A DNA stretch of 64,000 bases, from IMG/VR virus record IMGVR_UViG_3300046517_000890, positions 2,004 to 66,003 of that record. The stretch is one strand, 5' to 3'. This DNA comes from a virus (lineage: Duplodnaviria; Caudoviricetes). Each line of letters opens with the position of its first letter. Position 1 is the stretch's first letter. The notes under the pieces were generated by a model. It saw nothing but the letters and a program-made list of their open reading frames with translations, did no database searches and was not told where the DNA came from. Positions 1 to 64,000 of the stretch are shown piece by piece. The position numbers and the translations under genes were made by a program.

Positions 1-1027
1 CCACGGCCTTGCTGTTCCCCAGGAACTCGGCGCGGTCTTGGCCCATCTCCGCGGCGTCGTCTCCGGCAGCAGCGCGTAGGTCGTGGAAGTGCAGGTCTTC
101 TATCTTCAGCGGCACCTCGCATCGCGCGAGTAGGCGGTTCGCCCGGGCGCGCGTGCGCTGCCACATGGACTGGAAGCCTGACACTGTGAGCGGTCCCCCG
201 GTGCGCGAGGCGAAGACGGCCATGCCGCGCCTGGCTTCCGGGCGAGCGATGGCTTCGGAGATGATCTCGCGCAGCTCGGGTGTCCAGAGCCAGAGCTGGC
301 GACGGCCGCGTTTCCCCTGTTTCAGCCTAATTCCTTGGGCGGTAAGCTGCGGTCTGCCTAAAATTCTGACATCGCCCTCCCGCCATCCAGTCAGGCGCTC
401 GTAGCGCATCAGGAGCGCCATGAGGGGCGTCGCCACGGCGAGGAGGACTTCGGCCTCCCACGGCTCTACCTCGCGCTCGCGCGGGGCTTCTGGATTGCGC
501 TCGACCCCGAGGCAGGGGTTGTAGTCGGTCTTGCCCTCCCTGGCGGCGTAGGTGAAGACGGCGGAGAGCACGGCGACGTGCCGGTTGGCCTGGACGTTGC
601 CGACCTCGCGCACGAAGCGCTGCACATCCACCTTACCGATCGCCCGGCCAGCCATCGCCTCCGCGGCGGTCTTGCCGTAGCGCGCGGCGCCGAAGCGAGC
701 GCGCAGCACCGTGAGGCTTCTGCGGTATTCGGAGATCGTCTTGGGCTTCCGGCCGCGCTCAAGATCGTAGGTCTCGAAGAGGTGGAGCAGCTCGGCTACT
801 GTGCCGTCGGTTGCTGGAACATCGTCGCGGTAGCCGGAGAGCTGCGCCCAGAGCTTGCGCGCACTGGCGTCCATGACCGGCCCGAGCGCCACAGACATCG
901 GCAGTCCCTTCGCGCGGCGCTCGTCGCGCTCGCGCTTCGAGGTCGGCTGCCAGAAGTAGCGCGCGCCGATCCGGCGCACGCCAGGTGGCAGGGTGAGATT
1001 GGTCTCGCGGCGACGGCCCACGCGCAT
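1..1027 (-). CDS. int: Tyrosine recombinase/integrase (3' end runs off window; absent from ORF track)
   Basis: Manual translation from ATG 1027: MRVGRRRETNLTLPPGVRRIGARYFW...LTGWREGDV...DLHFHDLRAAA...FLGNSKAV; catalytic R and HxxR motifs, N-terminal arm-binding-like region. Confidence 0.92.
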   Translation of the reverse strand, partial: MRVGRRRETNLTLPPGVRRIGARYFWQPTSKRERDERRAKGLPMSVALGPVMDASARKLWAQLSGYRDDVPATDGTVAELLHLFETYDLERGRKPKTISEYRRSLTVLRARFGAARYGKTAAEAMAGRAIGKVDVQRFVREVGNVQANRHVAVLSAVFTYAAREGKTDYNPCLGVERNPEAPREREVEPWEAEVLLAVATPLMALLMRYERLTGWREGDVRILGRPQLTAQGIRLKQGKRGRRQLWLWTPELREIISEAIARPEARRGMAVFASRTGGPLTVSGFQSMWQRTRARANRLLARCEVPLKIEDLHFHDLRAAAGDDAAEMGQDRAEFLGNSKAV

Positions 1028-1030
1028 AGG

Positions 1031-1222
1031 TTAACTTCGCTCCAGCTCAACGGCAAGCGCTTTCACCTTCGTCACGGCCTCGATCGCGCGATCGAAGCGA
1101 TCCTTCCCCACCTCGATCGTGGTCCAGCGGTGGTGACATAGACAGCACTCGCGCCTGCGGCTGTCGCCGTCCTTGCGGAGCACGCGCGTCTCTGCGTGCT
1201 TGCAGATGGGGCAGCTCGTCAC
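1031..1222 (-). CDS. Small zinc-ribbon protein (NrdR N-terminal/Ogr-like), possible excisionase or regulator
   Basis: CPICKH...RRRECCLCHHRWTTIE; GTGA overlap with upstream stop. Confidence 0.7.
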   Translation of the reverse strand: MTSCPICKHAETRVLRKDGDSRRRECCLCHHRWTTIEVGKDRFDRAIEAVTKVKALAVELERS

Positions 1223-1593
1223 GTCGCCCTCTTGTAGAACACGTGATGTCCCCAGACGCCGATGCGAATCATGTACGGCGCCCACCAGACCTTGAGCCCC
1301 TCAACGTGGTACTCGGTCGCGCCGTGGGTGAAGTCCTCGCTCGTGTTCAGCGCGGTGCGCGCGATCACGATCGCGTCCTGCCAGGCCTTCCCGCTCGGGA
1401 GCGCCTGCCTCAGCCTGCGATCTTCGGTCCACGTGAACTGCCGGTCCCGGAAGACCTCCCAGCAAACCGTGGTCTTGTTGGCGCGAGCCCGGTTGCGCGT
1501 GACGAGCGCCACGGCCATGCGGCCTTCCCACGGCTCCGAGCGGGCCTCGTGGTAGACGTTCAGCGCTGCGCAGAGGACGGCCTCGGCGATCAT
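1219..1593 (-). CDS. SleB-like cell wall hydrolase (Hydrolase_2)
   Basis: ALNVYHEARSEP..GRMAVALVTRNR, QFTW, GATEYH, IGVWGHHVFY motifs. Confidence 0.85.
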   Translation of the reverse strand: MIAEAVLCAALNVYHEARSEPWEGRMAVALVTRNRARANKTTVCWEVFRDRQFTWTEDRRLRQALPSGKAWQDAIVIARTALNTSEDFTHGATEYHVEGLKVWWAPYMIRIGVWGHHVFYKRAT

Positions 1594-1730
1594 CAGCGTA
1601 GCTGCGTGAAGCAGTAGAGGAAGGAGAAGTGCGCGCGACACTCCAGCCAGTTGCTGATCGCCATGTAGATCAGGGCCGCCACGACGGCGGTAACGATGAC
1701 GAACATCAGCAGGCCATTCAGCGGCTTCAT
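1593..1730 (-). CDS. Small membrane protein
   Basis: MKPLNGLLMFVIVTAVVAALIYMAISNW..., coupled start/stop overlaps on both sides. Confidence 0.55.
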   Translation of the reverse strand: MKPLNGLLMFVIVTAVVAALIYMAISNWLECRAHFSFLYCFTQLR

Positions 1731-2245
1731 GCCGCCTCCTTGAAGTGGGTCACCGAGAGCGGCTGCGGCTTCAGGCTTGCAGAGAGGTACAGGGGATGCC
1801 GCGGCGAACCGTTGCCGGAGAGCTGGAGGTAGTGCGGCGTGAGGTTGAGGGAGAAGAGCATGCGTAGCACGTCCTCGTCGCGCGCCTTGTACGTGCCGTG
1901 TACTCCCCAGGCGCAGACCACGATCGCTGAGTCCTCACAGGCCTCGATGATGTGGCGGTCGTTATCCGGGCCGCCGATCGGGTTGTCCGCCTTCTTCAGC
2001 TCTGCCGGGTCTGTGGCCCGATAGGCGAAGAGGTTCACGACGACGATGCCGCCGTAGTGCCAGGCGTGCGCGTAGCCCTTGCAGCGCCTGATCGTGGCGT
2101 CGTCAGTGATCTCGTCGGCCGTGCTCGGGTTGAGCATGATGAACACCGCCGGCCTCACGCTTCTGTCCCAGATGCGGGAGAGTCGGTAGCGGTAGACGCG
2201 GTCGGGCGAGAAGACCGCGCTCGACATGGTGAAGAGGTCGGTCAT
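1727..2245 (-). CDS. DUF1643 family protein
   Basis: YRYRLSRIWD, FIMLNPSTAD..DDATIRRC, VNLFAYRATDP, CAWG, PRHPLY. Confidence 0.88.
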   Translation of the reverse strand: MTDLFTMSSAVFSPDRVYRYRLSRIWDRSVRPAVFIMLNPSTADEITDDATIRRCKGYAHAWHYGGIVVVNLFAYRATDPAELKKADNPIGGPDNDRHIIEACEDSAIVVCAWGVHGTYKARDEDVLRMLFSLNLTPHYLQLSGNGSPRHPLYLSASLKPQPLSVTHFKEAA

Positions 2246-2481
2246 CACGCTGCCTGCCTCTCTTGCCCGAAGTTGTAGATGTACTCCGCCACGCGCTTGC
2301 CGCTGTCGAGCGTGACCATCTTCGTGATGATCGGGTGTGAACCGTGCTGCGGTTGCTTCAGCTCCCAGATGCGTGCGCCAAGGCGGAAGCATCCGTACAT
2401 GTCGAGGGCCTCTACCGGCGTGAGCGTCTTGCACGCCAGGAGGTGGGCGAGGATGTTCTCGCGTTGCGCTCTCTCGTTCAT
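2245..2481 (-). CDS. Phage helix-turn-helix protein
   Basis: ILAHLL..LTPVEALDMYGCFRLGARIWELK..RVAEY pattern. Confidence 0.8.
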   Translation of the reverse strand: MNERAQRENILAHLLACKTLTPVEALDMYGCFRLGARIWELKQPQHGSHPIITKMVTLDSGKRVAEYIYNFGQERQAA

Positions 2482-2663
2482 GGGATGATCCTCGGGGCTC
2501 TCTTCACGAAGAAGCGCTCGCGCCGGTAAAGCATCTCCTCCAGAAGTTTCAGGAAGGTCCGCTCTACGTCGTTGGCCGGATCGTCGCGCGGCAGATCAGA
2601 GTGCTCGTACTGAACGTCCACCCTGAAGATCACGCCGTCGCGCCGTACTATCTGGATTGCCAT
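2478..2663 (-). CDS. Hypothetical protein
   Basis: ORF with GGAGG RBS, overlaps next start. Confidence 0.6.
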   Translation of the reverse strand: MAIQIVRRDGVIFRVDVQYEHSDLPRDDPANDVERTFLKLLEEMLYRRERFFVKRAPRIIP

Positions 2664-2672
2664 TGCTGCCTC

Positions 2673-3761
2673 CTACATCTTGTACGTCGTTGAGCCCATC
2701 ATTCGCGAGCCCTGCTTCACGAGCAGGGGCACTCCGCCCTTGAGCGGGAAGCCGTCTCCCCAGTAGAACTCCACCTCGCCGGAGCACTGACTGGCGACGG
2801 CGATCATGTGGTCGAGGTTCATGTGGAACGAAAGCTCCGCTGCGTTGCCGATCCCGAACTTGCATGGCAGCGACTGCTCGGCGCAGTCGGTAGCGCTCTC
2901 CACCTTGACGGTCAGCCCTGACGGGTCGATGCGTAGCTGTACCGGGGGCACCGCACCACTCTTGAACGGAGCCACTGCTTCGAGCGCGGCGAGGAACTCC
3001 TCGCTGTTCACCGTGAAGCCGCCGACGCGATCCTGGCGCGTGATACCGGACAGGTCTGGGTACTGCGCGGAGAGCAGCTTGATCTTCGCCGTGCGCGCCT
3101 TCGAGTAGAGGCAGAGCACGCCCGGATAGAGCTTGAAGGTCTCGTACTCGTCCAGCGCGATCTGCATTGCTGCCATCGGCACGATGATGTCGAACGGCGC
3201 GATGTCACCAACGGTAGCCGCTGAGTGCGCGAAGAGGCTCGTGCCGTTGCTGCCAACGACCTCCATGCAGTGATTGCGGACCTGCACGTGCAGGCCTCCT
3301 GCCCAAGGACGAGCCAGGAAGTGCTTCGTCGCCGCGAACTGGCAGAAGTCCAGCTCCGTGTACATCGTGGCGTAGGAGCCTTCGGCGAGGCACTGAGACC
3401 AGTTGCTCGCTTCGATGTACGGCATGCGATCGCCCGGGAGGGTGGGCAGGCGCCAGCGGCCCTTGCCGCTCTTGGCGTTGAGCGCGAGGCCGTCCTTGCC
3501 GAGGCTGAAGTCGATCTCGTCGCCAGCGTTGGCGACGATCCCCAGCAAGCGCTGGGCTGGGACGCACAGGTCCATCACCGGCAATTCGGTGGCCTCGACT
3601 ATGCACTCGATCTCCACCGCGGTGTCGTTGGCCTTCAGGAGAAGCGCGCCACCGCCCATTGCCTCCATGCGCACGAACTCGGTGACCGGGAGGCTCGTCT
3701 TCTTCGCGACCAGCTTGATCGCGTCGAGCGCGTCGCGCAGCGCTTCGGTGGATACGGTCAT
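2673..3761 (-). CDS. dnaN: DNA polymerase III beta sliding clamp homolog
   Basis: About 362 aa; LLLKANDTAVEI, CVPAQRLLGIV, GRWRLPTLPGDRMP, KLLSAQYPD match DnaN pattern; start at MTVSTEAL. Confidence 0.8.
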   Translation of the reverse strand: MTVSTEALRDALDAIKLVAKKTSLPVTEFVRMEAMGGGALLLKANDTAVEIECIVEATELPVMDLCVPAQRLLGIVANAGDEIDFSLGKDGLALNAKSGKGRWRLPTLPGDRMPYIEASNWSQCLAEGSYATMYTELDFCQFAATKHFLARPWAGGLHVQVRNHCMEVVGSNGTSLFAHSAATVGDIAPFDIIVPMAAMQIALDEYETFKLYPGVLCLYSKARTAKIKLLSAQYPDLSGITRQDRVGGFTVNSEEFLAALEAVAPFKSGAVPPVQLRIDPSGLTVKVESATDCAEQSLPCKFGIGNAAELSFHMNLDHMIAVASQCSGEVEFYWGDGFPLKGGVPLLVKQGSRMMGSTTYKM

Positions 3762-3955
3762 TTGCGCTTGTCGTTCGTCTTGAGGATCGTCGCCCAGACG
3801 CCCGGATCGGGAATGCGCGCCGTGACTTCGGTGTCGTTCTCCGGCTTGATCTCTCCGCTGCTCCATTCGAGGATGTCCTTCATCCTCAACTTGGGGTTCT
3901 TGAACACGACCTTCGCGTTGGCGAGGATCGCGCGTTCCAGGGTTGCCATGCTCAT
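3758..3955 (-). CDS. Hypothetical protein
   Basis: Coupled ORF, native codon usage. Confidence 0.6.
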   Translation of the reverse strand: MSMATLERAILANAKVVFKNPKLRMKDILEWSSGEIKPENDTEVTARIPDPGVWATILKTNDKRK

Positions 3956-4224
3956 CAGCCAATCTCCATGTGAAAGAATTCCAGGGCGCGCGCCTCGGCC
4001 ATCTTTCTCGCGCGGGCGAGATCGTCGGCTCGATGCTGAGCTGCCTGACTCACTCGTTCCATGTACAAAGCATCCTTGCTGTTGAGCTTGAAGATGCGCT
4101 CAGAGTTGACTGTCCCGTTCAACACTTCCACGAGCTTTTGAGTAGTGGCGGAGCCGTCGTCCCGCAGGGCCACTGCGTAGAAGACGACCTCGTGCCGCTT
4201 GAAGATCGCGCCGCGAACGCTCAC
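3955..4224 (-). CDS. Hypothetical protein
   Basis: GTG start overlapping upstream stop. Confidence 0.55.
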   Translation of the reverse strand: MSVRGAIFKRHEVVFYAVALRDDGSATTQKLVEVLNGTVNSERIFKLNSKDALYMERVSQAAQHRADDLARARKMAEARALEFFHMEIG

Positions 4225-4451
4225 GTCTGTGCCCGCTCCGGCGGCTTCAGCTTGGTGAGATGCCACCCGCCGCACTCGGTGCATGGGTACTTGTAGAGCG
4301 TCGCGGTCTCATGCGGCTGGCGGGTACGCAGCGCGCCCCCAGCTTCGTGCTCGTTGATGTACCGCGTCTTCTTCCCGCAGCCGAGCGCATTGCCCGTCCG
4401 AGGGAAGAGGCGGTCGCGAGCGACGCGAAGCTGGGAGCGGAGCGTAGACAT
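4221..4451 (-). CDS. Small Zn-binding phage protein
   Basis: CGKKTRY...YKYPCTECGGWHLT. Confidence 0.65.
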   Translation of the reverse strand: MSTLRSQLRVARDRLFPRTGNALGCGKKTRYINEHEAGGALRTRQPHETATLYKYPCTECGGWHLTKLKPPERAQT

Positions 4452-4759
4452 CAGACCCTTACCATGCGATGGCATTCTTTATGGTGTTCGTCACACAGCC
4501 ACGTGACCACCAGCGGCGCTCCGTAGTCGGCGTGATGCGCCTCGACCTTCTCGACATTGCACGTATGCACGGCACAGCACGGCCAGGGCTCGATCTTCCC
4601 GCGCAGGATCGCCTTGCTGACAGCGTTGTGCGCCGCGACTTTCTGGCGGTTCCGCTCTCTGTAGGCTTGTACTGCACGCGCATGATTTTCCTTGCCCGCT
4701 GGTGTTTGTTGGCGCCGTCGATTCTCTTCGAGATGCCTCTGGTAATCTGCGTATGGCAT
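4451..4759 (-). CDS. HNH-like zinc-finger protein
   Basis: AHNAVSKAILRGKI..C..C....EAHHADY..PLVVTWLCDEHH. Confidence 0.7.
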   Translation of the reverse strand: MPYADYQRHLEENRRRQQTPAGKENHARAVQAYRERNRQKVAAHNAVSKAILRGKIEPWPCCAVHTCNVEKVEAHHADYGAPLVVTWLCDEHHKECHRMVRV

Positions 4760-4763
4760 CCAC

Positions 4764-5216
4764 TTAAAAAGGAATCTCGTCGTCCATGTCGTCGAACTTC
4801 CCGGCGCCACCGCTCTTGCCGGCAGGCTTCGAGTCCTTCGACGCCGCGGGCCGCTCGCGCTCTTCGCCGTCGCTCTTCGGCCTGACACCGAGCATCTTCA
4901 TCTCGGCCCCGACGATCTCGGTGGTGTAGCGCTCCTTGCCTTCCTTGTCCTGCCACTTGCGGGTCTGAATCTTCCCGCGCACAAGGATTTGCGAGCCCTT
5001 CTTGAGATACTCGCCAGCGATCTCGGCGAGCTTCCCGTAGAAGACGACGCGATGCCACTCGGTCTTCTCCTTCTTCTCGCCGCTCTCCTTGTCCTTCCAG
5101 GAATCGGTGGTGGCGACGGAGATGGTGGTGACGGCTGCGCCTTCTGGGTTGTAGCGGGTCTCCGGGTCGCGCCCGAGGTTGCCCACGATGATTGCGAGGT
5201 TCAGCGATGCGGACAT
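4764..5216 (-). CDS. ssb: Single-stranded DNA-binding protein
   Basis: [25 protein letters not shown], acidic DDEIPF tail. Confidence 0.97.
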
Positions 5217-5231
5217 ACTTGCTCCTTTCAG

Positions 5232-5963
5232 TTAGGCATTAACGCCGAGGAGTTGAGAGAGCGCGTCCTCGACTTCGTTGAGAAAAATTCCGACGAGCTG
5301 CTCCAGCACCTGGATGTAGGCGTCGTTGCGTTCCACGCGCTGGACGTACAAACGCAGGTGCTCCGGGAAGCGCGAGTCGTAGCTGATGAAGTCGCACCAC
5401 TTCCGGCCGGTGACCCACAGGCCGCCCTGTATCTGCGGCAGGTGTTCCTCCGGTACTAGCGAGTGGTCGCCCGTGTCCACGCCAGCGCCCAGCACCTTCG
5501 CGAGCGCTTCGTTGCGCAACAGGATCGTGCGCAGGTGCGTCTCAGGGTTGGGGCACTTGATCTCGATCGTGCCGTCTTCCCCGACGAGGCCGTCCACGGA
5601 CACGCCGCACCATTCGAGGGTCGGATGCGGGACGAAGTCCGACTCCTCGACGAGGACTCCCTTCATCTCCTCGTAGGCCAGCCGCGCCGTCGGCTCTAGC
5701 TCGATCCCGCGCTCCATCGGCCGCGTGCTGAAGCTCGCCGACGGGATGCCTGTGAGGCGCTCGACCACGCACTGGAGGCGGTAGTCGGCGCGCGCCTTCA
5801 GCTCGAAGGTGCGAGCATCGGCATGAGTCACGAGCCTGGCGCCCTTCTTGAATGCCATCGCGCTCTTGAACTCGCTGCCGGTGCAGTAGCCGGCGCGCTC
5901 CTGTTTCCAGGTGCGGGAGCGCTGCGCTCCAGCGCTGGTGAAGCGTTCGAGGGTCGCTTCCAT
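5232..5963 (-). CDS. YqaJ/lambda-exonuclease family recombination nuclease
   Basis: W..ERAG..TGS, MERGIELEP.AR, SVDGLV, IEIKCP, QIQGGLWVTGRKWCDF. Confidence 0.9.
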   Translation of the reverse strand: MEATLERFTSAGAQRSRTWKQERAGYCTGSEFKSAMAFKKGARLVTHADARTFELKARADYRLQCVVERLTGIPSASFSTRPMERGIELEPTARLAYEEMKGVLVEESDFVPHPTLEWCGVSVDGLVGEDGTIEIKCPNPETHLRTILLRNEALAKVLGAGVDTGDHSLVPEEHLPQIQGGLWVTGRKWCDFISYDSRFPEHLRLYVQRVERNDAYIQVLEQLVGIFLNEVEDALSQLLGVNA

Positions 5964-6631
5964 CAGGCCGCCTTCCGCTCTTGCGGCACCTTGCCAGCGC
6001 TGGCCTTCTTGATCGCTGTCGCCTTGGCGGTAAGATGCGCACGTAGGGAGGTCGCAGCCTGCGCGTCCTTGGCCTCCCTGCAAGCCTTGAGGCACAGCTC
6101 CCACAGCGGGTTGACCAGGTCCACGTCCTTCAGCTCGTCGATCTTCTTGCGCCACTCCGCGATCTGCGCGGCCGGCATGATTCCGCTCTCGGTATCGAGC
6201 CTCGCCTCGTCGTCCTCGCCGGTCTCGATCTGGAGCACCTTGAGGAGCGCGTACTTGACCGCGTAGGAGATCGCCTTTCCCGGGGCCTTGTCGCCGTGGT
6301 CCTCGGCGTGCGCCGGCAGGCGCACTTCCACCAGGTCCGCCGGGTTGTCCATGTTCACGAACCTCACGATGAACTCCGCCTCGAAGCGGATCACCGGGAT
6401 GCTTTTCGAGCCCATTGTCTTGCCGGTGTCGATGACGCGCGGTTGCCCGTCGAGGAACGGCACGATGATGATGCCGGCCTTCGCGAAGTCGTCGCGCGTC
6501 TCGCGAGTGACGGCGTCGTGCGTGACGGCCATGTACTCGCCGGCACCTCCGACCTTCTTATCCTTCTTGATGTAGGCGCAACTCTGCCGCACCTTGTCGA
6601 TGCGCTGGTAGATGTTCAGCATTTCGCTCAT
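5963..6631 (-). CDS. ERF family ssDNA annealing protein
   Basis: DKAPGKAISYAVKYALLKVLQIETGEDDE signature. Confidence 0.88.
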   Translation of the reverse strand: MSEMLNIYQRIDKVRQSCAYIKKDKKVGGAGEYMAVTHDAVTRETRDDFAKAGIIIVPFLDGQPRVIDTGKTMGSKSIPVIRFEAEFIVRFVNMDNPADLVEVRLPAHAEDHGDKAPGKAISYAVKYALLKVLQIETGEDDEARLDTESGIMPAAQIAEWRKKIDELKDVDLVNPLWELCLKACREAKDAQAATSLRAHLTAKATAIKKASAGKVPQERKAA

Positions 6632-6918
6632 GCGTCATTCTCCGTAGTGTGAAGATCGCCACTAGCGGCGATCCTTTGCTGCAATCTTGCGCACTCATCA
6701 TCCCGTCTGTCGCACAGCCGCTCCGTCACTTGTGCGATGCGAGAACTGGCTCGCAGCCTGTCGATGCGAGTGCGCTGCCCGGCCGAGCGCCTGGCGAACT
6801 CGATGAGCGCCCGCACCGGGGCCGACAGCTCCTCGGCGCGCATCTCGATGAGGTGGTGCAACCTGGCTCGGGCTCGCTCGATCATGGCTTCCAGTGGAAA
6901 GAGGTCGTCCTGTTTCAT
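6628..6918 (-). CDS. Hypothetical protein
   Basis: Coupled ORF starting MKQDDLFPL. Confidence 0.55.
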   Translation of the reverse strand: MKQDDLFPLEAMIERARARLHHLIEMRAEELSAPVRALIEFARRSAGQRTRIDRLRASSRIAQVTERLCDRRDDECARLQQRIAASGDLHTTENDA

Positions 6919-7103
6919 GTACCCACAGCAACGGGGCAGCGGCAGTACTTCCACGATCCATCCTTGTCCTCGACGACGTAGCAGTGGCACCGCTGCATCC
7001 GCTCCGCCTTCATCAGCTCAGTCGTCACTTCATCCTGGAATGCGCGGTCGCTCAGCCAGAGCGTGATGAGGCCGATGAGAATCAGGTAGAGGGCAGTCTT
7101 CAT
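6915..7103 (-). CDS. Small membrane-anchored Cys-rich protein
   Basis: N-terminal hydrophobic helix, CHC...CRC. Confidence 0.6.
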   Translation of the reverse strand: MKTALYLILIGLITLWLSDRAFQDEVTTELMKAERMQRCHCYVVEDKDGSWKYCRCPVAVGT

Positions 7104-7600
7104 TTGAGGAACACCTTCAACTGGAGGCCGAAGACCGTAGACCGTCGCGCGGGCTCGCTATGCGTGACGAACCTTGGCGGCTTTGGGCCGACGAAGAAGT
7201 TGGCGCCCCAGCCGTCGTGCTCCCAAGTGGCCGTAGGGATGAGCGCCGGCACGACTCGCGTGCCCGTGTCGTAACCGCTCACGAGTCCGGCCGCGCCACC
7301 AAAGTGGAAGTCGCCAGCTTGGAACGGCGTCCAGGAAGGGCCGACGTAACCGCTGTATCGGTAGATGCTGTTCTTGTAGAAGCCACCGATGATCGACAGG
7401 CGATCCACGCTGGTCGGCAGCTCGACCCCGAGCCCGAAGTTGCGCTCGTTATAGTCGGCCGTGCGGTCGGTGTGGTACGAGGTTACGGTGCCGACAAGCC
7501 ACGTTCCGGCGTGTGCAGGCTTGCAGAACGCGAGCCCGAACAGTGAGTAGACAACGATGACCGTCCACCAAAAGACTCGCTGAGCGACATGCACTTTCAT
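7100..7600 (-). CDS. PagP-like outer membrane beta-barrel protein
   Basis: Signal peptide ending AHA; SYH...YNERNFGLG, FYKNS, GLVSGY, alternating beta-strands. Confidence 0.65.
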   Translation of the reverse strand: MKVHVAQRVFWWTVIVVYSLFGLAFCKPAHAGTWLVGTVTSYHTDRTADYNERNFGLGVELPTSVDRLSIIGGFYKNSIYRYSGYVGPSWTPFQAGDFHFGGAAGLVSGYDTGTRVVPALIPTATWEHDGWGANFFVGPKPPRFVTHSEPARRSTVFGLQLKVFLK

Positions 7601-7682
7601 GCTGGCCTCCCATTCGATCGTCCGGCCCGGAGGGCGGACGTTTCGCTGACTGGCATTGGCGACTCCTGATCGCAGTGTCGCC

Positions 7683-7723
7683 TTTATACCATCACGTAAC
7701 GTGCTTTGTCAACACATGTCGTG
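7683..7723 (-). promoter_or_regulatory. Leftward early promoter with two operators
   Basis: Minus strand TTGACA(7712-7707)-18-TATAAA; CACGTAACGTG 7693-7703 and CACATGTCGTG 7713-7723. Confidence 0.75.
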
Positions 7724-7768
7724 TTCTAACCGGGCAAGCGATTGCCGGGAAGTGCTACGCGGTGTTAC

Positions 7769-8224
7769 TTATTTGGCGCGACGCCGCTGGTTGGCTGGCG
7801 TGGGTACCGGGTCTAGCGAATGAAGCCGAGGGCCGGTGCTGCGCTCCAGAGCGACGTTGGCGACAGCCGCCGACTCGATCTTTGAGAGCTGCTCTCTCTG
7901 CTCGTCGGGCTTGAGAAGATCGAAAGCGCGCAGCAGCCGGCGGTGGCCCTCGGTCTCGACATGATACGGCGCCGCCGATTGCTGCGCATGCGGCACGAGA
8001 TCGGTGAGGTCCAGCTCGATGAGCTTGCCGATCTTACGCAAGTCCTCGAACGTGGGCTCGCGCTCGCCGCGCTCGTACATGGAGATGCGGCTCTGTCCCG
8101 CCCAGCCGCAGCGTTCGCTCAGCTCGCGCTGGCTCAGCTTAGCGGCCTTGCGGCCGGCTTCGATGCGTTTCCCGATCTCGGACTTGAGCAGCATCCCAAT
8201 AGGATGCCACCGCTGCCTGGTCAT
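7769..8224 (-). CDS. CI-like XRE HTH repressor (no S24 peptidase domain)
   Basis: IGKRIEAGRKAAKLSQRELSERCGWAGQSRISMYERGEREP; start 8224 or 8194. Confidence 0.88.
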   Translation of the reverse strand: MTRQRWHPIGMLLKSEIGKRIEAGRKAAKLSQRELSERCGWAGQSRISMYERGEREPTFEDLRKIGKLIELDLTDLVPHAQQSAAPYHVETEGHRRLLRAFDLLKPDEQREQLSKIESAAVANVALERSTGPRLHSLDPVPTPANQRRRAK

Positions 8225-8230
8225 CGGTTG

Positions 8231-8270
8231 CACGATTCGCGTTGACAAGTCATCACGGAACGTGTTCAAT
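8231..8270 (+). promoter_or_regulatory. Rightward early promoter with operators
   Basis: TTGACA 8242-8247, 17 bp, TTCAAT; CACGGAACGTG 8254-8264 in spacer; CACGATTCGCG 8231-8241. Confidence 0.72.
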
Positions 8271-8422
8271 ACCGCACCTATGTTCCGGTGCGACGAAGCT
8301 CTCTCGAATGGATTTAGCTCTCGGTCCATCTGCACATCTCCCAAAACGCACAGCGACTCAACCGGTGCCAGGATTGTAACACGAAACGGCATGACGTTGG
8401 CATACATATTCGTGAAGGCTTT

Positions 8423-8665
8423 GTGACAAAACTAGAGCGGTCGCACCGCGACCTCTACGCTGCCGTGCTTCAGCAGGCACTCGACGATCTTCAAATGCGC
8501 GGCAACTGCAACGAAGGCAAGTCGGCCCTGAGACTCTTCCGCGAGGCGCGCGAGTGGATATGCGGCGACGGAGCGATGTTCAAGCTCTGCTGCGTGATGA
8601 TCGATCTCGAACCAGAGCGAGTGCGCAACGCGATGCTCGCGACGGTAGGGAGGACTCCAGCGTAA
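8423..8665 (+). CDS. Conserved-type phage hypothetical protein
   Basis: LYAAVLQQALDDL...AREWI...F..CC..IDLEPERVR. Confidence 0.7.
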   Translation: MTKLERSHRDLYAAVLQQALDDLQMRGNCNEGKSALRLFREAREWICGDGAMFKLCCVMIDLEPERVRNAMLATVGRTPA

Positions 8666-8837
8666 TCCACCGACTCGTTTGAACCGGCGCCGGAAGTGCG
8701 ATCAGGTAGGCGCCATCGCTGCGAGCACGGCGACCTGGGGGCACCGGATAAGTGGTGTCGCGCCGCAACGCGGGGGAGTGCTCAGGGGTAAGCCAAAGGG
8801 GCTCAGGTCTCGGGCAAGCCAACTCTCTCCATCCCAC

Positions 8838-8871
8838 GGGGGGTAGGGGGGGGCGTGGGGGATCGCCGGGG
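8838..8871 (+). other. Intergenic G-tract cluster (G6-TA-G8-CGT-G5-N6-G4), possible origin element
   Basis: Directly visible; followed by AT-rich 8886-8920. Confidence 0.5.
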
Positions 8872-8918
8872 TCTAGGTCCGGGCAATTTGAAAACGATTA
8901 GGAATCTCTCTTTGAAAT

Positions 8919-9284
8919 ATGAAGACAGCCATACCAAAGATCGGAGCTGGAGCAGAACTGAGTCTCTTCCCGGAGTGGATGGTTGGCGTGCATCCGAGTG
9001 TTGTCTTGAGCCGAAGACGCGGTAAGAGGTACAGGCTTCGTCACATCGAGAAAGATAGAGCAAGGAAAAAAAAATGGGCGCTCGCCAATCCAGAGAAAAG
9101 GAAAGCATCTTGGACCGCGTGGTCGAAGCGGAATCGCGAGTACATGAATGCCTTCAGCAGGAGGTACTACCACGAGAACCCGGAGTACCGCGCGGCACAG
9201 CGCGCTCGGGCGCAGGCGAAGAGGGACAAGTTCCTCGCGATGGGCCTGACCTCCAAGGGCACACCGCGGAAGGTACCGGCATGA
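8919..9284 (+). CDS. Basic helical hypothetical protein
   Basis: K/R-rich NPEK/NPEY repeats resembling HNH-protein N-termini; ATGA overlap with next gene. Confidence 0.6.
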   Translation: MKTAIPKIGAGAELSLFPEWMVGVHPSVVLSRRRGKRYRLRHIEKDRARKKKWALANPEKRKASWTAWSKRNREYMNAFSRRYYHENPEYRAAQRARAQAKRDKFLAMGLTSKGTPRKVPA

Positions 9285-9730
9285 AGCTCGCCACAATTCA
9301 CGTTGGCACGCTCGCACCGCGCGAGATCGTGCAGACTCGCAAGGACCAGATCATCGCCGTCTTCGAGTTCTGGCGCAGCCTGCTCTCGAACCCGCGCTCG
9401 CGCATGGACCTCTCGCGCGAGAAGAAGATCGGATCGATGCTCACGATCGGTTACTCGGTCGAAGACCTCCAGCTCGCCTGCATCGGCTGCTACTTCTCCG
9501 ACTTCCACCGCGGGCAGAACGATCGGCACACCGCCTACCAGGACATCGGGCTCATCTGCCGTGACGCCGAGCACGTGGACAAGTTCCTCGCGATCGCTGA
9601 CCGCCAGGCCGAGCACATCACTGACGAGCGGGCGCGCAACGCGCGTTACGCGCAGGATCGCCAGCCGCCATCGGCCGAGGCTCGCGCGAAGATCGACACC
9701 ATCATGGCAAAGCTGAAGGAGCGCAAATGA
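9281..9730 (+). CDS. Replication initiator C-terminal-like domain protein
   Basis: IIAVFEFWR..., GYSVEDLQLAC.G...SDFHRGQNDR...Y.DI.LICRDAEHVDKF resembles replisome-organizer C-termini. Confidence 0.65.
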   Translation: MKLATIHVGTLAPREIVQTRKDQIIAVFEFWRSLLSNPRSRMDLSREKKIGSMLTIGYSVEDLQLACIGCYFSDFHRGQNDRHTAYQDIGLICRDAEHVDKFLAIADRQAEHITDERARNARYAQDRQPPSAEARAKIDTIMAKLKERK

Positions 9731-10254
9731 AACCATCCGCCGTAGCCGGCGTCCGCCGGACGATGAAGGAGCTGGTGGACGGGACCATCCGCGTCCAGAT
9801 CGACATCGAGCCGCAGCACCGCACCGCCTTCCTCGAACTCTTCCCGGCGATCGATATGCCTGTGGCGCTTGCGCCACTCAACATCGGCCAGGCGCCGGCC
9901 GTCCCAGGAGACGACGACGACATCGAGCCGCCGTACACGGGGCCGGTCACCTTCTCCAAGGCAGACCTCGAATCCAAGGACATCGGCAGCAGCACGTGGA
10001 CCGCGCTCGGGCCGCTATGCAAGAGCGCGATCATGCTCGGGAAGGAAGAAGCATTCCAGGAGTGGGTTTGCTCGCAGCAAGAAACTGTGGTCGGAGAGCC
10101 CATACCGCGGAACGATGAAGAGTGGGCCGCCAACTACATTCGCGTGAGCTGCGGTGTGGAATCGCGCAAGGAGCTGGACGAAGTCCCAGAGGCCAAGGCG
10201 GCGTTCAAGGACATGATGAGGCAGTACCGTGGCTGGCTCGAACAGCAGCGCTGA
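9727..10254 (+). CDS. Hypothetical phage protein
   Basis: Coupled ORF; DGTIRVQIDIEP, YIRVSCGVESRKELD. Confidence 0.75.
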   Translation: MKPSAVAGVRRTMKELVDGTIRVQIDIEPQHRTAFLELFPAIDMPVALAPLNIGQAPAVPGDDDDIEPPYTGPVTFSKADLESKDIGSSTWTALGPLCKSAIMLGKEEAFQEWVCSQQETVVGEPIPRNDEEWAANYIRVSCGVESRKELDEVPEAKAAFKDMMRQYRGWLEQQR

Positions 10255-10522
10255 ATGCACGCCGGAGACGCGGCGCCTTCTGATCGCGCTGCGAGGCGAG
10301 GCGCCTGGATGCGATACGTGCGGGTTGCGCCGCTGGAAACAAAGCAACGATCCGATGCGAGTGTACGCAGTATGCGGTCCCGCTGAAGATGCGAACGACA
10401 CCTATCAATCAACCAACATTCGTGAGATTAACTATCTCTTCAGCGTCTGCGTAATTGGTCGATGCAAACCATACATAGAAGGAAACCTGTGGGAACCAGG
10501 CTCATCTACCCGCCCAGCATGA
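10229..10522 (+). CDS. Hypothetical Cys-containing protein
   Basis: Fills operon gap; CDTC motif; stop overlaps next start. Confidence 0.45.
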   Translation: MAGSNSSAECTPETRRLLIALRGEAPGCDTCGLRRWKQSNDPMRVYAVCGPAEDANDTYQSTNIREINYLFSVCVIGRCKPYIEGNLWEPGSSTRPA

Positions 10523-10839
10523 CCTTCTGGCAGGCGCTCCAGGCCGGGCTCGTCGAGCCGCTGCGAAGCGAGTCGTACCTTCGCTACGTGCGTGGGTTGC
10601 CGTGCTGCGCTTGCCAACGCCCAGGCCCTGGCGATCCGCACCATATCGTCGGCAGCGGACTCAAGGGAGCTGGCACGCACACATCTGACCTGCTCGCGAT
10701 CCCGCTGTGCCGCCAGTGCCACGAGAAGCTACACGCCGGGCACGGGCACGTAGCGTGGGAGGAAAAGCATGGCACGCAGATCGAGCACGCAGCTCGCACG
10801 CTAGTGGAGGCGGTATATCGCGGGGTGCTGCGGACATGA
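10519..10839 (+). CDS. DUF968/Ref-like HNH-type nuclease
   Basis: YLRYVRGLPCCAC...DPHH...SDLLAIPLCRQCHEKLH. Confidence 0.8.
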   Translation: MTFWQALQAGLVEPLRSESYLRYVRGLPCCACQRPGPGDPHHIVGSGLKGAGTHTSDLLAIPLCRQCHEKLHAGHGHVAWEEKHGTQIEHAARTLVEAVYRGVLRT

Positions 10840-11081
10840 CAGAAACGTACACAGTTGAGGATAACACACAGGTGAACGCCATTCAGGCTCTCCTGGCTTT
10901 GCTGCTCGCCGACACGCTCGCGAACGGCAGCATGAAGCTGAAATGGGAGATGACGCCAGGGATCATCGCGAATCTCACGAAGGCTGGGCTCACCGTGCGC
11001 GCTGACACGATAGCCACTGACTACGGCCGCATCAAGCAGCGCGTGCTCGTCATCGACAACTTCAAAGTGGAGATCGAGTGA
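10836..11081 (+). CDS. Hypothetical protein
   Basis: ATGA-coupled ORF starting MTETYTVEDN. Confidence 0.6.
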   Translation: MTETYTVEDNTQVNAIQALLALLLADTLANGSMKLKWEMTPGIIANLTKAGLTVRADTIATDYGRIKQRVLVIDNFKVEIE

Positions 11082-11515
11082 CGCGCAACCGCGAGGAGGA
11101 GCAGCACTGCATGGCCTACGTCGAGTGGTGCGGGCTCGCCGCGCACACGTTCCCCGAGCTGGCTGCGATCTACCACATCCCCAACGGAGGTGCCCGTCCG
11201 TATCGCGTGAGCGCGAAAGGGAAGCGCTACTCGGTGGAGGGCGAGAAGCTGAAGAGGATGGGCGTGAAGGCGGGTGTGTGGGACTACCACCTGCCTGTGG
11301 CGCGCGTGTGGGAGGGCGTGCCCTACATGGGCGTATGGATCGAGTTTAAGAGCAAGGACGGCCGGCTCTCGAAGGAGCAGAAGGAATTCGGCCGCCTCAT
11401 GCGCCGGCTCGGCCACGCGCTGTTGATAGTCAACGACTGGGAGGAGGCGAAGTTGTACACCATCAAGTACCTCGGCATGCCACAAGGAGCAGAGAGTGTC
11501 GGACGCGCGAACTGA
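11078..11515 (+). CDS. VRR-NUC domain nuclease
   Basis: HIPNGG, GVKAGVWD, WIEFKSKDGRLSKEQKEF. Confidence 0.85.
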   Translation: MTRNREEEQHCMAYVEWCGLAAHTFPELAAIYHIPNGGARPYRVSAKGKRYSVEGEKLKRMGVKAGVWDYHLPVARVWEGVPYMGVWIEFKSKDGRLSKEQKEFGRLMRRLGHALLIVNDWEEAKLYTIKYLGMPQGAESVGRAN

Positions 11516-12200
11516 ACGGAAGTCGATCGAACAGTCTATCGGTGAGGCGCTCGCAAGCGGCGAGCTGACCGGGCACCAGCTCAAGAAGGTCATGGCGCTC
11601 GGCATCGTCGGGATCACCGACCCGTTCGCCGACGCGATCTTCCGGCTCAAGTACGGGCTGGACGCGAAGAGCTACGCGGAGACGCTCAGCTCTACGCGCA
11701 AGCTCTCCTATGCGCTCAACTTCCAGCGCAACTGGCGGCTGCATACGCGCAAGCTCTCGGAGATGGCGAAGGAGGCGCTAGACTACTGGCTGGCCGACAC
11801 GTGCCCGGCGTGCCAGGGGCGCGGGTGGGAGGTGCCCGAGGGCGCCCCGTACCTGTCCGACAACCCGTGCCTGCACTGCCTCGATCGCCCTGGCAAGCGG
11901 CCGTTCCCGTGGCTTCTCGCCCACCCGGAGGTGAAGATCGCAGACCACGAGAAGCCGGTGAAGCGGAAGGAGCTGAAGCGGCAGGCGAAGGAGCGCGACC
12001 ACCTGATGAAGCGCTACAAGGAACTGCTGTGCGAGCTGGAGAACCACGAGCGCCACATCGGCGAGAAGGTCATCGTGGCGCTCACGCGGAACGTTAGCGT
12101 GATGGGCCGCGCTGTGGCTGCCGCGGAGGCGGAGGTAGAAGGTCGCGCCGTTCTAAGGACTGGCAGCGCTCGATCTCACGTGCGCTCGCGCGGCGAGTAG
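11496..12200 (+). CDS. Q-like late antitermination protein
   Basis: RLKY, ALDYWLADTCPACQGRG...CLHC zinc finger; last gene of nin-like block. Confidence 0.65.
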   Translation: MSDARTERKSIEQSIGEALASGELTGHQLKKVMALGIVGITDPFADAIFRLKYGLDAKSYAETLSSTRKLSYALNFQRNWRLHTRKLSEMAKEALDYWLADTCPACQGRGWEVPEGAPYLSDNPCLHCLDRPGKRPFPWLLAHPEVKIADHEKPVKRKELKRQAKERDHLMKRYKELLCELENHERHIGEKVIVALTRNVSVMGRAVAAAEAEVEGRAVLRTGSARSHVRSRGE

Positions 12201-12255
12201 CCCACCTGCGTTGCAGGCGGTCCAGCTCCTTGCGCTCCTTGGCGTTGAGGCTCAT
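12094..12255 (-). CDS. Hypothetical protein (convergent overlap with Q-like gene)
   Basis: GGAG RBS, MSLNAKERKELDRL. Confidence 0.4.
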   Translation of the reverse strand: MSLNAKERKELDRLQRRWATRRASAREIERCQSLERRDLLPPPPRQPQRGPSR

Positions 12256-12376
12256 GGCTATCTCCAGAAGATGACGTGCGTCGTCTTGCGCCGGGTCTCG
12301 TACCACGCCGGCAGGCTCGGGTGCGATTGCGTCCGCAGGTAGTGCGCGATCTGGCAGCGTGCGAGTGACCAGGGAC

Positions 12377-12583
12377 TCATAGCTCCTCCTTCTTGTGGTC
12401 TCGCTCCTGTAGCACCTTGAACATCTCGTCACACACACCCTGGCCGTGCTTTGCCACGAACTCCGGCACGTATTTGAAGCGGGCATCCATGCGCACCGTT
12501 TGATGGATGCTGCTCAGCATCTTCGTCAGCCGATCGAACTTGCGCAGCATTGCCGGAGTGTATGGCTTAGCGGTTTTGGTCAT
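12377..12583 (-). CDS. Hypothetical protein
   Basis: Coupled ORF with RBS. Confidence 0.6.
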   Translation of the reverse strand: MTKTAKPYTPAMLRKFDRLTKMLSSIHQTVRMDARFKYVPEFVAKHGQGVCDEMFKVLQERDHKKEEL

Positions 12584-12993
12584 GGCTTCCTCTCCAGTCT
12601 GTCGATGAGCGACAAACGCTGAGCGTAGTTCATGTTCTTCACGAACTCATAGACGATCACGTGATCCCTTATCGGATTGCGGATCAGCCAGTCTGCCACC
12701 AGCTCCGGGAACGTCAAGATTTCGCGCGCTTCTGCCCGGCCGCGTATCTCCGCAAGCACTTTCTTGTAGATGCTGGCGTGCTCCTCCGGCAGGTTGACTG
12801 GACGCTCGCGCACGACGAGCCCCATGTACCGATCCGCAATCAGGTTCACGTTGGTCGATAGCGTCCCTGGCATGCCGGCGAGCGCGCGGCGCAAGCCGTC
12901 GCTCAGGTAGATGTCCTTCCGGTCCTTGCTCACGTCGGTCTGCCTCCGGCGCGATTGTCGCGCGGAGCGTGTGGGTTGGGCAAGCTGGTTCAC
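12580..12993 (-). CDS. Hypothetical protein, possible ribbon-helix-helix DNA binder
   Basis: RKDIYLSDGL...LSTNVNLIADRY. Confidence 0.6.
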   Translation of the reverse strand: MNQLAQPTRSARQSRRRQTDVSKDRKDIYLSDGLRRALAGMPGTLSTNVNLIADRYMGLVVRERPVNLPEEHASIYKKVLAEIRGRAEAREILTFPELVADWLIRNPIRDHVIVYEFVKNMNYAQRLSLIDRLERKP

Positions 12994-13385
12994 GATTCAC
13001 CTCCGTTCAATAGGCTGGCCAGCGCTTGCGGCGTAGGCACCTCCGAGAGCTTGAACGCATCCATCATTATGGCCGTGAGGGTCGCGCCAGTTCCACGCGG
13101 ATCACCACGAACCACGATCTCGCGCTTGCGCGGCAGCACCTGCTTGACGATGAGTGGCTTGCCCCACAGCCACCAATACTTCGACTCCGGGTCCGGCTTC
13201 TTATGGATGAAGACGGTGTCGCTGACTCGCAGGTGCGAGAACTTCGCCCACAGGCGTTTGCGCCGCTCGTCAGACTCCAGGTTTGACAGGTGGCAGTCGC
13301 GCGCCTCCGCCGCGTCGATGATCGCGGACAGCGTGTCGCGTTCGCGCATGCCGCGGATAGCTTCGATGATCTGCTTCGCGTTCAT
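12990..13385 (-). CDS. Hypothetical protein
   Basis: Coupled ORF with GGAGG RBS. Confidence 0.65.
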   Translation of the reverse strand: MNAKQIIEAIRGMRERDTLSAIIDAAEARDCHLSNLESDERRKRLWAKFSHLRVSDTVFIHKKPDPESKYWWLWGKPLIVKQVLPRKREIVVRGDPRGTGATLTAIMMDAFKLSEVPTPQALASLLNGGES

Positions 13386-14062
13386 TGTCCACCTCCAAGT
13401 GTGCGGATGAGCGCGATCGCTCGCGCCTTGCTCTCGTTGTCCGTCTTCGCAAGCGCGTCTCCGAACCAGTAGCCGGTCCTCATCACCACGTTGGCTCCGG
13501 CAGCGTTGCGCGTGTAGAGCACGCGGTAACCGTCTTCGATCGGCTCGGCGTCCATGATGATGGCATCGTCTACGATCCGGCCAACGAACGGCAGCTTGAT
13601 CGCGCGGTACGGGAAGTGCAGCGACAGCTTCGCCGGCACTCGGAACCCGCGCTCGGTAATTCGGCTGAAGCAGCCGCCCTCCCGCTCAGCCGGTACGCGG
13701 TAGGCCTTGTGCTTCACCACCCGCGCCTCGTCGCAGATCACGATGTTCTTGACCTCCTTGATGGTGTGCGGAAGATCGGTTGTCCTGAGAATGCGACCAC
13801 TGATCTCATCGCGGTGACGCTTCGTCATGCGCTGGATGCGATGCCGCGCACGGTACTGTTCGCGCGTCTCGATGCGCCCGAGGGCAATCGGCGCGCGCTC
13901 CCACACCGGCCGCACGGTCGGCAGCCAGTGCATGAGGATGAAGCGCGTCGCGCCGTAGTGCGTCTGCCCGCGGAACCCCATCCTCCGCGCATGCTTGATC
14001 GTGGCGCCATCTCCGTAGTCCTTCACCAGCTTCTTGATCTCGTCGATGTTCATCATGGTCAC
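13382..14062 (-). CDS. Hypothetical basic protein
   Basis: Coupled ORF, native codon usage. Confidence 0.7.
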   Translation of the reverse strand: MTMMNIDEIKKLVKDYGDGATIKHARRMGFRGQTHYGATRFILMHWLPTVRPVWERAPIALGRIETREQYRARHRIQRMTKRHRDEISGRILRTTDLPHTIKEVKNIVICDEARVVKHKAYRVPAEREGGCFSRITERGFRVPAKLSLHFPYRAIKLPFVGRIVDDAIIMDAEPIEDGYRVLYTRNAAGANVVMRTGYWFGDALAKTDNESKARAIALIRTLGGGQ

Positions 14063-15300
14063 TCTCCGATGTAGAGGAACTCGCCGAACGGCGGCTCGTA
14101 CCGGCCGGGCTCCTTGGTGGTCGATGCCCAGAGCACGGGGTAGGGCGGCAGCTCGTCCGGGTAGTCGCCCATGCAGTCCGTGAGGTAGATCAGCGCCGCC
14201 GGCTGGATGCCGTTCTCCTCGACCCAGTCGAAGACGGGCTTGAAGCTCGTTCCCCCGCCACCCGTGGGCTTGAACACGAGCGGGTCGCCAGGCAGGAACT
14301 CCTGCACGCCGCCATCCTCCGCGATGTCCGCGTCGCAGTACACGACGTGCGTGACCTCCGGCTTCACCTCTTCGATGATCGAGCTGATCTCGGCAGCGAA
14401 CGCAGCCAGCTCCTCATCTCCGATCGAGCCCGAGGTGTCCACGCCGATGACGATGGGCGGCATCTGCTCGGACTGGAGCTTCGGCAGGTAGAGCCCGAGC
14501 GACTGGTAACGCTGCGAGGGCATGCGCCACGTGTAGTCGAGCGACGCCTGCATCTGCACGAACCGGCGCAGCACCGCGCGCCAGTCCACCTTCGGCTGCA
14601 CGAAGTCCTCGACCATGCGCTCCAGGCCTGACGGGAGCTTGCCCTGCTGCTTCGCCTGCTCGATCGCCTGCTGGACAGCCATCTTCCAGGTGCCCTCGTC
14701 CTGAAGGGCCGTCTCCTGCGGGCCGTCTATCACCTCGCCGAACGTGGGCTTGTAGTTGGGCGCTCGCGGGTCGCGCGGCTGGCCGTCCCCACTGCCTTCT
14801 CCATCCTGATCTCCGCCACCACCGCCGTCCTTTTCGTCTTCCGGCTTCTCGCTCTTCTCCTGTTGCAAGAGCGCGTAGATCGCCTCTGCGCTCATGTTGC
14901 TGAAGCGCTCGTCCACGCACCCGTCCGCCGGCAGCTCCAGCCTCGCACGCAGGCAGATGGGGTTGATCGCGTAGTCGCAGGCGATGTTCCAGAGCTTGCG
15001 CTCACGCTGATCGCGCCTCCACACGTGGCCGTTCGCGCAGTGCAGCACCTCGTGGCACACCAGCCCCTTCAACTGCGGGTCGGTGAGGCCGTCGATGAAT
15101 GACGGGTTGTAGAAGAGGTGCTTCCCGTCCACCGCCGCCGTCCCGGCCCACCACGCCACCGTTGGCTTCAGACGGAGAGCGAGCGACCCGAAGAACGGCT
15201 CCTTGAGCACGAGCGCCATGCGCTGACGCACGATGCGCTCGATCGCCTTCTGCTCCAGCGCCTTCATCTTCGCCTGGTCCAACACGAGTACCTTGGTCAT
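14059..15300 (-). CDS. DUF2201-type metallopeptidase + vWA protein
   Basis: PFFGSLAL, TAAVDG, HEVLH, WNIACDYAIN; DTSGS MIDAS, GGGGTSF, YLTD. Confidence 0.9.
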   Translation of the reverse strand: MTKVLVLDQAKMKALEQKAIERIVRQRMALVLKEPFFGSLALRLKPTVAWWAGTAAVDGKHLFYNPSFIDGLTDPQLKGLVCHEVLHCANGHVWRRDQRERKLWNIACDYAINPICLRARLELPADGCVDERFSNMSAEAIYALLQQEKSEKPEDEKDGGGGGDQDGEGSGDGQPRDPRAPNYKPTFGEVIDGPQETALQDEGTWKMAVQQAIEQAKQQGKLPSGLERMVEDFVQPKVDWRAVLRRFVQMQASLDYTWRMPSQRYQSLGLYLPKLQSEQMPPIVIGVDTSGSIGDEELAAFAAEISSIIEEVKPEVTHVVYCDADIAEDGGVQEFLPGDPLVFKPTGGGGTSFKPVFDWVEENGIQPAALIYLTDCMGDYPDELPPYPVLWASTTKEPGRYEPPFGEFLYIGE

Positions 15301-15614
15301 TGCTGCTCCTCCAGTTGTTCGATGCGTTTCTTGGCAAGCTCGATGAGCTGAGCTTCCGAGACAGCGTCCGTCGGAGTGCCGATGCACTCGATGAACTTCA
15401 CGGCTTGCGCGACTGCGACGATGTCGCCCACTTCCTCCACGAACTCCGTGATTGGCCCAGCGGCATTGCCAGAGAGGAGCGCCGCCAGCATCACGTGGTC
15501 GGATACGCCGATGACGTAGACAGTGCGGTCGCCGTTGTTGTCGTGGCCTTTGAGCGCGCCCAGGAGCGCCGCCGCCTTCGTGCCCCTCACGAGCGTGTAC
15601 GGTGCGTACTTCAT
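15297..15614 (-). CDS. Hypothetical protein
   Basis: Coupled ORF starting MKYAPYTL. Confidence 0.6.
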   Translation of the reverse strand: MKYAPYTLVRGTKAAALLGALKGHDNNGDRTVYVIGVSDHVMLAALLSGNAAGPITEFVEEVGDIVAVAQAVKFIECIGTPTDAVSEAQLIELAKKRIEQLEEQQ

Positions 15615-15883
15615 GCTGCCCTCCTGTCGCGTTCGCGGATGAAGAGACGGGCGTCGTCGAAGAGCTTGCAGTCGTGTCCCCCCCCAGGCATCCTGTGATG
15701 CGGCTGGGAGCACTTGCCCATGCACCATGCGCGCCTCACGGTGCAGTGTGTGACCTTGATGTTGAGCGGCTTGTCCGCGAGCACAGACGTTAGCGCTTGC
15801 GGAGCATCCACCTGCACCACATGCACAAGCACCCCTGGCATAGTGCGCAGCTTTTCCTCCAGGATCGCGTAGGCATACCTCAC
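15611..15883 (-). CDS. Hypothetical protein
   Basis: GTGA-coupled ORF, Cys/His cluster. Confidence 0.5.
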   Translation of the reverse strand: MRYAYAILEEKLRTMPGVLVHVVQVDAPQALTSVLADKPLNIKVTHCTVRRAWCMGKCSQPHHRMPGGGHDCKLFDDARLFIRERDRRAA

Positions 15884-16764
15884 GACTTTCTCCCCATGAA
15901 CGCGGCCATCTTGCGTGCGATCTCCTGGGCGTCCTTCGCGACCTGGGCACGCCGCACGTCGTCCTCGCGCAGCTCCTGCGTGGAGGAGGTGGTGAGCTTG
16001 CGCTTGATCTCCTCGCCGATCTGGGCCAGCTCCTGGTTGCCGGTGAGGTTCATCTTCGGCAGCAGGGCGACCATCTCGCGCACGTTCTCCACGAGGGTGT
16101 CGCGCAGCCGGCTGTTCTTGCCCATGCCGGCGAGCTTGTCCGCCATGTGACGCACGGGTTCGAGCACGCGCCCCGCCAGGTCTTGCATCGCGGAGCCGAC
16201 CGCGCTCTCGACGCGCGCCTCGACGCTGCGTGCCATCGCTTCGATCTCGGCGTTGACGCCGATCGCACCGCGCAGGCGCTCCATGTCCGCGCCGGACGGG
16301 AGTGCCTGGTAGGCCACGTCGAAGGTGAACTTCTCCTCCAACTGCTCGACGCTCGGGTAGGCGCTCTCGTCGTACAGCCCGTTCATCTCGCGGCGCGCGT
16401 TCTCCTTGAGGCGCGGGTAGATCGAGAGGAAGTCGGCAACGGCCTCCTCCCACTCGCCCTTCAGCTTCTGGAGCTTCGCGCCGTAGTCGAAGAACATCGC
16501 CGCCGTCAGCATCTGGGCGCCGTTGATCGACCACTTGAGCGTGTTCGCGTAGTGGAACTTGCGGATGCGGTCCTCCGCCTGCTTGACCGCCTTCCACGCG
16601 GGAGCCTCGGTGTCGATGAGGCACTTGTTGTAGTTGCCGGCGCGCTTCGCCGTGGTGCCGTGCTGCTCGGCGATCTCGTCGGAGGTCTTGTCGTCGTGCT
16701 TGCGCGCTCCCCAACCACTGATGGTCAGGTACACGAGCATTGCTTTGCTGGAAACGCCTGTCAT
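15880..16764 (-). CDS. DUF3150-like protein of AAA/vWA module
   Basis: MLVYLTISGWGARKHD, FLSIYP, YPSVEQLEEKF; adjacent to MoxR-type ATPase. Confidence 0.7.
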   Translation of the reverse strand: MTGVSSKAMLVYLTISGWGARKHDDKTSDEIAEQHGTTAKRAGNYNKCLIDTEAPAWKAVKQAEDRIRKFHYANTLKWSINGAQMLTAAMFFDYGAKLQKLKGEWEEAVADFLSIYPRLKENARREMNGLYDESAYPSVEQLEEKFTFDVAYQALPSGADMERLRGAIGVNAEIEAMARSVEARVESAVGSAMQDLAGRVLEPVRHMADKLAGMGKNSRLRDTLVENVREMVALLPKMNLTGNQELAQIGEEIKRKLTTSSTQELREDDVRRAQVAKDAQEIARKMAAFMGRKS

Positions 16765-16792
16765 ACGGTCTCCTTGCATGTGGTTGATGGGA

Positions 16793-17872
16793 CTACCGCA
16801 CCGACGCGAAGAGCGCCGCCGCCATCGGTTCCTTCGCGAGCTTCACGAACGCTGGCAGGCTCACGATCTTCTCCTCGCCGATCGTCCGCTGGGAGTCGCG
16901 CAGCAGCACCGCGGAGAACTCGGCCAGCTCGCCCTCGAACATGCGCTTCGCATACGTGACGATCGCGCCGAAGTTCTTCACGTCGGCGCGGTAGGCGACG
17001 GCGAGCGCCACGGCGTAGGCGATGCCCGGGTCTTCCACCGACGGCAGTGGCGCATTCTTCGGGTCGGCCAGGATGGCGTCCGGGTCGGGCGCCTTCTCCA
17101 GCATTTCGAGGAAGCCGGCGTAGGACGCCGCGTCCGCGTCTCCGATCCTGCCGGCGAAGGCGGCCATGCGCAGGTTCGAGTCCGCGTTCTGGAGCATCAT
17201 TTGCAGGCGACCGAGCGCTGTCCAGTTGCGCGGGTTGGGGCCGTTGGTGATGTCTGCCGTCGGCTCGAACTTGCAGAGCAGCTCGGGACGGTTCTTCAGG
17301 AACCCGAGCACGGACGCAGGCACGTGGTTCGCCACGCCCCACTCGATGTAGTCCTCCAGGGTGGGCTTCAGCTCCACGATCGTGAAGCGGCTCTTGACCG
17401 GCTCCAGGATGCCGGAGACGCCAGCGCGATCCCCGCGCCGGTTGGTCGCAGCGATGAAGACGACGTGCGGGCTGATCTTGTGGCTGCCGATCTGCCTCGC
17501 GAGCACCTGCTGCATCTTCGACTTCTGCACCGCCTCGGACGCCTGGCCGAAGTCGTCGATGAAGTTGACGGTCGGTTCGGTCGCGTGGATGAGGCGCATG
17601 AGGTCGCCGTAGGGCAGGAACTCGGCGTGGTTGTTCTCCGCCGCCTTCCACGGCAGGCCCTTCGAGTCGGTCGGGTCTTCCACGATCGGGTGGCTGACGA
17701 TGAAGTTCTCCGGCTTGATGTCGGCCTCGGCCGCGGCCTCGGCACCGATGTCGGTCTTGCCGATCCCGGGCGAGCCCTTGATGAGCACGGGCTCCTTCGC
17801 CCTGATGCACGCGACCAGGAGCTGCTTGAGCTGCTTGGGTGAGACGGTGATGCCTTGCGCTGCTGCTGTCAT
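16793..17872 (-). CDS. MoxR/CbbQ-like AAA+ ATPase
   Basis: Walker A GSPGIGKT, Walker B FIDDFGQA, AATNR, SRF, NPRNW. Confidence 0.92.
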   Translation of the reverse strand: MTAAAQGITVSPKQLKQLLVACIRAKEPVLIKGSPGIGKTDIGAEAAAEADIKPENFIVSHPIVEDPTDSKGLPWKAAENNHAEFLPYGDLMRLIHATEPTVNFIDDFGQASEAVQKSKMQQVLARQIGSHKISPHVVFIAATNRRGDRAGVSGILEPVKSRFTIVELKPTLEDYIEWGVANHVPASVLGFLKNRPELLCKFEPTADITNGPNPRNWTALGRLQMMLQNADSNLRMAAFAGRIGDADAASYAGFLEMLEKAPDPDAILADPKNAPLPSVEDPGIAYAVALAVAYRADVKNFGAIVTYAKRMFEGELAEFSAVLLRDSQRTIGEEKIVSLPAFVKLAKEPMAAALFASVR

Positions 17873-17935
17873 GGTCTTCCTTTTTCTGTAGCCCCGCGAA
17901 GGGAGCTTTCAGTTACGCGGCAACCGGCCGCGCTG
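17873..17935 (-). promoter_or_regulatory. Two-hairpin 5' leader element, copy B
   Basis: Minus strand CGCGGC-cggtt-GCCGCG taact GAAAGCTCCCTTCGCGGGGCTAC agaaaaagga..ATG; similar to 19734-19820. Confidence 0.5.
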
Positions 17936-17954
17936 CGGTGTTTCTACGAATCCC

Positions 17955-18158
17955 TCAACTGGCGAGGGTTGCTGCTGCTACGGATTTCTCCAGCTCGCTG
18001 ATCGCCGCGTCGATCTCCTCCTTCGATACCTTCTCGCCAGCGATTACCTTCTCCAGGGCATTCTTCTCGGGCCTGGGTATGGGCGGCTGCACCTGGGCGA
18101 CCACCTCTGTGGCGGGCTTCTCGGCCGCGGAATTCTTGCGCGTGGTACGGCGCCTCAT
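17955..18158 (-). CDS. Hypothetical protein
   Basis: ATGA-coupled ORF with RBS. Confidence 0.6.
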   Translation of the reverse strand: MRRRTTRKNSAAEKPATEVVAQVQPPIPRPEKNALEKVIAGEKVSKEEIDAAISELEKSVAAATLAS

Positions 18159-18577
18159 GCCGCCCTCCTGAAGACCGCCTCGCCGTTGCTGAAGGTGCCG
18201 ACCTTCTCCAGCGTCTCGCCGAAGTAGCTGGCCACCTCGTGGAGGAGCGTTTGGAGACGCGCGGCACTGAGCGCCCTGGTGAGCGGTTCGCCGTCCTCAT
18301 CGTCGTCACGCTCTCGCGGGACCGCCCACACGGCCACGATCCCGCAGTACTCGGACACGCCGACGTAGAACTCCGGGCTCGCCAGGATCGCGCGGTCCTC
18401 ACGTCCGATCCATTCGTCGCACGCACCGAAACGCGGGAGCTGCGCCATCACGTCGCCGCGCACATTGGCGACGGCGTCGTCGAAGTTCATCTGCGCCAGG
18501 TCTACATCCTCCTCGTAGTCCACGTAGGCGTAGACGACCACGGTCGCGTTGCTGGGTCTGCTGACTGAACGTCCCAT
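18155..18577 (-). CDS. Conserved-type phage early protein
   Basis: MGRSVSRPS...GVSEYCGIVAVW...GTFSNGEAVF; AGGAGG RBS. Confidence 0.75.
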   Translation of the reverse strand: MGRSVSRPSNATVVVYAYVDYEEDVDLAQMNFDDAVANVRGDVMAQLPRFGACDEWIGREDRAILASPEFYVGVSEYCGIVAVWAVPRERDDDEDGEPLTRALSAARLQTLLHEVASYFGETLEKVGTFSNGEAVFRRAA

Positions 18578-18587
18578 TGATTTCCTC

Positions 18588-18783
18588 CTAGTTGACGGTG
18601 AGACCCTCGCCGGCGATGCCGTCGAGGATCGGTTGCAGGTAGCGGGGCTCGACCGCGTAAGCGCGTCCCAGGCGCTGCGCGTCATCGGGCAGATGGACCT
18701 GGCACCACTCCTTCGCCTCGTGCGAGACGGGCAGGAGCAGGCTGATGCGAGAGCGTGAAGTCCATGAGCAGGGCGTCGTTCAT
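18588..18783 (-). pseudogene. Frameshifted small phage gene
   Basis: MNDALLMDFTLSH in one frame; ISLLLPVSHEAKEWCQVHLPDDAQRLGRAYAVEPRYLQPILDGIAGEGLTVN in +1 frame; span 196 nt. Confidence 0.6.
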
Positions 18784-19022
18784 TTGACCTCCGGTACGTG
18801 AAGGGACCGCATCAGGACACGGTGGCGTTGCTTGGCGCGCTCGATGTCGAGGTAGCGGAAATAATCAATTCGATCGCATTCGTCGGTGCCGTTCTTCGCC
18901 TTTCTGTCGAAGGTGTACATGGCACCGGCAACGCGCCCACGTTCGCTTGAGCGATCGCTATTGCTGCCGAAGAGGCGCAACCAGATGAGCTGGTCTTCCA
19001 TCAGTGGGCTGGCAGACTTCAT
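18780..19022 (-). CDS. Hypothetical protein
   Basis: GGAG RBS, operon context. Confidence 0.55.
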   Translation of the reverse strand: MKSASPLMEDQLIWLRLFGSNSDRSSERGRVAGAMYTFDRKAKNGTDECDRIDYFRYLDIERAKQRHRVLMRSLHVPEVK

Positions 19023-19032
19023 TCGGTCTCCT

Positions 19033-19269
19033 TCAGAGGTAGTACGCGAAGCGCACCGGCAGGCCCTGCGCAGCCGCCTGCCCGATCGCGTTCTGGTTCC
19101 AGAGATTTACCAGCCGCAGAGCGTCCGCCTCGCCAACACTGCCGTCCGGGTATTGGAAGATTCCCAGGCGACCGGCCTCGTTGCGGTGCAGGTGATCCGC
19201 GAACTTGCGGCGCTCCTGGGAGTACACGTGGCCGTTCTGATAGATCACAAGCATGTACGACTGCGCCAT
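19033..19269 (-). CDS. Hypothetical protein
   Basis: GGAGG RBS, MAQSYMLVIYQNG. Confidence 0.6.
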   Translation of the reverse strand: MAQSYMLVIYQNGHVYSQERRKFADHLHRNEAGRLGIFQYPDGSVGEADALRLVNLWNQNAIGQAAAQGLPVRFAYYL

Positions 19270-19733
19270 CACGCCACCTCCTTCGGAAGTTGTGATTCGA
19301 GGCGCCCCATGTGCTCGTCGAAGCAGAGGCCGCCCTCGACGATGGCGCAGCCGAGGTGCCCGTACTTGCACGGATGCACACGCTGCTCGTGCTGCGATTC
19401 GAGCCGCTCGATTGCCTTCCTGACGGCGGTGAGCTTCTCGCACTTGTGCTGGTGCAGGCGCCCTGCGCTGACGTGCTGGCCGCAGCCGCAGATGGCGATG
19501 ACGCGGTGACCGTTGCGCTTGCCGCGCCGTAGCCTCTGGCCGAACAGCGGATTGCCGCGCACCGGCCTCTCGCCGATCAGCGGCTTGACGTACACCCGCA
19601 CGCCCTGGATCAGGCGTTCGGGCATCCCTTCGACCGGCAGACGGCCACCGCGAGGCAGGCCGAGCAGCTCGTGCATGTCCCAGTTATCGGCATACCAGGT
19701 CGGGCGGGTGGGCTTGCTGATGCGAGCTTTCAT
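19269..19733 (-). CDS. Hypothetical Zn-binding protein, first gene of second early operon
   Basis: HRVIAICGCGQHVSAGRLHQHKC; CKYGHLGC. Confidence 0.7.
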   Translation of the reverse strand: MKARISKPTRPTWYADNWDMHELLGLPRGGRLPVEGMPERLIQGVRVYVKPLIGERPVRGNPLFGQRLRRGKRNGHRVIAICGCGQHVSAGRLHQHKCEKLTAVRKAIERLESQHEQRVHPCKYGHLGCAIVEGGLCFDEHMGRLESQLPKEVA

Positions 19734-19820
19734 CCAGCTCTCCTTTCGTAGCCCCGCTCCTTGCGAGGGGGCTTTCGCTTCCGGGGTCGTCCCGGCCCGT
19801 ACTGCCCTGCAACTGCTGGA
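19734..19820 (-). promoter_or_regulatory. Two-hairpin 5' leader element, copy A
   Basis: Minus strand CCGGG-acgac-CCCGG aagc GAAAGCCCCCTCGCAAGGAGCGGGGCTAC gaaagga; closed by TCCAGC/GCTGGA. Confidence 0.5.
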
Positions 19821-19825
19821 CCCAT

Positions 19826-19856
19826 AGTATAACACGAAACGTGGTGGTCTTGTCAA
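19826..19856 (-). promoter_or_regulatory. Leftward promoter with operator
   Basis: Minus strand TTGACA ... TG-T-TATACT (extended -10); CACGAAACGTG 19833-19843. Confidence 0.75.
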
Positions 19857-19943
19857 GTACATTAACTTTCAATGACTTAGGATTCGGCAATCAATGGCCT
19901 GATTATTCGTCAGAAAGTCGCTGCATTTATCTGACGAAACCCC

Positions 19944-19972
19944 TTGACGCGGTCAACACGAGTCGTGATAAT
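19944..19972 (+). promoter_or_regulatory. Late operon promoter with operator
   Basis: TTGACG-17-GATAAT; CACGAGTCGTG 19957-19967. Confidence 0.75.
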
Positions 19973-20146
19973 GCGTACCACAAGAATAACAATCCGTCTC
20001 ATCGTGAAGATGGGACAGTTGCGTCAAACGAATTGCCGGGGCGCCCGAGCCGGGCTCTCCTCCTTGAGAAAGTCTAGTAGTTCCCCCGTCCCTCCGAGTG
20101 CGGCGCTGCATCACGCAGCCGCCCCGGCATACCTATGTGAGGCCGC

Positions 20147-20452
20147 ATGGCATTCCTGTACATCGAGGAGTTCGATCAGTTGATGGTGGCGAGCCACGAT
20201 GCGCTCGCAGTAGGGCGCCAGCCCTCGCTCGCCAGGCAGCAGATCGCCATCGCGGTCGGCTCGACGCAGAGCGCCAAGTTCCAGGCGAAAACACGCTTCG
20301 TGCGGCTGCATGCCGACGCGATCTGCTCGTACAAGTTCGGCGACAACCCGACTGCCGCGGCGACCGACTCTCGCCTGGCGGCAGGCGCGACCGAGTATTT
20401 CGGCGTCGAGCCCGGCGGCAACATGATCGTCGCCAACATCCAGAACACGTGA
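20147..20452 (+). CDS. Hypothetical (possible virion beta-sandwich) protein
   Basis: GAGG RBS; TRFVRLHADAICS, ATEYFGV. Confidence 0.7.
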   Translation: MAFLYIEEFDQLMVASHDALAVGRQPSLARQQIAIAVGSTQSAKFQAKTRFVRLHADAICSYKFGDNPTAAATDSRLAAGATEYFGVEPGGNMIVANIQNT

Positions 20453-20459
20453 GGATCAC

Positions 20460-21014
20460 ATGGTAGGCATGCTCACCACCGGCCCTGCTTCTCCAGCCGC
20501 GGACCAGCTCTCGAATCTCCTGGCCGCGCTCGCCGATCCTGCGCGCACGAAGCAGGCGATCGCCGATCTGCGCGCGGCCGAGACGGCCGCCAATGCAGCG
20601 CAATCCAAGGCGGCGGACGACGCGAAGCGGAACACCGACCTCGAAGACGAGCTGAAGAAGACCGCCGACAAGCTCCAGTCGGGACTCGACAACCTGGTGA
20701 CGCGCGCCAGCGATCTGGATACGCGCGAAGGCGCGCTCAAGGGTCGCGAGGACGCGATTGCGCACGGGCAGTCCGCTCTCGAAGCGGATACCGCGCGCCT
20801 GAACCAGCGGCACGAGCAGCGCATGGCCGAGCTGGATGCGCGCGAGAAAGCGATGAATGACGCGCAGGCCGCTCACGAGACCGACATGACAGCACGCGAG
20901 CAGACTGCCGCGGAGCGCGAGGCCGGTGCGAAGGCGACGATGGATCAGGCACTCGCTCTAAAGGCGGACTTCGAGGCGCGTGCCGCGAAGCTCACCCAGG
21001 CGATCGCGTCTTGA
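20460..21014 (+). CDS. Coiled-coil protein
   Basis: A/E/R-rich heptads. Confidence 0.7.
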   Translation: MVGMLTTGPASPAADQLSNLLAALADPARTKQAIADLRAAETAANAAQSKAADDAKRNTDLEDELKKTADKLQSGLDNLVTRASDLDTREGALKGREDAIAHGQSALEADTARLNQRHEQRMAELDAREKAMNDAQAAHETDMTAREQTAAEREAGAKATMDQALALKADFEARAAKLTQAIAS

Positions 21015-21382
21015 GCAAGATCGCCTACGCCAACTCCAACCGCGTCGGACGGATCAACGTCCTCTACGACGTGATCCGCGACGAGCGGCCGATGATCGCA
21101 GCCCTGATGGCGCTGTGCGTCGTCCTCGAATGCGAGGACCACGAGTCGGGTCAAGGCAAGACCTACGTCTGCGCTAGCGAGCTGTTCCAGCCGCTGAACG
21201 AGGGCGACGAGATACCGGAGTACCGGCTCGAATTCGTGTACGACCAGCCCTTCGAGCTGCCCGAGCGCGAGGCCGCGAGGACCAACAGCGGCAAGTTCGG
21301 CTTCGTCGCCATCCGCAAGACCATTATCCGCGCGCCGTTGCTGTCCATCGGCGCACGCGCCCAATCCCCGGTGATGCACTGA
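21011..21382 (+). CDS. Hypothetical protein
   Basis: TTGA-coupled; FQPLNEGDEIPEY. Confidence 0.7.
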   Translation: MSKIAYANSNRVGRINVLYDVIRDERPMIAALMALCVVLECEDHESGQGKTYVCASELFQPLNEGDEIPEYRLEFVYDQPFELPEREAARTNSGKFGFVAIRKTIIRAPLLSIGARAQSPVMH

Positions 21383-21690
21383 TGGGCACGCTGGAGCATA
21401 CCGTCACCGTCGAGGGCGGCCAGTACAAGAACAAGCAGACCGGCGAGGTGGTGAAGGCCACCCGCTGGCAGAAGGATGGCGATCACCCGCTCGTGGTGCG
21501 CTACCCGATCGAGCGGCGCGAGTACAAGGGGCTGCTCGAAGTCTCCCCGAAGGAAAAGCACACGCTCGTCTATGGCGACTGGGTCGTCGAGACGGAAAGC
21601 GACATCTATGTCGTGCCGGCCGGCAAGTTCGGCTCGGTCTACGAGGAGGTGAAGCAAGACGCCGCGGAAGCGGCCCCGATAGCGGCGTAG
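21382..21690 (+). CDS. Hypothetical protein (PGDYG-like)
   Basis: ATRWQKDGDHP...YGDWVV...F..VYE. Confidence 0.7.
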   Translation: MGTLEHTVTVEGGQYKNKQTGEVVKATRWQKDGDHPLVVRYPIERREYKGLLEVSPKEKHTLVYGDWVVETESDIYVVPAGKFGSVYEEVKQDAAEAAPIAA

Positions 21691-21700
21691 AGGAGAGCAC

Positions 21701-22150
21701 ATGGTCACGCATCTGATGTACTACCGGGCGCTCCTCGGGCAGTGGAACGGTCTTGCGAACTCCGTGTTCGATCTGGACACCGACACCATCAAGCTCGCCG
21801 CGATCACGAACACGTACACGGTCAACCAGGACACCGACGAATTCTTCAATACGCCAGCCACCAACGAGGTGAGCGGGACGAACTACACGGCCGGCGGCGC
21901 GACACTCACGAGCCCGACCGTATCGCGCACCACCGGCACAGTTACCTTCGACGCCGCAGACGTGGTCTGGACGCAGAGTGCCGGCGGCTTCTCGAACGCG
22001 CGCAAGTTCCCGATCTATCGCTCGACCGGCGTGAGCACGACCTCGAAGCTCTACAGCGTCATCACCGCCGACAACGACGTGGGCAACGTCACTGGCGACC
22101 TTACGATCCAGTTCAACGCGAGCGGAATCTCGCAGTGGAGCACGACGTAG
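21701..22150 (+). CDS. Virion structural protein
   Basis: DTIKLA, NEVSGTNYTAGGATL, TFDAADVVW, LTIQFNASGI pattern of phage structural family. Confidence 0.75.
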   Translation: MVTHLMYYRALLGQWNGLANSVFDLDTDTIKLAAITNTYTVNQDTDEFFNTPATNEVSGTNYTAGGATLTSPTVSRTTGTVTFDAADVVWTQSAGGFSNARKFPIYRSTGVSTTSKLYSVITADNDVGNVTGDLTIQFNASGISQWSTT

Positions 22151-22157
22151 GACTGTA

Positions 22158-23582
22158 GTGAGTTACAGCACCAGCTTTCCGGGTACGGCGAACCCGCTAC
22201 GAGAGGCTGTCGCCGGACTCAACGTCTGGTTGGATGGCGCTGCTGACGCGACAAGCTGGACGGACTGTCAGACTGGAGCACTAGCCGGCGGCGGCAATGG
22301 CGCCTTCGGCACGCAGGTTCCTGGCGGCTTCGATGACTCGACCGGGATCATCAATCCGGCGTACCAGCAGTTCTCACCGGATCAGGAAGTCACGATTGTC
22401 CTAAGCTCTTCTGGCTCTCCGAACGCGCGCGAGGTCGAGATCAGGCTACGCAGCCAGCTCGATCTTGCGCCGACTGGCGGCAACAACCGCGGATACGAGA
22501 TTGACCTGCTAGACAGCAACCAGATTTCCCTGGTGATTTGGCTGGGCGCACTCGGGAGCTTCGCCTTCCTCGGAGGCTTCAACGGATTCTCGACCGCCGG
22601 CATGGACATGGCCGACGGGACGATCTGGTATGCCAGCATCATCGGGACGGTCATCACGGTCAAATGCACTCCGATCTCGACCGGCATCACGACGACGATC
22701 CTGACATACGACACGGCGAACGACGACGTTATCTGGACGCGCGGCCAGCCGGGGATCGGCTTCTTCGCAAACTCCGGCGCGACGGCGAGTAACACCTTCG
22801 GGATCAAGAGTTTCGTTGCAAATTCTCTGGGCGATACTACAGTCCCGAGGGTCGTGCAGTCCGCCTACATCCACGACGACACGACGACGCTCGGAACGAT
22901 AGCCAACACGTTGTCTGGGGTCGCCCCAGGCTCTGTTCTGATCGCACACGTTGGTTGGGACAACAGCAACGGTGCGACATGCACGACATCCGATGGCAGC
23001 AACTACACCTCTAATCCAGAGGGAAAGATTGTTGACACGACGGACACGGAAGCAAGCCAGCTATTCCGCCTAGAGAACGCCGCACAGGGTAGCCACCTAA
23101 TCACCGCGACGTTTTCGGTGGCTGCTACAGCGCGGCGCATGCGAATCTACGAAGTGTCCGGAGTGCGTACCTCTGGTGCGTTCGACCAGGGCGCAGGATT
23201 GTTTCAATCCTCTCCAGGGACTGGAGCCGACGGAGTTTCGTCCAGCGCGACTTCTGCCACCGCGAACCCGAACGACATCGTGTTGGGATTTTCTCAGGAT
23301 AGCGGTGAGCTTGAGCCCGGAACTGGCACTCTTTCCGCGGGAACTGGATTCACTCTGTGTGGGCCGGCGAACCTCATTCTGGCTGCCGAGCAAAAGAATG
23401 TCAGCTCGACAGGGGCGCAGACAGCGACATTCACTCAGAACACGAACCATGCGCGTGTCACGCATGTTTTGGCTCTGAAACGCTCCCTGGATTCCAATTT
23501 TTCTCCAGCCGGCGTGAAGTATGACTATTCGGGTTTCCCGAAGCAGATGCTGGCCAACCGTTTTCAGGGAGTTCAGGCGTGA
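22158..23582 (+). CDS. Putative virion fiber/adhesin (two beta-rich domains)
   Basis: G/S/T-rich, lectin-like N-half, atypical codon usage. Confidence 0.65.
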   Translation: MSYSTSFPGTANPLREAVAGLNVWLDGAADATSWTDCQTGALAGGGNGAFGTQVPGGFDDSTGIINPAYQQFSPDQEVTIVLSSSGSPNAREVEIRLRSQLDLAPTGGNNRGYEIDLLDSNQISLVIWLGALGSFAFLGGFNGFSTAGMDMADGTIWYASIIGTVITVKCTPISTGITTTILTYDTANDDVIWTRGQPGIGFFANSGATASNTFGIKSFVANSLGDTTVPRVVQSAYIHDDTTTLGTIANTLSGVAPGSVLIAHVGWDNSNGATCTTSDGSNYTSNPEGKIVDTTDTEASQLFRLENAAQGSHLITATFSVAATARRMRIYEVSGVRTSGAFDQGAGLFQSSPGTGADGVSSSATSATANPNDIVLGFSQDSGELEPGTGTLSAGTGFTLCGPANLILAAEQKNVSSTGAQTATFTQNTNHARVTHVLALKRSLDSNFSPAGVKYDYSGFPKQMLANRFQGVQA

Positions 23583-24499
23583 TCTATCTACCGAACACGA
23601 CTGACTCTTTGGATGTTGTAACGAGCGCTGCGGCGACTGTCGATGTCAACGCCAACTTTATCGAGGCCGCAGCCTCTGGCCTGACTGCCCCCACGGGCGG
23701 CCGTCAGAACACCGCGATCTCGACCGCGACCACCACGACGGTGCTGAGCGCTCCTGGATCGACTCTGACGCGCACGTTGAAGCAGATGACCATCCGAAAT
23801 AAGGATGCATCGAACCAGACGGATGTGACCGTTCGTTACAACCAGAACGGCTCAGCCTTCGAGCTGCACAAGGAAACGCTGCTCCCAGGCTACGCCCTGA
23901 TCTACATTGAGGGTATCGGATTCTTCCTCATCAAGCCGGGCCTGAACGACAACCGGCTGATAACGTCGTTCGAGCAGAGCACAGGACAGCGAGCAGTGCG
24001 CTCCGCCCTCGCTGCGCACGGCGTTATCCACACGTTCCTGACGATCTCCGGTACCGCGTACTACGTGTACATGGGCCGAGCAACGCAGGACGTGACGATC
24101 AAGTTCGTCGAGTTTCAGATTACGACGGCCGGGGCTGGCACGGATACGAAGGAGGTGGGGCTGTTCTCTACGCCATCCGCGCCGAATAAGTCCAACCAGA
24201 CTCTGACGAAGATCGTCGCTACCGGCACAGTGGATGCAGGCACCTCGACCGGCGTGAAGCGCAATACCGCGTCGTTTGCGCAGCTCATCACCAAGGGCAC
24301 GCACCTCTGGGCCGCCTTCCGCGGAGCCTTGAGCACCACGCAGATCACCACTGGTGGCCTTGCTGGTGACATGGCGGAGGGCGAGATTCTTACCACGACA
24401 GGCGGCGGTGCTCTGACCGGACTCACGACCGCTTCTGGGGTCGTTCCATCCGTCGTTGCGGTAACTCTGGCTCCTGATCTCGCGATCACGCAGGACTGA
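23579..24499 (+). CDS. Putative virion structural protein
   Basis: T-rich beta protein, coupled ORF. Confidence 0.7.
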   Translation: MIYLPNTTDSLDVVTSAAATVDVNANFIEAAASGLTAPTGGRQNTAISTATTTTVLSAPGSTLTRTLKQMTIRNKDASNQTDVTVRYNQNGSAFELHKETLLPGYALIYIEGIGFFLIKPGLNDNRLITSFEQSTGQRAVRSALAAHGVIHTFLTISGTAYYVYMGRATQDVTIKFVEFQITTAGAGTDTKEVGLFSTPSAPNKSNQTLTKIVATGTVDAGTSTGVKRNTASFAQLITKGTHLWAAFRGALSTTQITTGGLAGDMAEGEILTTTGGGALTGLTTASGVVPSVVAVTLAPDLAITQD

Positions 24500-25227
24500 T
24501 GTCTTCGCAGGTTTTCGACCAGGAGGCTGCTCCTGGTGGATGGTTTGATGCGGAGGTAGCAGGTGGCTGGTTCGATCGCGACATCTTCGCGACCGTCGCC
24601 GCCAACACAGTCTTCCCGCCGCTCGCGACACACACGTACACGGGACTGACGCCCAAGGTTCAGGTGCGCGTCATGCCAGGGCTTGCAACGCACACCTATA
24701 CGGCGAATACACCGCAGGTGCGCGTCAAGGTCATGCCGGCGCAGGTGACTCACACGTACACGGCGAAGACGCCGAGCATCCCGGAGAAGGTGCAGCCTGG
24801 ACTCGCGACGCACACGTACACCGGGAAGACGCCGCAGGTAAAGATGCCTGTCTTCGCGACGCTCGCGACGCATACATATAGTGCGCTGTCGCCGCAGGTG
24901 AGCACGAAGGTGCAGTCAGGGCTGGCGACGCACACGTACTCCGGCTTGGTGCCGACGATTGTGAGCGCGGCGAACACCATCACGCCGCCGAGCGCCACGC
25001 ATGTCTACAACCCGCAGACGCCGCAAGCTCGCGTCAGCGTGAATCCTGGCGTTACGACACACACGTACACCGCTCTCGTCCCGAAGGCGAATACACGAGT
25101 GGCGCCAGGGGTGGCACAGCATTTCTATAGCGCGAAAGCGCCAAGCATTTCCGGCAGTACGCCGGCAGCGAGCGCAGTCCAGGGCGCGCTCTTCATCCAC
25201 AACGTCGGCCGGCTGATGAGCCGGTAA
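24499..25227 (+). CDS. Repeat-rich putative fiber protein
   Basis: About 9 copies of a ~21-aa PGLATHTYTGxTPQV repeat; N-terminal GGWFD x2. Confidence 0.75.
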   Translation: MSSQVFDQEAAPGGWFDAEVAGGWFDRDIFATVAANTVFPPLATHTYTGLTPKVQVRVMPGLATHTYTANTPQVRVKVMPAQVTHTYTAKTPSIPEKVQPGLATHTYTGKTPQVKMPVFATLATHTYSALSPQVSTKVQSGLATHTYSGLVPTIVSAANTITPPSATHVYNPQTPQARVSVNPGVTTHTYTALVPKANTRVAPGVAQHFYSAKAPSISGSTPAASAVQGALFIHNVGRLMSR

Positions 25228-25236
25228 GGAGACTCG

Positions 25237-25557
25237 ATGCGCACTCTCGTGTTGATCCTCGCAGGGCTTCTCGTCGGACTTCGGCTCTTCACGCTCTCGA
25301 TGCCGGCGCACGCCGAAGTCGTTGCAGTCGCGCCTTCGCATAACGGTGACATCCCAGCGACGACACTCCTCACCGACGAGCCGTGCAAGCTCGATGCGGT
25401 CACGAATCTGAAGTATCGCGCTATCTGGCAGGAGCAGGGCAAGCCAGCCCTCGAAGGCTGCTACGGACGTAGCGGGTTCGTCATCGTCATCTACTTCTCG
25501 GACAAGACGGTTGTGCCTGCACTGATCCAACAATTTCACAGGCCCGACAGCATCTGA
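25237..25557 (+). CDS. Secreted/periplasmic hypothetical protein
   Basis: Signal peptide, AAGGAG RBS. Confidence 0.65.
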   Translation: MRTLVLILAGLLVGLRLFTLSMPAHAEVVAVAPSHNGDIPATTLLTDEPCKLDAVTNLKYRAIWQEQGKPALEGCYGRSGFVIVIYFSDKTVVPALIQQFHRPDSI

Positions 25558-25997
25558 TGGAGCTAGTAGTCCAGCGCGAGCCCTCGCTCAAGAACTGCAC
25601 GCTCGGCAAGCTCACCGTCAACGGCGAGCCCGAGTGCGAAACGCTGGAGGACGTGATCCGCGAGCAGGCGGGCGTCCCGGTTGCGAAGTGGAAAATCCAG
25701 GACCAGACGGCGATTTCCGCCGGCCGGTACCGCCTCATCATCACGTACTCGCCGCACTTCCACCGCGACATGCCGCTCCTCGTGGGCGTGCCCGGGTTCA
25801 TGGACGTGCGCGTCCACAACGGCAACACCGCCAAGGACACCGACGGCTGCGTGCTCGTCGGGCGCAAGCGCAACGGCGAATCCGTCTACGAATCCATCCT
25901 CGCGTTCGAGGCGCTCTTCGGCAAGATCGAGGACGCGATCGAGAGCGGGGAAGAAGTGTGGATCACCCTCACCAACCCTGAAAAGGAAAGCGCATGA
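25557..25997 (+). CDS. DUF5675 family putative endolysin
   Basis: TLGKL, CETLED, TAISAGRY, VRVHNGNTAKDTDGCVLVG. Confidence 0.82.
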   Translation: MELVVQREPSLKNCTLGKLTVNGEPECETLEDVIREQAGVPVAKWKIQDQTAISAGRYRLIITYSPHFHRDMPLLVGVPGFMDVRVHNGNTAKDTDGCVLVGRKRNGESVYESILAFEALFGKIEDAIESGEEVWITLTNPEKESA

Positions 25998-26317
25998 CCG
26001 ATTCACCCGCAGTATCCGCGCTGGCAGTAGCCAGCGTCACCGCGGCGGCGATGACCGTCGCCACCCCGATGGTCCTCGCCTACGCGAAGGCGCACGGCGT
26101 CGAGTTCAGCTCCCCAGAGCAGGTGCAGGCGGTGGGCGTGCTGGTGGGCGCCGGCTTCGGCGCGGCGACGCAGCTCTTCGCGGCTGTCGGCAAGTCCCTC
26201 GTGGACGCCGTGGTGGCCGTCAACGAGGCCGTGGCCAACCGCGCCATGCAGGCGCTCGCGCTCGTCGGCGGCAAGAAGCCGGAGGCCGACATCGCTGTGC
26301 TGGGGCAGAAGTCGTGA
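25994..26317 (+). CDS. Putative holin/membrane protein
   Basis: Two hydrophobic segments, follows endolysin. Confidence 0.5.
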   Translation: MTDSPAVSALAVASVTAAAMTVATPMVLAYAKAHGVEFSSPEQVQAVGVLVGAGFGAATQLFAAVGKSLVDAVVAVNEAVANRAMQALALVGGKKPEADIAVLGQKS

Positions 26318-26730
26318 GGACACTCTCCGCGGCGATCCTCGCCGCAGTAGTGCTCTCGGGCTGCGGCCTGTTCCAGGCCTACCAGGCGCCAGTCTCGACC
26401 AAGGCTCCGGTGGTGTGCGAAGCCTTCACGGGCGACGCCGCCTCCGTGTGCGCACAGGCTGGCGACATCCTCGTCAAGGGCTACATCACGGTCGCCGCGA
26501 TCGATCAGGACATCAAGAAGACCGCGCCGACCGGCATCTGGACCAAGGCCCAGGCGCAGGACTACCTCGACCAGGCGAAGGAAGCCAGGAAGAAGCTCGA
26601 CGCGGCGTGGGACGTGTACGCCACCGGCAACTACCAGGCTGCTCTCGACCAGGCGAACGTGACCGATACGCTCATCACGGCGCTGGAGAAGAAGATTGCG
26701 GCTGACGCCGCTAAAGGGAAAACGCAATGA
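26314..26730 (+). CDS. Lipoprotein (possible spanin component)
   Basis: Lipobox VVLSGC after GTG start. Confidence 0.7.
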   Translation: MRTLSAAILAAVVLSGCGLFQAYQAPVSTKAPVVCEAFTGDAASVCAQAGDILVKGYITVAAIDQDIKKTAPTGIWTKAQAQDYLDQAKEARKKLDAAWDVYATGNYQAALDQANVTDTLITALEKKIAADAAKGKTQ

Positions 26731-26951
26731 CCGCAGCCGTCGCAGTCGCGCTGGTCGAACTGGCGCCCGTCATCGAGGCCTCGATCGAGGCCTACAAGAT
26801 TCTCCAGGACGCCAAGCCAATCCTGGACACCTACCGCGCGCAGGCTGCGCAGGGAGCAACCTTCGAGCAGATCGCCACCAGCATCCGTGCGCTGACGGTG
26901 ACCGCAGAGACCGACGCGCAGGCGGCGGTCGATAAGCTGCCCGCGGCGTAA
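26727..26951 (+). CDS. Hypothetical protein
   Basis: Coupled ORF. Confidence 0.6.
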   Translation: MTAAVAVALVELAPVIEASIEAYKILQDAKPILDTYRAQAAQGATFEQIATSIRALTVTAETDAQAAVDKLPAA

Positions 26952-26964
26952 AGCAGGTGGGCTC

Positions 26965-27087
26965 ATGGCCGCCATCTCTTTCGTGGTGGCGGCCTGGTCT
27001 TTTGTCCTTGGCGTTTGCTGCTTTCTGGTTTGCGCCTGCTCTCTCATCGTCGGCTTCATCCGAGCCGTCGTCGGCTTCATCGAGTGA
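26965..27087 (+). CDS. Small hydrophobic protein
   Basis: MAAISFVVAAWSFVLGVCCFLVCACSLIVGFIRAVVGFIE. Confidence 0.4.
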   Translation: MAAISFVVAAWSFVLGVCCFLVCACSLIVGFIRAVVGFIE

Positions 27088-27123
27088 GCGGCCAATGATC
27101 TTCGATCGGCGCAAGGGCGGCGT

Positions 27124-27345
27124 ATGGACGTGAGCCTGCTCACCCTGCTCTCGAAGCTCGAACCGTACACGCTCTTGTGGGTGCTCCCCACGCTCGGGTG
27201 CGCGTTCCTGGGCTACTTCATCATCTCCTCGCGTCGCGAGGACAGGCAGGACAGGCGCGCGATGCTGGAGGCGCTCGACAGGGTAACGGCGGCGCTGACC
27301 GGCGTGCAGCTCGAACTCGCAAGGCGTGCGGCGAGGCGCGGATGA
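27124..27345 (+). CDS. Single-TM holin-like protein
   Basis: One TM followed by charged helix. Confidence 0.55.
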   Translation: MDVSLLTLLSKLEPYTLLWVLPTLGCAFLGYFIISSRREDRQDRRAMLEALDRVTAALTGVQLELARRAARRG

Positions 27346-27512
27346 AGTTCTCCCGGTGGTTCCTGCGGGTGCTCTCGCCGATATGCGAGCGCGAGCGCAT
27401 GGAGATGCGCCTGGGGATTGCCAGGATGTCGGCCTTCGCCGACGACGTGAAACGAACCATCGAGAAGCGCCATGCCGTGGACACCAGAAGAGTTCAAGCG
27501 CAAGCACGCTAA
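27342..27512 (+). CDS. Hypothetical protein
   Basis: ATGA-coupled MKFSRWFL. Confidence 0.45.
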   Translation: MKFSRWFLRVLSPICERERMEMRLGIARMSAFADDVKRTIEKRHAVDTRRVQAQAR

Positions 27513-27660
27513 GAAGCTCCCCGCAGCGAAAGCCGGCAAGGCCGCGGCGATCGCGAACGCCATCCTGGCGCGCGGGGGTGACGAAGGCACGGCCATTGCC
27601 ACCGGGATCGCCCGGGCGAAGGGCATGAACCACTCCAAGCACGGCCTGGAGCCCAAATAA
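27472..27660 (+). CDS. Small conserved protein (MPWT...KAAAIANAIL...AIA type)
   Basis: Motif recalls YdaT/DUF2188-associated proteins. Confidence 0.65.
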   Translation: MPWTPEEFKRKHAKKLPAAKAGKAAAIANAILARGGDEGTAIATGIARAKGMNHSKHGLEPK

Positions 27661-27687
27661 CTGGCGTTCGCGCCAGGGAAGGAGCAC

Positions 27688-28236
27688 GTGAAATCCACAT
27701 TCCTGCTGGAAGCCTGGATCGATGGCGGCAATTCCGCCGGCCTGTACTGGGAGGGAGTCGGCAACCACACCGTGACGCGCTATCCCCTGGACGCGCTCCG
27801 CGTGGATCAGAAGGACGTGGCCGAGCAGCTCGCCCAGCTCCTGAACAAGTTCGAGCCCTGCATCATCCACGGAGTTAAGGGGCGATGGCTGGCCGTGAAT
27901 CACGGCTTCATCGAAGACGACGAGGCGGCCACCGAGGAGCACGTGCCGTACCTCTCCGAGGATCAGATCGTCGAGGCCGAGCTGAAGCGACTCCGCCCGG
28001 ACGACGTGAAGTACCTGCGGGTGGCCGGCGAGAACGGCGACCTGGCCAGGCTGCACATGCACTACGGCCTGTGGCTGCGCAACACCTACAACCTGTGGCA
28101 CCAGGAGAACCCGCACACGATGCTCGGGTACGCGCCCGAACTGCGCGATGGCGCCGACTGCAATCCGCGGCACCCGGACAACATGAGCGGCCGGATCATC
28201 GAGAAGCTGTACCAGAGGGTCAAGGCGACCCAGTGA
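27688..28236 (+). CDS. DUF6794-like protein
   Basis: LHMHYGLWLRNTYNLW...HPDNMSGRIIEKL. Confidence 0.7.
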   Translation: MKSTFLLEAWIDGGNSAGLYWEGVGNHTVTRYPLDALRVDQKDVAEQLAQLLNKFEPCIIHGVKGRWLAVNHGFIEDDEAATEEHVPYLSEDQIVEAELKRLRPDDVKYLRVAGENGDLARLHMHYGLWLRNTYNLWHQENPHTMLGYAPELRDGADCNPRHPDNMSGRIIEKLYQRVKATQ

Positions 28237-28246
28237 AGGAGGTGTA

Positions 28247-28492
28247 GTGGGAACTTTCAAGATCGAGATCGAGGCCGTAGGCGGCCACGGTTGCCAGCGT
28301 GAAATCAAGAGCGGCGCCGAAGTCCCGGGCTGCGGGCACGAAGCCTGCCCCGACTGCGCCGCACGGCGGTTCGTGATGGAGCTGAAGCGTAAGGGAAACT
28401 CCCTCGTCTCTGCGAAGCTCACGCACTGGCCAGGCGACCCGAGTTCCGTGCAGGACGACCTCCTGTCAGGCATTCGGAGGGGGAGCTTCTGA
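28247..28492 (+). CDS. Hypothetical Zn-binding protein
   Basis: GGHGCQR, CGHEACPDC; AAGGAGG RBS. Confidence 0.7.
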   Translation: MGTFKIEIEAVGGHGCQREIKSGAEVPGCGHEACPDCAARRFVMELKRKGNSLVSAKLTHWPGDPSSVQDDLLSGIRRGSF

Positions 28493-28758
28493 TGGGCATT
28501 CCGTACTCGACCATCGCCAAGCTGATCCAGTCGCTCCAGAAGACCGGCGCTTACCGCGCCACCGCATTCGCGAGCCCGAGCAAGACCGTAAAGGTCACCC
28601 GGGTCGGCACGCTGGATCGCAGGGAGCGCAACACCTACCTGCGCGTCACCATCGGCCGCCCCAACTACGCGGAGCGCAAGTTCATCAAGGCGTGCCAGAA
28701 GGCCGGCGAGCCGTTCCCGGTGCGCAAGGTGCAGCTCTCCTATCCCGGAGCTGCGTGA
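28492..28758 (+). CDS. Hypothetical protein
   Basis: Coupled ORF; GRPNYAERKF. Confidence 0.7.
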   Translation: MGIPYSTIAKLIQSLQKTGAYRATAFASPSKTVKVTRVGTLDRRERNTYLRVTIGRPNYAERKFIKACQKAGEPFPVRKVQLSYPGAA

Positions 28759-29030
28759 TGGTCGTATCGATCCCGAATCAGCCGGCGCGCATGACGCCGG
28801 AGCAGTTCTGCTACTGGCTGCACGGATACTTCGAGATTGCTTTCATGCAGTTGCAGGCGCCGAAGCTGGACGACTTACAGGTGCAGGTGATAAGGCGCCA
28901 TCTCGATCTCGTGTTCTCGCAGGCGCCGCAGCAGAGCTTCGCTCTTCCGCAGCCCTTTGTCGATCGAGTGACGGGTGCGGGGGTGGCGGACAACATGCCC
29001 TGGCACAAGCGGGAAGTCTTCGTCTGCTGA
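28758..29030 (+). CDS. Hypothetical phage protein
   Basis: MTPEQFCYWLHGYFE...IRRHLDLVF. Confidence 0.7.
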   Translation: MVVSIPNQPARMTPEQFCYWLHGYFEIAFMQLQAPKLDDLQVQVIRRHLDLVFSQAPQQSFALPQPFVDRVTGAGVADNMPWHKREVFVC

Positions 29031-29031
29031 C

Positions 29032-29466
29032 GTGATCGTCCTAGAGGAACGGCCTCCGCTCTACGCGGAGATCGACATGAGGTTCCACGTGGCACATCGC
29101 CGCGGCGTGCTCTACACCTTCGGGGACACGATCTACAACCCGGACGGCGTGGACATCCCACAGCCGCTCATGGAGCACGAGGAGGTTCATAGTCTCAGGC
29201 AAATCGCCTACCCGGGGATCGCGGGTCACTATGACGGCGCCGCGGGAGTCGAAGGCTGGTGGTTCCGCTACCTGGACTCCGACGCCTTCAGGCTCGCCGA
29301 GGAGCTGCCCGCGCACCGCGCCGAATACCGCGCCATCTGTCGCGAGGTAAAGGACAGGAACCAGAGAGACAAGTGGGCCCGCGTGATAGCCGGCCGCCTG
29401 TCCTCCAGCCTCTACGGTAAGGTCGTAGGGACGAATGATGCGCTCCGCATGGTGCGCGCCGCATGA
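29032..29466 (+). CDS. HExxH metallopeptidase-like protein
   Basis: TFGDTIYNP...HEEVHSLRQ...ELPAHRAEY. Confidence 0.7.
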   Translation: MIVLEERPPLYAEIDMRFHVAHRRGVLYTFGDTIYNPDGVDIPQPLMEHEEVHSLRQIAYPGIAGHYDGAAGVEGWWFRYLDSDAFRLAEELPAHRAEYRAICREVKDRNQRDKWARVIAGRLSSSLYGKVVGTNDALRMVRAA

Positions 29467-29666
29467 AAATGGTCGAGGCGGACTCAGACGCCATCTCGCA
29501 CCACGGCTACGACCCCAAGACGCAAACGATGGCCCTGACGTTCCGCGGCGGCAAGACGTACCAGTACCCGAGAGTCCCGCAGGCCGTCTACGACGATCTG
29601 ACGAGCGCCAAGAGCATGGGCAAGCATTTCGCCCGGCACATCAGCGGGAAGTACAAGCCGGCATGA
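29463..29666 (+). CDS. KTSC domain protein
   Basis: SDAISHHGYDP, F.GG..YQY..VP, A.SMGKHF..HI. Confidence 0.9.
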   Translation: MKMVEADSDAISHHGYDPKTQTMALTFRGGKTYQYPRVPQAVYDDLTSAKSMGKHFARHISGKYKPA

Positions 29667-30325
29667 TCGGGATGCTCAAGAACGCGAAGCACGAGCGCTT
29701 CGCACAAGGGCTCGCCGAAGGGAAGAGCCAGGCTCAAGCGTACACAGATGCTGGGTACAAAGCCAAGCAAGCGAACGCTGAAGCCTCCAGACTTATACAG
29801 CATGTCCCCGATATTACACAGCGTCGGGACGAGATTCTCCAGGCGCGTCGCCTAGATGCTGACAGCTCAAGGCGTTACGCCGTACAGCAAGCTGGATACG
29901 ACAAGGCGCGGATTCTCACGACGCTCGCCGAGATCGTGGACCGGAGCATGCAGTACGCCCCGGTGACAGACGAGAAGGGCGGCCAGGTCTTCGTGCCGGC
30001 GCCCGAAGGCATGACGACGAAGGACGGTCAGCCGGTGCTCTTGTGCGCCGCCTACACGTTCGACGCCAAGGCCGCGACCGCGGCGCTGAAGCTCCTCGGG
30101 ATCGAGGAGGGCATGTTCATCCCAAGAGAGGAGAGGCGCCCGAGCCCGCTCGATGGCCTGCCTGCCGATGTGCTGCAAGCGATTGCCCAGAAGCTACGCT
30201 TGCCCGCTCCGGCCGGATACCGCCTCGACTTGCCCCGGGAGCCTGTGACGATTGATGGAACACGATCTGACGTGGCTGGACCATCTAAGCCCGGAACATC
30301 GGGCGCTGGTCCTAGCACAGACTGA
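29663..30325 (+). CDS. terS: Terminase small subunit
   Basis: KHERFAQGLAEG.SQAQAY..AGY HTH, ALKLLG; precedes TerL. Confidence 0.85.
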   Translation: MIGMLKNAKHERFAQGLAEGKSQAQAYTDAGYKAKQANAEASRLIQHVPDITQRRDEILQARRLDADSSRRYAVQQAGYDKARILTTLAEIVDRSMQYAPVTDEKGGQVFVPAPEGMTTKDGQPVLLCAAYTFDAKAATAALKLLGIEEGMFIPREERRPSPLDGLPADVLQAIAQKLRLPAPAGYRLDLPREPVTIDGTRSDVAGPSKPGTSGAGPSTD

Positions 30326-31730
30326 GCAGGCGCTCACCTATAAGCGGCTGGAGCTGTACGCGCCGTACACGAAGCAGAAGCTCTTCCACGAGGCAGGCCT
30401 CTCGTACCGCGAGCGCCTGCTCATGGCCGCCAACCAGTTCGGTAAGACGTGGGCCGGAGGAGCAGAGGACGCCCTCCACGCGACCGGCCGATACCCGCAC
30501 TGGTGGCGAGGCCGCATCTTCAACAAGCCCACGGTGGGATGGGTAGCAGGGATCACCGGGGAGAAGACGCGAGACGGCGCGCAGCGCGTGCTGATGGGAC
30601 GCCCGAATGCCATCGGCACCGGGATGTTCCCGAAGGACGCGATCAAGGACTACTCGAAGAAGCGCGGCAATGCCGACGCGATCGACACCGTCGTGATCCG
30701 TCATGGCGGCGGCGCAGATGTGCAGATGGGCGAGTCCATCCGCACGTTCAAGAGCTACGACCAGGGCGAGCAGAGCTTTACGGTCGAGACGCTCGACACG
30801 GTGTGGCTGGACGAAGAGCCGCCCATCAAGGTCTACACGGAAGCGCTGACGCGCACGAACACGACGAACGGCCTGCTGTGGATGACGTTCACGCCACTGC
30901 TGGGCATGAGCGGCGTCGTCACCCGCTTCCTGCTCGTGGACCCGTCGGACCCGGCGCGGCATGACCGCAACGTCACCTCGGCCACGATCGAGGACGCAGA
31001 GCACTACACGGCCGAGCAGCGCGCTCGCATCATCGCGAGCTACCCGGAGCATGAGGTCGAGGCCCGCACCAAGGGCATCCCGATCATGGGCTCGGGGCGC
31101 GTATTCACCGTCGCTGAGTCGCGCATCAAGTGCCCGGCGATCATCATCCCGTCGCACTGGCCGCGCATCGCCGCGATCGACTTCGGCCTGGAGCACCCGA
31201 CGGCCGTGGTGTGGATGGCGTGGGATCGAGACGCAGACGTGATCTACGTCTACGACTGCTACCGCGTGCGCAAGGAGCCGTCGATAGCGATTCACGCCTC
31301 GGCGATCAATGCGCGCGGCAAGTGGATACCGATGGCCTGGCCGCACGACGGCAACAACGACACGGCGCAGGGCCCGCAGCTCGCGAAGCAGTACCGCGAC
31401 CACGAAGTGAACATGCGGATCGAGAACGCGAAGTTCGGCGAGACCACAGACGACTCGTCGGTGGACACCCGCCAATCTCGCACCTCAGTCGAGGCCGGCT
31501 TGCAGTACCTGAACAACCGCATGCTCACCTCTCGCTTCAAGGTGTTCGAGCACCTGAACGACTGGTTCGAGGAGTACCGCCTCTATCACCGCAAGGACGG
31601 CAAGGTGGTGAAGGAGCTGGACGACCTGATGAGCGCCACGCGGTACGCCGCGATGGACCTGCGCTACGCAATCACGAAACCTGCTGGGGGCAAGGTCGAT
31701 CACGGCCGCGCCGCCAACTGGCGACTCTGA
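30255..31730 (+). CDS. terL: Terminase large subunit (P22-like)
   Basis: AANQFGKT Walker A, WLDEEPP Walker B, TFTP, IDFG, DDLMSATRYA. Confidence 0.95.
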   Translation: MEHDLTWLDHLSPEHRALVLAQTEQALTYKRLELYAPYTKQKLFHEAGLSYRERLLMAANQFGKTWAGGAEDALHATGRYPHWWRGRIFNKPTVGWVAGITGEKTRDGAQRVLMGRPNAIGTGMFPKDAIKDYSKKRGNADAIDTVVIRHGGGADVQMGESIRTFKSYDQGEQSFTVETLDTVWLDEEPPIKVYTEALTRTNTTNGLLWMTFTPLLGMSGVVTRFLLVDPSDPARHDRNVTSATIEDAEHYTAEQRARIIASYPEHEVEARTKGIPIMGSGRVFTVAESRIKCPAIIIPSHWPRIAAIDFGLEHPTAVVWMAWDRDADVIYVYDCYRVRKEPSIAIHASAINARGKWIPMAWPHDGNNDTAQGPQLAKQYRDHEVNMRIENAKFGETTDDSSVDTRQSRTSVEAGLQYLNNRMLTSRFKVFEHLNDWFEEYRLYHRKDGKVVKELDDLMSATRYAAMDLRYAITKPAGGKVDHGRAANWRL

Positions 31731-31762
31731 GCAACACCGATCAACGAAACTAGGAATCCCCA

Positions 31763-32089
31763 ATGCCTGCTCCCAAAATTTCCGACTACGTCGGCACGCC
31801 CGGCACTCCGTGCGCGTCCACCGCCGTCACCTCCGAGGACAACGGCGACCTCGGCCAAGGTGTGTTCAGCTCGAAACTCCCCGACCCGATCTCGGGCCGC
31901 GAGAACGAGTACGGCGGCGGCGGCGACTCCGGCAGTGTGCAGCCGCTGGACAACAACAACACGACTCTCGACCTGCGTCCCGGCGGTGCCGGCGGCGTGA
32001 TGGACAACGAGCGCGACGTGACCGCCACCACGAGCGAAGAGCCCAACCCCGTCAACTTCACGTCCAAGCTGCCCGACGCGAGCCGGTGA
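31763..32089 (+). CDS. Acidic disordered protein
   Basis: F(S/T)SKLPD motif twice; AGGA RBS. Confidence 0.65.
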   Translation: MPAPKISDYVGTPGTPCASTAVTSEDNGDLGQGVFSSKLPDPISGRENEYGGGGDSGSVQPLDNNNTTLDLRPGGAGGVMDNERDVTATTSEEPNPVNFTSKLPDASR

Positions 32090-32198
32090 GCGCGAAGCGC
32101 ATCGAGGACAAGAAGAAGCCGGGATGGCCGTGGACCGCACGGCAGCGCCGGCAGAAGCTCGGAGGCCGTCAGGCGCGCAAGCGCACGCGGCACGGCAC

Positions 32199-32462
32199 AT
32201 GAGCCGCAAGGTCGAGCCGCTGCAACCCAAGCCCCACGTGGCCAACTGCGTGGGCTTCGAGTGTCCCGAGCGCGACTCGTGCCTGCGCTACCTGCGCCCG
32301 GCCTGGCGCGCGGGCAAGGACAAGGACGGCAAGCTCATCGTGCAGACGTGGGCGAGCTACGACATCGAGCGCAAGCGCTTCAAGACGTGCGAGGCGAAGA
32401 TCGTCCTGCATGGCGCCGTCAACACGGCGATGGGGCGCGCGTTCGTGAGGGCCACTGCATGA
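32199..32462 (+). CDS. Hypothetical protein
   Basis: C.GFECPERDSCLRY motif. Confidence 0.6.
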   Translation: MSRKVEPLQPKPHVANCVGFECPERDSCLRYLRPAWRAGKDKDGKLIVQTWASYDIERKRFKTCEAKIVLHGAVNTAMGRAFVRATA

Positions 32463-32659
32463 CTCAGTATCGCGTCTTTCAGCAGCTCGCGCCCGTGCAG
32501 ACCAGCAGGGAGCCCGAGGAGTGGGAGAGTCGCCTGAGAGAGGTCGGAATGGTGACGGCGGACTGCGGAAATTCCGCCATCGACAGGGCAAGGGAACTAA
32601 CTGCCATTCGGACTGGTCGCGGGCTCGGGCGCTACCCGATCGTTGCGCCAATCCAGTAA
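32459..32659 (+). CDS. Hypothetical protein
   Basis: ATGA-coupled. Confidence 0.45.
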   Translation: MTQYRVFQQLAPVQTSREPEEWESRLREVGMVTADCGNSAIDRARELTAIRTGRGLGRYPIVAPIQ

Positions 32660-32686
32660 GGTTTTCCCTACATTTCAGTTTCCTCG

Positions 32687-32702
32687 CAACTACAAGTAGT
32701 TG
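32687..32702. promoter_or_regulatory. Palindrome CAACTAC-AA-GTAGTTG upstream of head genes
   Basis: Perfect 7-bp arms in AT-richer intergenic gap. Confidence 0.4.
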
Positions 32703-32749
32703 GCACAACGACTGCATGTGGTGGATTAGCTTCAACAGGAGCACGGCAA

Positions 32750-32953
32750 ATGTCGCAGAGCAACACCCGGATAGTCGTGATCGACACGAAGTCGATGAAG
32801 GCCAAGCGGTACGTGGGCCGAACGCACACGAACACCGCGGAGTTGCTGGAGTGCGACAACCGCTCAGCTCTGGAGAAGGTCATCGAGGTGTTCCGCGTCA
32901 ATCCACGCGCCGCATACGCGCAGTGGGGCGATGGCGATCCCCAGGTGGCGTAG
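32750..32953 (+). CDS. Hypothetical protein
   Basis: AGGAG RBS. Confidence 0.65.
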   Translation: MSQSNTRIVVIDTKSMKAKRYVGRTHTNTAELLECDNRSALEKVIEVFRVNPRAAYAQWGDGDPQVA

Positions 32954-35281
32954 TTGTACGACACCTCGGTGTCCCAGGTCGTAGACGGCCTGGCATCGCA
33001 GGAGAAGGGTGGACAGGTCAACGCGGGCGCACTCACGCCTCGCGAGTTCCTCGGGTTCGCCTACGACATCCAGCACCAGCCGGCCTGGCGCGTCGAGGCG
33101 GACAAGTGCGTCGATTACTACGACAACAACCAGCTCGACCTCGCGACGCTGCAAGCGCTCCAGGCCAAGGGCATGGGTCCGCTCATCAACAACCTCATCG
33201 CGCCGATCATCAACGTGGTGCTCGGGATGGAGGCGAAGACGCGCTCCGACTGGCGCGTCACGGCCGACGACGACGCGGTGACCGAGGTGGCCGAGGCCCT
33301 ATCGGCGAAGCTCTTCGAGGTGGAGCGCGAGTCGCACGCTGACCGCGCGTGCTCGGACGCCTATGGTGGCCAGATCAAGGCGGGCCTCGGGTGGGTCGAG
33401 GTCTCGCGCGAGCGCAACCCGTTCGAGTACCCGTACCGCGTGGGCACCGTGCATCGCCGGGAAATCTTCTGGGACTGGCGCGACCTCTCGTACAACCTGA
33501 AGAAGTCGCGCTACCTCGTGCGCAAGCGCTGGTACGACCTCGACCAGGCGAAGGCCTTCTTCCCGGCGTCCGCATCGTTTCTCGAAGCGTACCGCGGCGA
33601 CAGCATGCGCACGTACCTGGAGACGATTCACCAGGGCCTGGAGCTGGCGTACTCGCTCGAACAACTCCGCATGCTCGACATGGCGGACTACGAGCAGTTC
33701 CGCTCCTGGGATCGCGAGCGCATCTGCCTGTACGAGGTGTGGTACCGCCGCTGGATTCGCGGCTACGTGCTGCGCCTGCCGACGGGCGACGTGATAGAGC
33801 TGAACATGAAGAACCCGCTGCATGTCGCGCTACTCGCGCGTGGTGTGGCGAAGCCCGAGGCGGCGGTCTACGCGAAGATGCGCATGGGTATCTGGGCCGG
33901 CCCGATCCGCCTGATGGACGTGGACTGCGGCACCTCCGACTTTCCCTACGTGCCCTTCTGGGGCTACCGCGAGGATCGCACGGGCGTGCCCTACGGCCTC
34001 GTGCGCCTGATGCTCTCGCCGCAGGACGAGGTCAACGCGCGCCGGCAGAAGATGATGTGGCTGATGTCGTCCAAGCGCGTAATCATGGACGCTGACGCCC
34101 TGGACCAGGACTCGAACGACACGCAGGCGATGCTCGATGAGATCGCGCGGCCAGATGCCGTCGTGGTGCTCAATCCGAACCGCATCAACAAGCAGGGCTC
34201 GTTCGCGGTGGACTCGAACCAGTCGCTCTCGAAGGACCAGTTCGAGGTGATGAAGGACGCGGAGCAGGGCATCCAGCGTGTCGTCGGCGTCTTCAACTCG
34301 ATGCTGGGAGACCGGCAGTCGGGCGCGGACTCGGGCATCGCGATCAACTCTCTCGTCGAGCAGGGCACCACGGGCCTGGCGGAGATCAACGACAACTACC
34401 GCTTCGCGCGGCGCCTGGTGGGCGAGCGCATTCTCGATCTGCTGCGCCCGGACATGATCGGGCAGCCTGTGCAGGTGATGGTCGGCGAGACCGGCCGGCA
34501 GCGCACGATCTCGCTCAACAAGCCCGGGCAGCATCCGCAGAATCCGGGGCAGCAGATCGTCCTCAACGATGTGCAGAGCGCCAAGGTCAAGGTCGCGCTC
34601 GAAGACGTGCCCTCGACGCCGTCGTATCGTCAGCAGCAGCTCCAGATGCTGACCGAGGTGATGAAGGGCATGCCGCCGCAGCTCCAGGCCGCGATCGCCC
34701 CGTTCTACCTGGAGGCGACCGACCTGCGCCAGCGCCGCGAGATGGCGGACGCTGCCAGGCGAGCGATGGGCCAGCAAGTGCCCAGCACGCCCGAGGAAGA
34801 GCAGCAGATGGAGCAGGAAGCCCAGCAAGCGAAGGCCCAGCAGCAGGAGGCCATCCGCCTGGAGCTACTGGAGCGCGCCGCGAAGATCGAGCAGCTCCAG
34901 GCCCAGGCCGCCAAGTTCCGCGCCGACGCGATGGCGCAGCCGGGCGACATGGACGACCAGGAGAAGCAGGAGCTGGAGCAGGAGATCGACCGCATCACGA
35001 AAGAGTCGCAGGGGCAGGTGGATCAGCAAGTCGCCCAGCGCCTCACCGATCGCAACATGGCTCAGATGCGCGAGCAGGCGCTGCGGCAGCGCGCCGCGAT
35101 GGACGCCCAGTCGCACAAGCAGCGGATGGCCGACCAGGATGCAGCTCACAGCCGCGCCCTCGAAGACATGAAGCGCAAGCACGCCGCCGAGAAGGACCAG
35201 ATGAAGAGCGGTTTCGCGGACAAGCTCTCTGCGGCTCGTGAAGCCGCCAGAGCGAAGAAGAAAGCGAAGGCAGCCAAGTGA
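32954..35281 (+). CDS. Portal protein (P22-like)
   Basis: DYYDNNQ, INNLIAPII..VLG.E, FPYVPFWG, PYGLVR....QDEVN, SGIAI; coiled C-terminal barrel; start uncertain. Confidence 0.92.
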   Translation: MYDTSVSQVVDGLASQEKGGQVNAGALTPREFLGFAYDIQHQPAWRVEADKCVDYYDNNQLDLATLQALQAKGMGPLINNLIAPIINVVLGMEAKTRSDWRVTADDDAVTEVAEALSAKLFEVERESHADRACSDAYGGQIKAGLGWVEVSRERNPFEYPYRVGTVHRREIFWDWRDLSYNLKKSRYLVRKRWYDLDQAKAFFPASASFLEAYRGDSMRTYLETIHQGLELAYSLEQLRMLDMADYEQFRSWDRERICLYEVWYRRWIRGYVLRLPTGDVIELNMKNPLHVALLARGVAKPEAAVYAKMRMGIWAGPIRLMDVDCGTSDFPYVPFWGYREDRTGVPYGLVRLMLSPQDEVNARRQKMMWLMSSKRVIMDADALDQDSNDTQAMLDEIARPDAVVVLNPNRINKQGSFAVDSNQSLSKDQFEVMKDAEQGIQRVVGVFNSMLGDRQSGADSGIAINSLVEQGTTGLAEINDNYRFARRLVGERILDLLRPDMIGQPVQVMVGETGRQRTISLNKPGQHPQNPGQQIVLNDVQSAKVKVALEDVPSTPSYRQQQLQMLTEVMKGMPPQLQAAIAPFYLEATDLRQRREMADAARRAMGQQVPSTPEEEQQMEQEAQQAKAQQQEAIRLELLERAAKIEQLQAQAAKFRADAMAQPGDMDDQEKQELEQEIDRITKESQGQVDQQVAQRLTDRNMAQMREQALRQRAAMDAQSHKQRMADQDAAHSRALEDMKRKHAAEKDQMKSGFADKLSAAREAARAKKKAKAAK

Positions 35282-35448
35282 GCGAAGAAGCCAGAGCACC
35301 CATCGAGTACAGCGTCGCGCAGCACGGCGACGGCTGGCGCTACGACATCCTGAACGGCCCGCTCGGGCTGTACGGGTTCAGACCGACGAAGCCCGCGGCG
35401 ATCGACGCCGGACGCGAGGACATGCGCCTCGCGAGACTATTTTCCTGA
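35278..35448 (+). CDS. Hypothetical protein
   Basis: GTGA-coupled MSEEARAPIEY. Confidence 0.45.
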   Translation: MSEEARAPIEYSVAQHGDGWRYDILNGPLGLYGFRPTKPAAIDAGREDMRLARLFS

Positions 35449-35458
35449 AGGACACGAC

Positions 35459-35638
35459 ATGGTCACAATCGAAGTGCGCTGCCTCACCAACGATGGCGGC
35501 ACAGTCACTCTGGGCTCGGGTTAGGTGATCCAGCTCGTCCCCAACGCGATCCAGACGTTCACCGACACGGTGTCGATCACGATCGCGGCGCCTGGCGGCG
35601 AGACCGCGGGCGAGGGACAGACGGCCCCCGTGCAGTGA
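35459..35638 (+). pseudogene. Small gene with in-frame TAG at 35522-35524
   Basis: MVTIEVRCLTNDGGTVTLGSG*VIQLVPNAIQTFTDTVSITIAAPGG...; AAGGA RBS; final stop coupled to next gene. Confidence 0.55.
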
Positions 35639-35772
35639 ACTGGGAGGAATTCCTCCACCGCGGTGACCTTCAGGGCGGCCTGATCTTTATCGTGATCCTC
35701 TTCGTCTTCCTGTGCGCCTTCGGGTACCTCGAAGACAAGTACCCGGATCACGATCCGAAGGACGACGAATAG
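35635..35772 (+). CDS. Small membrane protein
   Basis: GLIFIVILFVFLCAFGYL TM. Confidence 0.5.
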   Translation: MNWEEFLHRGDLQGGLIFIVILFVFLCAFGYLEDKYPDHDPKDDE

Positions 35773-35904
35773 ATTTTTCGCTCGCTCGCAGCGACACGCG
35801 AGACCCGCCGGAGGGCTCCGGCAAAAAACAGGATCGAGAGTGCCTGCTGAAGCACCTTGCGCCTGACAACGCAATTCCGAGCCGATAGAGGAAATCCAGC
35901 AAAC

Positions 35905-37083
35905 ATGTCCGACCAATCAGGCAGCACAGCAGCAGATGCAGGGCAAGACAATTTCGATCAACTCCTGGGTGACCAAGGGACCGACTTCCTGAAGATGGCA
36001 GAGATGCCGGAGGATGCGGCTACCGCATCGCTCACCCCAAAGGACGAAAGCGCAGAAGCGGCAGCCAAGGCTGCGGCAGAAGCTGCGACGAAAGCGGAAG
36101 CCGAGGCGAAAGCCAAGGTGGAGGCCGACGCCAAAGCTCAAGCCGCCGCGAAGGCAGCCGACGAGGCAGCGCGTGCCGCGGCGTCCGCCGGCAAGGAGCA
36201 GAAGGTCGATGGAGTCCTGGCGAAGGACGGCAAGCACGTACTCCCGTACTCGGTCCTACAGGCCGAGCGCGATGCGCGTGCAGCGCTGACCGGCCAGGTG
36301 AGGGAACTTACGGATGCCGTCACAAAGTTGCAGTCGGGCAAGTCCGCCGACACCACGCAGGCCAGTGCGTTAGCAGCGTCACTGCGCGAGAACCTGGAGG
36401 AGCTGAAGAGCGCGTCGCCCGAACTGGCCGATACGCTCAGCAAAGTCCTCACGGTCGTCGATGCGCAGGATGCGAAGCTGAAGGCGCTGGAGGCTCAAGG
36501 CCAGCGGTTCGATGCGCGCGAGCGCAACGAGCAGGCGGAGGCCCAGCGCGAGGTGCGTGCAGCGATCGACGGAAATCCGAAGCTGCTCTACAGCGAGCAG
36601 CATGACACCGCGACGTTCAACCGGCTTGCAGCGCAGGACGCCATCCTGCGTAATGACCCGGCGAACGCCGATCTCTCGTTCAGCGAGCGCTTCGACATGG
36701 CGATCAAGATGGTCGAGGCGGCGCACGGCGAGATCAAGGTGCCCGACGAGTTCCTTTCCAAGGAAGCGATTGCCCAGCGTGAGGCCCAAACGGCCGAAGC
36801 TGCTGCCAAGGTGAAAGCCGAAGCCGACGCGAAAGCGAAGGCCGAAGCGGAAGCCAAGGCGAAAGCCGGGTTGTCCGGCCAGGACGCAGAAGCACTTGCC
36901 AAAGCGGCGTTGGCGAAGGTGGCGAATACCTCGCTCACCCTCACCGACATCCCGGGCGGCAAGTCACCAACCACGGATGACAGTTCGGTCGTGAACAAGT
37001 CCGCTGACCAGCTCGCGCACGAGATCGGGACACTGATCGAGGGCGGGATGGACATGCAGACGATCGCGGCGCGCTTCATCTAA
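35905..37083 (+). CDS. Capsid scaffolding protein
   Basis: A/E/K-rich, KDGKHVLPYSVL, between portal and capsid. Confidence 0.85.
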   Translation: MSDQSGSTAADAGQDNFDQLLGDQGTDFLKMAEMPEDAATASLTPKDESAEAAAKAAAEAATKAEAEAKAKVEADAKAQAAAKAADEAARAAASAGKEQKVDGVLAKDGKHVLPYSVLQAERDARAALTGQVRELTDAVTKLQSGKSADTTQASALAASLRENLEELKSASPELADTLSKVLTVVDAQDAKLKALEAQGQRFDARERNEQAEAQREVRAAIDGNPKLLYSEQHDTATFNRLAAQDAILRNDPANADLSFSERFDMAIKMVEAAHGEIKVPDEFLSKEAIAQREAQTAEAAAKVKAEADAKAKAEAEAKAKAGLSGQDAEALAKAALAKVANTSLTLTDIPGGKSPTTDDSSVVNKSADQLAHEIGTLIEGGMDMQTIAARFI

Positions 37084-37205
37084 GCAGGTAGGTCCAAGGG
37101 CGCACGTCCGCCCACCCCTTGCGGAGTCCCCCAATAGCTGCGCGCTGCCTTCGGGCTGGCGCGGTGCTCAGGGTGTGACCAAATCAATTTCCACAAGGAA
37201 ACCTC

Positions 37206-38489
37206 GTGGCTCAAACGCAAGTCCCCGTCGGGTCAACGCTCGCGAAGAAAGTCTTCGGAGCGGCGCTGTTCGCGAACACGCAACGCGCGCCGACCCTGAT
37301 GAAGAACCTCACCGGCCCGGCTCCGAAACAGCCGCAAGCCGAAGCCAAGATGAAGGGCCAAACCACGCCGGACATGCCGGTGGTGATGGTGACCGATCTG
37401 TCGAAGTCGGCAGGCGACGCTGTCTCGGTGGACCTCTTCAATATCTTCAACCAGAAGCCCCTCGTCGGCGACGTGAATGCCGAAGGCCGTGGAGAGAAGC
37501 TGTCGTTCGCTTCGTTCGACACGCGCATCGACATGTTCACGAAGGCCGGTGACGCGGGCGGGAAGATGGCGCAGCAACGCACCGTCTGGAATCTCCGCGG
37601 CCTCGTGCTGGCGAACCTCGCCGGCTACATGCCCCGTCTGGAAACGCAGCAACTGCTCGTGCATCTCGCGGGCTCGCGCGGTTCCCAGGCTGGCATGGAC
37701 TGGGTCGTGCCGCTTCAGACGGACCCGGACTTCGCCAACATCCTGGTGAACGCCGTCAAGGCGCCCACCTTCAACCGCCACTATGTGGCGAGCGGTACCT
37801 CGATCGTGAACGGCGGACAACAGCTCGGCTCGATCGCTTCGACGGACATCTTCAAGCTGGAGCATCTCGACGCTCTGCGCGCGTTCATCGACGACATGGA
37901 CCTGCCGATGCAGCCCGTGAAGATCGCGGACGACCCGGCGGCCCAGGACGAACCGCTGTACATCTACCTCGCGAGCCCGCGCCAGTACCAGTCGCTCCTC
38001 ACCAACACCAGCGGCAACGTGCTCCGCACGTTCCAGCAGAACGCCTGGGTCCGTGCTCAGTACGGTTCCAAGCACCCGCTGTTCAAGGGAGAGGTCGGCA
38101 TCTGGAACGGCATCCTCGTGAAGAAGATGGTGCGCTCCATCCGGTTCAACCCGGGTGACAGCACGCAGATCATCACCTCGGCCAATGCCGCGACCGCTAC
38201 CGAATCCGCGCAGACAGTCAACGCGGGTCTGGGTGCGGGCAAGGCGGTCGATCGGGGACTGCTGCTCGGCGCGCAAGCGCTGGTCAACGTCTACGGCAAG
38301 AACCAAGGCAGCGAGTACTACTACTCGTTCAACGAGCGGCTCTACAACTTCGAGCGTAACTACGAAGCTGCGGCCGACGCGATGAACGGGAAGAACAAGG
38401 TGCGCTTCAGCGTGCCGGACGGGCAGGGCAACACCTTCCCGACCGACAACGGCGTCCTGGTATTCGACACCGCGGTCTCGCTGACCTAA
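37206..38489 (+). CDS. Major capsid protein (N4-gp56/DUF4043 family)
   Basis: DLSKSAGDAVS, EGRGEKL, GKMAQQRT, HPLFKGEVGIWNGILV. Confidence 0.93.
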   Translation: MAQTQVPVGSTLAKKVFGAALFANTQRAPTLMKNLTGPAPKQPQAEAKMKGQTTPDMPVVMVTDLSKSAGDAVSVDLFNIFNQKPLVGDVNAEGRGEKLSFASFDTRIDMFTKAGDAGGKMAQQRTVWNLRGLVLANLAGYMPRLETQQLLVHLAGSRGSQAGMDWVVPLQTDPDFANILVNAVKAPTFNRHYVASGTSIVNGGQQLGSIASTDIFKLEHLDALRAFIDDMDLPMQPVKIADDPAAQDEPLYIYLASPRQYQSLLTNTSGNVLRTFQQNAWVRAQYGSKHPLFKGEVGIWNGILVKKMVRSIRFNPGDSTQIITSANAATATESAQTVNAGLGAGKAVDRGLLLGAQALVNVYGKNQGSEYYYSFNERLYNFERNYEAAADAMNGKNKVRFSVPDGQGNTFPTDNGVLVFDTAVSLT

Positions 38490-38513
38490 CCAACCGAAGA
38501 AAGCGAAACCAAC

Positions 38514-38951
38514 ATGGCCATCTATTCGGCTTCCGACATCGTCAGCAAACCCAAGGTTCTCGGGGAGTGGGGCGACGCAACCGTGGCAACGGGCAAGGTC
38601 GTTCCGACCGCATCCGTCGTCACGGGCGACACGCTCCGCCTGTGCATCATCCCCGCGGGTACCGAGGTCAACGCAGTCATCATCGCCAACGCCTCGATGG
38701 GCGGACCGGCGCCGGCCGACATCGGCTACGCGCCTGTCTCATCCAACGACGGCTCGCTGGCGGCGAACCAGACCTACTTCAAGGCGGCTCTCGCCTTGGG
38801 GACGGCCTCCGACGGCACCCTCGAAGCAAACTTCGACCCCATCAAGTTCGAGCAGGACGTGTACCTCACCGCCGTGTTCGGCACGGTGGTGGCGGGCACG
38901 ACCGGCACCGCCCGAGCCATCGCGCTCGGCACGGCGAAGGGCGCGAAGTAA
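38514..38951 (+). CDS. Capsid decoration/cement protein
   Basis: GDTLRLCIIPAG, directly after capsid gene. Confidence 0.7.
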   Translation: MAIYSASDIVSKPKVLGEWGDATVATGKVVPTASVVTGDTLRLCIIPAGTEVNAVIIANASMGGPAPADIGYAPVSSNDGSLAANQTYFKAALALGTASDGTLEANFDPIKFEQDVYLTAVFGTVVAGTTGTARAIALGTAKGAK

Positions 38952-38983
38952 CCCAACCGAGCCTGGACAACCCAGGCTCATCG

Positions 38984-39014
38984 CCGCCTCTGCCCAAAAG
39001 CGGAGGCGGTTTTT
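38984..39014 (+). terminator. Rho-independent terminator
   Basis: CCGCCTCTGC-ccaaaa-GCGGAGGCGG followed by TTTTT. Confidence 0.8.
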
Positions 39015-39106
39015 CTCAGCGCCGTGCGTCTTGCTGAAGGCAAATACCTGGACACCAGGTAAGCGGCACGGCTCTGAGAAAAACCTTTCATCACCAGGAG
39101 AACGGC

Positions 39107-39511
39107 ATGACCGCGATGATCCCAGTCAAATACGTCGGCAAGAAGGAAACCGGAGAGGTCGATCATCTCTACGGCACCAAGATCGTCTGGTCCTTCCCTG
39201 GCGAAGTGAAGGACGTGCCGGAGAACAAGGTGCCGCTGCTCCTGAATCACCCAGACGTGTGGCAGGACGCGCGCACGAAGGCGGAGAAGAAGGCGGAACC
39301 CATCGGGCCCAAGACTCCCACGAGCAGGCTCCTGCGCGACGACGACAACGAGATCGTCGCCGACGTGGCTGCGAAAGTCCACCTGATGGACAAGCCCGGA
39401 CTCGTGACCTACGCGCTCACGCAGTTCGGCGAGCGTCTCGACATCGACAACTCGATGACGCGCGAGCAGGTGCTCGGCGCCGTCGTGAACCTCATCAACA
39501 CGCGCGAGTAA
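39107..39511 (+). CDS. Virion-associated hypothetical protein
   Basis: AGGAG RBS; VKYVGKK..DHLYGT. Confidence 0.75.
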   Translation: MTAMIPVKYVGKKETGEVDHLYGTKIVWSFPGEVKDVPENKVPLLLNHPDVWQDARTKAEKKAEPIGPKTPTSRLLRDDDNEIVADVAAKVHLMDKPGLVTYALTQFGERLDIDNSMTREQVLGAVVNLINTRE

Positions 39512-39517
39512 CGCCAC

Positions 39518-39871
39518 GTGGCGAGCACGTTGCAGACGGCGGTCGATCTCGGCCGCTACCCGCTCAACGATGCGAAGGACTCAGGGGGCAGCGACGCCAT
39601 CTGCCGCTACAAGGATGTGGACCTGCTGCGCTTCCTGCTCCACGGCTTGCTCCAGGCCTTCCGCATGCGCGGCGACCTGTTCGTCGGGAGCTTCTCGAAT
39701 CCACCGTCACTCTCGTGGACCGCCACGCAACCGTGGCCTCTCGGTGACGAGTACATCCAGATTTTCGCGGACTACGTCACGGCGCGTGCTGAGACCGTGG
39801 ACGACGAGGCCATCGTGACCGAGCGCGCCGCGCAGTTCTATCAGCTCTTCGGTGCGGAGGTGCCGTCCTAA
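39518..39871 (+). CDS. Head-tail adaptor-like protein
   Basis: PLNDA...RY.D.DLL...RGDLF...DYVTARAE. Confidence 0.7.
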   Translation: MASTLQTAVDLGRYPLNDAKDSGGSDAICRYKDVDLLRFLLHGLLQAFRMRGDLFVGSFSNPPSLSWTATQPWPLGDEYIQIFADYVTARAETVDDEAIVTERAAQFYQLFGAEVPS

Positions 39872-40581
39872 TGGTCACCGCTCTCACCCTCTGGTACGAC
39901 GACGTACTCCCCGATCTCCCCGGGCTCTCGTCCAACGACGCCATCGTGACGAAGCTCATCCGCGAGGCGGCGATCACGTTCTGCGAGAAGTCGCAGGCGC
40001 ACATCATCGACCATCCCCCGCTCAACATCGTCGCGAACCAGCCGACCTACGCCTTCGCGCCAGGGACCGACCTCGTCGTCATCACGCCCAAGAAGGTGCT
40101 GGTGAACGGCCTGTCGATCCTGCCGGCGACCGACGATGACCTGGATGCGCTCTACGGAGACAACTGGCGAAATGGCGTGCTCGGGGCGAACACCGCGGCC
40201 TGGTACCGACAGCCCGACGACGCGAACATCCAGATCGTGCCCACGCCGCCCACCGACATCCCGGGCGGCCTCGTGATGCGCGTGGTCGTCAAGCCGACCG
40301 CCGTCTGCACGCAGGTGGACGACCGCCTCTACAACCAGACGCTCTACCGCAACGCGATCACCGCCTGCGTGAAGTGGCGTGCCAAGGCGATGTCCAAGAA
40401 GCCATACACCGACCTCGAAGCCGCAGGCTACTGGTCGAACGAGTTCAACCGCCTTTGCGGCGCCGCGGCGCTACGCGCAGCTCGCGGCTTCGGCGTGCGC
40501 CCCGCGCGCACTACTACCGTCGATTCAGTCGGCTCCGTGGCTCGGAACAGCACGCTGCCTCAACTTCCCTGGAATCCGTAA
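39871..40581 (+). CDS. Head-tail adaptor protein
   Basis: REAAITFCEKS, VPTP, KPYTD. Confidence 0.72.
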   Translation: MVTALTLWYDDVLPDLPGLSSNDAIVTKLIREAAITFCEKSQAHIIDHPPLNIVANQPTYAFAPGTDLVVITPKKVLVNGLSILPATDDDLDALYGDNWRNGVLGANTAAWYRQPDDANIQIVPTPPTDIPGGLVMRVVVKPTAVCTQVDDRLYNQTLYRNAITACVKWRAKAMSKKPYTDLEAAGYWSNEFNRLCGAAALRAARGFGVRPARTTTVDSVGSVARNSTLPQLPWNP

Positions 40582-40584
40582 CCT

Positions 40585-42378
40585 ATGGGCCGTAAGTACA
40601 CCGACAACGCGCTGACGACTCTCGCGTCGTCCATCACCGCCGGCTCGACGACGCTCAACGTCTCCACTGGAACGGGCAACAACTTCCCGGTCATCACTGG
40701 CCACGGTACGCCCGGCTCTACCCCGGACTACTTCGTCATCACCCTGGAGAATGCCTCCCTCCAACGCGAGAAGATTCGCGTGGAGAACCGCGCCGCCGCC
40801 AGCGACACGCTCGGGAGCGGAGGCTTTCCGCTCGTGCGCGGCTTCGATGGCACGACCGCGCAAGCGTGGAACACCGGGGACTCGGTGGACCTGCGCGTCG
40901 AGCACTCAGGGTTTCAGGACCAGGAAGACAAGCACGAGGGCGCGCTACGTCCATTCGGGGTCAAGGGCTCGACGACCACCGGCCTCACGTTCGGCTACTA
41001 CGGTGGCAACGTCGTCGCAGACGGCTCGCTCCAAAATATCGCAGACGGCACTGTGGCACTCACCGCGAGCCAGAACAACTTCGTCGAGCGCAACGCTGCC
41101 GGCACGGTGAGCGTGAACACCACCGCCTTCACCGCCGGCAACATCCCGCTCTATCTCGTGACGACGGATTCGAGCGGCATCACCGGCATCACCGACGAGA
41201 GGCAGGACACCTTCCCGTTCTACGGGCTGCAATCGATCTCCGCTGCTGGCGGCGGCACGATCACCCTGTCGGCCGCGCAGGCGCGCGCCGAGATCATCGA
41301 GTTCACCGGGGCGCTGCCTGGCGCGACCACGATCGTCTTCCCGAACGTCAAGCGCATCTGGATCGTCAACAACAAGACGACCGGCGCCTCCGCGCTCACT
41401 GCCAAGGTCACCGGGCAGACTGGCGTGGTGCTCGTCCCGAGCGGCCCTGCCGTCATCTACGGCAACGGCACGGACATCGTCTACGGCACGATCACCGCGT
41501 CGGCGTACATCCTCACGCTGCTATCTGCCGCTAACGCCGCGGCTGCGCGCGGCACTCTCGGAGCGGAGACGCAGAGCGCAGAACTCGACGCGATCGCTGC
41601 GCTCTCCACCACTGGCATTCTCGCGCGCACAGCGGCTGCCACCTACGTGCCGCGCACGCTCGCTTCCAGCAGCGCCAATCTTTCCATCACCAACCCTGAC
41701 GGAGTTGCTGGAGCCCCGTCGTTCGCTCTCGACGCAGACCTGGACGCCCTTGCGGCGCTCTCTGGAACCGGCATCGCCGTGCGCACGGCCGCCAACACGT
41801 GGGCTCAGCGCTCGATCGCAGGGACAGCGAACCAGGTCAGCGTAGCGAATGGAGACGGCGTCTCAGCCAACCCGACGATCTCCCTGCCAAGCGCCATCAC
41901 GCTTCCAGGTTCCCTGACGATGGGTGGTCTGCTCGATACGGGATCGACTGGACAGATTGCGTTCCCCGCAACGCAGAACGCCTCTGCCGGCGCGAACACA
42001 CTGGACGACTACGAGGAGGGAACGTGGACGCCGACGCTTGGCGGGACCGCGACGTACTCGACACAGGCCGGAATCTATACAAAAATCGGGAGGATGGTAT
42101 TCATCAGCGGTCAACTGAGCGTCACCTCGATTGGCACAGGGCAAACAGCTATTGTTCCGGGTTTGCCCTTCACGTCTTCGTCTGCTGTGGGCGAGACTCC
42201 GATTTCGGTTGCTGTCTTCACCTCGTCTACGCCGATCGTATCTGCTGCTGCTATGGTGGATAGCTCGTCAACGAATATCACCATTAGATCGCGAGGGTCG
42301 TCGTCCCAGTCAGATGGTTTTAACGCAATTTTCGCTAACGCGACCAGTAGTGCTTTTGCTGGTTGTTACCACGTATAA
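40585..42378 (+). CDS. Tail fiber protein
   Basis: NALTTLASSI N-terminal anchor, LDALAALS repeats, LDDYEEGTWTP...YTKIGRMV C-terminal domain. Confidence 0.85.
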   Translation: MGRKYTDNALTTLASSITAGSTTLNVSTGTGNNFPVITGHGTPGSTPDYFVITLENASLQREKIRVENRAAASDTLGSGGFPLVRGFDGTTAQAWNTGDSVDLRVEHSGFQDQEDKHEGALRPFGVKGSTTTGLTFGYYGGNVVADGSLQNIADGTVALTASQNNFVERNAAGTVSVNTTAFTAGNIPLYLVTTDSSGITGITDERQDTFPFYGLQSISAAGGGTITLSAAQARAEIIEFTGALPGATTIVFPNVKRIWIVNNKTTGASALTAKVTGQTGVVLVPSGPAVIYGNGTDIVYGTITASAYILTLLSAANAAAARGTLGAETQSAELDAIAALSTTGILARTAAATYVPRTLASSSANLSITNPDGVAGAPSFALDADLDALAALSGTGIAVRTAANTWAQRSIAGTANQVSVANGDGVSANPTISLPSAITLPGSLTMGGLLDTGSTGQIAFPATQNASAGANTLDDYEEGTWTPTLGGTATYSTQAGIYTKIGRMVFISGQLSVTSIGTGQTAIVPGLPFTSSSAVGETPISVAVFTSSTPIVSAAAMVDSSSTNITIRSRGSSSQSDGFNAIFANATSSAFAGCYHV

Positions 42379-42392
42379 AAAGGAGATAGTAA

Positions 42393-42920
42393 GTGGAGAA
42401 GAGAATCGAGATTTGCGTCGGAACGGATCGCAGCGGTGGCGTCCGTGCCAGGATTTCCCTTTTGACGATGTCTGGGGAATCCGTCCTGAACGAGTCGTAC
42501 CACAGCGTTACGCTCCTCCCCGGGGACGATCCTTCAAGTGTTCGCGCTGATGTCGAGAGGCATCTGTCGCAACCGGAGCAACTCTCCGGCATCCCTGGTT
42601 CTCCGTGGGGACCGATCCCCGACGAGGAGTGGGTGAAGGTCACTGGCGTGCTGCCGTTATTCCACACGTCTGAGAAGGTTGCGACCCGCCGCGCACTTCT
42701 CGCGCAGAAGGCTGCTGCCGAAGAGGCCGCGCGCAAGCAGCATGAGATCGCGCTTCAGGCGCAAGCCGAGGCCGAAGCGAAGGCCGCCGAAGAAGCCGCA
42801 GCCAAGTTCAAGGCGGCAGTCCTTGAGACCGCCACAGCCGTGCTCGCGCAGCATGCCGCTCAAGAGGCGGCGCGCAAGCAGGCCGAGGCCGAGGCTGCCG
42901 CAGCGACTCCTGCGCAATAG
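42393..42920 (+). CDS. Tail fiber-associated protein
   Basis: AAGGAG RBS; YHSVTLLPGDD; A/E-rich tail. Confidence 0.65.
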   Translation: MEKRIEICVGTDRSGGVRARISLLTMSGESVLNESYHSVTLLPGDDPSSVRADVERHLSQPEQLSGIPGSPWGPIPDEEWVKVTGVLPLFHTSEKVATRRALLAQKAAAEEAARKQHEIALQAQAEAEAKAAEEAAAKFKAAVLETATAVLAQHAAQEAARKQAEAEAAAATPAQ

Positions 42921-42945
42921 GCGGGACGCTCGCGCGCACTAGGTC

Positions 42946-44964
42946 ATGGTCGCGCTGCGGGTGGTGGGATTCTCCGGGGTCGTGCCGCGTCGCGGCGCCC
43001 GCTTGCTCTCTGACAACCAGGCGCAGGTCTCCGTCAACTGCCGCCTGACCTCCGGCTACTTCGGGCCGCTCAAGCAGCCGGCTAGAGTTGTCTCGCCAGG
43101 CGTGGCCGGAATCAAGTCGATCTTCCGCATGACGGATGGCGTGAACGACTTCTGGCTCTCCTGGAACGTGGACGTGGACGCTGCCAAGGGGCCGATCGCC
43201 GGGGACACGACCTTCCGCACCTACTACAGCGGAGACGGCGAGCCGCGGGTAACCAACCTATCGCTCGCGACTTCCGCTGGTCCGTTCCCCGGCGCGTTCT
43301 TCGTGCTCGGCGTGTATCCGCCCGCGGATGCACCGAGTGTCTCCTCATCCGGTGGGGTATCGAGCACCACAGTCTCGCGAGCGTTCGCGTACACATTCGT
43401 GACGCCATTCGGTGAGGAGTCGCAACCGTCACCGGCCTCTGCGGTCGTCACCGCGAAGATCGACGACACGTGGACTGTGGGCAGCATGGATGTCGCGCCG
43501 CTAAACTCGATGGCCGTGACGAACGCCTCGTGGTCTACCGGCGTCGCCACACTCACGGTGGCCTCTACGTTCGGGCTGCGCGTCGGTGAGCAGATCAACG
43601 TCACAGCCATGAACCCATCTGGGTTCAATGTCTCGAAGGCTGCGCTCACAGCAGTGACGGCTACGCAGGTGAGCTACGCACTGGCGTCCAACCCCGGGGC
43701 CTTCGTGGCCGGCGGAACGCTCGCGCGGGTGGCTCCGCACAACACGTCCGGCATGACGAAGAACATCTACTGGACGGAGACGCTCGCGAGCGGCACGGTC
43801 TTCCGTCTGGTCAAGAACGTGACCGTGGCTACCGTTAGCACGACTGTGCCAAACGGTAGCACGATCAGCACTGCCGACATGGTGTCGCAGGCCTGGGTGA
43901 TGCCGCCCACAGACATGAAGGGCATGATCCTGATGCCCAACGGGATCATGTGCGGCTTCCACCAGAACGAGCTGCTGTTCTCGCCGAACTTCATTCCGTA
44001 TGCGTTCCCGCTCACGTTCCGCCTGACGACCGACTACGACATCGTCGGCCTGGGAGTCTCGGGCTCCACGCTCGTAGTCGGCACCAAGGGCAAGCCCTAC
44101 GTCGTCACGGGCATCGATCCCTCGTCGATGACGATGGAGACGGTCGAAAAGCCCTGGCCGTGTCAGGCCAAGCACTCCTTCATCAGCTCGGAGGAGGGCG
44201 TAGCTTTCGCCACGCCGATGGGCCTCGCAGTCATCGGCAGTGGCGGCAGGGACATCGTCACGAGGGACTTGTACACGCTGGAGGAGTGGCAGCAGCTCAA
44301 CCTCTCCACGATCAACGCGGCCCAGTACGCTGGGCGCTACGTCTTCGCGCACGACATCGTGCTCGGGCAACAGCGCGAGGTCATCAGCATCGACAAGGGC
44401 GAGTTCGCCGCTGAGATCACGGCCAACTCCAACGCCCAGATTATGTACAGCGATCCGTCAACGGGTTTTCTGTACGTGGTCCTCAACGACACGATCTACC
44501 AGTGGGACGCGGACCCGGGAAACGTGATGACCGCGGACTGGATGTCGAAGGAGTTCGTGTTCCCCAAGCCCATCAACCTAGGCGCGGCGAAGGTGGACTC
44601 GGTATTCACAATGTCGCAGGCGCAGATCGCGGCGGCCCAGGCGGCAGCGGCGGCGGCAGCGGCGGCGGCGCAAGCGCTCATCACCGCGCTCAAGACCAAA
44701 GGGTCATCCAACGGCACATCCCTGAACGGGCTTGCCGTCAACGGAAGCTCGCTCTCTCTGCCGCCACCGCTTACCTGGAACTCACTCACGTTCCAGCTCT
44801 ACGCTGACGGTGTTCAGGTCTTCTCGAAGACGCTCACCGACAACAAGGCCTTCCACCTGCCCGCCGGGTACAAGAAGGACAACGTCGCCTTCAGGCTGAA
44901 CGGCAACATCACCGTGAAGGCGATCGTTGCTGCCGAGAGCATGAAGGAGCTGGAGAAGGCGTGA
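42946..44964 (+). CDS. Tail nozzle/stabilization protein
   Basis: FSGVVPR...LL....AQ..VNC, YTFVTPFGEESQPSP, MPNGIMCGF, SKEF. Confidence 0.82.
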   Translation: MVALRVVGFSGVVPRRGARLLSDNQAQVSVNCRLTSGYFGPLKQPARVVSPGVAGIKSIFRMTDGVNDFWLSWNVDVDAAKGPIAGDTTFRTYYSGDGEPRVTNLSLATSAGPFPGAFFVLGVYPPADAPSVSSSGGVSSTTVSRAFAYTFVTPFGEESQPSPASAVVTAKIDDTWTVGSMDVAPLNSMAVTNASWSTGVATLTVASTFGLRVGEQINVTAMNPSGFNVSKAALTAVTATQVSYALASNPGAFVAGGTLARVAPHNTSGMTKNIYWTETLASGTVFRLVKNVTVATVSTTVPNGSTISTADMVSQAWVMPPTDMKGMILMPNGIMCGFHQNELLFSPNFIPYAFPLTFRLTTDYDIVGLGVSGSTLVVGTKGKPYVVTGIDPSSMTMETVEKPWPCQAKHSFISSEEGVAFATPMGLAVIGSGGRDIVTRDLYTLEEWQQLNLSTINAAQYAGRYVFAHDIVLGQQREVISIDKGEFAAEITANSNAQIMYSDPSTGFLYVVLNDTIYQWDADPGNVMTADWMSKEFVFPKPINLGAAKVDSVFTMSQAQIAAAQAAAAAAAAAAQALITALKTKGSSNGTSLNGLAVNGSSLSLPPPLTWNSLTFQLYADGVQVFSKTLTDNKAFHLPAGYKKDNVAFRLNGNITVKAIVAAESMKELEKA

Positions 44965-45602
44965 AGAAGGAGCAGGTGCCGGCGGGCAACCTGCCTACTC
45001 CAGAATGGGTGAGGGCGGTTCGGGACAACGTCGAGATCATCACCGGCAAGCGCGACAACAAGCTCAAGGTTCCGACGCTGCAAGTGCTGACATTCTCATC
45101 TACGCCGACCCAGGCGCAGATGCAATCGCTCAATGCCTACTTCAACGCCTGGGCCACGCAGGTAGAGGCGTTGGTAGAGCGCCTAGACGACGTGGACGAA
45201 TCTCCGCAGGCAACCTCCAGCGTGGTGAGCGCAAGCATCGGGGTCTCCGGCGCGCTCAATAGCTTCTCGCTGAACAGTCTCTCGCTCAACGGCGGCAGGC
45301 GCGCGATCGTCAATTCAGTCCTCTCCTTGGCCGTGTCCAAGGTGCAGTCGAAGAATCCAGGGGGCAGCGTGAAGAAGAAGCAGGTGCCAGCAGTGGACAC
45401 CGCGACGCCGGAGTTCGTGGGCGCCGTCAGAGACAACATCGAGATCATCACCGGGCGCAGGCGCAACAAGCTGAGCGTCCCAGGCATTCAGACGCTGCCG
45501 TTCTCGGCAACGCCGTTGCAGAGCGAATGCCAAGCGTTCAATAGCTACGTCAATGCGTGGGGGAATCTAATGAGCGCCATTGCGGCGAGGTTGGATGGCT
45601 AA
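44961..45602 (+). CDS. Tail protein with tandem duplicated ~77-aa domain
   Basis: KKEQVPA..AVRDNVEIITG / KKKQVPA..AVRDNIEIITG. Confidence 0.75.
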   Translation: MKKEQVPAGNLPTPEWVRAVRDNVEIITGKRDNKLKVPTLQVLTFSSTPTQAQMQSLNAYFNAWATQVEALVERLDDVDESPQATSSVVSASIGVSGALNSFSLNSLSLNGGRRAIVNSVLSLAVSKVQSKNPGGSVKKKQVPAVDTATPEFVGAVRDNIEIITGRRRNKLSVPGIQTLPFSATPLQSECQAFNSYVNAWGNLMSAIAARLDG

Positions 45603-46056
45603 GCTGATCCTCGATAACCAGCTCGAAGTGCTGGCGACCATCTACGACGCGATGTTGCTGGAGCCCACCGAGTTCGCTCTGGCGCGCACGCACAGAGTGA
45701 CATTCGCCTCATTCGTACAGCGCTATCTGGGGCCTGACATCGTCGGGCTGGAGATGGACGGCAAGATCGCTGGCGGCATGATCTTCGAGAACGGTCACGT
45801 TCACCTGGCCATGCTGCCGTGGGCGCGAGGGCGCTGGACGCGCTACCTGCGCGAGATGCTGGAGATCGGATTCGAGAAGTACGGCCCGAAGCTCTCGGCC
45901 TTCGTGAACTCGAACAACGTCAGGGCGCAGAGATTCGTAGAGAGCGTTGGCTGCCGCAAGAAGCTCTCGAAGGCCAAGGAGTACCTGGTGTACGCAGTGG
46001 AGAAGGAAGGAATGAGGTATGGGATCGGTAGTCGGACAAATCTTCGGCGGGACTAG
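45595..46056 (+). CDS. GNAT-fold protein
   Basis: HLAMLPWARGRW, N.RAQRFVESVG; typical position before ejection genes. Confidence 0.7.
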   Translation: MAKLILDNQLEVLATIYDAMLLEPTEFALARTHRVTFASFVQRYLGPDIVGLEMDGKIAGGMIFENGHVHLAMLPWARGRWTRYLREMLEIGFEKYGPKLSAFVNSNNVRAQRFVESVGCRKKLSKAKEYLVYAVEKEGMRYGIGSRTNLRRD

Positions 46057-47593
46057 CGCCAGCGGCGGTGGGGATACGCAGGAATCCCACCAACTGAATC
46101 AGTACGCTGGAACTGACCAAGCAAACGCGAATACGACCTTTGCTTGGGCGCAGAATACCGGGGCTACCAATACCGGGGTGGCGAGCAACGTCGCCGCTCA
46201 GCAGCAAGGCATTGCCACGGCTGACCAGGGTCTTGGCTCCGGTGCGACGGCCATCGGCAACGATCAGAGCAACATCGCTGCCTCCGATGTCTCCCTCGGC
46301 AACAACAACGCCGCCATTGCTGGCCAGCAGCTAGGCATCGGCACGAACCAGGCCGCAATCGCCGGACAGCAGCAAAACCTCGGGACCGCGCAGACCGGCC
46401 TTGCCGGAACCCAAACCGGATACGCGACCTCGCTGAACAACGCTGCCGACGTTTCGCAAGGCAACTCCGTCGATGCGTGGAACTCCTACAGCTCGCTCTT
46501 CAATCCTGTGAATTCCCAGGTGGCGAGCGACGCAATGAACTACGACTCGCCCGACCAGATGGCGAACGTGCGTCAGGCTGCTGCCGGCAACGCGAACGAG
46601 GCCTTCGACACAGCGATCGCCTCGAACAACGCGAACCTCACGCGCATGGGCGTGAATCCGAACTCCGGCCGCTTCGCCGACCCTAACGCCACGAGCCTCG
46701 CGCGTGCGAGCGCGGTGGCCGGCGCAGAGAACACCGCAACCACCGGCCGGCAGAACACCGCCATTGGTCTGCGCCAGGGCGCGGCTGGCTTCGGACAGAA
46801 CATCGCAGGCATTTCTCTGAATCAGGCCGGTCTTTCTACCAATCAGCGCGGCGCCGCCTCCGGCGCTACGAGCGCCGCCTCTGGCGCGATCAATTCAGCC
46901 GTGGGCGCAAACAACGCCGCTGTTGGCGCCAACGAGGCAGCCGCTGGGGCAAACAACTACGCCGTGGGCGCGAACAACGCCGCCGTGGGCGCGAACACCG
47001 CTGCGTCTGGAGCCAACGCCGTGGGGCTCGCCGCTATCAATACTGGGGTGAACGCCAACACGGCCGCTGTCAATGCCGGCACATCCGCCGTCACGAACCT
47101 CAACAACACGGCGAGCACGACCGGGAATATCCAGGGGTCGCCTACCCAATGGGCTGGCGCAGCTAACGGTGGTGAAGCATCAGCCGGCAACCTATCGAAC
47201 AACGTCTACGACACCAACATCAAGGCCAACACAGGACTCGTAAGTGGCATGCTCGGAGGCGGCTCTGCCGCTTCATCTGGTGGACTCGGAGAGGTTCTTG
47301 GCGCGCTCTCCGACGAAACCCTCAAGGAGGAGATCGAGGAGTCCGGTGACGTTCTGCCAGGCCTGCGGCGTCTCAAGGTCAAGAGCTGGAAGTACAAGGA
47401 TGGCGTGGCCGACTCGGGCCGCCACGTCGGCCCGATGGCTCAGGACGTACACCGCGAGTTCGGCGATCGCGCCGCTCCTGGCGGCAGGATGCTCTCCTTC
47501 GTGTCGATGCACGGCCTCGCCCTCAAGGGCATTCAAGAGCTGGCGGCGAAGGTGGATCGTCTCGCAGCCGGCCTCTCTCCGCGGGGAGCGTAG
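46019..47593 (+). CDS. Ejection/internal virion protein with C-terminal peptidase S74-like domain
   Basis: RMGVNPNSGRF, A/N/G heptad repeats, SDETLKEEI...W.YK...HVGPMAQD. Confidence 0.8.
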   Translation: MGSVVGQIFGGTSASGGGDTQESHQLNQYAGTDQANANTTFAWAQNTGATNTGVASNVAAQQQGIATADQGLGSGATAIGNDQSNIAASDVSLGNNNAAIAGQQLGIGTNQAAIAGQQQNLGTAQTGLAGTQTGYATSLNNAADVSQGNSVDAWNSYSSLFNPVNSQVASDAMNYDSPDQMANVRQAAAGNANEAFDTAIASNNANLTRMGVNPNSGRFADPNATSLARASAVAGAENTATTGRQNTAIGLRQGAAGFGQNIAGISLNQAGLSTNQRGAASGATSAASGAINSAVGANNAAVGANEAAAGANNYAVGANNAAVGANTAASGANAVGLAAINTGVNANTAAVNAGTSAVTNLNNTASTTGNIQGSPTQWAGAANGGEASAGNLSNNVYDTNIKANTGLVSGMLGGGSAASSGGLGEVLGALSDETLKEEIEESGDVLPGLRRLKVKSWKYKDGVADSGRHVGPMAQDVHREFGDRAAPGGRMLSFVSMHGLALKGIQELAAKVDRLAAGLSPRGA

Positions 47594-47596
47594 AGC

Positions 47597-49012
47597 ATGG
47601 GCAACCTGGACTTCGGCTTCGGCAATCAGGCGATGGACGCTCGCGATGCGGCCATCAAAGGGAAGCAGCTCCAGAACGAGGAGACGCAGCGCGGCATCGA
47701 CAACCAGAAGAAGCTCGAAGGCGTGATGACGCGCATGGCTGCGCGCATGGACCAGTACACGGGCGGTGGCACCAGCAGCTCGGACGACAACTCTGGTCTG
47801 GAGCAGCTCGGTGGTCCGCAGGACGCGAGCGTGCCAGCCGGGCCCAGGTACTCAGACAGCAGCGCTCCAAGCACAAGCGCGCCTGGTCTTCAGCCCGTCG
47901 GGCCGCAGGACTCCCACCACCAGGTGGGCTTCGGCCTGTATCAAGACCCGTCCGTTCTAGGGAACCCTAAGTTCCTGGACGAGACCGCCAAGGACTTCAT
48001 GGCCGCTGGTCTGCCCGATGGCGTGAAATGGCTGGAGGCCGGCTACAAGGCGCAGAAGGAGGGACTGCTCACCGCTACGCAACGTGCGGTGGCTGGCGAT
48101 CTCCCGGGCGCCGAGCAGGCGTTCAACGCTACCGGCGAGCACAAGGTGCAGCCGGGATCGCTCAAGTGGAAGGACGACAAGAAGGATGTCCTCCAGGGAA
48201 AGAATGAGGACGGCAGCGACTTCGAGGTCGATCCCAAGAAACTGCTCAAGAGCTTCCTCTCGCCCCAGGCTTTCTTCGAGCAGAACCAGAAGGAGCAGGA
48301 GACCGCCGTCAAAGAGAATGAGGCCAAGACTGCCGCCGATGTCGGGAGGGCTCACGCGGATTACTTCAAGGCAGCAGGGAGCTGGATGCGCGAACGCAGC
48401 CGCGATCCAAAGTCTGGGAACGCGGAGAAGCTCATACAGACCACCATCGACAAAGCAGGCATCGCACTGCAAAAGCAGATCGAGGCCGAGCAGTCAAGGG
48501 AGGATGCGAAGTACAACGTCAACGGGATGATCGGCCTGCTGCCCGCCATGAAGAAGGACGTTGGTCAGATGATCCGCGACGAGGAAGACCCCGAGGTCGC
48601 CTACAACACCGTCTACAACAACTACAAGAATCGCGTCAGCTCCCTCCAGGACGTGATGGGCGGGCTGGTGCAGAACGCCGAGAAGGGCAACTACTTCCAG
48701 TCTGCCAAGGACGCGACTCTCCGGGATTCTATCAGCAAGATGCTGGACAGCGGGAAGATCACGCCTGACGAGATCAAGCAGTTCCTGCCTGCGACGAAGG
48801 TCAGTAAGTCCAACCAGGATCGCATCACGAAGGCTCTAGGAGAGCTGAGCACGCTCCGCAAGGTCAACGCGGCTCCGGCGCGCGCAGCAGGTGCTGTCCC
48901 CGCGGCCACGGCCAAGATCGCCGAGCCCAAGACTCAGGCTGAGTTCGCAGCCCTGAAGGCCGGCGCCACCTACCGCGATCCCGACGACGGGAAGCTGTAC
49001 ACGAAGAAGTAA
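47597..49012 (+). CDS. Internal virion/ejection protein
   Basis: Helical; C-terminal LKAGATYRDPDDGKLYTK. Confidence 0.75.
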   Translation: MGNLDFGFGNQAMDARDAAIKGKQLQNEETQRGIDNQKKLEGVMTRMAARMDQYTGGGTSSSDDNSGLEQLGGPQDASVPAGPRYSDSSAPSTSAPGLQPVGPQDSHHQVGFGLYQDPSVLGNPKFLDETAKDFMAAGLPDGVKWLEAGYKAQKEGLLTATQRAVAGDLPGAEQAFNATGEHKVQPGSLKWKDDKKDVLQGKNEDGSDFEVDPKKLLKSFLSPQAFFEQNQKEQETAVKENEAKTAADVGRAHADYFKAAGSWMRERSRDPKSGNAEKLIQTTIDKAGIALQKQIEAEQSREDAKYNVNGMIGLLPAMKKDVGQMIRDEEDPEVAYNTVYNNYKNRVSSLQDVMGGLVQNAEKGNYFQSAKDATLRDSISKMLDSGKITPDEIKQFLPATKVSKSNQDRITKALGELSTLRKVNAAPARAAGAVPAATAKIAEPKTQAEFAALKAGATYRDPDDGKLYTKK

Positions 49013-49015
49013 TCG

Positions 49016-52000
49016 ATGGGGCGATTCTCGGAGTACGGCTCTCTCATCGATGAAGCCGCCCAGCCGAGTACCGCGCCTGCGCCGCGGTTCTCTGGCGAGC
49101 CGGTTCCCCAGGATGAGCCCACACGCGCTCCCAAGTTCTCTGGCGAGCCCGTCGAGGAGCAGAAGACCAACAGCGACGACGACGCCTCTGTCTCGGCGCG
49201 CGACTACCTATCCAGCCTCGACCAGGGATTCAACACGGCCGGCGCCGACCTCGGTGAGCTGGTGCGCCGCGTGCCGCTTGTGGGCGACAAGCTCAAGCAG
49301 GCCGGGGACGCGCTCGACCGTTCCTTCTTCGGACAGTCACCAGACGAGGCGCTGAAGAACGCCTCGAAGGAGTTCTCGCCCTCCTACCAGGAGTCGCGCG
49401 AGAAGAGCTGGTGGGACTCGAAGGAGAAGTGGTTCGGTCCCGCGTGGACAGACCCCAACAGCTACATCTCCGGGATGCTCGAATCGCTTCCCGAGGAAGC
49501 CATGACCATCGCTCCGGCTATGAAGCTGGCGAAGGGCGCGTTCACGATCGCCCTGGCGAAGACCGGCAGCGAGACGCTCGCTGCGAACGCCGCGGCGCGC
49601 ACGGCCATGATCGTGGGCGGCGCGTCAGAGGGCGCGCTCGCAGGGGCGCAATCGTCGCGCCAGGTCCGCGATGACATCAACGCTCTCCCGGACGACACGC
49701 TGCGTCAGTCCGACGCGGTGAAGAGCCTCATGGATCAGGGCATGTCCTTCGAGGACGCGCGGAAGGAGGTGGCCGACAACGCCGCCACCAAGGCCTTCTT
49801 CCTGGCCGGCGCCACCACGGGCATCTTCAGCGGCCTGGGCGATCGCGCCCTCGCCAAGATCATCATGGGGAACGCAGGCGGCGTCGCCAAGCGCATCATC
49901 AAGGGCGCTGTCGCCGAAGGCGTGCTCGAAGAGTTCCCGCAGAGCTACCTCCAGCAGGTCTCGCAGAACTTCGCGATGCGCGATGTGAAGCCGGACCAAG
50001 ACCTGTTCGATGACGCCCTCAACCAGGGCCTCGCCGGTCTCGCGCTCGGCGCCGTGCAAGGCGGCGCTATGGGTGGGGCGTTCGGTCACCACACCGAGAC
50101 CACCGCCAACAAAGAACCTCTACCCGCCTCCTCGGTCCTCGGGGAGCAGCAATCCCAACCTGCACTGCCGGCACCCAGTATGCCAATGGGTCAGCCCACC
50201 ACGGACTACGAAGCGCAACGCCGCTCCGACGCCGCAGATGCTCACGCCGCCGAGGTGTACGCCGCCCGGGACGCAGAGGAGCAGCGCAGGTCCGAATCCC
50301 CCTTTACTCCAGTCGATCAGCTCTCCGACGAGCAGGCCGCGCGCCAGCGCGAGCACGAGGCGCGCGGAGGCATCAAATCTCTCCTCGCAGACACCGAGGC
50401 GATCTTCGGCGAGATCACCAAGCGCCCGGCCATCCTCGACACGATCGAGAAGGCCGCGCGCGCGCTCCCTGTCGAGCAACAGCAGGATGTGCGCAGCGCG
50501 ATCGACGAGCTGGTGGCCAACCCGAAGGCCATCTGGAAGATGGCCACAGAGCGCCCGCAGGTGCTCAACACGATCACGCAGGCGACCGAGCAGGCCCAGC
50601 GCCTGTACCAGCCCGAGCAGGTGCTCGGCGCCGACCCGCGGGACGCCGCTGACGGCCTGCTCCACTACATGTCCCGCAAGGGCTCCGGGCCTACCAAGAT
50701 CGCCGCCCAGGCCGAGATCGCGCGCCGCGAGGCCGTGCGCTCCGCCGGGCTCAGTGAGAACGACAAGACGCTAGCCCAGAAGATGTTCGGTCGCAAGGAG
50801 CTGACCGAGGACGAGCGCCGCCGCGCGATCGAGATGGGGCTCGGGCGCCAGCGCGTCAACGGCACCTGGGAGCTGACGCCGCAAGCCAAGGAGCTGCGCG
50901 CCCAGCTCCGCGAGGAACGTACCCAGCAAGCGATTGCCCAGAAAGGACAGCCCAGTGACCAAGCCCTCATCGACCGCGTCAACAAAGCCGGTGGATATGA
51001 CTTCCAGGCGGCTGGAGTGCCTGGTACCGCTGATGCGAGCGCGGGACAGGCCATCGCCAAGAGCTTCGGCAAGCGCATCGTCTGGTTCTCCAGCGAGCGC
51101 CCCATCCACGGCGCCAGCTACGGCGGCAACCTCTACGTCAACGTCAACTCCTCCCGGCCGCACCTGACGGTCATCGGGCACGAGCTGCTGCACTCGCTGC
51201 GCGAATCGAACGAGGACATCTACCAGGGGCTGCTCAAGCGGCTCGTGCCGGTGATGAAGGGCGTCGGCGAGTACCGCAACTGGCTCGCGCAGCAGCTCGC
51301 GATCGAGGGCAAGGAGATGTCGCCCGAGGAGCTGGACAACACGTCGCACGAGGAGCTGGTCGCTGACTTCCTCGGCGACCACATGACGAAGCCAGAGTTC
51401 TGGCGCGAGGTGTTCAAGAGCCAGCCGAAGAGCTTCGTCGAGCAAATGCTTGCCCACTTGCGGGCGGCGATCGAGTCGATCCGCACGCGCCTCCAGCAAG
51501 GGCAGGCGCTCGGCTACGGCACCGAGCAGTTCATCGGGAACGCAGAGGCTGTACGCAAAGCGCTCGCCGACGCCTACAACGCCTGGGCCAAAGAGGCTAC
51601 AATCAGCAATGAGGCCACCGATGGATCAATCAGACAATCACGCGCCGGAAGCCCTGGTGAACGAGGAGTTCAAAGCCATGTGGGCGAAGGTGGACGAGGA
51701 GCGCCGGGCGAAGGGCTTGCCGGCAATGAGCGAGCAGGAGCAGGGAGCGCTCGTGCGCGAGGCCCTGGCGCGGAAGGCCGCAGCCCGCTAGACGTAGCGC
51801 GCGCCCTCGCGCCGCACTACAACCCGCAGTTCAAGGTACCCGAGTCCTCGCTCGCCAAACAGGGAGCGATCGGGAAGACCTACGAGGCCGCAGCCGCGGC
51901 GTCCCCCGCATACCAGAAGGCCGTCTTCGCGGCCTACGAGAAGTCGATGCCCGTCGTCCTTGAAGGCGACAGCTACAGCCAGATCGACTCCTACAAGAAG

Positions 52001-55000
52001 CTCATCCAGCGTTCCTACGAGTCGCTCGCGAAAGAAGTAAAGCGCGAGTACGACGAGATCGCCAAAGACATCACGATCGAATACCACTCTGGCGAGCATC
52101 AGTACGCCAGCTCCGACGCTATGCGCGATGACGTGCTGAAGAACAAGCACCTCTGGGTGTACGAGGGCGGAGAGCGGCACGAATTCCTCGGCGATACCGA
52201 CCCCACGACCGGCCGCACCTACAACGAGATGTTCCGCGCGATCCACGACTACTTCGGTCACGTGGTGACGGGTGCCCAGTTCGGCCCGAAGGGCGAGGAG
52301 CAGGCGTGGGCGTCGCACGTGCAGATGATGCCCAAGCTCGCGCGCATCGCCATGACCTCCGAGACGCGCGGACAGAACTCGTTCGTGAACTACTCGCCGA
52401 TCAACATCGAGGTGCTGGAGCGTGTGCGGAAGCTGCGCCGCGACGAAGCGCCACAGAAGGCGATCGACGCCGAGTTCGCCAAGTTCCAGTACGCCAAGCA
52501 GGCGTCAGTCGCGCTGCCGCCGGAGATGCTCGACCCGCGCTACGCGGGCGGGATGCCGGCGTACATGCGCGCCGCGATCGAGCCCACGAACCCGATCGAA
52601 GCGAAGCTCGTCCATTACTCGCCCAAGGGCAACCTCACCGAGACCGACCCGTCCTTCTACGGCACTGGCCTCCGCGGAGAGGAGGCGGATCGCGTCGCTG
52701 GCGGGGCGCTCAAGCGCACCTACTTCTATCTGGAGGGGCAGACCGCCGAGTACGGCGTGGGCGCTAACCGCTACGAGGCGCAAGGCACGAAGCTCTACGA
52801 TCTCTCGAAAGACCCGGAGAACCTGCGCGTCCTGGCCGCTCACTACCACATGGCGACGCCGTGGAGCGTGAACCAGAAGGAAGCCACGAGCGCGATGGAG
52901 CGCCTGATCTACGACCGTGGCTACGACGGCTACACGTCGCCCACCTTCGGCGCCGCGGCGGTGTTCGAGAAGCTGCCGGTCACGAAGGCCCCGGGTGAGC
53001 TGAAGCTCTCGCGCGAGCGTGAGGACGCTGCCGCGCGGGCCGCGATCGACAAGATCATCAACGATCCCAAGTTCCAGGAGGAGCTGAAGGAGCAGGCGTA
53101 CCTGAAGGACTTCCTGAAGAACCTCACCGCCAACGTCGAAGCCAAGGCGGCATACGGGAAGCTGCTCGCGAAGTTCCACAACTGGAAGTGGGACGTGGGC
53201 ACCACGCTGCTGTCGAAGACCACCGGCAAGACCTACAAGATCGCCGATCGCTCTTTCTCGCCGCCGCGCGACAAGTTCTCCACGATGGTGCCGACGTACC
53301 TAGTGCGCGGCTCAGATGGCTCCAGGCAGTTCCTCTCCGAGGCGAGAATGGAAGAGGGCAACGCCTTCGTGCCGCTCACCGGAGAGGAGCCCAAGCTCTC
53401 GCGCGAGCGGGACGTGACGCAAACCCCCGAGTTCAAGCGCTGGTTCGGCGACTCGAAGGTAGTGGACGCCGAAGGCAAGCCGCTGGTGGTGTATCACGGG
53501 ACTCCCCGGGGCGGATTCTCAGAATTCGATGAAAACACGCTAGGAACTACTACCGACGGTGGTTATTATGGGCCAGGATTCTACTTCACCAGCCAACCTG
53601 GAGAAGCCGGTTTCTATGCACAGAAAATGGGTGGTGCCCGCGCGTCTATCTACCCTGCATTCCTGTCTTTGAAAAATCCTTTTGTCGTAAATTTCAGAAC
53701 ACATACCGATGGTTCTGACACGATCACCAGGGCGAAAGCGCTTGGAATAGATATAGGGTTCAGTGGATTCTTCAAGAACGGCCCTGCTGCTCGCGAGATC
53801 ATGGAAAAGGCAGGATACGACGGCGTCCTGGCATTGAGGAGCGATAGAGAGAACACGGAGGCTGTAGCGTTTCGTCCAGAGCAAATCAAATCCGCCATCG
53901 GCAACCGCGGGACGTTCGACGAGAAGTCGCCGAACATCATGCTCTCGCGAGACCGCTCGCTGGATACCGGCATCAAGCTCACGCGCGCCGAGATGGGCGC
54001 GAGCCTCGACCAGTTCGTCTACGGCGACCAGGTGCCGCCGCAGTTCAACACGATCCGCCAGGCGGCAGAGTTCATCGAGGACCGCGCGAAGACTCTGAAC
54101 GGCGACAAGGACCGTTCGGAGTTCAACGACAAGAACGTCGAGGCTGTCGCCAAGATCATGGCGCATGAGGGCCTGCTCGCGGCCAAGCAGTCCGGCAGCT
54201 CGATCGGCTGGTACCGCAAGAACCTGGAGCGCGCTCTGGCCACGGCGGCGCTCCTGCACCCAGAGATCGGCACCGACAAGAACGCGCGCTTTGCCTTCAC
54301 CTACGCGCTCGCCGTCACCTCCAATGGGACCACCGTTCGCGAGAACTCGCGGTACTCCTTCGAGGCCTACCGGAAGTACGTGGACAACGACGGCAAGATG
54401 CCCTTCTACGGGAAGGGCACGCGCGGCCCCGCGATGGCGCAAGCATTCACCGCCTTCAACCGCATGCTGAAGGAGTTCGGCTCGATCGACGAACTACGCG
54501 AGTTCATGCTCTCGAAGCACGACGGTATTACGCTCAAGAAGGCCTTCCCCAAGATCAGGGAGCTGACGAGCGAAGAGGTCTACGGCGGCACGGTCATCGG
54601 CTCGAAGATCGGCGGCGGCTTCCTCCAGAACCTGAACGGCAACTACGACGCTCTCACCATCGACCGCTGGTTCATGCGGACGTGGGGGCGCATGACCGCG
54701 CACCTCACGACCAGAGCTGGTCTGAAGAGCGACACCGGCATCATCGACGCACCGAGCGCCCCGAGCGTGCGCGCGTACATCCGACGCACCGCAGAGCGCG
54801 CTCTCGAACACATGCGCGAGAACGGCAAGCGCGCCGAGATGAGCGACCTCCAAGCCCTCCTCTGGTACCCTGAGAAGGACTTCTACCACATGATGGGGGT
54901 CGCAGATGAAAACTCGAACCCGACGAGCTACCACGAGGAGATCACCAAGTATGTCCAATCCAAAGGAATCGACACTGCCGCAGCAGGCGAGCGCGTACTA

Positions 55001-58000
55001 CCATCCGAGCGAGGACGGGGAGGAAACTCTGGAGATGAACTCGCAGGACGCGAAGCGCCTGGCCGAGTCGTTCAAGAAGAAGCCCGCCCCGAAGAAGTCG
55101 TAGACCAGGCGGCACACGAGGCCGCCACCTCGCCCAAGAACGAGCTGCCCGAGCCCACGCCCGCGCAGAAGGAGGCTGGCAACTACCAGAAGGGTCACGT
55201 CCGCATCGCCGGCCTGGACATCTCGATCGAGAACCCGGCCGGCTCCGAGCGCACCTTCACCAAGCCGAACGGCGAGGAGGGCTCGCGCACGATGCAGAGC
55301 CACTACGGCTACGTCCGCGGCACGGTGAGTGGCGACGGCGAGCACATGGACATCTTCATCAAGCCCGGGACGCTCCCCGACTACGCCGGCCCGATGTTCG
55401 TCATCGACCAGCGCAAGCCCGGCAACGGAGCCTTCGACGAGCACAAGGTCGTCATGGGCTGGCCCACGATGACCGAGGCCAAGGCCGCGTACCAGGAGAA
55501 CTACCAGCGCAACTGGGACGGCATCACCTCGATCTCGCGCTTCGAGAATCCGGCCGCGTTCAAGAGCTGGCTGGAGAGCGGCAACACCGAGAAGCCTGCG
55601 GCAGAGGAGCTGAAGCTCTCGCGCGATCGCGACGGCCGCCCTGGCGAGAGATTCGAGATGCGCCTCGAACTCGCGCGCCAGCAGAACGGTGACTGGATGT
55701 CACCAGACAGCCGCTACGAGGTGGTGCGCGAGCCGGATGGCTACTACGCGAAGGTCGATGGCTCCGAGATCGGGTGGGGGCGAGACTTCCAGCGCGCCAA
55801 GTCCTTCCTCACCGCACGCTTCAACCAGGAGGTCGAGGCCGGCACGATCAAGAACCCGAACGACGCTAAGAGCGTCATCAACCGCTACACGGCTGACCAG
55901 CAGCACGCGGTAGTGGATGTGTGGAAGAAGATCGCAGCGCTCCCGAGCGCCTTCCGCTTCACCCAGACCGACGCCAAGGACGCCAAGCAGATCGCCAAGG
56001 ACATCGGCGCCGATCGCGTGATGACGCGCGTCTACACCGACCCTGCCGACATGAAGGCGGCACCGGAGGGAATCATCTACGTCGATTTCATAGACGGCAA
56101 CGAGGCGGCCATTCACTTCGACAACGTCGATGGTACGGCGCAAGTGGCGGCGCAGGAGATGACGCAGGGCGGATTCGGCGCGCAGCTCTATCAGCTCGCC
56201 CTCGCCTGGGCGCACAACAACAAGTACGTGCTGGTGCCGGACACGAGCCTCACCTACGTGAACACGTTCCGGCGTACCGAGCAGATGATCTCCGCTGCGC
56301 TGCGCTACGGCACAACGAAGTACATGCGCCCGCACCTAGACCAGGGGCTCTACGGCTGGATCAACAAGCCGCAGACGAAGACCGACGAAGAGCACAACCT
56401 GGCGCTGATGCTCCTCTCCTCCTACGAGAACGTGATGGGTGCCGAGGCCGACAAGCGCTCGAAGATCATCGACACGTTGCGTGATCTCCGGTATAATTTC
56501 ACCTCCCAGAAATTCGAGACAGCCGATGGCAAAGTCTTTACCAATCAGGACTGGCGGCAGCTCGCTGAACGTGACCATAAATCCGGTGATACTGGCAACG
56601 GCGTCACGACTCTTCAGAGAGCGGTGCTCACGCAATCCGTTCTCGACGAGTCCAGAAAGCGCAACGGAAAAGGACTGGCCGCACTGGTTCAGGCTGCTCC
56701 GGGGAACGCCATTCTCGATGGCGACCATCCTCTCCGCGGTGTCCTCTACTCCCGACAGCGCGATACTGGAAGCGGGCAGGTGGCTCAGCCCGCAGGCGCT
56801 CCGAAGGGCGGAGCGGTTCTGCGCGCTGCGCTCTCGACGGCACGCGCCGCCACCGCCGCCGTCCGGCCGGTAACGGCCGCGCTCGACCTCGCCAACCGCG
56901 GGGCCGACCTCCTCCTCAAGGTACCCGGCAAGCTCCTGATCGCCCCGGTCACGTCGCGGCTGTACGACCGCGTCGTCGGTCTGGGGCAATGGCTGGCCAA
57001 GAACAGCACGCTCGCCCAAGAGGCGGCGCACGGGCTCATCGCCGACTACGGGCTCCCAGAGCCGTACCTGGATGCCCGTCAGGAGCGCGAGAGCCGCATC
57101 CAGTCCGTCCTGCGCAGCTCCAAGGAGATGATCGACAGGATCGCTTCCCTCGACCGCGCGCAGGCGCGCGTGGCGTACACGTGGATGCAGGAGAAGCCCG
57201 ACACCGACACCGAGAAGCGCCTGCTCGCGCAGCTCCCGCCGGAATCCAGGCAAGCGCTGGCCGGGATGAAGGAGCAGATCGACCAGCTCGGGCAGGAGGC
57301 CGTGAAGCTCGGGCTCCTCTCGAAGGAGTCCTTCGACCGCAACCGCATGGCCTACCTGCACCGGACCTACAAGAAGCACGAGCTGGAGAACCCGGGCCGT
57401 GCCGCCGCCGGCACGCGCGCAAAGTCCATCCGCGCCGACGCCTACCGCGGGCGCGGATTGCGCGATGACGTGGCCGCCTCGCGGCTCCCGGGCGTGCAGC
57501 AGGGCGACAAGTACCTGCGCCTGGAGGACCGCGCGCCCGGCACCGACGGGGGCCTCGGCGCGCTCCAGCGCGTGGTGTACCTGCCCGCCGGCAAACCCGT
57601 GCCGCAGACCTACTCCGGCTGGCGCCAGGATGGCGTCTGGGAGGCGCGCTTCATGGAGAAGCAAGGTCAGGTCGGGATGTGGCGCGACCTCACGCCGGAG
57701 GAGCGCCAGCGCCTCGGGGAGATTGACGAGGTGCGGTACGCCTTCGCGCGCACCATGCTCGCGACCACGCGCGACATCGAGACCGCCCGTTTCCTCAAGT
57801 GGACCTTCGACAACTACGCGAAGACCGAGTCAGAAGTCGAGGAGCTGGGCGGCACGATCGCCGAGGCCGTGGACTCGCTCGTGACGCTCAAGGTCTACGC
57901 CGACAACGAGTGGGTCAAGGTGCCGACGAGCTACGCGCAGGGCACCAAGATTCCCAAGTACGGCGCGCTCGCCGGGGCCCACGTGCCGGGCCACATCTGG

Positions 58001-59524
58001 AACGACATGCGCTCGACCATCAACCTCAAGGCCGACTCCGCCGTCGGGCGCCTATACGACCAGCTCCTGCGCGGGTGGAAGATGAGCAAGACGGCCCTCT
58101 CGCCGGCCGTCCACACGAACAACGTCATGTCCAACTTCGTGCTCGCCGATATGGCCGACGTTCACTTCGAGCACATCCGCAAGGCGCTCAGCGCGATCAT
58201 CGACTCCCAGCGCGGCAACGCCGCTGCGAAGACGCTCATGGAGCGCTACAACTCCTCCGGCGCCGAAGGCTCATCGCACGCCGCGGTAGAGCTGCGCACC
58301 GAGATCATCGAGCCGATGCTGAAGGAGCTTGAGCAGGAGCACGACGAGACGCTCCGCAAGACGGGGATCATGCAGGCGATCGCGCTCGGGCTGCGCGGCA
58401 ACCTGCGCCAGTCCCTCGCCGCGCTGCACGCCTCGAAGGCGGCCCAGGTCGCCACCGCCCCCTTCAAGATCATGGTGGAGGCCTACCGCGAGGAGGACAC
58501 GATCTTCCGCCTGGCGAAGTTCATCAGGGAGACCGAGGCCGGGAAGAGCGACAAGGTCGCCGGCCGAGAGGCGCGCAAGTCGATCCTCGACTACAACATC
58601 AACGCCCCGTGGGTGCAGGCGCTGCGCCGCGGGCCGTTGCCCTTCCTCTCCTTCAGCTACCGCGCGATCCCGATCCTTCTCGACACCGCGGCCCACAAGC
58701 CGTGGAAGATGATGAAGTACTTCGCCGTCGGCTACGCGCTGAACGCGCTCGCCTACGCGATGCTGGGAGGCTCAGGCGACGAGGACAAGGAGCGCAAGCT
58801 CATGCCGGAGGAGAAGTCCGGCCGCTCGCTCGGCGTCTTCTACCGGATGCTGCGCATGCCGTGGAACGACGAGAACGGAGCACCAGTATTCATGGACATT
58901 CGCCGCTGGATTCCGGGCGGCGACATCGTGGACCTGAACGGCTCGCAGGGCGCGATCCCGCTCCCGAGCTGGCTCTCCGTCGGCGGCCCGATCTCACTGG
59001 GCATCGAGATGGCCGCCAACAAGGACATGTTCACCGGCAAGACGATCGTCAAAGACTCCGACGAATACGGAGAGAAGATGGTCAAGATCATGGATCACAT
59101 CGCGAAGTTCATCATGCCGAACGTGCCGATCCCGAACCCGGCAGGCTACGTCGCCGACGAGATGTTCGGCGAGCGCGGACTCTTCCAGACCTACTCGTGG
59201 AAGTCTGTGCTCGGCGCCGGCACCGGGGAGACTGACGCCTTCGGCCGCGAGCGCAACCTCGCGCAGTCTGCCGCATCCGCCGCTGGCGTCAAGATCGGGT
59301 CGCAGCCGGAGGACGTGGCGAAGAGCAATCTCAGGGCGAAGACCGCCTCGGCTCAGCGCGAGATCAGCGAGAACATCTCCGCGCTCCGCCGCGAGCGCCA
59401 CCGCGTGGAGGAGAACCCGGACGCGCAGGAGAATGTGGATGCGCGCATCGCGCGCCAGCGCGAGAAGAGCCGCGCGATCCAGCGCAAGTACTCCGACAAA
59501 ATCGGCCTGGAGCCGAACCCCTAG
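49016..59524 (+). CDS. Giant polyvalent virion protein (3502 aa)
   Basis: Hydrophobic N-terminal region; HELLH metallopeptidase (~51180); FRAIHDYFGH domain; two ART-like domains (VHYS; WFGDSKVV..YHGT..GYDG..EQIKS); TIDRWFMR domain; pyrophosphatase-like (YGY..GT...DGEHMD..FDEHK); GNAT-like; LPD38-like C-terminus. Confidence 0.92.
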   Translation: MGRFSEYGSLIDEAAQPSTAPAPRFSGEPVPQDEPTRAPKFSGEPVEEQKTNSDDDASVSARDYLSSLDQGFNTAGADLGELVRRVPLVGDKLKQAGDALDRSFFGQSPDEALKNASKEFSPSYQESREKSWWDSKEKWFGPAWTDPNSYISGMLESLPEEAMTIAPAMKLAKGAFTIALAKTGSETLAANAAARTAMIVGGASEGALAGAQSSRQVRDDINALPDDTLRQSDAVKSLMDQGMSFEDARKEVADNAATKAFFLAGATTGIFSGLGDRALAKIIMGNAGGVAKRIIKGAVAEGVLEEFPQSYLQQVSQNFAMRDVKPDQDLFDDALNQGLAGLALGAVQGGAMGGAFGHHTETTANKEPLPASSVLGEQQSQPALPAPSMPMGQPTTDYEAQRRSDAADAHAAEVYAARDAEEQRRSESPFTPVDQLSDEQAARQREHEARGGIKSLLADTEAIFGEITKRPAILDTIEKAARALPVEQQQDVRSAIDELVANPKAIWKMATERPQVLNTITQATEQAQRLYQPEQVLGADPRDAADGLLHYMSRKGSGPTKIAAQAEIARREAVRSAGLSENDKTLAQKMFGRKELTEDERRRAIEMGLGRQRVNGTWELTPQAKELRAQLREERTQQAIAQKGQPSDQALIDRVNKAGGYDFQAAGVPGTADASAGQAIAKSFGKRIVWFSSERPIHGASYGGNLYVNVNSSRPHLTVIGHELLHSLRESNEDIYQGLLKRLVPVMKGVGEYRNWLAQQLAIEGKEMSPEELDNTSHEELVADFLGDHMTKPEFWREVFKSQPKSFVEQMLAHLRAAIESIRTRLQQGQALGYGTEQFIGNAEAVRKALADAYNAWAKEATISNEATDGSIRQSRAGSPGERGVQSHVGEGGRGAPGEGLAGNERAGAGSARARGPGAEGRSPLDVARALAPHYNPQFKVPESSLAKQGAIGKTYEAAAAASPAYQKAVFAAYEKSMPVVLEGDSYSQIDSYKKLIQRSYESLAKEVKREYDEIAKDITIEYHSGEHQYASSDAMRDDVLKNKHLWVYEGGERHEFLGDTDPTTGRTYNEMFRAIHDYFGHVVTGAQFGPKGEEQAWASHVQMMPKLARIAMTSETRGQNSFVNYSPINIEVLERVRKLRRDEAPQKAIDAEFAKFQYAKQASVALPPEMLDPRYAGGMPAYMRAAIEPTNPIEAKLVHYSPKGNLTETDPSFYGTGLRGEEADRVAGGALKRTYFYLEGQTAEYGVGANRYEAQGTKLYDLSKDPENLRVLAAHYHMATPWSVNQKEATSAMERLIYDRGYDGYTSPTFGAAAVFEKLPVTKAPGELKLSREREDAAARAAIDKIINDPKFQEELKEQAYLKDFLKNLTANVEAKAAYGKLLAKFHNWKWDVGTTLLSKTTGKTYKIADRSFSPPRDKFSTMVPTYLVRGSDGSRQFLSEARMEEGNAFVPLTGEEPKLSRERDVTQTPEFKRWFGDSKVVDAEGKPLVVYHGTPRGGFSEFDENTLGTTTDGGYYGPGFYFTSQPGEAGFYAQKMGGARASIYPAFLSLKNPFVVNFRTHTDGSDTITRAKALGIDIGFSGFFKNGPAAREIMEKAGYDGVLALRSDRENTEAVAFRPEQIKSAIGNRGTFDEKSPNIMLSRDRSLDTGIKLTRAEMGASLDQFVYGDQVPPQFNTIRQAAEFIEDRAKTLNGDKDRSEFNDKNVEAVAKIMAHEGLLAAKQSGSSIGWYRKNLERALATAALLHPEIGTDKNARFAFTYALAVTSNGTTVRENSRYSFEAYRKYVDNDGKMPFYGKGTRGPAMAQAFTAFNRMLKEFGSIDELREFMLSKHDGITLKKAFPKIRELTSEEVYGGTVIGSKIGGGFLQNLNGNYDALTIDRWFMRTWGRMTAHLTTRAGLKSDTGIIDAPSAPSVRAYIRRTAERALEHMRENGKRAEMSDLQALLWYPEKDFYHMMGVADENSNPTSYHEEITKYVQSKGIDTAAAGERVLPSERGRGGNSGDELAGREAPGRVVQEEARPEEVVDQAAHEAATSPKNELPEPTPAQKEAGNYQKGHVRIAGLDISIENPAGSERTFTKPNGEEGSRTMQSHYGYVRGTVSGDGEHMDIFIKPGTLPDYAGPMFVIDQRKPGNGAFDEHKVVMGWPTMTEAKAAYQENYQRNWDGITSISRFENPAAFKSWLESGNTEKPAAEELKLSRDRDGRPGERFEMRLELARQQNGDWMSPDSRYEVVREPDGYYAKVDGSEIGWGRDFQRAKSFLTARFNQEVEAGTIKNPNDAKSVINRYTADQQHAVVDVWKKIAALPSAFRFTQTDAKDAKQIAKDIGADRVMTRVYTDPADMKAAPEGIIYVDFIDGNEAAIHFDNVDGTAQVAAQEMTQGGFGAQLYQLALAWAHNNKYVLVPDTSLTYVNTFRRTEQMISAALRYGTTKYMRPHLDQGLYGWINKPQTKTDEEHNLALMLLSSYENVMGAEADKRSKIIDTLRDLRYNFTSQKFETADGKVFTNQDWRQLAERDHKSGDTGNGVTTLQRAVLTQSVLDESRKRNGKGLAALVQAAPGNAILDGDHPLRGVLYSRQRDTGSGQVAQPAGAPKGGAVLRAALSTARAATAAVRPVTAALDLANRGADLLLKVPGKLLIAPVTSRLYDRVVGLGQWLAKNSTLAQEAAHGLIADYGLPEPYLDARQERESRIQSVLRSSKEMIDRIASLDRAQARVAYTWMQEKPDTDTEKRLLAQLPPESRQALAGMKEQIDQLGQEAVKLGLLSKESFDRNRMAYLHRTYKKHELENPGRAAAGTRAKSIRADAYRGRGLRDDVAASRLPGVQQGDKYLRLEDRAPGTDGGLGALQRVVYLPAGKPVPQTYSGWRQDGVWEARFMEKQGQVGMWRDLTPEERQRLGEIDEVRYAFARTMLATTRDIETARFLKWTFDNYAKTESEVEELGGTIAEAVDSLVTLKVYADNEWVKVPTSYAQGTKIPKYGALAGAHVPGHIWNDMRSTINLKADSAVGRLYDQLLRGWKMSKTALSPAVHTNNVMSNFVLADMADVHFEHIRKALSAIIDSQRGNAAAKTLMERYNSSGAEGSSHAAVELRTEIIEPMLKELEQEHDETLRKTGIMQAIALGLRGNLRQSLAALHASKAAQVATAPFKIMVEAYREEDTIFRLAKFIRETEAGKSDKVAGREARKSILDYNINAPWVQALRRGPLPFLSFSYRAIPILLDTAAHKPWKMMKYFAVGYALNALAYAMLGGSGDEDKERKLMPEEKSGRSLGVFYRMLRMPWNDENGAPVFMDIRRWIPGGDIVDLNGSQGAIPLPSWLSVGGPISLGIEMAANKDMFTGKTIVKDSDEYGEKMVKIMDHIAKFIMPNVPIPNPAGYVADEMFGERGLFQTYSWKSVLGAGTGETDAFGRERNLAQSAASAAGVKIGSQPEDVAKSNLRAKTASAQREISENISALRRERHRVEENPDAQENVDARIARQREKSRAIQRKYSDKIGLEPNP
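51621..51791 (+). CDS. Nested +1-frame ORF 1 (56 aa, helical)
   Basis: TACAAT 51598, GAGG RBS, MDQSDNHAPEALVNEEFKAMWAKVDEERRAKGLPAMSEQEQGALVREALARKAAAR; G/C-ending codons in this frame. Confidence 0.65.
   Translation: MDQSDNHAPEALVNEEFKAMWAKVDEERRAKGLPAMSEQEQGALVREALARKAAAR
52997..55626 (+). repeat. Dispersed junction repeat (GAGCTG)AAGCTCTCGCGCGA encoding KLSR(E/D)R
   Basis: 20-nt identity 52997-53016 vs 55607-55626; 17-nt identity 53003-53019 vs 53393-53409; degenerate copy ~53939. Confidence 0.8.
54951..55103 (+). CDS. Nested +1-frame ORF 2 (50 aa)
   Basis: GAGGAG RBS, MSNPKESTLPQQASAYYHPSEDGEETLEMNSQDAKRLAESFKKKPAPKKS; native codon usage in this frame. Confidence 0.62.
   Translation: MSNPKESTLPQQASAYYHPSEDGEETLEMNSQDAKRLAESFKKKPAPKKS
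56469..56497 (+). promoter_or_regulatory. Intragenic sigma70-like promoter with operator-like palindrome
   Basis: TCGACA-17-TATAAT; CACGTTGCGTG 56473-56483. Confidence 0.55.
56526..56873 (+). CDS. Nested +1-frame ORF 3 (115 aa)
   Basis: MAKSLPIRTGGSSLNVTINPVILATASRLFRE...WPHWFRLLRG...; downstream of intragenic promoter; host frame loses codon bias here; weak RBS. Confidence 0.45.
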   Translation: MAKSLPIRTGGSSLNVTINPVILATASRLFRERCSRNPFSTSPESATEKDWPHWFRLLRGTPFSMATILSAVSSTPDSAILEAGRWLSPQALRRAERFCALRSRRHAPPPPPSGR

Positions 59525-59724
59525 CAGGTCTTTGAGCAGCGATCGCGCGTGTCCGCGCAGGCTGCCATGCGTTTCTCCGCGACCTCTTTGTCCTCGATCG
59601 CGTTCGGTGGGGAGATGCAGGAGCTGTACATCGAGAGGCATTCTCGCTGGCACTTCGTGTTGTATTGGCCAAGGCCACCGCACCCGGCAAGCGCGAGCGC
59701 CAGGCTACATGCGAGTGATCTCAT
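59521..59724 (-). CDS. Small Cys-rich lipoprotein
   Basis: Lipobox LALAGC; multiple Cys. Confidence 0.6.
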   Translation of the reverse strand: MRSLACSLALALAGCGGLGQYNTKCQRECLSMYSSCISPPNAIEDKEVAEKRMAACADTRDRCSKTC

Positions 59725-59899
59725 ACCAGTAGCCTCCGAAGCAGAGTGCGAGTAGGAGCAGCGTGCCGATCAGCGCATCGGCCCTATTCCTGGTGCTGGT
59801 GCCGCTGATTCCGGCGAACGCCGCGGTGACGATGATGGCCAGCCCGAGCGAGCCGACGCCGCCTACGATGAGCCAGTACGGGATGGCGGCGAGCTGCAT
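59705..59899 (-). CDS. Small two-TM membrane protein
   Basis: Two hydrophobic segments. Confidence 0.55.
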   Translation of the reverse strand: MQLAAIPYWLIVGGVGSLGLAIIVTAAFAGISGTSTRNRADALIGTLLLLALCFGGYWYEITRM

Positions 59900-59911
59900 G
59901 AGTGCGCAATG

Positions 59912-60388
59912 CTACTTCTTCGGATAGAGCTTTTCAAGCTCCGCGGGCGTCATCCAGCGCCAGGGTCGAATAAAGCGCACGCCCTCCCAGCGCCCGATCT
60001 CCATCTTCATCAGCGGTATTCGATCCTGATCTCCAGCAAGCAATCGCGCCAGAAGTATGGCGCGCACTTCGTCTTCGGTGAGCGGACGGCCTTTGTCCTC
60101 CGCCGCGCTCAGCAGCGCGCGCTCTTGAGCGCTATCCACCTTGAGATCGGCAGGCACCACGGCGAACCGCACGATCCACTTTACAGACGGCGATCCAGGC
60201 CTGTCCTTAGTCAGCGAACGCTGGCCCGGTAGGTGAACGATCAACGTCGCGTTGCGCGCGGCGTCGTACTCCCTGGTGATCTTTCGATCTGCGAGTGTCT
60301 TCAAGAGGGTGTTCTCCCGCGAGATGTTGTCCATGAGCAGGCGGTACTGCTTGTTCTTGAAGTCGCTCGAAATAATCGACGTGGCCAT
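59912..60388 (-). CDS. Hypothetical protein
   Basis: 158-aa ORF, protein-like composition. Confidence 0.65.
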   Translation of the reverse strand: MATSIISSDFKNKQYRLLMDNISRENTLLKTLADRKITREYDAARNATLIVHLPGQRSLTKDRPGSPSVKWIVRFAVVPADLKVDSAQERALLSAAEDKGRPLTEDEVRAILLARLLAGDQDRIPLMKMEIGRWEGVRFIRPWRWMTPAELEKLYPKK

Positions 60389-60389
60389 A

Positions 60390-60421
60390 TTGACTCAACA
60401 CGAAACGTGATGCAGTATAGC
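60390..60421 (+). promoter_or_regulatory. Promoter with operator for terminal operon
   Basis: TTGACT 60390-60395; AACACGAAACGTGAT 60397-60411. Confidence 0.7.
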
Positions 60422-60448
60422 GGGGGTTTTAGCCATGTCAACTATCCA

Positions 60449-60895
60449 ATGACGACGATTGCCTGCGACCGTGAGCAAATGGTGTCCGACTCCAGGGTCA
60501 CGACACCGGGCGGCCCGTCCTATCCAGCGGTGAAGATCATCCGCGTGAAGGATCGCATCATCGGTGCGTGCGGCCACAACGGCGACTGCACGCGCTTCCT
60601 CGAATGGGCGAAGAAAGAATTCAAGGGCACAGAGCCGAAGTGGATTCTGCCGGCGAGCGATGAGAGCGCCGTCGAGGGCATCGTGCTCGACAAGGACGGC
60701 ATCTATCTGTGGAACAGTGGTGACCCGGAGCCCGAGCGCCTGCTGAACGTCGAGCAGTTCGCGGTGGGCTCCGGCGGTTGCGCTGCGCGCGTCGCGATGA
60801 TTCTCGGAAAGAGCGTCACCGAGGCAGTCGAGCTGGCGTGCCGGGTTGACGACAACAGCGGCATGCCGCTCCAAGTTCTGAAGCTCAAGGAATGA
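60449..60895 (+). CDS. Ntn-hydrolase (HslV/proteasome-beta-like) protease
   Basis: MTTIA N-terminal Thr, SDSR, KI, FAVGSG, AVELACRVD..SG. Confidence 0.82.
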   Translation: MTTIACDREQMVSDSRVTTPGGPSYPAVKIIRVKDRIIGACGHNGDCTRFLEWAKKEFKGTEPKWILPASDESAVEGIVLDKDGIYLWNSGDPEPERLLNVEQFAVGSGGCAARVAMILGKSVTEAVELACRVDDNSGMPLQVLKLKE

Positions 60896-62484
60896 AGCTC
60901 CGCTGCCCGAAGTGCGGAAGTGGTGTGAGCAAGGGTGGCACCGTCTCCGGCCCGAAAGGCAAGACAGGACAGCAGCGCTGGCACTGTCAAGACGATCGCG
61001 GCACTGGGTGTACCTGGCACGGCACACAAGCGATCGGCATCACCGATCTCAACGCCGGCATCGACAAGCGCGAGGTCGCGATCCTGCACCGTCGCATAAA
61101 GGGCGACGATCGTCACGTCCGCCGCTACGTCATCACAGCCGCACAGAATGCCACGCCAGTGCATACCCAGTTCTTCGCCGGCCTCATCTCCTACTGCAAG
61201 CACAACTCCGCTCAGCTCCTCGTAATCCCGTACCGCTACAAGAACCCCACGTCCTTCTGGGGTGAGGAGGCGAAGTCCGAGGACTGGTGGGCGAAGGAGA
61301 CGGTGCCGTACCTCTACCCGGTGCGCCATCAGCTCAACAAGAATCTGATCGTGCTGGGCGACATCAAGACCCAGCCCACGGCCAGCTCACCGCTCTCCGG
61401 CTTCGAGACCATCGCTGGCGGGCAGAGCGCCATCATCGGCCACCCCAAGCTCGAACTCACCACCGTCGCAACTCCCCAGCAGCAGCTCCCCAAGATTCTC
61501 ACCACTACCGGCGCCTGCACGCAGAAGAACTACATCCCGAGCAAGGCCGGCAAGCAGGGGGAGTTCCATCACACCTTCGGCGCTTGCGTCGTGGAGGTGG
61601 AGGGCGATCTCTTCCACATGCGCCAGATCAACGCGCTCAGCGACGGCAGCTTCATGGACATGGAGTGGGAGTACGTCGGCGCCAAGCGCATGCGTATCCT
61701 GCGCGCCGCGGCGCTCGTGATGGGCGACACGCACGTGAAGTTCGTCGATCCGCAGGTCCAGGAAGCCACCTTCGGCAAGAAGGGCATCATCGCGCGCCTG
61801 AAGCCCAAGGTGCTCGTGTGGCATGACGTGTTCGACTGCTACGCCGGCAGCCACCACGATCGCGACAAGGCGATCATCAACTACGTCAAGCACCACACCG
61901 GGAACGGCAACGTCGAGCGCGAGCTGCGCGAGGCGATCGCCTTCATGGACGACAACACGCCAGCGGACACCACGAACGTGGTCGTGCCGTCCAACCACCC
62001 GAACGAGCACCTGTGGCGCTGGGTGAACGAGACCGACCCGCGGCGCGATCCTGAGAACGCGATCTTCTGGGCGCAGAGCTACGTGGCGATGTGCCAGCTC
62101 TCGAAGATGGGCGACGGTGGAGTGGCGAGCATCGACATCTTCACGTACTGGGGCAAGCAGTTGCTGAAGCACAAGGACACGGTCTTCCTGCACACCGACG
62201 AGAGCTACCTCCTGCACGGCGTGGAGCTTGGCATCCACGGGCACATCGGTGCCAACGGCGCACGCGGCTCGCGCAAGGCCTTCGGGAAGATCGGGGTCAA
62301 GACCATCATCGGCCACGCCCACAGCCCGGGCGTGAAGGACGGCGTCTACCAGGTCGGCACCAGCTCGCGGCTGCGGCTCTCGTACACGCGCGGACCATCG
62401 TCGTGGCTGCACACGCACTGCATTCTCTACCCGAACGGCAAGCGCACGCTCATCAACATCATCGAGGGGAAGTACACCGCATGA
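60892..62484 (+). CDS. Calcineurin-like metallophosphoesterase with N-terminal zinc ribbon
   Basis: CPKC..QRWHC; GDTH, HDVFD, SNH, HGH, GHAHS. Confidence 0.85.
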   Translation: MKLRCPKCGSGVSKGGTVSGPKGKTGQQRWHCQDDRGTGCTWHGTQAIGITDLNAGIDKREVAILHRRIKGDDRHVRRYVITAAQNATPVHTQFFAGLISYCKHNSAQLLVIPYRYKNPTSFWGEEAKSEDWWAKETVPYLYPVRHQLNKNLIVLGDIKTQPTASSPLSGFETIAGGQSAIIGHPKLELTTVATPQQQLPKILTTTGACTQKNYIPSKAGKQGEFHHTFGACVVEVEGDLFHMRQINALSDGSFMDMEWEYVGAKRMRILRAAALVMGDTHVKFVDPQVQEATFGKKGIIARLKPKVLVWHDVFDCYAGSHHDRDKAIINYVKHHTGNGNVERELREAIAFMDDNTPADTTNVVVPSNHPNEHLWRWVNETDPRRDPENAIFWAQSYVAMCQLSKMGDGGVASIDIFTYWGKQLLKHKDTVFLHTDESYLLHGVELGIHGHIGANGARGSRKAFGKIGVKTIIGHAHSPGVKDGVYQVGTSSRLRLSYTRGPSSWLHTHCILYPNGKRTLINIIEGKYTA

Positions 62485-62576
62485 GCATCCTGATCTACTC
62501 GCTCTACATCATCGGCTCGCTCTGCTTCGTCGCCGGCTCCACGCTGGCGCTTCTCGGGGCGATCGGGTGGGTCTGA
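62481..62576 (+). CDS. Small hydrophobic protein
   Basis: MSILIYSLYIIGSLCFVAGSTLALL. Confidence 0.5.
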   Translation: MSILIYSLYIIGSLCFVAGSTLALLGAIGWV

Positions 62577-62803
62577 GGGATACCGCCACGGTCGGCACCT
62601 TCGATCGCACGATCGCCAGGATGCTCAACCATCTGCCGCGCAGGCGCACGGCATTCTGGTACGAGGACAAGCTGCACTGCGCCACAGACGATGAGAGTCG
62701 GTCACGCGCAGGGCGCAGGTTCAACAAGCTCGTGCGCTTCGCCGGCAACGTCGGCAGCGCTCGGGTGAATGGCTTCGGAGATCGTCGTCTTGGAAACACC
62801 TGA
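62567..62803 (+). CDS. Hypothetical protein
   Basis: Fills operon gap, native codon usage. Confidence 0.45.
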   Translation: MGLRDTATVGTFDRTIARMLNHLPRRRTAFWYEDKLHCATDDESRSRAGRRFNKLVRFAGNVGSARVNGFGDRRLGNT

Positions 62804-63053
62804 CCTCGTCAACGGCCTGTTCGAGTTCTTCGGATCGATCATGCTCTGGAGGAACGTCCTTCAGCTCTACCGCGACAAGATGGTCCGCGGCGTCCACTGG
62901 TCAGCCACCGGCTTCTTCGCCGCGTGGGGCTACTGGAATCTTTTCTACTACCCGCACCTCGGCCAGTGGCTGAGCTTCGCCGGGGGCATCAGCATCGTCA
63001 CCGCCAACACGGTTTGGCTCTACCAGATGGCCTACTACATGAGGAAGGCATGA
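62769..63053 (+). CDS. PQ-loop/SemiSWEET-like 3-TM protein
   Basis: LQLYRDKMVRGVHW followed by TMs. Confidence 0.65.
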   Translation: MASEIVVLETPDLVNGLFEFFGSIMLWRNVLQLYRDKMVRGVHWSATGFFAAWGYWNLFYYPHLGQWLSFAGGISIVTANTVWLYQMAYYMRKA

Positions 63054-63664
63054 CCACGATCGAAGTCTTGAAGGCGACCCGCAAGGGCAACTGGATGCAG
63101 ACCTACACCGGCAAGGCCTACTGGCCGTGCGACCCGAAGACGGAGGAGGTGGACATCCACGACATCGCGCACGCGCTCTCGCTCATCTGCCGCTACACCG
63201 GCCACTGCAAGAAGTTCTACAGCGTGGCCGAGCACAGCGTCCACGTCTCGCACCTGGTGCCGCCGGAGTACGCCTTCTACGGGCTCATGCACGACGCCCA
63301 GGAGGCTTACGTCAACGACATCGCCCGGCCGCTGAAGCCGAGCATCGCAGGCTACCAGGAGATCGAGGAGATGAACTGGCGCGTGATCTGCGACAAGTAC
63401 CGCATGCCCTACGAGCTGCCGAGGGAGGTCAAGGAGATCGACCGCCGCATCTGCATGGACGAGCAGGCCGCGATCATGGGTCCGTCGCCATTCCCGTGGG
63501 ACAAAGACCTGGGCCTCCCGACCGGCATCGGTATCTGCGCCTGGGCGCCGGAGAAGGCCGAGCAGATGTTCATCGCTCGCTTCCGCGAGACCGGGGCCGC
63601 GCACGTGAAGCGTGTGCTGCGCGACGTGGCCCTGGAGAAGATCATGGCTGTGAGGGGCGTATGA
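63050..63664 (+). CDS. HD-domain 5'-deoxynucleotidase (YfbR/YfdR-like)
   Basis: DIAHALSLICRYTGH, YSVAEHSV, LMHDAQEAY..DI..PLK. Confidence 0.9.
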   Translation: MTTIEVLKATRKGNWMQTYTGKAYWPCDPKTEEVDIHDIAHALSLICRYTGHCKKFYSVAEHSVHVSHLVPPEYAFYGLMHDAQEAYVNDIARPLKPSIAGYQEIEEMNWRVICDKYRMPYELPREVKEIDRRICMDEQAAIMGPSPFPWDKDLGLPTGIGICAWAPEKAEQMFIARFRETGAAHVKRVLRDVALEKIMAVRGV

Positions 63665-64000
63665 AGCTCATCGGCGTCACGGGCAGGGCCGGCTCCGGCA
63701 AGGACACGGTGGCCGACTACCTATGCAAGCACCACGGCTTCTACAAGTACAGCTTCGCCGCGCCGCTGAAGGAGATGCTCAAGGTCATCGGCGTGTTCGA
63801 CGATCGCGCGACGAAGGAGCTGCCGCACCCGGTCTTCGGCGTATCGCCGCGCCGTATGATGCAAACGCTGGGCACGGATTGGGGACGCGACACGATCTGC
63901 GACGACATCTGGCTGCGCGTCGCCGAGCAGCGCCTCCGCGGCGGCGCTACGATCGTGCTGAACAGCTACCAGTACATGGGCAACGAGATCAGCGACGTGG
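63661..64000 (+). CDS. Deoxynucleoside monophosphate kinase (truncated by window)
   Basis: IGVTGRAGSGKDTVA, SFAAPLKE, SPRRMMQTLGTDWGR. Confidence 0.9.
   Translation, partial: MKLIGVTGRAGSGKDTVADYLCKHHGFYKYSFAAPLKEMLKVIGVFDDRATKELPHPVFGVSPRRMMQTLGTDWGRDTICDDIWLRVAEQRLRGGATIVLNSYQYMGNEISDV

Follow-up and report, generated by a model that had tools for sequence, protein, structure and literature searches.

Two of the small open reading frames (ORFs) hidden within the giant polyvalent gene P0001, in its +1 frame, are homologous to successive parts of the same small protein, and very probably derive from a single small gene, s, of about 93 codons that an insertion split in two. The full account, in which ORF1 and ORF2 arose from the split of s and both halves have since been under selection in their own frame, is given a probability of about 0.55. 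The features concerned lie in a 64,000-nt window of phage DNA and are listed by position in that window, with frames named relative to that of the giant gene (the host frame).

49016..59524, + strand: giant polyvalent gene P0001 (host frame), 3502 aa, from the ORF list and translation
51611..51614, + strand: GAGG, ribosome-binding-site-like, 6 nt before the ATG at 51621, read from the sequence
51621..51791, + strand: ORF1, +1 frame, 56 codons + TAG, putative 5' half of s, from P0067 homology and codon score
51783..54983, + strand: putative inserted module block, about 3201 nt, roughly host residues 923–1989, its limits being where P0067 homology ends and resumes
54951..55103, + strand: ORF2, +1 frame, 50 codons + TAG, putative 3' half of s, from P0067 homology and codon score
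56469..56497, + strand: promoter-like site TCGACA-17-TATAAT inside P0001, 11/12 match
56526..56873, + strand: ORF3, +1 frame, 115 codons, chance ORF, from codon score and host-frame conservation

In carrying ART-PolyVal (Pfam match at residues 1484–1634, E 1.8e-28), InPase (2050–2186, 5.8e-45) and LPD37 (2301–2544, 2.1e-31), P0001 is like the polyvalent proteins that Iyer et al. (2017; PMC5512222) described from phages and conjugative elements, and it unites, in a single phage polypeptide of very large size, numerous enzymatic or LPD domains unrelated to one another. The genes adjoining P0001 match internal virion protein and DNA transfer protein families, and its modules are shuffled among 65 homologues. 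The phage carrying this gene is uncultured. PMC5512222 does not describe genes concealed in the linkers; the main text of that paper does not contain the terms "linker", "overlapping", "frameshift" or "low-complexity", and has "reading frame" once, in another sense.

Across the whole of P0001, the G+C content at codon positions 1, 2 and 3 is 0.64, 0.45 and 0.86. The first-pass annotation had reported a loss of the host codon bias at three places, which holds for two of them, with GC3 of the host frame falling to 0.38–0.40 at 51566–51865, where GC1 reaches up to 0.93, and to 0.40–0.42 at 54926–55165, whereas the drop at 56516–56905 is weaker (0.57–0.72). A fourth dip, absent from that annotation, lies at 53456–53815, where all three codon positions are near 0.47. 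A codon log-likelihood model was trained on nine other genes, with 432 windows from those nine as controls. In a sliding window per frame, the +1 frame outscores the host frame only at 51551–51835 (peak +37 over 50 codons) and 54926–55165 (peak +30), the sites of ORF1 and ORF2, while the +1 frame exceeds the true frame in 0/432 control windows (maximum -0.9). Per codon, the +1 frame scores -3.73 in ORF1 and -3.71 in ORF2, against a mean of -3.66 (sd 0.16) for true frames, and the corresponding host-frame scores are -4.40 and -4.42, against a mean of -4.66 (sd 0.22) for wrong frames. Of 10 ATG-started ORFs of at least 45 aa in the other plus-strand frames of P0001, ORF1 and ORF2 are the only ones to outscore the host frame.

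Both frames are open over ORF1 and ORF2, with the inner frame bearing the coding signature. The openness of the host frame in itself proves nothing, since the chance of its staying open in this G+C-rich phage is 0.25 over ORF1 and 0.41 over ORF2. In the frame of s, G+C at positions 1, 2 and 3 is 0.75, 0.43 and 0.84 in ORF1, and 0.54, 0.42 and 0.86 in ORF2, and host position 3 there is therefore still 0.42–0.43, compared with 0.86 genome-wide. The giant frame would read s one base off, with host position 1 corresponding to position 3 of s, where G or C makes up about 85%. Host-frame stops would be few over s, because stop codons begin with T and host position 1 is mostly G or C, and this reading out of register would also explain the G/R/A-rich filler peptides of the host frame, which are present as previously quoted.

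When ORF1 was searched against 1.84 billion representative proteins, P0067 came back together with just one other match, an unrelated repeat protein. ORF1 matches P0067 at E 1.9e-12 with 62% identity (HMMER; residues 1–52 on 1–52) and with 32/51 identical residues, gap-free, by tblastn, its Met at 51621 aligning to P0067 residue 1. The homology covers ORF1 residues 1–54 (51621–51782), after which come two new codons and the stop. ORF2 matches P0067 residues 58–92 (tblastn, 19/36 identical), with E about 2e-9 to 7e-9 when P0067 is the single subject and up to 3.7e-7 against a local DNA set, and it retains the ancestral stop, ending in ...KKPAPKKS where P0067 ends in ...KKPAPKKQ. Across all 66 kb of the genome P0067 has exactly two matches, one through residues 1–54 (E 1.1e-17) and one through residues 56–92 (E 3.4e-7); these sit 3.2 kb apart rather than in one continuous ORF of 92–93 codons, and the same search found no intact P0067-like copy in that genome. 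The family comprises four members of 92–93 aa (P0067, P0069, P0070 and P0071, at 82–86% identity to P0067), which are JGI hypothetical proteins called as separate genes on at least seven contigs, a pattern more in keeping with free-standing than with nested genes. Judged by sequence, ORF1 and ORF2 appear to be fragments of a member of this family, and not members. AlphaFold2 predicts helices in P0067 at 9–30 and 38–57 (pLDDT 81–90), and ORF1 spans residues 1–54.

We infer that s was already nested in the giant gene before the insertion, in the +1 frame of the linker joining the HELLH peptidase and InPase modules, because the host-frame modules need an open host frame through s for their expression. 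Later, a module block of ~3.2 kb would have entered between s codons 54 and 56, in frame for both readings. The block keeps the host frame at both of its junctions and contains an unnamed domain (about 925–1335), ART-PolyVal and the TIDRWFMR domain. Its first module has homologues in other proteins that begin at query residues 919–924, and InPase-module homology in other proteins begins at P0001 residue 2029, coinciding with the TAG of ORF2 (55101–55103). ORF1 would keep the ancestral ribosome-binding site, ATG and predicted helical hairpin, and ORF2 would keep the tail and ancestral stop, with a new ATG from the insert. The first 11 codons of ORF2 belong to the inserted block, with s sequence from about 54984 on, so that its ATG at 54951 is not ancestral. 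The upstream signals noted earlier were all found, namely TACAAT (51598–51603) and GAGG for ORF1, GAGGAG (54935–54940, 10 nt before the ATG) for ORF2, and TCGACA-17-TATAAT for ORF3. The GAGG of ORF1 overlaps a third-frame TGA (51610–51612), which might conceivably be the former stop of an upstream gene.

P0002, the closest relative of P0001, is 68% identical overall and was back-translated with every codon choice, the best possible +1 match to P0067 then being scored. As upper bounds rather than measurements, since P0002 is read from protein and not from DNA, its +1 frame can match 41/51 residues of the N-terminal half of P0067 at aa 920 (21 at the next-best place in the protein) and 29/35 of the C-terminal half at aa 1694 (next best 17). 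The attainable match ends at the same residue as in P0001, and this comparison suggests that P0002 shares the split, with the same breakpoints. In ORF1, 32 of the 37 P0067 matches permitted by host positions 1 and 2 are actually realised, and host position 3 is therefore conserved there. Linker 1 is free of indels between P0001 and P0002, and replacements in the ORF1 region keep the +1 reading more than elsewhere (residual z 3.0–4.5). Of 674 windows, those with the 12 largest +1-preserving residuals all fall at aa 875–908, in a test with few poorly conserved control windows and confined to linker 1, gaps having kept linker 2 out. The position ratio between P0001 and P0002 gave no excess of s-silent changes in the linkers, with replacements at host position 1 to position 2 numbering 23:14, compared with 315:211 elsewhere (Fisher p 0.86). 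ORF2 is more diverged than ORF1, its attainable match to P0067 being 20/35, against 29/35 in P0002.

The same origin could instead have left dead relics, purposeless halves whose bases are kept as host linkers and whose codon signature has yet to decay, and this is a serious though lesser prospect. It is favoured by the cutting of s in two with ORF2 lacking the ancestral start, by s-silent replacements not being in excess and by the strong divergence of ORF2. Neither half is given a role by family, fold or partner, as no Pfam or PHROG match to ORF1 or ORF2 reached the cut-off and no structural lead emerged. Splitting a gene in two usually kills its protein, which counts against continued function. 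Relics are, however, harder to reconcile with the realised matches of ORF1, with the largest +1-preserving residuals all lying within it, and with the indel-free linker 1. They also sit poorly with the low G+C that host position 3 retains, as the split can be no younger than the divergence of P0002. Continued selection may be inferred from this persistence of the GC signature although the split predates the divergence of P0001 and P0002. The intact native codon usage argues for the halves still making peptides, while the other tests are neutral. If selection has indeed continued, a small helical protein is probably still produced from ORF1 at least; for ORF2 this is less certain.

The first-pass annotation had instead proposed three independent overprinted genes, each the cognate inhibitor or chaperone of the domain just upstream, so that every effector module would travel with its antidote, and this is now very unlikely. 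Each ORF does follow a domain (LPD37, by Pfam, in the case of ORF3), and ORF1 and ORF2 do have native codon usage and Shine-Dalgarno-like sequences, but these two are parts of one gene, corresponding to P0067 residues 1–54 and 56–92, and ORF2 follows the TIDRWFMR domain because the module block was inserted there. Moreover, 0/65 other polyvalent homologues carrying the same modules have an in-frame stretch matching the +1 peptides when main-frame proteins are compared. Family matches and structural leads likewise gave nothing to tie the small protein to an antidote role, and ORF1 and ORF2 are judged not to be module-specific antidotes. What survives of the proposal is that ORF1 and ORF2 are gene-derived coding sequence overprinted on linkers, and that linkers of such giant genes do harbour hidden +1 genes, as the conserved gene N121 (below) shows. 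ORF3, already rated the weaker of the three, lacks a coding signature, its +1 frame scoring -4.24 per codon (wrong-frame-like) against -4.02 for the host frame, which is 69% identical to P0002 across 142 aligned positions there. No Pfam or PHROG family matched it, and it is an ordinary chance ORF. The promoter-like site is the sole one in P0001, where shuffles lead one to expect 1.0.

It is slightly less probable still that the +1 stretches are host protein displaced by two compensating indels, whether through assembly error or mutation. Paired indels would give a wrong-frame stretch flanked by the right-frame signature, but the same host-frame filler occurs in P0002, which comes from another data set, and stops terminate both +1 stretches. 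The peptides are in frame in none of the 65 homologous giant proteins, and the sole relatives found are 92–93-aa proteins beginning at the same Met. Logan contigs of X1, the one run listed and not on record as RNA, also reproduce 51300–53107 and 53231–55400 with zero differences, an agreement that is not independent because the source sample may be X1 itself. ORF3 is indeed explained by chance in a G+C-rich gene whose linkers are of low complexity, alternative-frame ORFs being common here (104 of at least 40 aa in 14 kb), but for ORF1 and ORF2 chance is refuted by the database match of ORF1 and by a +1 advantage that no control window reaches, leaving it a negligible probability overall.

Rz1 sits wholly inside Rz, read from the same strand in the +1 frame and from a start codon of its own, and in overprinting the newly added frame is disordered. 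The embedded Rz1 class of spanins is mentioned in PMC9144972. The nesting of s resembles that of Rz1 in Rz, but the host region of s belongs to a giant virion protein, in which it forms a disordered linker, and s is the older frame, here cut in two. In viral overprinting the ancestral frame keeps the codon usage of the genome (PMC8227390, PMC3494269). Similarly, s has native codon usage and is the older, with a compositionally odd filler as the overlaid host frame, although that frame is an extension welding modules of an existing gene and not a new gene. Polymorphic toxin/immunity cassettes likewise have modular effectors that recombine, but no immunity-like gene follows each P0001 module, and ORF1 and ORF2 are a single gene that matched none of the defence or immunity families tested.

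An intact +1 gene of 121 codons, N121, is present inside the giant gene of a relative. In six cultured phages, its homologues lie unannotated in the +1 frame of DarB-like/PLxRFG giant genes, and every one of them has a ribosome-binding site (Shine-Dalgarno), ATG and stop to itself; none of the six GenBank records inspected lists N121 as a gene. At 121–131 codons, it is kept in seven phages, from a Vibrio phage of 46% G+C to a soil phage of 67% G+C, and its frame shows stronger conservation than does the host frame across the same bases. In the lower-G+C phages the host frame would stay open over N121 by chance with P 0.002–0.009, and in the Vibrio phage it did so in 0/5000 trials. N121 is truly dual coding and offers a precedent for continued selection on s. 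Its setting resembles that of s, a linker directly following a module, where it occupies the +1 frame and the host reading is G/R/S/D/E filler; unlike s, it is intact, and it forms a separate protein family without similarity to s. No copy of N121 was found in the window.

The hiding of +1 genes within linkers may be a general, conserved and so far unannotated phenomenon among giant phage proteins that are injected, a reading advanced tentatively and at somewhat under even odds. A frame slip would fuse neighbouring genes across a small gene, the fused frame being one base upstream of the small gene's own, and the small gene would work on inside the fusion, its product acting with the giant protein (e.g., in folding, packaging or ejection). 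On this view the window would capture the next step, in which a nested gene is cut by further module insertion and both pieces are kept. Giant polyvalent genes are annotated as single ORFs, and this case shows some of their low-complexity linkers to be other genes read out of frame; the suggested route of growth for such genes is read-through in a frame open by chance, followed by module insertion. N121 offers a clean, testable dual-coding case in cultured phages, and a scan for the native codon signature in another frame finds hidden genes from a single sequence.

Two of the three small ORFs that the first-pass annotation had placed in the +1 frame of the giant polyvalent gene are best explained as the two parts of one older small gene, s (~93 codons), and we put the probability of this origin, whether the parts are live or relic, at about 0.9. 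The features concerned are as follows.

49016-59524, + strand: giant ORF, 3502 aa (protein P0001), read in what is termed here the host frame
51621-51782, + strand: s residues 1-54, within ORF1 (51621-51791); E = 1.1e-17 in a search of the genome with protein P0067
54984-55097, + strand: s residues 56-92, within ORF2 (54951-55103); E = 3.4e-7 in the same search
56526-56873, + strand: ORF3, a chance ORF

Across the whole giant gene, GC at codon positions 1, 2 and 3 is 0.64, 0.45 and 0.86, and the position 3 value collapses at 51566-51865, 54926-55165 and 56516-56905, as well as at 53456-53815, where all positions stand near 0.47. Loss of GC3 had been taken to mark a hidden gene at three sites; the per-frame GC3 and codon scan that had been suggested for the giant gene, in which +1 wins clearly at two sites, bears this out for ORF1 and ORF2 and not for ORF3. 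With a codon table trained on nine genes of the phage outside the giant gene, and frames compared over 50-codon windows, the +1 frame scored above the true frame in none of 432 control windows (maximum -0.9), and in the giant gene its advantage reached +37 at 51551-51835 and +30 at 54926-55165, with trivial values only (0.3 and 1.3) in the rest. Per codon, ORF1 and ORF2 scored -3.73 and -3.71 in +1 against a true-frame mean of -3.66 (sd 0.16), in agreement with the native codon usage claimed for them, and the same bases read in the host frame gave wrong-frame-like scores of -4.40 and -4.42. For ORF3 the +1 score was -4.24 versus -4.02 for the host frame, which is here 69% identical to P0002, the closest relative of the giant protein. 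The other forward frames of the giant gene hold 10 ATG-started ORFs of at least 45 aa, two of which stand out. The upstream signals quoted for the three ORFs were all found in the sequence. The promoter-like TCGACA-17-TATAAT (56469-56497), inside the giant gene, agrees with the sigma-70 consensus at 11 of 12 positions in a local G+C of 0.56, and such sites number one in 10.5 kb, no more than in shuffles.

Among 1.84 billion representative proteins, the ORF1 peptide matched P0067, a 93-aa JGI 'hypothetical protein', with E = 1.9e-12 (residues 1-52 to residues 1-52), the sole further match being an unrelated repeat protein. ORF2 was matched by the C-terminal half of P0067, which has exactly two matching places, and no intact copy, in the whole genome. 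ORF1 and ORF2 are thus parts of one gene, s, with a family of four members (P0067, P0069, P0070 and P0071) of 92-93 aa each, and on these alignments an insert of ~3201 bases divides s between codons 54 and 56. From the insert come the last two codons and the stop of ORF1, and also the eleven codons, ATG among them, with which ORF2 begins. Both breakpoints are module boundaries recognised independently, with homologues of the first inserted module starting at residues 919-924 and those of InPase, which include free-standing proteins starting 'M.VD.AAHEAATSP', at residue 2029, in a codon overlapping the s stop. The proposal that each +1 ORF is an antidote, an inhibitor or chaperone of the enzyme domain just upstream, is not supported; what lies at the ORF1 and ORF2 sites is one small gene, split in two, whose out-of-frame reading makes up the linkers.

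A protein search with giant-protein residues 640-1300 yielded 66 proteins, query counted, which have their modules in varied orders and combinations; P0002 (3277 aa, known as protein only) is the closest of these, with an overall identity of 68% to P0001. P0002 was back-translated with every codon choice allowed, and the attainable +1 match to P0067 was scored at every offset. At aa 920 the N-terminal half of s reached 41 of 51 residues, against a mean of 10.1 (sd 3.0) and a second-best value of 21; at aa 1694 the C-terminal half reached 29 of 35, against a second-best value of 17. The attainable match stops at the same residue as in the window phage, and an ATG and a stop are permitted at the corresponding places, which puts the split before the divergence of the two phages. 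The same test gave no s-like +1 match in P0041 and P0009. P0002 also carries a 15-residue insertion (residues ~902-916) that lies outside ORF1, shortly before the s start.

The halves, or at least ORF1, are slightly more likely than not to be still live. G+C at host position 3 is 0.42-0.43 over ORF1 and ORF2 versus 0.86, ORF1 realises 32 of the 37 P0067 matches that host positions 1 and 2 permit, and there are no indels between P0001 and P0002 across the 60 codons of linker 1. ORF1 also retains a predicted helical hairpin (helices 9-30 and 38-57, pLDDT 81-90) in an AlphaFold2 model of P0067 with a mean pLDDT of 67.8. The top 12 of 674 P0001-P0002 windows ranked by '+1-preserving' residuals all lie at aa 875-908, in a test that had few poorly conserved control windows and that covered, of the two linkers, linker 1. 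That both halves are pure relics is somewhat less likely; it would agree with s having been cut in two, with the greater divergence of ORF2 and its non-ancestral start, and with the replacements in the linkers, which fall at host positions 1 and 2 in a ratio of 23:14, similar to the 315:211 found elsewhere (p = 0.86). One sequencing run, X1, possibly the source sample, held no variants in the linkers.

Other ideas were dropped: none of the peptidase-module homologues compared runs on into the +1 peptide, as an out-of-frame C-terminal tail of the upstream gene would; a repeat of s codons 34-51 at the two ends of the insert is at odds with a profile alignment that breaks cleanly at residues 54/56; and the likeness of a long +1 reading to P0061 was weak (E = 0.002 uncorrected, 0.026 corrected) and looked compositional. 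The s linker is not universal, since in P0106 (100 aa), from a relative, the end of the peptidase module passes through ~15 residues to the start of InPase without the s region. Searches did not find s in GenBank phages, nor in one Burkholderiales genome or 400 scored genomes of its class. As to function, s had no match above cut-off in Pfam or PHROGs and 0 hits in a PDB sequence search, and its best ESM Atlas score of 0.75 is a lead only; the HELLH module (residues 640-866) co-folded with ORF1 scored 0.00, below the mark for an answer.

G+C is 84-86% at s position 3, the counterpart of host position 1, and since stop codons start with T, few arise in the host frame over s. With the s peptides fixed and synonymous codons redrawn from the giant gene's own usage, the host frame stays open with a probability of 0.25 across ORF1 and 0.41 across ORF2. 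The module block is in the host frame at both of its ends, so that frame would already have been translated across s before the block arrived. A TGA at 51610-51612 overlaps the GAGG preceding the s start, and a shift of one base would bring it into the frame of the upstream module; it is possibly the trace of an older single-indel fusion that put the host frame across s.

The same frame scan was run on further loci, and one relative matched, record G001 (65.2 kb, giant ORF of 4072 codons), in which two +1 stretches scored above the host frame. One of these is an intact nested gene, found at the following places.

L002 531-896 (= L023 ~7573-7990), soil phage G001: intact 121-codon ATG ORF just after the InPase module
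L024-L029, each at 1501-1890: nested gene in Klebsiella phage ZX1, Pseudomonas phage Skulduggery, Serratia phage Parlo, Ruegeria phage 45A6 and two Vibrio phages

The host frame across the 121-codon ORF is G/R/D/P/E filler. A tblastn search with its protein returned eight GenBank records, representing six phages, with 29-44% identity over 98-100% of the query. The giant genes that enclose the nested gene, DarB-like or PLxRFG in type, are those of these six cultured phages and of the soil phage. The match is +1 to the annotated giant CDS, the only annotation there, in all six loci; over 3.3 kb the CDS frame is free of stops and the matching one contains 25-47. All six copies possess a Shine-Dalgarno-like sequence and a stop, and their ATGs align; they are 129-131 codons long, apart from ~120 in the Ruegeria phage. 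Differences at nested codon positions 1/2/3 are 0.24/0.22/0.44 for Parlo versus ZX1 and 0.34/0.22/0.47 for Parlo versus Skulduggery, making the host third position the most conserved, and over the same bases nested identity exceeded host-frame identity in nine of 10 pairs, with one tie. With the nested protein fixed, the chance of an open host frame is 0.0018, 0.0094 and 0.0080 in three phages, and in the 46% G+C Vibrio phage it was open in 0 of 5000 trials. Such conservation, and an openness unlikely by chance, indicate that both frames are kept, and on these comparisons the nested and giant genes are true dual coding. The wider proposal that giant genes of this kind hide +1 genes thereby gains a separate, conserved example, which is the sole +1 segment common to distant giant genes. 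The nested gene has no Pfam or PHROG family, no Atlas match and no PDB relative at a meaningful E-value, and the single-sequence model of its protein (pLDDT 60.6) is too poor for a fold search. The second stretch in G001 (L023 5567-5749) has native codons, runs for 60 codons from an ATG and ends ...KKKPRPSS before a stop; it has no GenBank phage match, and a by-eye likeness to the s tail received no support from BLAST.

Viruses are well known for overlapping genes and overprinting; the novelty of the present case lies in where it occurs, in its direction, with a host gene extended across a small gene that is older, and in the split that came afterwards. Nothing in the portions of the literature searched reports genes hidden within the linkers of polyvalent or DarB-like genes: the main text of Iyer et al. 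2017 (PMC5512222) lacks the words 'linker', 'overlapping', 'frameshift' and 'low-complexity', and the passages on 'DarB-like' and 'embedded' in the JC1 paper (PMC9144972) describe Rz1 in Rz only.

The window takes up 64,000 bases of a virus record that is 66,003 bases long, complete and bearing direct terminal repeats. The giant protein contains ART-PolyVal, InPase and LPD37, and the adjoining genes have matches among the internal virion protein, virion structural protein and DNA transfer protein families, so it is a polyvalent protein of the virion, probably ejected. No DNA relative of window 51200-52200 was found in phage or plasmid collections, viral-contig scans for close DNA relatives gave nothing or distant loci only, and the best metagenome and genome contigs were at most 64% identical, with the same linkers in none. 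The ART module (P0001 residues 1336-1636) is missing in P0002; its ART-PolyVal core (53456-53815), with ~0.47 G+C at each of the three codon positions, looks like a recent gain from a lower-G+C donor. The motif [LFY]SR[DEAQ]R occurs five times in the host frame, at residues 1331, 1461, 1643, 2201 and 2578, all module boundaries, versus 0.04 expected (2000 shuffles, maximum 2). It occurs three times each in P0002 and P0010 and at least once in seven of the 66 giant proteins (P0001 counted), and these motifs are candidate processing sites for the HELLH peptidase.
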